From: a virus
Taxonomy: Duplodnaviria > Caudoviricetes
Virus record (IMG/VR): IMGVR_UViG_3300048598_000020
Span: 1-26,353 of that record
Length of the DNA: 26,353 nt
Strand: one strand, 5' to 3'
Shown here: positions 1-26,353 of the stretch, one piece after another
Position numbering within the stretch: the first letter of the stretch is position 1
How the letters are laid out: each line of letters begins with the position of its first letter
The notes under the pieces: model-generated
The model's input: only the letters and a program-made list of their open reading frames with translations
Told to the model about the DNA's origin: nothing
Databases searched by the model: none
Translations under genes and position numbers: made by a program

Positions 1-163
1 CGTCAAGTACTTCCCACTTAACCATGCCGCGAAAAGCGGTACCAGCTTGGTTTTTGGCGTAGTCAGCGGCAGTAGCCTTAACATTGTGACGGCCAATGCC
101 CACGCGAGGACGAGAGGATCCCGAGAAACTTTGTGCGGCTTTAATTGTATCGAGAAACGACAT
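1..163 (-). CDS. Truncated ORF running off the left edge (MSFLDTIKAAQSFSGSSRPRVGIGRHNVKATAADYAKNQAGTAFRGMVKWEVLD...), possibly a phage ssDNA-binding / DUF669-like protein
   Basis: Read by hand, not in the ORF track: ATG at 163-161, open to position 1. Its leader AACAGAAAGTAACATCATG nearly matches the leader at 8285-8303. SSB-like call is a loose impression only. Confidence 0.6.
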   Translation of the reverse strand, partial: MSFLDTIKAAQSFSGSSRPRVGIGRHNVKATAADYAKNQAGTAFRGMVKWEVLD

Positions 164-208
164 GATGTTACTTTCTGTTGTGTTACGAAGTGCCGTGGGT
201 TGTAGTTG

Positions 209-244
209 TTAGTATCAATAGATCACGGTCTCTACTGATACTAA
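209..244 (-). other. 14-bp hairpin in the leader of the 163..1 gene
   Basis: Minus strand TTAGTATCAGTAGA-gaccgtga-TCTATTGATACTAA; fully paired (one G-U) only on the minus-strand transcript. Confidence 0.65.
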
Positions 245-301
245 GAGATTTACACAAATCTCAGAGTATTTCTGATATTTTCACACTTTGCAAAACTTTT
301 T

Positions 302-1129
302 TTATGAAGCAAACACCTCTCTACCAATCTCCTGTAGTCGGTTATCGTTGCGCACCAAATGCCGCATATTAGCAATACACCTCCTAGCTGCATGCTCACC
401 CATTAGTGGGGCTAAATACTCTACTAAGTGTACTACCCTACCTGTAGGCTCTTGCTTGATACCCTGCAGGATGGCCTCTATTTGGTCGTCAGATAGCTCT
501 AGACGCTCCTGCAGGCACTGTATGACATGCTTATACCACTCAACTCTGATCTGCTCTTCGTGGGCCTCTGAGACCTCTCTGTCCTCAATATAGTCCATCC
601 AGGTCCGATTGTCGGTGTTATCATCATATACAGGCGCGTCCAGAGCCATCTTAATGATAGGCGGAACTTCGGGGACATCCTCCTCAGCCTCACCGCGCAT
701 ACGAGCAGCATAGCGGTGCTCCATAGTCTTGGCATGTGCTGCTATGTTGGCATCGTGCTCGCACAGCCACTGCCACAGCATGCGTCTAGTATTAAGTACT
801 ACCAGTGTGATCAGCCTAGTACCCAGATCAATTCGGTGATCTCTTATAGCTTGTAGTGTAGCCAGTTCAGCTATACCCGATAGCTCTCTCAACCGTGCAG
901 GATTACATTGGTTACGTTTAGCGATAAAGTGCCGTGCTGCTAGTACATTGCTGTAAAAGAGCAAGTCTCTAGCTGTCTCATCTCCTGCCTGTGCCTGTAG
1001 CACTAGCTGTTGCTCATCTTCGAGGGTGCACCTGAGCCAAGGGGCGTTGACGATGGCAGGAACTTGCTTACCTAGGTCAGTAGTATATCTTGTTGTACGC
1101 ATATGCATACAAGATAGGGTCTGATGCAT
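302..1129 (-). CDS. Divergent sigma70-family-like protein
   Basis: EQQLVLQAQAGDETARDLLFYSN resembles regions 1.2/2.1 (GD..AR..L..sN); LQAIRDHRIDLGTRLITL aligns to A..kFD...G.rFsTY; MALDAPVYDDNTDNRTWMDYIED resembles region 3.2. Start could be a later Met. Confidence 0.75.
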   Translation of the reverse strand: MHQTLSCMHMRTTRYTTDLGKQVPAIVNAPWLRCTLEDEQQLVLQAQAGDETARDLLFYSNVLAARHFIAKRNQCNPARLRELSGIAELATLQAIRDHRIDLGTRLITLVVLNTRRMLWQWLCEHDANIAAHAKTMEHRYAARMRGEAEEDVPEVPPIIKMALDAPVYDDNTDNRTWMDYIEDREVSEAHEEQIRVEWYKHVIQCLQERLELSDDQIEAILQGIKQEPTGRVVHLVEYLAPLMGEHAARRCIANMRHLVRNDNRLQEIGREVFAS

Positions 1130-1163
1130 ACGATTGCTAGCACTTTCGGACGTCGAGTGCTAA

Positions 1164-1655
1164 TTATCCTGTATACCTAGTGCTAGCTTGTTTCTTATGT
1201 GCAGCTTTGTATTTATTGTATGTAGATTTATTCGACAGAAGATCTCCATTAGCTAGTGCCTTATTAAGACAATATCTAGATCCAAGTCTCTTTCGACATT
1301 CCATAATATAAGAACATTCGATAGCTTTTAGCTGCTGCTCCGAATGTCCATAAGCTAATATGGTATATGTAATAGTAGGACCACCGAATTGCTGTGCTCT
1401 AGCTATTACAGGCTTGACATAGTTACTGCTAGTAGTATATGTCTTCCAGGAATTTCCTTTGCCAAAAGCCTTTGATCCAACATACTCGTCAGCAATGGCA
1501 GATCTCTCGTGCTTGATCGTAACCCTGTAGACATACCCGTGAAGCCCCTGCTCCTTAGCTGTCTGGGGATCCAGCCCACAGTAGATACCTGTGCTAGGCA
1601 GTACCACAGTGCTCGCGTCTCCAAAGGTCTCTGGTTTCTGTTGTCTCTTAGCCAT
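1164..1655 (-). CDS. GIY-YIG-like (Seg-type) free-standing endonuclease
   Basis: GYVYRVT...EYVGSK motif pair, WKTYTTSS, later E (AIECSY) and N (CLNK) placed as in the GIY-YIG fold. Confidence 0.65.
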   Translation of the reverse strand: MAKRQQKPETFGDASTVVLPSTGIYCGLDPQTAKEQGLHGYVYRVTIKHERSAIADEYVGSKAFGKGNSWKTYTTSSNYVKPVIARAQQFGGPTITYTILAYGHSEQQLKAIECSYIMECRKRLGSRYCLNKALANGDLLSNKSTYNKYKAAHKKQASTRYTG

Positions 1656-1840
1656 ACCAAGAGATTGTCACACAATCTCGCTTGTGCTACTGTCTTTGCT
1701 TCTGTTCTGCAAGTTTCTTCAATCTATCAACATTCTATCAAGGCCACGGACTGTAGATGCAAAAACTCGGTTTTGCAGAGCTTCACACGAGAAAATTTCT
1801 CCTGATCTGTTTTTTTTTCTTACATGTAAAACAGTCCTAT

Positions 1841-1866
1841 AACCCCCCTAACCCCCCACAACCCCA
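1841..1866. repeat. Three tandem C-run units (AACCCCCC-T-AACCCCCC-AC-AACCCC)
   Basis: Read directly: aaccccccta accccccaca acccca. Confidence 0.8.
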
Positions 1867-1945
1867 CTTAATTCAGGTACATTTGTCAAGTTTTTACTGC
1901 TCATATGTACACTACTGCTTATTTGAGTAACATTTTGAGTGTTTC

Positions 1946-2157
1946 AAACGCGTAAACGAATCAGTACAAAAATAGTCTACAATAGAAACATTTTGAACCA
2001 CATATAATAGAGTATTTTGTAAGTTGTTTACGCGGCGTTTATATCCGCCAACCTAGTTACACAATAGGATTAGTAGATAAATGCAAAGCAGAATCGGGCA
2101 TTCTGCCATGAATCGGGCACACATTCGGGCATTTTGCCCGTAAACAAAACGTAAACA
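1946..2157. repeat. Imperfect long inverted repeat plus short iterated motifs; candidate replication origin
   Basis: CGCGTAAAC 1949-1957 / GTTTACGCG 2026-2034; inner TACAAAAATAGTCTA / TAGAGTATTTTGTA; CGTAAACA at 2139 and 2150; TCGGGCA three times in 2091-2131. AT-rich, non-coding, upstream of helicase/primase. Confidence 0.5.
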
Positions 2158-2205
2158 TATGCTACAGAATTCTGTACTTATATTGGCATACTACTCGCTT
2201 TATAT

Positions 2206-2314
2206 GTTGTTGTCTGAAGCTCATGCCCGAGCATCAACGACTACAGCCGCAAGGCTAGCCTGGTATGTATGTAGTGATGGGGCATCGTCACTACCTCTAC
2301 ATACCAGGCTTTTT
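2206..2314 (+). ncRNA. Structured leader RNA 1: kissing-loop hairpins with terminator-like end
   Basis: GCTC-[ATGCCC]-GAGC (2219-2232, extendable outward); AGCC-[GCAA]-GGCT GNRA hairpin (2245-2256); AGCCTGGTATGTA-t-GTAGTGATG-[GGGCAT]-CGTCACTAC-ctc-TACATACCAGGCT then TTTT (2257-2314). Confidence 0.75.
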
Positions 2315-2334
2315 GTTTTCTCCAAAGGAATTAT

Positions 2335-4260
2335 ATGACATTACAAGAATTAGCTGATAAAGGCGTCTTTACAAAAGAAGCATTAGCAGCAGATAAACGC
2401 GCAATGATATCTAATATCAATGCTGGTGTAGATCCACACATGGGGTGTGTTGCGTGGATCAATAATAGAGATAAGTACATCGACGAGCTGGGGTTCGCGC
2501 CTACATTAAAAGATCTATTGTCTGTGAATGTTAATACGATTGCTGGTATAGATTATATTGATAACAAACCAATAAACACAGCAGCTAGATTAGCAAAACA
2601 AGCTGCCGATCTACTAGTTAGACTAGGTCCTGGATTTACGTTATCCCAAATTATTGATGCATTGACTCCTCCAGATGTTGATAAAGATCCACATGACATG
2701 GGTACAATAAATGACGTCTCAGAGCAAGTGCTAGATGCGTGTGGAGTGGAGTACAATTATGCTAAGTCTAAATATCGTAAGCGTTGTGTTGATGCTCATG
2801 GTACTGTTACTTATGTTGACCTATCTCCTGACACGTTTGCCACAGAAGCTCTAGTACACGCGGGAGTCTTCGCGGTGCAGTCTGGATCCCCCTACAGCCC
2901 TAAGCTTGTATTGGACAACATCCAGCGCATCCAAAATGAGCGCAGAATTAAAGACATCCAAGATCTGCAACAAGAGCTACATTATGATCCAAGGTATATT
3001 GACTTTGCTGACTCGTATTTGCGTCAAGAGTATGCCTACATGCAGATTAATGAGCCTATAGATTGTTTTCTGACTGTCAGAAAACAATGGCTTGGTATGA
3101 TCAAGCGTAGTCTGTACAGCCTCGGTTGGGGTAACTGGTATAACATATGCCTTGCTTACAAAGGTCGTCAGGGCATAGGCAAGAGTATGTACTTCAAAAA
3201 AACTCTCGAACCTTTGTTTCGTACCATGCTTAATATGTCAGCAACTATGACAGATATTTGTGATGAGCGGAGTGCAGACATGCTGCAGAACACCTTTGTA
3301 ACTATACTTGAGGAGCTGTCTGTAAACGATCAGATAGAGCGTGCAGGTACCCAAGCTACACAAGCCGCTGCACAGCTTAAGAAGGTTCTGACGAGCCAGC
3401 GCTTGACACGTCGCAGGCTCGGTACACACGTACAAGACGAGATTGAGATCAAAACCGTCTTTGCATCTGTGGCTAATGTCGACCTAAATGATGTTGTTAT
3501 GGACCAGACGGGTATGCGTAGATTTTTCCAGCTCACCTCATTAGCCACAGAGCCATGGTATGTCAAAAATCCAGAAATGGCTGCAAAGCTACAAGATGCT
3601 GATAAGGTTATAGGTCTATTTCGCGGAATTGACGAAAATCTACCACAAGGTTACTGGTATCCTGGATGCGATACTTGGGACGAGATTGCAGCTATACAAG
3701 ATACATATATCAGGCACAGTGACGCCTGGGAGTATCTGCAGGAGCACTGGGCACCAGACCCAGAAGGAGCTGTAAAACTTGCTGATATGCACGCTGACTA
3801 TCTACAATGGCGCAAAAAAGGTGGAGAAGATAAATCGTTTCCGCTTGCCCTCAACAGAGGATTCCCACGCGAAGCTCTTGCATTATATGGAGATGATGTA
3901 CGTGTGCACGTTAATGGGCAATCTAGATACCGTCTCAAGCGCATTAAAGAGACAGCATCACTGCCAGTCTGGACTCCTGGCCTAGGAGCGCCAAAGGCAC
4001 CTGCTACGCCTTTGCCCATCAGCTTCCAGGATTTTACCAATCCTGCTACAACCAAGCCTTTGCCTCCTCCTAAGACGGTGGCACAAGCCCAGGCCCAAGT
4101 AGTAACAACAACACCGGAAGCTGGTCGTCCTCCTGTACCAGACCTTAGTAATACACCTGTATCAGATCTAGCTGTTCCTGGGCACGCTTTTGACGATATT
4201 CCTATCAACCTCTTACCTGCTGATCTTCGCATTGACCCACGCTTCTCACAAGGCTTTTAA
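2335..4260 (+). CDS. VapE-like / SF3-type P-loop DNA helicase with Pro-rich C-terminal tail
   Basis: Walker A GRQGIGKS, Walker B TILEEL, FASVAN and DQTGMRRFF (D.TG.RRF typical of VapE family); AAGGA RBS upstream. Confidence 0.85.
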   Translation: MTLQELADKGVFTKEALAADKRAMISNINAGVDPHMGCVAWINNRDKYIDELGFAPTLKDLLSVNVNTIAGIDYIDNKPINTAARLAKQAADLLVRLGPGFTLSQIIDALTPPDVDKDPHDMGTINDVSEQVLDACGVEYNYAKSKYRKRCVDAHGTVTYVDLSPDTFATEALVHAGVFAVQSGSPYSPKLVLDNIQRIQNERRIKDIQDLQQELHYDPRYIDFADSYLRQEYAYMQINEPIDCFLTVRKQWLGMIKRSLYSLGWGNWYNICLAYKGRQGIGKSMYFKKTLEPLFRTMLNMSATMTDICDERSADMLQNTFVTILEELSVNDQIERAGTQATQAAAQLKKVLTSQRLTRRRLGTHVQDEIEIKTVFASVANVDLNDVVMDQTGMRRFFQLTSLATEPWYVKNPEMAAKLQDADKVIGLFRGIDENLPQGYWYPGCDTWDEIAAIQDTYIRHSDAWEYLQEHWAPDPEGAVKLADMHADYLQWRKKGGEDKSFPLALNRGFPREALALYGDDVRVHVNGQSRYRLKRIKETASLPVWTPGLGAPKAPATPLPISFQDFTNPATTKPLPPPKTVAQAQAQVVTTTPEAGRPPVPDLSNTPVSDLAVPGHAFDDIPINLLPADLRIDPRFSQGF

Positions 4261-4261
4261 T

Positions 4262-5137
4262 ATGCTATACAAGACTAATAAGTATGCCAAAGAATGGCAG
4301 CAGTACACGCAAGACCAGGCTTGGGATTACTTCTTTCAAATTTTGCCTCAACCTATAAGCGTAGACAAAGACAACTGCCCTGTATATATGTTTGCCCATG
4401 CAGACGGTGACAGGCACGACATATCTACCTGCACAGACATCTATGCCATCTTACTAGACTACGAGGACGGTACTACTCCAGAGCAGTTTGTCAGGCAGTA
4501 CAGCGATTTACAGGCTTACTGGTACACTAGTAAGTCACACACACCAGCTAGCCCAAGGTTTCGTGTTGTACTCCCTCTAATGGAGCCTATAGCCTATGAC
4601 ACTATACATAACCCAGAAGCAAAGGCGGCTCTGCAGCAGTACTTTCCTGGCAATGACGCTACATCTTATACTAATCTACAGTGTGTACCTAATAGAGGAC
4701 CCTACTATGCCTGGGGATACAATCTAGGAGAGTGCTACAGCCTAGCCAGGATCAAGCCTATACTGGAGTCACCTGAGTTCAAGTGCCAACGGCGCTCAAA
4801 TTTGAGCGCCCTGAACTCTGTATCTGAGTACAAGCGTGTAGACGACTATACCTCTTATGCCTGTGCTGTGCGTAAGGCGCACCTGGACAAACTTCAAACG
4901 CTCCCTAGAGCTGCTGGGCAATCTAGCTATAGCGAGTATTGTAGCTTGGTAGGATCAATGTTACGGGTACACGCTAATGGCCAATGGATCTGGGAGCCCC
5001 AAGACATCATTAACACCGTGTACGCCTGGAGACCTGAGCCAAGCATATACAAGATGATCTGTAACTTTGCTTCAAGGCGGCTCCTGTTGCCGCCCCAGAA
5101 GCCAGCGGTAAAGACATTTTCTGGGCTTGGAAAATGA
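4262..5137 (+). CDS. Primase/polymerase-like (AEP-type) protein
   Basis: ILLDYEDG and YTSKSHTPASPRFRVVLPL resemble phage primase N-terminal motifs. Start set at the in-frame ATG 4262, right after the helicase stop, rather than 4190. Confidence 0.7.
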   Translation: MLYKTNKYAKEWQQYTQDQAWDYFFQILPQPISVDKDNCPVYMFAHADGDRHDISTCTDIYAILLDYEDGTTPEQFVRQYSDLQAYWYTSKSHTPASPRFRVVLPLMEPIAYDTIHNPEAKAALQQYFPGNDATSYTNLQCVPNRGPYYAWGYNLGECYSLARIKPILESPEFKCQRRSNLSALNSVSEYKRVDDYTSYACAVRKAHLDKLQTLPRAAGQSSYSEYCSLVGSMLRVHANGQWIWEPQDIINTVYAWRPEPSIYKMICNFASRRLLLPPQKPAVKTFSGLGK

Positions 5138-5712
5138 CTATGCGATCAAAAGTAAGCATTGTGCAAGGCGTTGGTATTAATGACGCAACTACTTCTGTAT
5201 ACCATAAGGGTTTTCCAAATGCAGATTACGCAGCATGGTCCGATATGTTAATGAGATGTTATTGCGAGACATATCAAAAAAGCTATCCAACATATAAAGG
5301 GTGTAGCGTCTGTGCAGAGTGGTTAAGGTTCTCAACATTTCGAATATGGTATAGTACAAACTATAAGGAAGGGTTTGAATTAGATAAAGACCTTCTTGTA
5401 CCGGGAAATAAGGTATACTCACCAGACACATGCCGATATGTCCCACATTACATCAACTCATTGTTGTTGTCTAGTAATTCTCGTAGAGGAGAATATCCAT
5501 TAGGTGTGTCGAAAAGCTACAATCTATACTTAGCGTCTTGTCGGTCATCTACTGGCAAGAGACTTACACAGACGTTTTCGACAGTTGATGAAGCTGCTTC
5601 CTGGTACAAACAAACCAAGAAGCGAGTAATCAAAGAGCAAGCTATCCAGGCTTTCCTAGACAACGCGATCAAGACAGATGTTTACTTGGCTCTCGTAAGA
5701 CGTGAGTTCTGA
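5134..5712 (+). CDS. HNH-like homing endonuclease (copy 1)
   Basis: GVGIND, W..ML.RCY, YPTYKGCSVC.EW..F, LDKD...GNK.YSP..C..VP..IN pattern of a common phage HNH-like family; ATGA overlap with the primase stop. Confidence 0.8.
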   Translation: MTMRSKVSIVQGVGINDATTSVYHKGFPNADYAAWSDMLMRCYCETYQKSYPTYKGCSVCAEWLRFSTFRIWYSTNYKEGFELDKDLLVPGNKVYSPDTCRYVPHYINSLLLSSNSRRGEYPLGVSKSYNLYLASCRSSTGKRLTQTFSTVDEAASWYKQTKKRVIKEQAIQAFLDNAIKTDVYLALVRREF

Positions 5713-5736
5713 TTTATTCTCAAAAAGTTTTGCAAA

Positions 5737-5778
5737 ATGAAGAAAACCCTAGCCAAACTCAATTTTTGATAGTATCTT
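5737..5778 (+). promoter_or_regulatory. Sigma70-type promoter TAGCCA-17-TATCTT with A-rich upstream box
   Basis: -35 at 5750-5755, -10 at 5773-5778; shares ATGAAGAAAA, spacing and TATCTTT with the promoter at 17986-18028; predicted start coincides with the hairpin at 5784. Confidence 0.6.
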
Positions 5779-5783
5779 TTATT

Positions 5784-5876
5784 AAGAGCTGCTGACCCAG
5801 CTCTTCCGGTTAACTCTTGAGGCTCCAAGCCGTCCGATGGTCAGATCGGGCATAAGTCTTGGGGCCTTCTTTTTTT
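5784..5876 (+). ncRNA. Structured leader RNA 2: kissing-loop hairpins with terminator-like end
   Basis: AAGAGCTG-[CTGACC]-CAGCTCTT (5784-5805); AGGCTCCAAG-cc-GTCCGAT-[GGTCAG]-ATCGGGC-ataagt-CTTGGGGCCT then TCTTTTTTT (5820-5876). Confidence 0.75.
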
Positions 5877-5890
5877 GAAGGAACTGAACA

Positions 5891-6187
5891 ATGACTATCT
5901 ACAACATCCAATTCGCACCGACCCTTGAAGACCTTGATGACACTAAGTATGGACTTGCACAGGGTGGTACTGGCGTATGGCGTATTGATGGCGGTATTCG
6001 TGGCAAAAAAGAGATCATCGCCAACATCCGTAAGTACGCTCGGAAGCATCTGCATGAGGCCAAAAAGACTGAGCGTCCTGACATGCCTGATTTCTTTTTT
6101 GTCCGTGCTTACAAGCTGTACTACCTGGACAGCTACACTGGTGCTGGTGTGTGGCAGGCTGCTAATGTCGAGGGAACTATCAAGTGA
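5891..6187 (+). CDS. Hypothetical protein (98 aa)
   Basis: ORF with GAAGGAA RBS directly after leader RNA 2; GTGA overlap with next gene. Confidence 0.75.
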   Translation: MTIYNIQFAPTLEDLDDTKYGLAQGGTGVWRIDGGIRGKKEIIANIRKYARKHLHEAKKTERPDMPDFFFVRAYKLYYLDSYTGAGVWQAANVEGTIK

Positions 6188-6747
6188 GATCAGGTGTTTA
6201 CAGACACGGAATAAACGATGTAAGCGACTTTACTTGGGTGGATGGAAAGATGCCGCGAGATCTTAGAACGTGGTATAATATGCTGGAGCGCTGCTATTCG
6301 GAAAAATCTCACTTACATCGCCCTACCTATGTCGGCTGCTCTGTCTGTCCAGAGTGGTTGTACTTCTCACAGTTTAAGGCATGGTATGACGAGAATTATC
6401 GGGAAGGGTTCCAGTTGGACAAAGACATTTTGGTTCCAGGCAACAAGATCTACTCGCCTGAATCTTGTCGGTATGTGCCTCCATATATAAATAGCCTACT
6501 TCTTGATTGTGGTGCTTCTCGCGGCGAATTGCCCTTAGGCATAGACAGGAATAGGACGGCATTCAGGGCCGCTTGTAGTAATAGACAAGGAAAGAGGGTT
6601 TCCAGAAATTTCGGTACAGTGGAAGATGCTGTCGCCTGGTACAAAGAAACCAAAAAGTGCATCGTTAAACAACAGGCTATCCACGCATTCCTGGCTAATG
6701 AGATTAAGAGTGATGTTTATCTTGCTCTAGTACAGAGGAATTTCTAA
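6184..6747 (+). CDS. HNH-like homing endonuclease (copy 2)
   Basis: Same motifs as 5134..5712 and a closely similar C-terminus (QAIHAFLANEIKSDVYLALVQRNF vs QAIQAFLDNAIKTDVYLALVRREF). Confidence 0.8.
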   Translation: MRSGVYRHGINDVSDFTWVDGKMPRDLRTWYNMLERCYSEKSHLHRPTYVGCSVCPEWLYFSQFKAWYDENYREGFQLDKDILVPGNKIYSPESCRYVPPYINSLLLDCGASRGELPLGIDRNRTAFRAACSNRQGKRVSRNFGTVEDAVAWYKETKKCIVKQQAIHAFLANEIKSDVYLALVQRNF

Positions 6748-6790
6748 TACCATACCGTGAGGCTGAACCTCTTAAAATAAGGAATCGAAC

Positions 6791-6946
6791 ATGACAAATT
6801 ACCTGACACCATCCGAGATTGAGGAGCTGCGCAAAGACAAGCAGGCTATCACAGCACAGTCTGATAAGCTGTGTGAGATATTCCAGGAGCAGCGGGAAGA
6901 AGAAGATCAGCCTGACATTGAGAGCATCTATGAGGCCCTCAAATGA
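6791..6946 (+). CDS. Small acidic hypothetical protein (51 aa, MTNYLTPSEIEELRKDKQAITAQSDKLCEIFQEQREEEDQPDIESIYEALK)
   Basis: Read by hand; TAAGGAA RBS; ATGA overlap with 6943 ORF. Confidence 0.75.
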   Translation: MTNYLTPSEIEELRKDKQAITAQSDKLCEIFQEQREEEDQPDIESIYEALK

Positions 6947-7257
6947 GCCACGTCGAATCAGATAGTGAAAAGCTCAAACGCCTGCTTAGGGAAATAGCAA
7001 CCCTTATGCAGGAATGCAACGACAGTACTTTATGGCATTGTCGTACCGTACTGTCAACCATCTATCAGTGGTTGTTATATGAGGATGTCAATACATCTGC
7101 TGTAATAGATATGATCAACACAATGACACGCCATTTTCAAGGGCTGCGCGAGACCTATAAAGGCGAATGGCAAGCGGACGAATTAGCTGTACGTCTGGTA
7201 GACTTGGCAAACGACTGCTTAGAGTATGGCGTGCAAACATTAGGTAGAGGTAAGTAA
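6943..7257 (+). CDS. Hypothetical protein (104 aa)
   Basis: Translationally coupled ORF, last of the rightward unit. Confidence 0.7.
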   Translation: MSHVESDSEKLKRLLREIATLMQECNDSTLWHCRTVLSTIYQWLLYEDVNTSAVIDMINTMTRHFQGLRETYKGEWQADELAVRLVDLANDCLEYGVQTLGRGK

Positions 7258-7272
7258 AATGCCCCTGCCTGC

Positions 7273-7704
7273 CTAAGACTTGATGTATCGCTTTTTAGCT
7301 GCTAGCCATGCTTCCCAGCTAATATCCCCACCCAGAAGAGCATAGTCCGCTATAGCTCTTTTGTTGTTTATGTACCTTCTGGGGTCATACCAACCATATA
7401 GATCTTTGATACGCTTCAAACAATTCCTGTAAAATCTTAGATTTGCCCCCTGCCAGGCTTCTTTTGAGGCATCTTGAACATACTGATACTCAGAGTCATG
7501 CCACATTGTAGCCACGTCAGCATAAGGCAATAGCACCGATAGCACCTGTCTGACGATGCTCGGAAAGCTGTCAGGGCCGACCCCATTTGCTGCCTGCTGT
7601 ATCTGTACAGGCGTCAAGCCTTGTGTAGTTGGTATCAGATCAGCTTTGATACGGTTGGATACAGCGAGAAGATCGTCAACCTCATCAAGTGTGTAGTAAC
7701 TCAT
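7273..7704 (-). CDS. Phage protein with phospholipase A2-like / DUF1353-like HD..Y motif
   Basis: NGVGP...WHDSEY...ANLRF resembles NG(C)Gp...HD..Y...A(D/N)..F; ATGA-coupled to endolysin. Confidence 0.5.
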   Translation of the reverse strand: MSYYTLDEVDDLLAVSNRIKADLIPTTQGLTPVQIQQAANGVGPDSFPSIVRQVLSVLLPYADVATMWHDSEYQYVQDASKEAWQGANLRFYRNCLKRIKDLYGWYDPRRYINNKRAIADYALLGGDISWEAWLAAKKRYIKS

Positions 7705-8087
7705 ACTTTACCCTTGACTTCAAAATGGTCCAAATCGCGAAAAAAAAAGTAGAATCCTGCTGTCAGGCCCATCTTGACACCTATGTCAGCCATCTTTTTG
7801 TACTGCGAGATGTTGTCCCAGTCGATGTCTCCCTCATCATCTAGTACCACAGCATCCCAAGCCTCTCCTGACTGATGCCTGCTCTTATGCTTGTATCCGT
7901 CACATTTAGTGACAATCTTACCAGGAGCTGTGCGTCCCTGCTCGTATAAGTGGTGCTGGTACTCAGCATCTCGCAAGGTCTGTATGATCTTAATGTTGAG
8001 ACCAGCCTCTGTACAGAGCCTGATGAACTTTAGGCAAGCGTTCTGGGCATCTGGCTTCAAATCTTCAACTTTGCGACTATTTATCAT
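7701..8087 (-). CDS. Endolysin, M15-family (L-Ala-D-Glu type) zinc peptidase
   Basis: TLR....Q..LY.QGRT.PGKIVT, SRH..G.A.D and D..HFE zinc-ligand motifs. Confidence 0.9.
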   Translation of the reverse strand: MINSRKVEDLKPDAQNACLKFIRLCTEAGLNIKIIQTLRDAEYQHHLYEQGRTAPGKIVTKCDGYKHKSRHQSGEAWDAVVLDDEGDIDWDNISQYKKMADIGVKMGLTAGFYFFFRDLDHFEVKGKV

Positions 8088-8287
8088 AGTGCTTCCTCTA
8101 TCTTACCAGTAACTACCCCTACAATCTTGGTAACGGTGTCTGTTGGCAATGTGATGCCCTCAGTAGCTAATGCTGACACAATAGCTGTAGCAGCTAAAGG
8201 AGTAGCCTGGTCCACAGCAGCCTTCAGGATGACCTCGGCTAAAGCCGACGAGCTGAAGATACTCTTAATGCGTGTGAAGATACTCAT
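8084..8287 (-). CDS. Small Ala/Val/Thr-rich protein in lysis region (67 aa)
   Basis: ATGA-coupled to endolysin; conserved leader at 8288-8303. Confidence 0.65.
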   Translation of the reverse strand: MSIFTRIKSIFSSSALAEVILKAAVDQATPLAATAIVSALATEGITLPTDTVTKIVGVVTGKIEEAL

Positions 8288-8301
8288 GGTGTTACTTTCT
8301 G

Positions 8302-8643
8302 TTAGTTTCCTGCGGCGTTACCATTCGTCAGCTTGTAGACCTTGGCTAGATCTACATAGGTGCTGGACGCTGCTGCCTTCGCCGTATGGACAGCAGTAAC
8401 TGAGTCTAGCGTTTTTGCGACAGCTTGCTTGTTGGATTCAGATCCAAAATTGAAAGACAGAGAAGCGATCAGAGCACAACCAATAAAGTAGTGCTTCCAG
8501 TCAAAAGAAAGTAGTGGTTTCTTGGCACTCTTGAGAAGACAAATGTCAGCCTTTACCTCAGCGATATCAGACTTCAATTCGTCTTTAACTTGATTAACAA
8601 GGCTGATAAGCAGTTGTGTGGAGTCAGCGTTACCCATAGTCAC
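8302..8643 (-). CDS. Single-pass membrane protein, holin candidate
   Basis: N-terminal coiled-coil-like segment, hydrophobic YFIGCALIASLSFNFG, position upstream of endolysin. Confidence 0.5.
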   Translation of the reverse strand: MTMGNADSTQLLISLVNQVKDELKSDIAEVKADICLLKSAKKPLLSFDWKHYFIGCALIASLSFNFGSESNKQAVAKTLDSVTAVHTAKAAASSTYVDLAKVYKLTNGNAAGN

Positions 8644-8777
8644 CGCCTTTTCTTAGCTTTATCGGAAGCAACGTACTCCTTGCCTACTTTGATGCTAATT
8701 CCGGCTTGTTTGGCAAATTTTGGATTATGTGCAGAAATTTGCATAAATCTTTCCTGTTTTTTACTTTTTGATGGCAT
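8640..8777 (-). CDS. Small basic phage protein (45 aa, MPSKSKKQERFMQISAHNPKFAKQAGISIKVGKEYVASDKAKKRR)
   Basis: ATG at 8777 with AGGAG RBS; resembles MPS.S.kQ..FM...AHNp.FAK..G proteins I recall from phage genomes. ORF-track start 8855 is inside the HNH gene. Confidence 0.75.
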   Translation of the reverse strand: MPSKSKKQERFMQISAHNPKFAKQAGISIKVGKEYVASDKAKKRR

Positions 8778-9255
8778 TTTTTCTCCTATAGTACTCTTTT
8801 TCCCAATTGCAATTGCAGCACAATAATTGAACGCGATCTTTTCCAACAACTCCATTTAATATATCGTTAAGAAATTTTGCATTACATTTATTATATTTTT
8901 TCCTATCTGAAGCTCCGTCATCATTAATATGATCAATAGCTAGAACAATTGGATTAGAATTACCACATTTATTACATTTGCCGCCTAAAAACTCAATAAC
9001 TTTTAATCTATGGGCTTCTCTCCACTCAGTTGATCTTTTATCAGATTTACTTTTATTGTTTTGGTAATACTGCTTACGATATTCTATTTTTTCTTCTATT
9101 GTTTTATGTGTTTTAGTTTCCAAAAATTTATGTATACTACATTTTCTACAAATACTACCATGTTCTTTTCTTTTTTGAGAATAATAATCAGCTACTAGAT
9201 CTCTAGATTTATTGCATATTGGGCAAGTGACCGTTATTTTTGACTTACTTGGCAT
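8761..9255 (-). CDS. HNH endonuclease with N-terminal zinc finger (AT-rich insertion)
   Basis: CPIC...CRKC, LGGKCNKCG, LAIDHIN.DG, QLLC.NCN; probable start ATG 9255 (MPSKSKITV), overlapping the upstream small ORF stop; visibly AT-richer than flanks. Confidence 0.85.
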   Translation of the reverse strand: MPSKSKITVTCPICNKSRDLVADYYSQKRKEHGSICRKCSIHKFLETKTHKTIEEKIEYRKQYYQNNKSKSDKRSTEWREAHRLKVIEFLGGKCNKCGNSNPIVLAIDHINDDGASDRKKYNKCNAKFLNDILNGVVGKDRVQLLCCNCNWEKEYYRRKNAIKK

Positions 9256-9340
9256 TCTTCTTAGCCTTGGCGTTATGGGCTTTGCGTGCCTTCTCATCAG
9301 CTTCGTACGCAGCATTACTGATAATTGTAACATTTGCCAT
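9245..9340 (-). CDS. Small basic protein (31 aa, MANVTIISNAAYEADEKARKAHNAKAKKNAK)
   Basis: Read by hand; AAGGAG RBS 6 nt upstream of ATG; fills the gap between 9356 and 9255. Confidence 0.7.
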   Translation of the reverse strand: MANVTIISNAAYEADEKARKAHNAKAKKNAK

Positions 9341-9355
9341 CCTGTACTCCTTGGT

Positions 9356-9934
9356 TTAACCACCTACTACAGATATATATAGGTTTCCGATGTCACCAGC
9401 TGTCATGGTCATTGTTGCTGATGTGGAGAATTGCCAATCAGGAGCATACCCAGGACAATCATTAGATCCACTTAATGCATGTTGTGCAACGTATCGCTCA
9501 CCAACATAAAAATAATAGGTTGTACCAGCAACAAGAGATGGTTTAGTCGTATATGTTTTTGTGATAGTATACTGAGTATAGGATCCAAGCACGGAACCTG
9601 CATTGATAGCAATTCCTGTAGCACCAGAGATACAAGCGTTAGTTACAGGTGTCAGAGTGGTACCTGATAGTGTCCAGATGCCACATATCACATTATTGAC
9701 AGTATTACAATCATGTACCACACTAAACGATGATACACTCATATTGCTTGTAGGCGTATAAGCTGTAAGGTAGGTATTTCCCGAAGGAAGAGCTATCCAA
9801 GACGCCGTAGATGGTGCTTTCCATACAAGAGTGGACCCAAGATAAATGCTTTTAGCAACGCTTGACCCGTAGCCAAGGGATGTTATGCTTTTGGCTACAC
9901 CTGAACTATTAACATAAACAAGTGATGCTGTCAT
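9356..9934 (-). CDS. Putative fibre tip / receptor-binding beta protein
   Basis: N-terminal KSIYLGSTLVWK motif of phage tail-fibre partner proteins; Ser/Thr/Gly-rich; TAATG-coupled to the mini-collagen. Confidence 0.6.
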   Translation of the reverse strand: MTASLVYVNSSGVAKSITSLGYGSSVAKSIYLGSTLVWKAPSTASWIALPSGNTYLTAYTPTSNMSVSSFSVVHDCNTVNNVICGIWTLSGTTLTPVTNACISGATGIAINAGSVLGSYTQYTITKTYTTKPSLVAGTTYYFYVGERYVAQHALSGSNDCPGYAPDWQFSTSATMTMTAGDIGNLYISVVGG

Positions 9935-10137
9935 TAGGTTGTCACAATGTAAAGGGTATTAGCTACAGGACTACCAGGTAAGGATGCAACCACAGAGATA
10001 CTAGAGAAGCCTTGAACTCCTTGGACACCCTGCGAACCACCAGCTCCTTGATATCCTTGTGTGCCAGCTCCTGTGACACCTTGGTAGCCTTGAACGCCGA
10101 CACCAGCTATTAATGTTGATCCGTATCTTACGCTCAT
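9934..10137 (-). CDS. Mini collagen-like fibre protein (67 aa)
   Basis: Start at 10137 (ATGA overlap; MSVRYGSTLIAG), G-X-Q triplets, C-terminal SLPGSPVANTLYIV. Confidence 0.7.
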   Translation of the reverse strand: MSVRYGSTLIAGVGVQGYQGVTGAGTQGYQGAGGSQGVQGVQGFSSISVVASLPGSPVANTLYIVTT

Positions 10138-11159
10138 TTCCAAACTCCTCCGATGCCACCATATGGTGTTGCTAGCCTCCAAACTCCTCCTACCCCAACG
10201 TAGGTAGATGTAACAGGCTTCCACGCTCCACCGCTATAAATATATAGCTGCTTAGCGGAGACAGCAGGAACAGACCCAAGTACAATGTTGCTGCTACCTG
10301 CAATCCATATATTATCATTTATATCGACAATACCACCAAACAAATCAGCACTGTTTGTATAAGCTAGCGTGAAGCTGCTCATATCGGTAGAGCTGTATAC
10401 TTGACCGGCATAGTTTGTCACATAATATCTACCATCATTGTCTGGAAAACATCCCCACCAACCAGCGCTGCTTGGTAGTGACGATGCTACAGTATAGCTT
10501 CCAGTTGTACCGTTGAAAACGTATTTTGTGTTATATATTGGAGCATAGTATCGTGAGCCGCTGAGAATGAATTGCGTGTACGAATATCCAGAATATCCAG
10601 ATGAAGCCCAACTAACACCATTATTAGTACTATAGTACATATTACCATTATCAGAGCTAGTGGAGCTTCCGTCGGAAATCCACAACGTACCTGTTGATGT
10701 GTGGCGTATGCAAGACGGGGTTACTCCACTTGTGGGCAAGTTCCCTGTTGCGTCTGTCCATGTATTACCGTTGTCTGTACTCTTATATATGTGGCCAATA
10801 TAATGCCCTATGTAAATAGCACCATCCGTATTTTGATCACAGCACTCTATCCAATATGTAGTATAAGGTGCTGTTATTGTCCCCCATGTAGTCCCATTGT
10901 CATCTGAGTAGTATATCAGTGATCCGGATGAAGGAAAACCCAAGACTCTTCCTGTAGACGTTACAAACCCAGCCTCCCATGCAATGCTTGGAGAATTAGC
11001 TAGATCCGTCCATGTAGCACCGACATCAGATGTTTTCTTGACGTGTGCAGCCGACGAAGGAAATACATACACATCAGCAGTGGACTTGCTTACAGCTATG
11101 CCTTGTGGCTCTACTCTGATTGCTAAAGGATTACTCCATGTACGAGTTGGTGCTGTCAT
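10134..11159 (-). CDS. BNR/Asp-box repeat beta-propeller tail-associated protein
   Basis: TSDVGATW, SDDNGTTW, STDNGNTW, STNNGVSW Asp-boxes; C-terminal GGAWK/GGVWR/GGVWK repeats. Confidence 0.8.
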   Translation of the reverse strand: MTAPTRTWSNPLAIRVEPQGIAVSKSTADVYVFPSSAAHVKKTSDVGATWTDLANSPSIAWEAGFVTSTGRVLGFPSSGSLIYYSDDNGTTWGTITAPYTTYWIECCDQNTDGAIYIGHYIGHIYKSTDNGNTWTDATGNLPTSGVTPSCIRHTSTGTLWISDGSSTSSDNGNMYYSTNNGVSWASSGYSGYSYTQFILSGSRYYAPIYNTKYVFNGTTGSYTVASSLPSSAGWWGCFPDNDGRYYVTNYAGQVYSSTDMSSFTLAYTNSADLFGGIVDINDNIWIAGSSNIVLGSVPAVSAKQLYIYSGGAWKPVTSTYVGVGGVWRLATPYGGIGGVWK

Positions 11160-12424
11160 TATGCGCTCACCACCAACCAGAGTGCGTTATTAGCAGGAGT
11201 ACCAGATGGAGCTGACGTAGACACGGTGATGTTAGCTACTCCAGTAGCGCCCTGTGTACCTTGAGCACCAATAGAACCATTTCTACCAGCAGCACCAGCA
11301 GCACCAGAAACACCTTGGTATCCTTGAACACCTGCAGCACCCTGATAGCCTTGAGCACCAGATCCGCCTGTACTAGCGTCATCAGTGATGTAGTAAGTTG
11401 TTGTGGCTACATAACTACCCAGCGCAGTATACTGAGCCAAGGTGCCAGACCAGACAGCACTTCCACCACCACCTTGAGTTCCCTGTACACCTTGTGCACC
11501 TGTAGCACCTGTAGCTCCTTGAACTCCCGATCCAGCTACACCCTGGTATCCTTGAGTGCCGGATCCAGTAGCTCCTTGGTAACCTTGCTTACCTTGAGTA
11601 CCTTGTGCTCCAGCAGCTCCTGCTGATCCCTGTACACCAGTACCCGTGGCACCTTGGGCTCCTTGAACTCCAGCAGCTCCTGTTACACCAATAGATCCCT
11701 GTACACCCTGGGTACCTGATCCAGTAGCACCTTGAGCACCCTGAACTCCATTACTTCCAGCTACTCCAGTAGCACCTTGATACCCTTGAGCACCAGTAGA
11801 TCCCTGGGGTCCTGTACCAGTTCCGTTAGACCCTTGCACACCTTGTACGCCAGTACGTCCTTGTACACCTTGCGTGCCCGATCCTACAGCACCTTGGATA
11901 CCTTGTGTTCCTGGGACACCCTGAGTGCCTATTCCTGCAGAACCTTGAGAACCTTGAGCACCAATAGCTCCCTGAGGACCTGTCCCTGTTCCAGATGTCC
12001 CCTGAACGCCTTGTACACCATTGGTGCCAGGAGATCCTTGTACGCCTTGAGTACCAGCACCAATAGCTCCCTGCGGTCCTATTTTTCCTTGGGTACCTTG
12101 TACTCCAGTAGATCCTTGACTACCTTGGACACCAGATCCAACAGAACCCTGGATTCCTTGGACGCCAGAAGCTCCTTGGACGCCAATCCCAGAATAGTAT
12201 GTGTACCATGATCCAGGTGTTGTGCCTGAGATTACACGAGCCTTAAAGGCTGCTGCATTACCAGATACTGCAGCAGTTTGTATGGTCTGTCCCAATACAG
12301 GCTGCGATGTAGCCCAACCATCACTGAGATACTGCCAAGTAACACCAGTATCTAGTGCCAAAGCTAGCGTGTTGATTGCAGGTGTAGTAGATTTTAGCTT
12401 TGTCTCTGTCTCGTAGATTATCAT
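11159..12424 (-). CDS. Collagen-like tail fibre protein
   Basis: Long G-X-Q triplet arrays with G-X interruptions; internal GTLAQYTAL...TTYYITD and terminal TVSTSAPSG...LWL motifs. Confidence 0.85.
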
Positions 12425-12426
12425 TG

Positions 12427-15400
12427 TTATGCCTCCAGCTTAATGAAATACCTAGTAAGAGTTTCTTGTACTCCCGTGAATGTTGTAGGTACTGTTGAGG
12501 TGGAGAAATTATCTTTCTTTAAGCTTAGGAAATAAGGAGAAATTGGGTTGAACAGAGAAGATGCAGATAAGCCCGCAATGCTTGCTCCTGTACTATCTGT
12601 AACAAACCCAAGGTAATAGCGTCCAGCAGTTAAAGCCACACTCCCAGTCAAGGAGCTGCACAACCCCGTCAGAAATCCTGTCGTCAAGAGAGATACATTA
12701 CTACTATAAGCAATAGTCTCATACTGGGATGTTGAAGCATTATAGTGCCCCAACATGAAATTGAATGTCTCGCTTGATGAGCCTGCTTGACCTAAGATAG
12801 CTGTGAATTTGCTTGTTGGGGATAGAGTGAAACCAGCCTCCAGATCGAACCCAGTCCAGTTAAGACTCCATTGCTGGGTACTTAGCACAATAGCAGACTG
12901 TATCAGAGCCTTAGGATACGTGGACATGACGCTAAGTGTAGAGCCGCCTCCACCACCAGTAGGTGTAACTGCTCGCCACCTATTCTGCGCGGTGACCCAA
13001 GTGAGCACTTGCCCATCTGTTCTGTCATCAACGCCAACATCCTGCAGGTCACTGAGTTTTATCTGCGCTCCAATACTTGATCCTGTACCAGCTTTGATCT
13101 TACCAGTCTCATCCGTTGTCAGCAAAGATGCCGACGGGAGATCCACCAAAAAGGCGTCTCCAGCGATTCCTATACCTTTTTCAGCTACTAATCTCTTGTG
13201 GGATGGGATGCTGTCAACAAGCAGCTCAAAAATTAGAGGGCTTGAGGCATACATGTTGGTAACAAACCAATTCATTCCATCGGATTGGCTATCCCAAATA
13301 GCTAAGGTTGATCCTGTACCTGTACCGACACCATCTGTATACTTTGTCCAATGTATACCATCATCAGAATAAGCGTAGATTGGATCGGATGCTATCTGTT
13401 TAAGGGCAACAGTAGCAACCCAAAGACCATATGCAGATTGTATACTAGACCACCAAGTGTAGGGATCATTAGTAAGTGCACCATAAGCAGTACCTAGGCG
13501 ATCAGACTTAGCTGTTGGATAGCTGTCGTTAGAGCTATCACGTACAAATATGTCTAGCAGCGTCCAATCGCTTACCGTATTACTACCTACGACATGCGAA
13601 TTTCTAAATGTCCCCGTAGTAGCTTCTGATGTATTAGTCCAGATTCTTCCTGTATCCCTATCAATAGTATTGTAGGTACCATAATGATCAGATCCAACAC
13701 CAGTGAAACCAGCACCATCGTAGGATGCATTAAACTGATAACTAGAAACTGTTAGTGTTACAGACAATCCTGATGCAGGTGCTGTAGTTAGCTGTACATT
13801 AAATGAGTTAGTATTACCATCATACACGATGCTCGTAACAGGCAATGAGTTGCTATTAGAATCTATTGCTGTAGCAGATGGACTATTGTAAGACTGATGT
13901 GCAAGACAAGGTACCGCAAATGTAGTAGTAACACCATCACCAGTAACAACACGTACTAAGTCGGCATTAGTCCGTGGGGGATTGGATATGCCCATGACGC
14001 CAGCACCAGCAATAGATGGCTTATATTTTATCCCTCCAAGCTGGTATCCAGCGTACAAAAATCCACCGCTGACGACAGAACATATATGTGAGACGTTCTT
14101 TGGAAGATCAGGACATGCAGTCCAAACCCATCCCGACGCTTTGAATGTGCCATCATCATTGTAGTTTGCTGGGATGTCATGAAGAAGATATACATAGTTA
14201 TCTACGAAGCCACCATACAGCCAGTAATAATCGGATCCATCTTTAATATAAGCAGCGCAAGAAGCATTGCCTTGTGGTATGCGAGAAGCAGACGAGTCTG
14301 CGGTTATCAAGCTAGTATCTCGTGTAGTTGTCTGATACCTATCAAAAGAGTTGTATATCTCTCCGGTAGATCCAAAGGCACACCATACGCGCTTTTGTAC
14401 CTGTGAACCTGTAGCAGTTATTACATAGGCATAACCAGGAACACAACCACGCCCGTAATTCGCGCCGTTCTCTCCTGTTCCCCTGTTCCATGCTAGGTTG
14501 TTTCCTGCTTGGTCCTTAAGTGTCTTTGCTTTTAATGACGCACCAATACCAGTCAATTGGCACACACCTACTTCATCTGGGTATGCACCAAAAAGATCGT
14601 AAGATGGTGGATTCATCTTATCGAGTATTTCGCCATAAACAGTGTCTACATTGACATGCAAACCAAGATGCTTATAGGTGTTATCTGCACCTATATCAGA
14701 TACAATGATATTAACATTACCAGCAGCGTCTGTATCACCAATAATTTTATTTGATAGATACCCAGCAGTAGAGTCAGCTTGATCTACTTTTACTTTTCCA
14801 CCAATATCATCAATAGATTCCCATTTGTATTGGTCGTCTGTAGAATCATGTATTAATGCAGACGTAACAGATGGTGTTGGTTCAGGGAACTCTTTGACGA
14901 CTTGTGGGCACCACCAGTAATTATCCCCACTAAGCGTAAGGTTATATTCTCCAGCAGGAAGTTGAGTGAATACTGGCTGATCTAAAGGATTGATGGGGAG
15001 ATCAAAGTGTGGCAGTAAGCATCGACGAAGACCACGATCAACATTAATGATCTCTGCGCCAGCAGTTACGTTTACTTCTCGCCATACATCCTTTGAGGGG
15101 TCATGCAAGTCATACGACTCAAGGTACCACAAAGACGTACCTGTAGTATAGTTTGTTTGGGCTACCTGTGCGGCAATAGGATACCCATACTTGACCATCT
15201 GATCTTTGTCGGTAAGAGTTAGCTGGGACAAAGTCATATCAGGCGGCTTTGGATCGCCCTGAAGACAAATAAACCAAGTAAAGAACCTATGGAGGTCAAT
15301 ATCTGAAGTAGTAGATCCTCCTAGGCCTTGTACATTGTCACGTGTGTATAATTCAGCCCCTGATGCATCGCGCAGAACTACCAAATACAACCCAGACTCG

Positions 15401-15588
15401 GGATATACCTGGGGCAGGGTGCCAGAGGCATCTAAGGTAATGGGATTGGGAGCTACTACAGTATTGCCTACATCATACCAAATGTTCTTAGGTGTAGTGG
15501 TAGATCCAGCAACGAAGAACTCTACAGTTCCCCCAGATACTGGCCTGCCCTTAAAGGAGAATTGCTGTAGGTACCATCCAAAGTTCAT
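12427..15588 (-). CDS. Large tail fibre/spike protein (1053 aa)
   Basis: N-terminal [20 protein letters not shown]...NPITLDASG virion-attachment-type domain; [32 protein letters not shown] and Asp-box YSDDGIHWT motifs. Confidence 0.8.
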
Positions 15589-15600
15589 ACCAATATATAG
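15586..15600 (-). promoter_or_regulatory. Conserved CTATATATTGGT-ATG box, copy 1
   Basis: The 12-mer is the whole intergenic space between TAA (15601-15603) and ATG. Confidence 0.8.
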
Positions 15601-17970
15601 TTATGATGGTATAAAGATCAATCCGCTGAACCCAATCCTAGAGTAGATGCCTTGCTGCAGTGGACCCCTGTTCCTAAAAATATCATACCAAGTCATACAA
15701 GGCCCATGGGCACTAATAGACAAGTCTGCTGTTGGATCAGGTGTACCAAAAATCAAATCTGCGCCTGTTCCACGGGCTTGCGTCTGAGGTGTACCACCAG
15801 TAAAATAAAATTCTCCAGTACCTTTTCCAATAACTCCTTGTGGTATGTTGACAGGGAAAGATGTAGTTGTATTTGCTACACCGTTTGTCCAACATTCTGC
15901 CAAGTCACATACACCAGCAAAAAACTTATTATTACCAGCTATCCATTTGGATGCCGAAGGTGTTAGTGGTGTTACATAAATAGGGCAAGAGTTATTATTA
16001 TTATCAGGTTCTGGTATCCAACCACCAGGAGAGTAGTCCCACCATATCTGCAGGTTGATCATCCCCAATCTACTTGTTATTGGTATGATAGATATTCCTG
16101 CTGTATATGATGGAGAAAAAGCATATAGATTGTGCAGATTTATCGTGAAGTCTGTGCCTTGGATGAGATCAATTCTATTGCTTCCTGGTTCAATGTAACC
16201 GTTAGGATCAGTATACAAGAATGCGGCACTCTTCATCTCTGGCAAGCATGGAGAATACAGAAAAGGCTTTGCATAAGCACCGTTCTCGCCAACTTCATAA
16301 AGATTGAATCCAATGATATTAGATACTGCTGCATTAATCCTAGCACTGATTGTTGCAGAATGTCCTGTTACTAATGCTGGTGACGTCCAATACTGTACGT
16401 TAGCTGCGGCATATTGCGAATAAACAGCAGTCTTACCTGTAGCTGATGGAAGTGTTATGCCTGTAACTTCGATATATGATCCATCGGAATCAGCAGTAGC
16501 TGTAATTGTTGTAATAAGAGTTGTTGAATTGTATATCTTGAATACATCACCAGTCTTTATTGGTGCAAACGCACGATCCAGAGCGAGCTTGTTATTTGCG
16601 TAATCTGCTGTGATTGTCCTGCTTGAGCCTAAACCATTGTAGTAGTTGTACACATGAGCATCATTAATATCAAGAGTACCTGTTACATCAAGGTTTACAT
16701 ACAGATTCAAGATACCTTTTCCATGTATTGACAGATTAGGAAATGTTCCCATGGCCGTATATACTGTGTATGACTTACCCTCCGAGAGCAGGAGGTGTCC
16801 TCCCAGCGATGCCAGCTTAATTTCAAACCACCAATCAGACGATTCAGTCCCGAACCAATCTGGAGCCATGTAGGTACTACCGAAATCCATAGTATAAGAT
16901 GTATTAGTACGGACAAAGTCAAATATCTGATAAGGGACGTCAGGGAGCACAATATTCGGCATTGATATGCCCATAGCACCTGATCCTGTTGCAGAAATCT
17001 TAGCTTGATTTGCAAATGTGATTGGGTTATCAGTAGATATGGTTTGACTTGCAACATTTAACGTGCGGTCAACTACCAATAACTGCTCCGAACCTGCAGG
17101 AGAAGCTAAGAATTTGGTTAGCACATCATCGTCTGATATGTCAGCAAAGAGCGTTACATTGATATTCTGTGCAGCAGATGGATCAATAGATGCTGTGATG
17201 TTCTGACCAAAGAGGCTAGTTGTACCTGGGAGAAGATTGCTGCCAGAAGCGAAGGTAACACGTATGCTGGTGCCTGATACAAAGCTGCCAGTACCGCAGA
17301 CGGAAGCATATTGGGGTACAGTGACGTTACTTGTGATGTATACCTTACCGTTGACGCGAAGGGGTATCTTAAGAGCTGCAGATGCCCGTAGAGCTACAGT
17401 AACATAAGTATTCTGTGTCACCAACGCATTATATGTGACACCATACCAACGCGGATCCAAAAACCCATCTACGATCCTGCGCCAGACCATGGATCCAGAG
17501 GTATTTGTAAGGATGGTACCATCATCATCAGTTAGTGTTGATCCAGGTACAAGCTCAAACAGACCTTCCCCACCGTCTCCTGGGGTATTTCGTCCTATGC
17601 AATAGGCCACTGTCACATTTCCTGACAGAGCACGTATATCTGCATAAGTTCCTACAAAAGTATAACCAATGCTGGAACTAGGGTCTTCTCCGCCACCGGA
17701 TCCTAGACCATCTACAGGAGCTACGATCTGAACACCATTATGATCTGATACGCGGATGCGGTACAAGCCTAGTCCATAGATTGCTCCAGGCCATCCTGAT
17801 GCGTCGCAGATGACTGGATTGGTACGGGGTATGGTACACGCTAGATCGCTATAGACAGCTTTTCCGATGTCATTGCCAGACTCGGAGAAGAAGAGCTGTG
17901 CTCCAGAGGCAACCTTGGCATTATTGGTGAATTCACGCATGATAACAGGAGTTAGAAGAGTACCAGACAT
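15601..17970 (-). CDS. Tailspike-like protein (789 aa)
   Basis: N-terminal domain paralogous to 12427..15588 (NPVICDASG, YRIRVSD..G); GRNTPGDGGEGLF...DDGTI...WRR...PRWYG tailspike motif, then beta-rich body. Confidence 0.8.
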   Translation of the reverse strand: MSGTLLTPVIMREFTNNAKVASGAQLFFSESGNDIGKAVYSDLACTIPRTNPVICDASGWPGAIYGLGLYRIRVSDHNGVQIVAPVDGLGSGGGEDPSSSIGYTFVGTYADIRALSGNVTVAYCIGRNTPGDGGEGLFELVPGSTLTDDDGTILTNTSGSMVWRRIVDGFLDPRWYGVTYNALVTQNTYVTVALRASAALKIPLRVNGKVYITSNVTVPQYASVCGTGSFVSGTSIRVTFASGSNLLPGTTSLFGQNITASIDPSAAQNINVTLFADISDDDVLTKFLASPAGSEQLLVVDRTLNVASQTISTDNPITFANQAKISATGSGAMGISMPNIVLPDVPYQIFDFVRTNTSYTMDFGSTYMAPDWFGTESSDWWFEIKLASLGGHLLLSEGKSYTVYTAMGTFPNLSIHGKGILNLYVNLDVTGTLDINDAHVYNYYNGLGSSRTITADYANNKLALDRAFAPIKTGDVFKIYNSTTLITTITATADSDGSYIEVTGITLPSATGKTAVYSQYAAANVQYWTSPALVTGHSATISARINAAVSNIIGFNLYEVGENGAYAKPFLYSPCLPEMKSAAFLYTDPNGYIEPGSNRIDLIQGTDFTINLHNLYAFSPSYTAGISIIPITSRLGMINLQIWWDYSPGGWIPEPDNNNNSCPIYVTPLTPSASKWIAGNNKFFAGVCDLAECWTNGVANTTTSFPVNIPQGVIGKGTGEFYFTGGTPQTQARGTGADLIFGTPDPTADLSISAHGPCMTWYDIFRNRGPLQQGIYSRIGFSGLIFIPS

Positions 17971-17982
17971 ACCAATATATAG
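17968..17982 (-). promoter_or_regulatory. Conserved CTATATATTGGT-ATG box, copy 2
   Basis: Exact 15-nt match to the other three copies. Confidence 0.8.
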
Positions 17983-17985
17983 CAG

Positions 17986-18028
17986 ATGAAGAAAAACTCT
18001 TGACAGAGCCGATTTTCTAGTGTATCTT
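17986..18028 (+). promoter_or_regulatory. Sigma70-type promoter TTGACA-17-TATCTT
   Basis: Consensus -35 at 18000-18005, -10 at 18023-18028, upstream ATGAAGAAAA. Confidence 0.75.
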
Positions 18029-18092
18029 TAGAAAAGTCGAACAACTTCTTCTTGTCGCACAACTCGCACAACTCTAACAACGGAACAACATC

Positions 18093-18230
18093 ATGGACGC
18101 AGGCGCAGTAGTAGCAATCGCATTACTCTTAGGATTTGCTCTAGTAGCAAAGTTTGGCTTAATCATTGTAGTACTGATGTGGGCAGATGACAAGCAAGAC
18201 AAACGGCAGCAACGGCAGCAACAAAAGTAA
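18093..18230 (+). CDS. Small membrane protein antisense to the late genes (45 aa, MDAGAVVAIALLLGFALVAKFGLIIVVLMWADDKQDKRQQRQQQK)
   Basis: Read by hand; fills the 17971-18234 gap, has its own promoter, ~28-residue hydrophobic stretch then polar tail. Confidence 0.7.
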   Translation: MDAGAVVAIALLLGFALVAKFGLIIVVLMWADDKQDKRQQRQQQK

Positions 18231-18234
18231 ATAG

Positions 18235-19425
18235 TTAGTTACCAGCAACCTTGTGAATAGCGTAGTCAGACAGAGATCCAGCAAGAGGTGTGAGTCCGCT
18301 GAACAGCGAACCAGCTTTACCAATAGCCTGCTGATTTCTGTTGACAAAATCAACAGCAGGATTAAGTAACTGGTTTACGATGTTCTTCTTAGCTATTGAT
18401 TTTGCATCAGTAGGGGCTAGTTCATTGTAGTAGTTGCGAATAAGTGGCTTAAGCTCGGGGCTTTGAGAATATAGATCTGCTAGCGTAGCTTCTTGATCTG
18501 TCATCCACTTAGCTGCGTCTAGGTTAGATATAGATGATGGGGCAACTTTATTTCCATACACAGTTGATGCCATGTACTGCTTGGCAACATCAAGTTGCTG
18601 TTGTGGCTTTACAGGACCTGCTCCTGGTGTAGGTGTAGGCCTTGCTGCTGTCCATGTGTAAGCAGTGTTCTCGTTAGGCAATACACGCATATCTTCAGGT
18701 GGCGTAGCCCACCGTACTCTACCTACGACGTCACCCTGAGCTTCGCGCTGTGCCTGTAAAGCAGCTTGGCGCGCAGCTAAATCATCTGCATTACTCACTG
18801 CTTTACCTGCCAAGTGGCCACCAATAAAACCACCAAGCCCGCCAGCCAAAGTTGATATGCCTGTTGATAATGGATCAACTGATCCATTTGCTAGCTTAGA
18901 TCGTGCTGCTTCGTATCCACCATTAATGGCAGCAGAAGCTAGACCCTTTACTATAGGCGAAAGAGCTGATCGTGCTATTTGGTAGTCACCTGCCATGGGA
19001 ATTGCTAAAGATCCAATGTTCAGCGCTGCTTTTATAGGATGCTGCTCAATGTCTGCTGCTGCACTGAATAATGCTCTCTTCAAGAAGTCCGGTGGGGTAG
19101 TCGCAAAAGGATCACCCATGCCTTGTTGCTGCTTGCTCGTTGCATCTTGTCCGGCATCTTGCTCAAAAAACATCTGACCATTAGTATCGCTATTAACAAA
19201 CAAAGGATCTTGCACGGGCTGCTGGGATTGTGGCTGTTGCGCTTGAGCTTTTCCATATGAGTTATAGAATGTACCTGAATCAGATACATCAGCGCCACCT
19301 TTTATGAGTGCTTGCCGCACATTCTCAGCATAAGTAGGATCTTGCATTTTTGATGCAAAGTTCTGCTTATCTACCTCTGCACCCATAGACTCAAGCGCGT
19401 TAGCAATGTCCGCGGTTGTTGCCAT
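18235..19425 (-). CDS. Putative internal virion / DNA ejection protein
   Basis: Ala/Gln/Gly-rich with GLGGFIGG segment; third of three coupled genes at the position of P22 ejection genes. Confidence 0.6.
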   Translation of the reverse strand: MATTADIANALESMGAEVDKQNFASKMQDPTYAENVRQALIKGGADVSDSGTFYNSYGKAQAQQPQSQQPVQDPLFVNSDTNGQMFFEQDAGQDATSKQQQGMGDPFATTPPDFLKRALFSAAADIEQHPIKAALNIGSLAIPMAGDYQIARSALSPIVKGLASAAINGGYEAARSKLANGSVDPLSTGISTLAGGLGGFIGGHLAGKAVSNADDLAARQAALQAQREAQGDVVGRVRWATPPEDMRVLPNENTAYTWTAARPTPTPGAGPVKPQQQLDVAKQYMASTVYGNKVAPSSISNLDAAKWMTDQEATLADLYSQSPELKPLIRNYYNELAPTDAKSIAKKNIVNQLLNPAVDFVNRNQQAIGKAGSLFSGLTPLAGSLSDYAIHKVAGN

Positions 19426-21620
19426 TAGAACTTACTCCCGGACAAAGGACCACGCTTTCCATATTTTGTCTTAGGTGTGAATGCTCCAGCCCCTGTTGGA
19501 CCTTGTTCATAAGCGCCGAAAGGACGCTTCAACCCGTAAGCACGAGCATCGGAGCCTGCTTTACCATTGGTGATGATGCCATTTGCCATTTCGTCTATCA
19601 GCCCAGCAAATTTATTAGGACCATTAGTTGTTATCACTTTACGGAAGAAATTTGCTGCATCGTAAGGTAGATCCTCAATTGTTTTGATAGTTGTGTGTGC
19701 CAACAAGTTACGCAAAGACGCAGGTGTCCCCAGGCTGTTAAGTATAGCTTCTGCGGCACCTACCGTATTGACATCGTCACTGGACAACATTTTGTGTAAA
19801 AACGTTGCAGTCCTTACAGCTAACTGATCTCTGTCCATCGTAGGGTTAGTTTTGATATCTCTTACAAGCGTCTTTGCAGATGTAACAATGCCTCTAGCCT
19901 CTTCAAGGCTTGCATCAACCTTTTGATACTCTGACGCATTGCTCATATTGACGCCTGCGTATCCCTTAGTTCGCAGATTGTCTACAGTTTCTTTTTGCAG
20001 CTTAAATTGCTCAGCAGCTCGTTCTGCCGCAGGTACTTCGATTCCAGCATACTTCTTCTGCGTCAGAATCTCTGCTAATGCTGTAGTATTGCCATCAGCT
20101 AGAGCCTTTGCTGCTGCTGTCTTGGCTGCTGCAACCTTAGCTTGATAATCCTGCTGAGCCTGCAGTGTACCAGTAGGATCTGGCTTGCCATCCTTAATCT
20201 GAGGTACTGGTTTGGGTATACCTGCTGCAGCTTGGTCTAATACAGCATTAACACCAGCTTGATCTCTGGACTTTCCAATCTTTGCTAGGGTAGCATCAAC
20301 ACCAGCCTTTAGATTAAGACCACCAGTCTTGACTACATTGCCATAATTAAAGTAATTGATATCGTCGTCAGAACCCTGTGTGCTAGGCATTGTGGGGGTA
20401 CCTGATCCAGAGTCTGCAAGACGTTCTAAGATGCTGCGACGATCCTGTGTAGATGTTATGGTCTGACTTTCGTCTTCGGGTGCTGGTGCAGTAAAAGTCC
20501 CACCATCATTGGCTTCTTCGTTCTTACCATTAACAATAACATCTGTTGGTCCTGCTGTCATAGCTTTTGCACCAGTAATAGGCTTAGGTGCAAAAACACT
20601 AGCCGAAGACGCTGAAGACGCTGAAGACGCTGAAGGAGCAGACGTTGGTTTGGATGGAGCAAAGGCAGATGCGCCAGCAGGACGCTGAGCAGTTCCTTTA
20701 ATTGGGACTATTCCTCTTTGAGTTGGTAAACCATAATATGTGTCGCTATAGTGAGGTTCATTCGGTACATAAGGTGCTGGATTGGTTTGAGAACCAACGG
20801 CTCCATTACCAGTTCCCTGATTTTCAGTAGTTGGAATATTTGGATTAGCTGTTTGGTCTTGTAAGAATTGTAATTTATTACCAGCTTGAACAACTCCAGC
20901 CTTTGGGTTATTTGCCAAGTATGCTTTATAGGCTGCGGCTGTTTTTGGACCCCACGTTCCATCTACATCACTACCAGTTAATCCAATTTGCTTTTGAATA
21001 GCTGCTGTGGTTGGAGATCCTTTACCCCATGCAGAAGCTCTAGCACCCATTGCATTTGTTTGAGTGTCTAAATCACTTGGTTGAGGAACTGCTCCATTCT
21101 GTGCTCTTGCCGCTGCCCTGGCACGCACTTCATCAGAAGTATTAGGAGAAGCATCTAAATCTAAAGTACTTGGACCTACAGGAGCACCTGCACCTTGTGC
21201 GTTATTGTACTGGATAGACTGACCGGGAGCTAAAGGCTGACCATCTATTGTGTTATACTGCCCTGCACCTGGAGTACCTGGAAGCTTGCTCTGATCACGC
21301 AGAGCATTAGGATCTAGGTTGTAAAGCTTCAGTAGATAGTTTGTATTAGCTTGGTTGGAAGCAGCAGCGTTTGTGTCGTTTTGGTTGCTTAGCCATGCCT
21401 TTACCGCATCTGGACCAATGCCTGCTGCAGCAGCTTCGTGGATGAAGCCAAACTGATCCATAGATCCATCATCATTGGTATGCTTGGACTGGATGTTACG
21501 TAGTGCTTGCTTGTTAGCCCAGTCAATCTGATCACGAGTACCTGTCTGAGCAGTGTTCAGGGCCTGTGCAGACTGCAGAGGATTCATACCACCGGTTACG
21601 TCTACAAAACTAGTAGGCAT
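19425..21620 (-). CDS. Putative DNA ejection protein containing a peptidoglycan-binding-like motif
   Basis: Low-complexity Ala/Pro/Gln-rich; IQKQIG...VDGTWGPKTAAA; gene order. Confidence 0.65.
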   Translation of the reverse strand: MPTSFVDVTGGMNPLQSAQALNTAQTGTRDQIDWANKQALRNIQSKHTNDDGSMDQFGFIHEAAAAGIGPDAVKAWLSNQNDTNAAASNQANTNYLLKLYNLDPNALRDQSKLPGTPGAGQYNTIDGQPLAPGQSIQYNNAQGAGAPVGPSTLDLDASPNTSDEVRARAAARAQNGAVPQPSDLDTQTNAMGARASAWGKGSPTTAAIQKQIGLTGSDVDGTWGPKTAAAYKAYLANNPKAGVVQAGNKLQFLQDQTANPNIPTTENQGTGNGAVGSQTNPAPYVPNEPHYSDTYYGLPTQRGIVPIKGTAQRPAGASAFAPSKPTSAPSASSASSASSASVFAPKPITGAKAMTAGPTDVIVNGKNEEANDGGTFTAPAPEDESQTITSTQDRRSILERLADSGSGTPTMPSTQGSDDDINYFNYGNVVKTGGLNLKAGVDATLAKIGKSRDQAGVNAVLDQAAAGIPKPVPQIKDGKPDPTGTLQAQQDYQAKVAAAKTAAAKALADGNTTALAEILTQKKYAGIEVPAAERAAEQFKLQKETVDNLRTKGYAGVNMSNASEYQKVDASLEEARGIVTSAKTLVRDIKTNPTMDRDQLAVRTATFLHKMLSSDDVNTVGAAEAILNSLGTPASLRNLLAHTTIKTIEDLPYDAANFFRKVITTNGPNKFAGLIDEMANGIITNGKAGSDARAYGLKRPFGAYEQGPTGAGAFTPKTKYGKRGPLSGSKF
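20605..20635. repeat. In-frame 9-bp tandem repeat (GAAGACGCT x3 + GAAG) encoding SAS repeats
   Basis: Read directly. Confidence 0.9.
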
Positions 21621-21623
21621 TAT

Positions 21624-22409
21624 TTACCCCCCCATCCCATAAATACTGTCAAGAGCAGATCCCGCAGAAGACTGCGAATTGGCAATATTGCCAAACGTGT
21701 TATTGATGCCAGAATTAAAGTTTTTGGCCTTGCTTGCATTAGTGTTCCAAGCAGCCTCCGCCTGACCAACATAATCATTGTTGATGCCTGTATTGTAACC
21801 AGACTGAAGCTGCTGGTTAGAGTTATTAGCAGACAACCCGGTATTAGCAAGATTTTGATAATTTTGGATCTGCTGCTGCTGGTAATCGTTGTTATTGGTG
21901 TAATCTTGCTGCTGCTGATTAAAGGTCTGGTTGTTACCCTGCAGCATCTGGTTGTAGGCATTGTTGTAGTTTGTCATGGCCAGATTTGCTGTATTGGCTG
22001 CCAAAGCTTTTGCTAATCCACCACCTGTGCCACCCGATGCAATGGCATTAGCTTCCATCGCCTTGTTGCTCTGATCGGTAGTATAAGCGGCAGATGGATT
22101 GAGATAGTTGGATATGGCGTTACTAGCAGAATTGTCTGTAACAGTAGGCGTTGCAGCCTGCTGCCGATTCACAATGCCACTAGTAAGACCATTGATACCA
22201 GTCTCCCCAGCCTCGGTATATGGCTGGTATGCAGTGTTAGCACCAGCAGCACCCTGCTGAAGAGTATTGATACCCTTGTTACTAAGATTCTGATAATCTT
22301 TATTTGCAGTGTTTAGGGAATCATTAGCTTGCATCATGCCGACATAATTGCCAACTGCGCTAGTCAATGCTCCTGATGATTTTCCAAGTGATCCAAATAG
22401 TCCAGCCAT
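21624..22409 (-). CDS. DNA ejection/pilot protein (P22 gp7-like)
   Basis: Gly/Ala-rich N-terminus, YQPYTEAG, Asn/Gln-rich, LANTGLSA; position after the gp10-like gene. Confidence 0.7.
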   Translation of the reverse strand: MAGLFGSLGKSSGALTSAVGNYVGMMQANDSLNTANKDYQNLSNKGINTLQQGAAGANTAYQPYTEAGETGINGLTSGIVNRQQAATPTVTDNSASNAISNYLNPSAAYTTDQSNKAMEANAIASGGTGGGLAKALAANTANLAMTNYNNAYNQMLQGNNQTFNQQQQDYTNNNDYQQQQIQNYQNLANTGLSANNSNQQLQSGYNTGINNDYVGQAEAAWNTNASKAKNFNSGINNTFGNIANSQSSAGSALDSIYGMGG

Positions 22410-22421
22410 ACCAATATATAG
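22407..22421 (-). promoter_or_regulatory. Conserved CTATATATTGGT-ATG box, copy 3
   Basis: The 12-mer is the whole intergenic space between TAA (22422-22424) and ATG. Confidence 0.8.
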
Positions 22422-22898
22422 TTAGTTGGTTATTGTGTATGTTAGATGTACAATGCGCCTACCAGACGGCACCGTTACTTGTGTTGTCCCTGCCATATAT
22501 TCTGTGTTCTCATATATAAAAGGTAACGCTGCTGTAAAGGGCAGCACAGCATTGAATGCTGCTGGTGACGCGCTTCCAAGATCATGAGAAATGCAGCACA
22601 AAGCACCACTAAGAATGTGAGTCAAAGTCTTACTCCATGTGCTTCCATTGTACAAGTAATTCTCTGTACCAATTGTACAAGTCTGACCAGCTACTGCATT
22701 AGTTGGATATGTAGTAACAGTTCCAAGGTAGTTGGTTGTCCCCGTCTCTGGTGCCTTGTTCTGGGGTGTGCTGGATCGTGTTGCAATATCACCAAGGTTC
22801 TTCAGGTACTTGATCCAAGCTATGGACATGGTACCATTAGTCATTATTGGTGTGTTGATGGGTATTGGGCTTGCTATTACTTTATCTGACATGATCAA
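22422..22898 (-). CDS. Virion structural protein downstream of the gp10-like gene
   Basis: ATGA-coupled; P....P.....G.M...W..YL N-terminal pattern. Confidence 0.65.
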   Translation of the reverse strand: MIMSDKVIASPIPINTPIMTNGTMSIAWIKYLKNLGDIATRSSTPQNKAPETGTTNYLGTVTTYPTNAVAGQTCTIGTENYLYNGSTWSKTLTHILSGALCCISHDLGSASPAAFNAVLPFTAALPFIYENTEYMAGTTQVTVPSGRRIVHLTYTITN

Positions 22899-24451
22899 AA
22901 CCTACAGGGTAGAGATTCAACGATAATACCAATCAAAATGACCTGTACAGGAGCTGTGACAGATATTCTCCACACCCTATTGCGACCAATGCCAGATGTG
23001 AATACTCGTGTACGCTTACCATAGTCACCCATGCGACCAAGAGGAGCATCTGTCTCACTAGACCAAAACTCCCCCGAATCATCAGACCAAGCTATCCAGC
23101 ACTTTGGCTCCATGGCATTGTCATACTTTGTGTCTTTGGGTAAACCGACGCCCTGTTGAAAAATAGGTTGTACGGCATTATACCGTACAAGATTTCCATT
23201 GTCAAATGAAATTGGACTTGTTTTGATACACTTGATGTAGTTTGTCAGCTCGTTATCAGGATTATCATTGAGGTAGTACGTTGGATCAAACTCAAACATT
23301 GTGCTGTGAGTGCTGTGACCAACGAGAAGTTTGTCGTAGTTATGGGTAGCATACAAAGCCTTGTGTGCTTCTACGAGACCAGTAGCTTGATTGAGATAAG
23401 TACGTTCATGCCATGAGTCTGTAACAGTATCGTAAGCAAAGGTACGATTGCCTTTTGGAAACTGCAGAACATAGAATGTATGGCCAGCCTGCGAATACGC
23501 ATAACCGATGGCATCCGAATATGTGTCCATTTCTTCAATGATCTGCTCAAGACCACGCTTACTGATACGTTTTGGTTGCATACCATCATTTGTAAAGACA
23601 CCTACTATGCCAGTACGATCAGATCCAAGCCAGAAGACATTGTTTGCAATGTTTACGATAGAACGCGGTGAACTGCAGCCAATCTGCATGATTGCACCAT
23701 CATAACGAGCATAGAGCTGTCCGTTGTAGTTGCCAGTATCGTAGGCTACTTCACACGTATTGAGCCCAAATAGCCATACATAGTTCTGGGCACAACACAG
23801 TCCTACAATATTATCAGCTTGTGCGAACTTGCGACCAGACTGAATTGGGTTCCAATATCCGTTCGGTACTGTTGGATCATAGTCTTTTGACGTGTTGTTG
23901 GCGTTATATGCGTAGTAAGGGTTAGAGTAGTAGTACTCGTTGGTATTAGGTACGTTGATAATGAACCGCGTGTCATTGTATGCTACGTGTGTTGGTGCAA
24001 GAGTACCGGACACATTGCCTGGGAAGTATTCGTCAGTAATCTGAGTAAAAGTTACTGTAGCATAATCAAAAATGTATCCTGCAGAACCGTCAACAAGCAT
24101 AAGCTGCTTGCCATTCTCAGCCATCTGTACTTGTTCGGTATTGGTAATGAGAGTACCAAGCTCTGTCTTCGCGCCATTCATGTCTATCTGGTAGAACTTG
24201 TTACCAAATACACCATATGTTGTGCCTGCAGCAGATGTGTACAAGCCACGGCAAGCACCCTTGTTAACTGTGTCTGTGGTGCCAAACTTGCGCATTCCAG
24301 GTATCTTCAGCAAGTAATACTGAGCCTTGGAGTTCTCGGACTGGGCTACCTCAAGATAAAGATTCTGACAGATCTCTATACCGAGAGAATAGAATGGAGA
24401 AGCATACGGCTTGGATCCGAGAGGAATGGTTGTAGATGTGATATGGGCCAT
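22895..24451 (-). CDS. Tail hub / packaged-DNA stabilization protein (P22 gp10-like)
   Basis: NLYLE, PG..., VQMAENG.QL..VDG, YSQAGHTFYVLQFP...T..YD.....WHER, WSDD.G..WS, G.MG.Y..R; ~520 aa. Confidence 0.85.
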   Translation of the reverse strand: MAHITSTTIPLGSKPYASPFYSLGIEICQNLYLEVAQSENSKAQYYLLKIPGMRKFGTTDTVNKGACRGLYTSAAGTTYGVFGNKFYQIDMNGAKTELGTLITNTEQVQMAENGKQLMLVDGSAGYIFDYATVTFTQITDEYFPGNVSGTLAPTHVAYNDTRFIINVPNTNEYYYSNPYYAYNANNTSKDYDPTVPNGYWNPIQSGRKFAQADNIVGLCCAQNYVWLFGLNTCEVAYDTGNYNGQLYARYDGAIMQIGCSSPRSIVNIANNVFWLGSDRTGIVGVFTNDGMQPKRISKRGLEQIIEEMDTYSDAIGYAYSQAGHTFYVLQFPKGNRTFAYDTVTDSWHERTYLNQATGLVEAHKALYATHNYDKLLVGHSTHSTMFEFDPTYYLNDNPDNELTNYIKCIKTSPISFDNGNLVRYNAVQPIFQQGVGLPKDTKYDNAMEPKCWIAWSDDSGEFWSSETDAPLGRMGDYGKRTRVFTSGIGRNRVWRISVTAPVQVILIGIIVESLPCRF

Positions 24452-25185
24452 TAGATGCCACCAAAGAAGTCGTACTCTGTGCCGCCAGTAAAGTCATTGC
24501 GTGTACGTTTCATTCCATTGAGAAGTCCACGCGCCTTGATGTGCTTACTCACACCGCTGAGCTGTATGATCAATCCCTGGGGTACATCCTGACCATACAT
24601 ACCGAGTAGCCGTGTAGCTAGCTCAAGATACAACATTTGGAAGTACTCAGGTGGATCAATGTATGGATCTGCAATGTTCTCGTAATCGGTGAAATACCTA
24701 CGTCCTTGGATTCTTACAGCCCAGCCTGCAGACAATCCTGGGTAGAAATACACATTCTGCAGAGGATACTCTGTATCAATGTATGCACTGTCAGGTACTG
24801 CATAGACATTCTGTACTATGTGTGCTCTGTATTCTTCGTAGGACTTGATAACTAGCGGGAAGTTGTTGTTTCCATTAGATGACATGTTCATCAGTACAAT
24901 TTGATCAATGCTGCTAGGCCTAATAGCTATATCACCAGCTACTGGATTAACTGGATCGCTGTAATCTGTACCAAGAGTGATGAACTGCTTATTAGTTGTT
25001 GCAGTGTATGTCTGATCATACTTGAGATTTGCCCTGTTATTGATGGCGTACTCGGCTCGAATAGCATTGAGTAGCATTAAGGCTTCTCGTGTTTGTGCAG
25101 GCGGAATGCCGTCGTTGAAATAGGCAACACCTGCTGTCCGCAGTGCCGAGAATATCAGATCGTAAACAATGAGCGTGCTAATCAT
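24451..25185 (-). CDS. Head-tail adaptor (P22 gp4-like position)
   Basis: DLI..ALR..GV...EAL..LN and PPEY...L...LA.RL...YG patterns; between capsid and gp10-like genes. Confidence 0.7.
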   Translation of the reverse strand: MISTLIVYDLIFSALRTAGVAYFNDGIPPAQTREALMLLNAIRAEYAINNRANLKYDQTYTATTNKQFITLGTDYSDPVNPVAGDIAIRPSSIDQIVLMNMSSNGNNNFPLVIKSYEEYRAHIVQNVYAVPDSAYIDTEYPLQNVYFYPGLSAGWAVRIQGRRYFTDYENIADPYIDPPEYFQMLYLELATRLLGMYGQDVPQGLIIQLSGVSKHIKARGLLNGMKRTRNDFTGGTEYDFFGGI

Positions 25186-25197
25186 ACCAATATATAG
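25183..25197 (-). promoter_or_regulatory. Conserved CTATATATTGGT-ATG box, copy 4
   Basis: Exact match; begins 2 nt after the U-tract of the capsid terminator. Confidence 0.8.
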
Positions 25198-25199
25198 CT

Positions 25200-25232
25200 A
25201 AAAAGAAAGCCCCACATTTCTGCAGGGCTCTC
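25200..25232 (-). terminator. Intrinsic terminator after the capsid gene
   Basis: Minus strand GAGAGCCCTGCA-GAAA-TGTGGGGCTTTC then TTTTT. Confidence 0.85.
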
Positions 25233-25256
25233 ATCATGAAGAATACTGTACAACTA

Positions 25257-26353
25257 TTAGTTGTGACGAACGCGAACGATCCAGTCAGGACGCAGAGTCT
25301 TGAAGCCGAGGAAGCTATCAAGACGAGAGACGAATCCAACCGAACCAGAAGCTCCTACCATATCGTATCCGCGAAGGAAACGCACGCGAAGCTCGTTCTC
25401 ATCAATCTCTTCCGCCATATCGAATGAACTCTTCTTGGGCATCTCGAACTTGGGAGATACAGCAGCAATAGCGGCACGATGGAAGATCAACGACTCCTGC
25501 CCCTGTGCAGATGTAGCATCAAGCAGAGTGAGAGTGGTGGATGCAATGCTTGCAGCAACGTTCTGATCTGGCCCCGAGATCACAGGGGCCGGAGAAACCG
25601 TAACAGTTGTTGCACCGATAGCAGCATCAGTCACAACCTGGAACTGCTTGTAGTTAGCAGTGACAGCCTTAGTGAGGGGGTTGACCGCGCGAACAGTGGA
25701 GACGAACATGTCACCAGCCTTGACAGCACCCGTAAGAGCAGTAACAGTCAAGTCCCCCGTCTCAGCCCAAGCAGCATAGTTGTTGCCAGCAGCAGCGGTA
25801 ACAGCCAGAGTACCCTGAGTACCGTTTTGGTGGTTGGGCATACTCTGAGACACGTTGAACTCAATACCAGAGAAGTCACCAATATATCCCTTGGTGTAAA
25901 TGCGAGAGATAGACTCTTGAGCATTGAACAGAGTTAACTGAGCATTAGCAAGCTGACGGTTAGCACGCGGAGACAGCACACCAACAATCTCTCCATCCTC
26001 CGGACAGCCAGAATCGAGCAGAAGTTGGAAGGCGTTGAGAATAGTATCCGAAGTCAACGCGGTTGCGTACGAGCCAACAACCCAGCCAGCACTGTTAGGA
26101 GTAGCATTGGTGACACCACCATCAACAGTACCACCAACGTAGGAGTTGACGGCTGCATTGGCAATATCAGTATCAAAAGTAGCGGCCAGAACAGCCACAG
26201 CCTGCTTGACATAACGCTGACTGAAATCCTCAATCTTGAGGGCTAAATCAGCATCGGAGAATGTAAAAGGAATCGTGTACGAGTTGGCAACAGTCAACTG
26301 AGTGTACTTTTCCGTTACGGCCTGAGCACTGTAGGCCAGGTTGTTACGGTTGA
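25257..26353 (-). CDS. Major capsid protein (P22 coat-like), 5' end outside the window
   Basis: Frame stays open to the right edge; DL.L.IEDFS.RY..QAV..LA...D, G.IG...G..F..SQ, L.FHR.A, RLD...G....RPDW..R patterns; followed by terminator. Confidence 0.88.
   Translation of the reverse strand, partial: NRNNLAYSAQAVTEKYTQLTVANSYTIPFTFSDADLALKIEDFSQRYVKQAVAVLAATFDTDIANAAVNSYVGGTVDGGVTNATPNSAGWVVGSYATALTSDTILNAFQLLLDSGCPEDGEIVGVLSPRANRQLANAQLTLFNAQESISRIYTKGYIGDFSGIEFNVSQSMPNHQNGTQGTLAVTAAAGNNYAAWAETGDLTVTALTGAVKAGDMFVSTVRAVNPLTKAVTANYKQFQVVTDAAIGATTVTVSPAPVISGPDQNVAASIASTTLTLLDATSAQGQESLIFHRAAIAAVSPKFEMPKKSSFDMAEEIDENELRVRFLRGYDMVGASGSVGFVSRLDSFLGFKTLRPDWIVRVRHN

Follow-up and report, generated by a model that had tools for sequence, protein, structure and literature searches.

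Does the DNA directly ahead of the replication genes of a phage encode an RNA that controls whether those genes are expressed, and if so, how would it work and in which other phages does it occur? The stretch analyzed here (26,353 nucleotides, hereafter "the window") is a 26-kb partial phage record (Duplodnaviria; Caudoviricetes) that encodes a P22-like coat, a collagen-like tail fibre, an endolysin and several homing-type nucleases. A sequence-only reading of it had proposed a cis-regulatory RNA at positions 2206 to 2314, ahead of a helicase gene. We checked the fold and the strain variation of this element, searched for its design in the leaders of related phages, and compared it with known regulatory RNAs.

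Structure and surroundings of the element in the window

The element (element 1, plus strand) consists of three hairpins. The 5′ hairpin (H1, 2205..2245) is a longer, irregular stem with the apex GCTC(ATGCCC)GAGC, whose 6-nt loop ATGCCC (2223-2228) is the kissing word; the middle hairpin (2245..2256) has the GNRA-type loop GCAA (2249-2252); and the third (2257..2310) is a predicted intrinsic terminator (-35 kcal/mol) whose tip, GGGCAT (2280-2285), complements the H1 loop. Its outer stem of 13 bp (2257-2269/2298-2310) is 100% complementary, and its inner stem of 9 bp (2271-2279/2286-2294) encloses the tip. A U-tract (2310..2319, +), an AAAGGA that is probably a ribosome-binding site (2324..2329, +) and a start codon at 2335, 20 nt past position 2314, complete the leader. 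The hairpin with the loop ATGCCC, the GNRA hairpin behind it, the 13+9-bp stem with the exact reverse complement in its loop and the U-tract 20 nt ahead of the ATG had all been read from the letters, and each of them is where that reading had put it.

The complementarity of the two loops is not due to chance. A strict scanner found two elements in the window (element 1 and a second one at 5784-5876) and none in each of 60 block shuffles, and the element 1 region is far more stable than its shuffled versions (fold z-score -6.84; 0 of 200 shuffles equal it). The loop-loop complement comprises 6 bp and is confined to the loop edges, with no extension even when G.U pairs are allowed. The minimum-energy fold pairs G2280 with U2285, which leaves a GGCA tetraloop, and keeping the 6-nt loop open costs approximately 0.8 kcal/mol more. 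Promoter scans could not pin a promoter for element 1.

By profile, the first gene behind the element (2335..4260, +) encodes a VapE-like P-loop ATPase (PF05272, 32.1 bits, cut-off 25); this much of the "helicase" named earlier is supported, and we infer from it that the protein is a probable replicative helicase. It is followed by a primase-like gene (4262..5137, +) with matches to PHROG DNA primases, for which homologs were found. The closest relatives of the window helicase are only distant (28-34% at best), and neither word searches and peptide patterns nor GenBank phages yielded direct ones. Primase patterns had no match in viral contigs and gave only the sequence of the related phage record G003 in metagenome contigs. 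The element 1 leader had no phage match in BLASTN (one chance 32-nt plasmid match) and none in the records G001-G004. Since the capsid (87% identity) and the primase (71%) of the window and G003 are similar, yet their helicases (window 2335-4260, L007 1157-2872) align only at the C-terminal end, an exchange of the helicase and its leader as one module appears to have taken place. Elsewhere the window holds three HNH-type genes (two of them phrog_953) and a weakly GIY-YIG-like one (5134-5712, 6184-6747, 8761-9363 and 1164-1655), as well as a strong promoter-like pair, TTGACA-17-TATCTT (17993-18028, +), that opposes the structural operon and is followed by a small unannotated ORF.

Close strains were compared using contigs assembled from 8 sequencing runs. 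Inside 2205-2315 they vary at 4 of 111 positions, vs. 17 of 111 in the adjoining upstream stretch (Fisher p 0.005), and none of the four differences falls in either kissing loop. Two are located in the H1 bulge region (2211-2212), and the other two keep the pairing of the terminator stem, one by turning a U.G pair into U-A (2287) and one by turning a U-A pair into U.G (2301). For element 1 this comparison is limited to near-identical strains, among which no ortholog with loop covariation was seen. An ORF that runs over the element (2159-2338) was considered as a leader peptide and rejected, as it loses its ATG in close strains.

Upstream of the element, three direct and one inverted CGGGC repeats form a cluster at 2093..2140 (no strand assigned), which holds 4 of the 8 TGCCCG matches in the window. 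Two of the repeats are 8-nt complements of the H1 loop region and, together with a 7-nt complement, are located 98-129 nt upstream; in strains, changes at 2100 and 2131 disrupt the longer match. Candidate roles of the cluster are those of iterons, of an operator or, on a longer transcript, of a competing loop. It does not characterize the family, as only 1 of the 12 elements examined has upstream targets of its first loop. In run X1, one contig matches nothing but the 2093-2140 stretch. Tracts of C-runs or C/G-runs, possibly origin sequences, are present near the helicase leader in the window (1836-1868) and between element and helicase in L020 and L025.

Occurrence and evolution in related phages

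Helicase loci were collected by alignment of 40 of the 150 listed relatives (19 viral loci, one of them a duplicate), by a DNA motif (1 more) and by a second alignment (13 new, one without upstream DNA). The design searched for in their leaders was a 5′ hairpin, an optional middle hairpin, a terminator-like hairpin that complements the 5′ loop, a U-tract, a ribosome site and an ATG. It precedes the helicase in 20 of the 31 phage leaders examined, a count that includes the window and G003 and leaves out two loci with < 100 nt of upstream DNA; the 11 leaders without it include those of the complete records G012 and G016. Among leaders fetched after the pattern had been defined, 10 of 12 were positive, six in the first scan and four on reading (later confirmed), the latter having been missed at first by the U-tract filter and including three near-identical sequences (L077, L078, and L090). 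A uniform scan recovered the design in 14 of 40 leaders vs. 4 of 80 control stretches (p 4e-5), where the 40 include 9 genome-collection loci, the U-tract filter missed 7 known elements, and one case (L041) is doubtful. The loop pairing was also assessed from the side of the terminators: 17 of 48 strong terminators (17 phage records) have a loop complement (at least 6 nt) in the preceding 120 nt and 3 have one downstream, while 2000 permutations gave a mean of 4.8 and a maximum of 13 against the 17 observed upstream (discovery set included).

In total, 22 elements were found in 18 records, with 20 loop words whose perfect complements range from 6 to 12 nt. A ribosome site and an ATG lie within ~15-45 nt downstream of nearly all of them, the predicted terminators range from -17.6 to -35 kcal/mol, and a promoter-like match at or above the 90th percentile of the background is present just upstream of 7 out of 14. 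Other traits vary: the middle hairpin is not constant (GNRA also in L025 and L020, other or none elsewhere), several elements (G003A, G008, G011B, and L082) have a weak H1 or no predicted one, the stems do not align across the whole family, and no nucleotide is conserved family-wide, the best column around the loops reaching 13 of 22 elements. Behind the primase, G006 and G011 carry second elements whose words are unlike those of the first ones. On a quick helicase tree, in which the window sits on a long branch, the positives are scattered and close pairs differ in loop word. The 11 genome-collection loci obtained from a helicase motif (mostly Bdellovibrionota bins) had no convincing element in 9 usable leaders, with L039 and L041 weak, and therefore do not name a host. 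In G008, G011, and G015 an integrase gene lies immediately before the element, and G017 also encodes an integrase. No integrase was seen in G003, G006, G007 and the partial window, and the element thus also occurs outside integrating phages. No CI-like repressor was recognized among the ORFs scanned (at least 60 aa; part of each genome).

Searches against Rfam gave no gathering-level match in the window and 15 related loci other than tRNAs (weak, unrelated ones appeared at E up to 10), in line with the earlier remark that the RNA was not recognized as a named family; covariance models miss the element because almost no letters are conserved. No publication describing such a phage element appeared in searches of the open-access literature. 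The kissing-loop/terminator element is a real, uncatalogued phage RNA element. Some of the records show further features of their own. A tRNA T-arm-like sequence, possibly attP, is located between integrase and element in L020 (upstream of 5268) and L025 (upstream of 5440), and in L020 a tRNA (9058-9129) lies before the second element. L074, L077, and L017 have an extra stem around the terminator that covers the ribosome site on the read-through RNA and suggests a translational layer. L076 and L090 are two different helicase leaders, one per end, of a single record that is possibly a chimeric assembly.

The second element of the window (element 2) repeats the design of element 1 with a different loop pair, CTGACC/GGTCAG. 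Its 5′ hairpin (5784..5805, +) has the loop CTGACC at 5792-5797, and its predicted terminator hairpin (5819..5876, +) has the tip GGTCAG at 5839-5844 and a U-tract of seven T (5870-5876); ahead of it lies the promoter-like pair TAGCCA, 17 nt, TATCTT (5750..5778, +), a consensus match only that is kept in G003. A ribosome site and the ATG (5891) of ORF 5891-6187 follow, for which an atlas search yielded no name. Element 2 had been overlooked when the structure was described as standing ahead of replication genes, a description that holds for element 1, while the family is not limited to such genes. It is located 3′ of an HNH gene, and the block made up of HNH gene, promoter and element has 70% identity to its counterpart before the G003 helicase. 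G003 has two elements, one before the helicase and one after the primase, that share one word. Element 2 and its ortholog before the G003 helicase differ on both sides in 5 of 18 terminator pairs and on a single side in 3 more; no pair is broken, and the loop word is unchanged despite these stem changes. A DNA pattern made for element 2 recovered G001/G003 plus one chance match in a coding region (L011).

The loops themselves change in two subfamilies. In A5, which consists of five alignable sequences (G017, L080, L081, L088, and L091), 7 of 7 kiss pairs have changed on both sides with 100% of the cells paired, compared to 6 of 23 stem pairs, and shifting the loop partners cuts the pairing to 34-45%. 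The column difference in A5 is 0.44 for the kiss, 0.16 for the stems and 0.45 for unpaired positions (both A5 and A7 are small sets of related sequences in which the unpaired columns align poorly), i.e., the loops diverge about three times faster than the stems. In A7 (3 distinct rows), 3 of 7 kiss pairs have changed, and none of the 16 stem pairs shows changes on both sides; two of its members, L074 and L077, have helicases that are 74% identical and a 10-bp terminator stem that is identical, and differ in 3 of 7 kiss pairs. Pairs that require two matched changes normally evolve more slowly than unpaired sites, and kiss columns that change as fast as unpaired ones point to selection for new loop words. 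Such diversification is not universal, as 7 of 231 element pairs share at least 6 nt. The compensatory loop-loop changes in the leaders of homologous helicases, where the sequence-only reading had advised looking for covariation, support the kissing-loop/terminator structure of its cis-regulatory element through relatives, whereas the function is a proposal that we develop below.

Proposed mechanism and its alternatives

The element likely decides whether transcription continues into the replication genes. The reading that we favor, and consider somewhat more probable than all others taken together, is that the leader acts as a ligand-free kissing-loop attenuator, in which the kiss would hold the outer stem of the terminator open and allow read-through into the helicase-primase genes. 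Both stems and the loop-loop pairing are conserved by compensatory change, as seen in relatives, and the sequence predicts that the element is placed at the 5′ end of the transcript, with the terminator at the element's 3′ end. Kiss and complete terminator would then compete, since the linker seems too short for both, as judged from rough geometry and the precedent of the guanidine-IV riboswitch. When helices are taken as straight and folds as predicted, which is a crude model, 16 of 20 elements have a linker that falls short of spanning both stems plus the kiss, and 4 have one that is long enough for both structures. Under the same model, element 1 would need ~118 Å and has at most 72 Å, while with the inner 9-bp stem alone the outer arm would provide enough length. 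A linker too short for kiss and full terminator would mean that a kiss formed on the growing RNA favors read-through. For the guanidine-IV riboswitch, two kissing hairpins have been proposed to stretch the linker and thereby block the outer pairs of the terminator (Lenkeit et al., excerpts of PMC7736828), and smFRET describes a competition in which growth of the terminator stem shortens the linker and hinders the kiss, which loses out unless the ligand is bound (Gao et al., excerpts of PMC11611296). In element 1, the 6-bp kiss duplex (-8.6 kcal/mol) is far less stable than the 13-bp outer stem. Unaided, the kiss may yield just a leak, because the outer stem outweighs it and because the guanidine-IV kiss loses without ligand; perfect Watson-Crick kisses generally form without other factors, according to a review (excerpts of PMC10907184).

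The likeliest input to the attenuator would be its own terminated RNA of ~110 nt, which should expose both loops once the full stem has formed. Once accumulated, the terminated RNA could bind in trans to the H1 loop of newly made transcripts and so shut off read-through, while a protein that favors or breaks the kiss, or a fixed leak, would be alternative inputs. That the terminated RNA acts in trans, providing a timer and a code-specific immunity, is a tentative proposal that we judge possible rather than probable. It would account for the rapid change of the words and for the presence of more than one word in each of three genomes, and it would fit the integrases beside the element (G008, G011, and G015) and the lack of a recognizable repressor among the scanned ORFs. 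Taken as a whole, and put forward just as tentatively, temperate and related phages might carry a single, protein-free RNA circuit: a 90-130-nt leader would be both sensor and effector, its kiss would open the terminator in cis, its terminated product would block the kiss in trans, and its 6-12-nt word would be a diversifying immunity code that changes only by matched double changes.

Among the alternatives, we give most weight to a stand-alone small RNA of 90-130 nt, although this too is unlikely. Its loops would close or oligomerize the finished molecule, which acts elsewhere, and read-through would only be leak. The predicted promoter at the 5′ end and the strong predicted terminator at the 3′ end would suit such an RNA, as would a lowest-energy fold that in most elements has both stems and free loops, and self-complementary loops permit rings or chains; however, the close spacing of ribosome site and ATG behind nearly all 22 elements is the placing of a leader, the family has no sequence conserved for a target or a protein, and no extra genomic targets are found near 11 of 12 elements. 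We rank next, as rather improbable, an OFF switch in which the kiss promotes termination or hides the ribosome site, for which the L5-L13 kiss of the cobalamin riboswitch is a precedent (excerpts of PMC10907184). The ribosome site is never within the kissing loop, though it is covered by the extra stem round the terminator in L074, L077, and L017, the first two of which also have weak U-tracts; and while kiss and full stem can coexist in the 4 elements with long linkers, the 16 others are too short in the straight model and the terminators are strong unaided. Lower still, and improbable, stands an antisense system of the P4 CI/P1 C4 or pT181/pIP501 type, in which flanking targets or a counter-transcript would induce termination. 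The position ahead of replication genes and often beside an integrase, the three H1-loop complements upstream of element 1 and the logic of P4 and pT181 (excerpts of PMC4825925 and PMC5703833) speak for it, but such upstream targets are restricted to that one element, where two of them are weakened by strain changes. Moreover, antisense promoter scores in 14 elements do not exceed background (a consensus scan, which can miss promoters), a helix between upstream sequence and the 5′ arm of the terminator beats shuffles on energy in 2 of 14 elements and on arm pairing in 1 of 14, and Rfam gives no C4 match.

The topology of the element is identical to that of the guanidine-IV riboswitch, yet we regard a metabolite riboswitch of this kind as very unlikely: the 20 loop words are flanked by no conserved nucleotides, and the genes downstream are the helicase and unknown phage genes, not transporters. 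Nothing points to a ligand pocket, since even the best-shared position near the loops is common to just 13 of 22 elements. Hardly any credence is left for chance complementarity or for an inverted repeat or protein site at the DNA level. The CGGGC cluster shares the word, and a DNA site could contribute in the case of element 1, but the empty shuffles, the compensatory changes in relatives, the G.U-tolerant strain changes and the location of the element on the strand of the gene all speak against these readings. Several narrower candidates were rejected: a conserved, extended antiterminator helix (hinted at by truncated folds, no better than shuffles in 12-13 of 14 elements), P4-type flanking targets as a family feature (1 of 12 elements), a tRNA-like RNA (no tRNA call), and an RNA like put of HK022 (no conserved sequence in the family, and nothing from the literature search).

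Relation to known systems and implications

The likeness to P4 CI and P1 C4 that had been suggested from the sequence holds for the placement at replication genes and is not borne out by the rarity of upstream targets, the lack of a C4 or tRNA-like match and the intrinsic-looking stop inside the element. P1/P7 C4 RNA is grouped with the P4 CI immunity type, in which a leader RNA causes premature termination in trans. The closer structural precedent is the guanidine-IV riboswitch (GGAM-1; excerpts of PMC7736828 and PMC11611296), in which the loop of a 5′ hairpin likewise pairs with the loop of an intrinsic terminator. That riboswitch has highly conserved loop nucleotides, binds its ligand and precedes transporters of the sugE/mepA type, whereas the phage element has no such nucleotides, a 6-12-nt word that changes freely and no known ligand, and precedes replication genes (VapE-like helicase, primase), accessory genes and unknown ORFs. 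The cobalamin riboswitch also joins a 5′ hairpin to the hairpin of its expression platform by a kiss (L5-L13), but this kiss depends on the ligand through a bulge (excerpts of PMC10907184), while that of the phage element is perfectly Watson-Crick and comes without an aptamer.

In regulatory logic, P4 CI is similar to what we propose, being a leader RNA of a replication operon in an often temperate element that causes premature termination in trans; it is released by processing and has targets on both sides, seqA and seqC, with which it pairs (excerpts of PMC4825925), whereas the words of the phage element are loops of one terminated RNA, flanking targets are missing in 11 of 12 cases, and the element contains its own stop, a hairpin of the intrinsic type. 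As in pT181 RNAI and pIP501 RNAIII, a terminator (here a predicted one) directly precedes the start codon of a replication gene, but these plasmids depend on a counter-transcript and on a pre-emptor pairing with the 5′ arm of the terminator (excerpts of PMC5703833), neither of which is supported here. The repZ pseudoknot of ColIb-P9 shows that intramolecular loop pairing can activate a replication gene and can be blocked by a loop-binding RNA, with the difference that it uses a separate antisense Inc RNA and translational control (excerpts of PMC8383071), while the partner in the phage element is the tip of the terminator. IsrK of Gifsy-1 is a short, terminated prophage RNA that acts in trans on its own read-through form; it activates translation, and in the excerpts of PMC4825925 loop-loop pairing with a terminator tip is not described for it. 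The phage element would therefore resemble guanidine-IV in shape and, if trans action holds, P4 CI in logic, and it seems to belong to neither.

A kiss on the tip of a terminator is known from a ligand-binding riboswitch class, and a widespread, ligand-free phage version would show that the mechanism is general; it would also offer a minimal system for the steric model, which is itself still just proposed, and be a source of many natural, orthogonal RNA switches. Action of the terminated RNA in trans, if it occurs, would explain how some temperate phages without a recognizable repressor silence their replication genes and exclude their kin, and the specificity of their immunity would be readable from a word of 6-12 nt.

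Follow-up and report, generated by a model that had tools for sequence, protein, structure and literature searches.

What is encoded by a pair of short phage DNA elements in each of which the loop of a 5' hairpin is complementary to the loop of a terminator-like hairpin standing directly in front of a gene? The elements lie in a stretch of 26,353 nucleotides (here called the window), which is the whole of a linear virus record rated ~37% complete by a tool estimate. The phage is podovirus-like. Its minus strand carries the genes for a P22-type coat, the tail, and lysis, and its plus strand carries a block made up of a helicase, a primase-like ORF, HNH genes, and small ORFs. The following genes border the two elements.

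2335 to 4260, plus strand: VapE-like helicase/ATPase (PF05272, E = 1e-7; weak primase/helicase PHROG matches), the first gene after element 1
4262 to 5137, plus strand: primase-like ORF between the elements (weak match to phrog_9765, E = 7e-6 over 51 residues; four homologues at 67 to 91% identity)
5134 to 5712, plus strand: HNH endonuclease gene (phrog_953, E = 1e-65), just upstream of the promoter block and missing in some relatives
5891 to 6187, plus strand: 98-amino-acid (aa) ORF without assigned function, the first gene after element 2 (two homologues, 70% and 57%)

Neither profile searches nor the ESM Atlas gave a family for the 98-aa ORF, and neither this ORF nor the helicase had a confirmed match when used as a single-protein query against viral contigs. 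Additional endonuclease-like genes (one GIY-YIG-like and two further HNH-like) are located at 1164 to 1655 (minus strand), 6184 to 6747, and 8761 to 9363 (minus strand); that at 6184 to 6747 is absent from the relative X2. A relative of the primase was not found in genome contigs, and 0 of 11 hits there to patterns that fixed the CTGACC/GGTCAG code or its flanks were structured; thus, no prophage and no host were found.

The downstream element, element 2, has the order 8-bp hairpin, linker, two-part stem, T7 tract, and RBS, and it follows a promoter-like site. Its parts are listed here.

5723 to 5735, plus strand: conserved upstream block AAAAGTTTTGCAA, UP-element- or operator-like
5750 to 5778, plus strand: predicted promoter (TAGCCA, 17 nt, and the -10-like TATCTT at 5773 to 5778), with the start inferred near 5784
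5784 to 5791 paired with 5798 to 5805, plus strand: hairpin P1 (8 of 8 pairs Watson-Crick), with loop 1, CTGACC, at 5792 to 5797
5806 to 5818, plus strand: linker, predicted to be unpaired (13 to 15 nt across three related copies)
5819 to 5868, plus strand: terminator-like hairpin P2, with a basal stem (5819 to 5830 with 5856 to 5868) and an apical 7-bp stem (5832 to 5838 with 5845 to 5851)
5870 to 5876, plus strand: T7 tract, preceded by TTC; together with P2, the second-ranked terminator-like fold of the window
5877 to 5882, plus strand: RBS GAAGGA, with the ATG at 5891

The preliminary description had placed the two hairpins, the T7 tract, and the RBS at 5784 to 5876, and it was correct to the base. 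Loop 2 of P2, GGTCAG (5839 to 5844), is the exact reverse complement of loop 1, and the asymmetric internal loop of P2 contains a conserved TAAGT (5853 to 5857). The predicted minimum free energy of the element is -37.3 kcal/mol (z = -2.69), and 1 of 200 shuffles folded as well. The -10 box reported just in front of P1 corresponds to the -10-like TATCTT; the promoter scored 8 of 12, below the threshold of the consensus scan, which therefore did not list it. If TATCTT is a -10 box, we infer that transcription would start at the first base of P1. The related phage G001, described below, has a counterpart of this promoter (TAGCCA-17-TACTTT, L121:1033-1061), and the AAAAGTTTTGCAA block recurs in both G001 elements at a distance of 50 to 51 nt upstream of the -10-like hexamer, with a third copy at window position 300 (minus strand). 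That third copy belongs to another promoter-like region (window 164 to 300 and L263:16238-16370, both minus strand), which carries the same AAAAGTTTTG block and a conserved TGTGTAAATCTCTTAGTAT and precedes a gene cut by the window start; in the window copy of this region, a hairpin loop could pair with a downstream CACGG, and this pairing is not retained in G001. The hexamer TATCTT also stands 17 nt behind a perfect TTGACA at position 18000, where the resulting near-consensus promoter (18000 to 18230) drives a 45-aa ORF opposed to the structural-gene direction.

The same description had referred to a first leader of this design, and such an element was found upstream of the helicase gene, directly in front of its ATG at 2335.

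2216 to 2320 (approximately), plus strand: element 1, with loop 1, ATGCCC, at 2223 to 2228, a GCAA hairpin at 2245 to 2256, and a T tract at 2310 to 2319
2257 to 2310, plus strand: 22-bp bulged long stem of element 1, with loop 2, GGGCAT, at 2280 to 2285

Element 1 was detected only with looser stem settings, having been missed by stricter hairpin scans. Its loops are complementary at 6 of 6 positions, it is the strongest terminator-like fold in the window (z = -6.86; 0 of 200 shuffles as good), and its 22-nt linker includes the GCAA hairpin. The two leaders were said to match in position; they do so relative to the RBS but not relative to a promoter, as none was identified upstream of element 1. 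A 59-aa ORF (2159 to 2338) that runs over element 1 was rejected as a leader peptide because its start codon is changed in the relatives X1, X2, and X4. In close relatives, element 1 is nearly unchanged: record 9 of X10 has 1 difference in 2213 to 2387, and record 22 of X4 has 13 differences in 2135 to 2628, at least 9 of which, among those listed, fall within 2157 to 2212. Upstream of element 1, positions 2094 to 2140 hold three direct TCGGGCA repeats, the last base of which varies in relatives, and an inverted CGGGC-N5-GCCCG; X4 contains a comparable piece between the primase and the promoter. These repeats are possibly iterons or an operator. The apical 3' strand of element 2 (5846 to 5853) is an exact 8-nt complement of element 1 positions 2223 to 2230 (loop 1 plus two stem bases), which may be due to chance or may reflect the same DNA motif as the TCGGGCA repeats.

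Could two such loop pairs arise by accident among ordinary terminators? The figure of 1 in 4,096 originally offered for a matching 6-nt loop pair ignores multiple testing. We used a descriptor, written after both elements had been seen, that called for two hairpins with complementary 6- to 7-nt loops within 100 nt and a T tract. It gave 2 matches in the window and none in 300 shuffles. Without the T-tract term, shuffles averaged 0.26 matches, and 9 of 300 had 2. In a background set of 227 other loci (571 kb), from which the phage's own relatives and 11 genome loci were excluded, the descriptor returned 1 AT-rich match and, over 12 rounds of shuffling, 8 matches. The elements are also the top two terminator-like (hairpin-plus-T) folds in both the window and G001, each with the stable hairpin and directly adjoining U-rich tract of an intrinsic terminator; they escape a simple terminator scan, which requires a short contiguous stem. 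A skeptic may object that the descriptor was fitted to known elements and that few independent genomes are available. Against accident stand the 300 empty shuffles, a rate of about 1 match per Mb elsewhere, and, in the relatives described next, complementarity that is held across changing loops, since matched loop changes contradict chance. We therefore consider accidental complementarity extremely improbable.

Alignment of the primase-like ORF with its homologues led to one related phage, G001 (G002 is near-identical and represents the same phage), whose capsid and primase-like proteins are close to those of the window (87% and 71%, respectively). G001 carries two elements, both behind the same promoter-like block. 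One (L121:1068-1158; CTGACC/GGTCAG) precedes the G001 helicase, and the other (L121:3811-3905), with the 7-nt loops CTGACCC/GGGTCAG, follows the primase-like gene. Between element 2 and L121:1068-1158, the P2 stem has undergone five two-sided and three one-sided changes with 0 of 18 pairs broken, whereas P1 of the G001 copy keeps 5 of 8 pairs (-1.2 kcal/mol). In L121:3811-3905, P1 (5 bp) and the apical stem (6 bp) are different, and the loop-loop helix ("kiss") contains an extra C-G pair, for a total of 7 bp. Element 2 and both G001 copies have in common CUGACC, GGUCAG, the 8-nt spacing, and UAAGUC at the internal loop, the last of which is lacking at the internal loop of element 1. In the four full elements from two phages, the predicted loop complementarity is complete (6/6 or 7/7) over three codes and two loop lengths.

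Contigs from four sequencing runs, aligned at 80% identity, extended the comparison. The X4 contig has a C inserted after 5793, and in its loose end beyond 5825, GGTCGAG is enclosed by a 7-bp stem. X4 thus probably carries a fifth element and a fourth code with a matched insertion (CTCGACC/GGTCGAG), its loop 1 being read from the indel alone, with 40 of 462 differences listed. In X2, positions 5794 to 5880 are replaced by 90 other letters, with the flanks on both sides conserved. The sample of two independent genomes plus run contigs is too small for a covariation statistic. Nevertheless, the suggestion of a structure-defined family with a varying loop code was borne out by the four full elements, in which stems change in matched pairs. 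The further suggestion that the loops are "barcoded" was not. The two codes of the window are orthogonal (-1.2 and -2.5 kcal/mol for cross-pairing versus -8.6 and -8.0 kcal/mol for their own pairing), but the two G001 copies cross-pair (-8.0 and -8.8 kcal/mol), which rules out orthogonality as a conserved rule.

The sense strand folds better than the antisense strand in all four full copies, and the folds contain one to four G-U pairs. Together, these features indicate that the element acts as RNA, and they make a single-stranded-DNA role unlikely. On the evidence of the sequences compared, we regard the structure and the loop pairing as real, and we conclude that this is a conserved, predicted RNA element with a variable loop code that occurs twice per genome within a small clade of phages and belongs to no catalogued family.

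Searches for the element in catalogues and other phages were negative. None of the 4,227 models of Rfam 15 matched anywhere in the window at the gathering score, and at E ≤ 10 the region from 1600 to 7000 gave two chance hits, both outside the elements. Blastn of 5700 to 5950 against 50,697 phage records returned short chance hits only (best E, 0.8). Three pattern scans of viral contigs, all of which fixed either the CTGACC/GGTCAG code or the flanks and so were blind to other codes, found the full design in 0 of 119 loci (60 of 64 parts), in 3 of 15 loci (all G001 or G002), and in 1 of 119 loci (49 of 64 parts; the G002 copy). The element was not seen in four loci of distant helicase-family phages (three distinct, one cut off upstream) or in three phages related by head proteins (P26218, VvAW1, and MW202557), and two further loci (L268 and L271) do not extend to the replication module. 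Perfect palindromes of more than 110 nt in L276 and L282, two contigs of a Phototrophicaceae MAG, were a chance pattern match. No RNA run was among those listed as containing phage sequence. A literature search, judged by title and abstract and with subscription journals mostly outside its scope, found no description of a phage kissing-loop terminator.

What might such an element do? In all four copies, the T tract is followed by the RBS within 0 to 5 nt, and the distance from the start of the T tract to the ATG is 21 to 25 nt. With the RBS directly behind the T tract, the next gene, including the helicase in both phages, would need read-through. In each of the four copies, 22 to 24 nt separate loop 2 from the end of the hairpin; hence, the kiss could form before the polymerase reaches the U tract. 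We propose, at somewhat less than even confidence, that the element attenuates transcription: by hindering the terminator from closing, the kiss would let part of the polymerases read into the next gene. From the sequences, an attenuator role is plausible. Loop 2 would exit the polymerase just before the U tract is made, and the kiss could form first. A rod would then be built by stacking of P1, the kiss helix, and the apical stem, and the 13- to 15-nt linker would barely span this rod plus a straight basal stem, leaving the base of the terminator strained; the strain would be avoided if the conserved UAAGU internal loop bends. The element could give a constant ratio of read-through, or it could respond to an antisense RNA or to a factor from phage or host that breaks the kiss or bends the hinge.

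The numbers behind this model are rough. In three copies, the rod plus a straight basal stem measures 78 to 90 Å and the linker reaches 83 to 94 Å, a back-of-the-envelope sum in which a bent internal loop removes the strain; by the same arithmetic, element 1 (linker reach of 136 Å versus 98 Å) would not be strained. The weak P1 of L121:1068-1158 indicates that not every copy has a rigid P1. The full terminator fold is 7.5 to 26 kcal/mol more stable than a nested helix formed between loop 1 and loop 2, although the kiss itself is beyond ViennaRNA scoring. A plain terminator, its loop 4 nt long, also stands in G001 immediately in front of a sigma-like gene's RBS; terminators at an RBS thus need no kiss in that phage.

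Since the terminator fold dominates the full-length RNA in all four copies, the element might instead terminate efficiently and yield a compact, stable RNA of ~93 nt. The kiss would then act as a tertiary lock or favor termination, a separate antiterminator protein on the polymerase would turn on the downstream genes, much as Q does at lambda PR'-6S-tR', and the short RNA may serve as a decoy or form loop-linked dimers. With P1 at the inferred +1 and the RNA end in the U tract, both ends of such an RNA would be protected. The conserved UAAGU loop and the GCAA tetraloop of element 1, which we take to resemble tertiary-contact modules, also count in its favor, as do the phage's sigma-like proteins and small ORFs without family. 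Sigma-70-like proteins are encoded at window 302 to 1129, L263:15007-15573, and L263:16341-17141 (all minus strand); the assignment is clear for the 188-aa G001 ORF (TIGR02937 above the cutoff) and weak for the other two (E of about 1e-3 to 1e-4). However, the presence of two copies per genome, each fixed before a gene start, suits a cis-acting role, 11-mer matches of the elements elsewhere in the genomes were single and scattered and revealed no target, and protein-family searches of the phage genes detected neither an antiterminator family nor a Q-like gene. We consider this reading, a terminated small RNA with protein antitermination, rather unlikely, although it is the strongest of the alternatives. 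The two-part stem could also be mainly a site for RNase III or other processing, like the RNase III sites in T7 early RNA, with cleavage freeing the next RBS and the kiss tuning cleavage or mRNA stability. P2, at 17 to 22 bp with an asymmetric internal loop, is far longer than an ordinary terminator requires, and in all four copies the RBS comes directly after P2 and the T tract; nevertheless, the U-rich tract right behind the stem, also present in all four, is a terminator feature that processing would not need, and we think it quite doubtful that processing is the main function.

The loop complementarity could, finally, be the start of a longer rearrangement, with loop 1 acting as a toehold whose pairing with loop 2 would lengthen into a nested helix and so disrupt the apical stem (zipper- or antisense-like), or it could be an immunity or incompatibility code read by an antisense RNA from the other strand or from a coinfecting phage, in the manner of P4 CI or pT181. 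For L121:1068-1158, the fold predicted at the preterminator stage consists of an 11-bp extension of the pairing between the loops (-18.8 kcal/mol); for L121:3811-3905, no more than 0.6 kcal/mol separates the nested helix from the free fold. The orthogonality of the window's codes would also be in keeping with such reading. In element 2, however, the pairing stops at the loops and the nested state is 11.7 kcal/mol worse, and the cross-pairing of the G001 copies runs counter to a specific code; a consensus promoter scan found no opposite-strand promoter near element 2. The three TCGGGCA copies upstream of element 1 match, as complements, its loop 1 and two bases of the stem, but two of the three lose the match in relatives (A to T at 2100 and 2131), and the repeats do not track the loop code: the similar piece in X4 precedes the element 2 promoter, where the code differs. 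Nor is TCGGGCW overrepresented (6 in the window, a number reached in 16 of 100 shuffles). These observations make a strand-exchange or antisense switch improbable, and we retain the kiss-controlled attenuator as the working model.

Several known systems share parts of this design. Pistol, twister, and HDV-like ribozymes and the k-turn were set aside, as their topology differs and no Rfam match was obtained. In lambda PR'-6S-tR' with Q and in HK022 put, a promoter-proximal two-hairpin RNA or terminator gates downstream phage genes; we know of no kiss with a terminator loop in either. ColE1 RNA I/RNA II and pT181-type antisense systems use fully complementary 6- to 7-nt loops in replication control, with the kiss formed between two RNAs, whereas both phage loops lie within one short leader.

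The proposed novelty of the element stands insofar as Rfam contains no match, but its topology is that proposed for the guanidine-IV riboswitch (GGAM-1), which is described as an RNA of about 90 to 105 nt with two hairpins, the second an intrinsic terminator, and kissing loops (PMC7736828, PMC11611296). Steric antitermination via the linker has been proposed for that riboswitch (PMC7736828) and is backed by smFRET (PMC11611296). The published descriptions report a guanidine-dependent kiss, highly conserved loop bases needed for binding, and, mostly, sugE-type exporter genes downstream (PMC7736828, PMC11611296). The phage element resembles it in that the 5' hairpin loop is complementary to the terminator loop (predicted; 6/6 or 7/7 in four copies). 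It differs in that all loop bases are Watson-Crick paired, the code and length vary, no conserved ligand-pocket bases are present, and the downstream genes encode VapE-like helicases and small ORFs without family, with none of the sugE/emrE type. Going by the published text descriptions, we conclude that the element is guanidine-IV-like in topology and not a member of that class. The mechanism that we propose has a known analogue in this riboswitch.

Two other described leaders bear comparison. In phage P4, CI is a processed antisense RNA that pairs with two flanking sequences (seqA-seqC immunity; PMC4825925). There, as in the phage studied here, RNA-RNA pairing in a leader gates termination before replication genes, the P4 pairing being known and ours predicted (PMC4825925); in our phage, unlike in the P4 account, the loop pairs with the terminator's own loop within about 95 nt, and no Rfam match was obtained. 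As possible flanking targets of the P4 type, element 1 has the upstream repeats complementary to its loop 1, which vary in relatives and also precede an element with another code; element 2 has none. The zipper attenuator cATT of pLS20 is a ligand-free, 456-nt leader in which, as described, the pairing lengthens a long central stem and prevents both hairpins from forming (PMC13401043). Like the phage element, cATT is a leader attenuator of a mobile element with an upstream stem-loop complementary to part of the terminator, including its loop. In contrast with that description, the phage elements have no central stem, the linker of element 2 and the G001 copies is 13 to 15 nt long, and in element 2 the complementarity is confined to the loops; the corresponding zipper state, disfavored in element 2, is nearly equal in energy in the two G001 copies.

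Over their aligned part, the helicases of the window and G001 share only about 22% identity, yet an element heads the helicase in both; the exchanged helicases (L121:1169-2872 versus 2335 to 4260) retain a common C-terminal VWTPGLGAPK segment. Window positions 5158 to 5878, comprising the HNH gene, the promoter block, and the element, align as one 70% piece to G001 440 to 1161 (L121). In the window, this piece follows the primase-like gene; in G001, it precedes the helicase. X1 and X4 lack HNH at the window's site, which in X1 is bridged by a 5130-to-5724 joint. The HNH gene may move between two paralogous promoter-element sites, carrying the element along, and such movement would explain the shared code of the two G001 copies.

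If the kiss controls termination, these elements would be a natural, ligand-free, and reprogrammable version of the mechanism proposed for guanidine-IV, and the natural variants (kisses of 6 and 7 bp, P1 stems that are strong or weak, and different linkers) would make that mechanism directly testable. A compact terminator tunable via its loops would also be of use in synthetic biology. If the RNA instead terminates fully, it would be an uncatalogued compact phage small RNA. We offer more tentatively the broader idea that the elements represent a ligand-free class of phage attenuators defined by shape, in which a 5' hairpin is locked to the terminator tip by any fully complementary pair of 6- to 7-nt loops and in which the length of the linker, together with a flexible internal loop, determines or switches how much read-through enters replication operons. 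Lacking a sequence signature, such a class could have originated or spread broadly among phages and gone unnoticed by sequence-based RNA catalogues. If the kiss does control termination, phages would possess an RNA-only layer of control over their replication genes that is invisible to homology searches.
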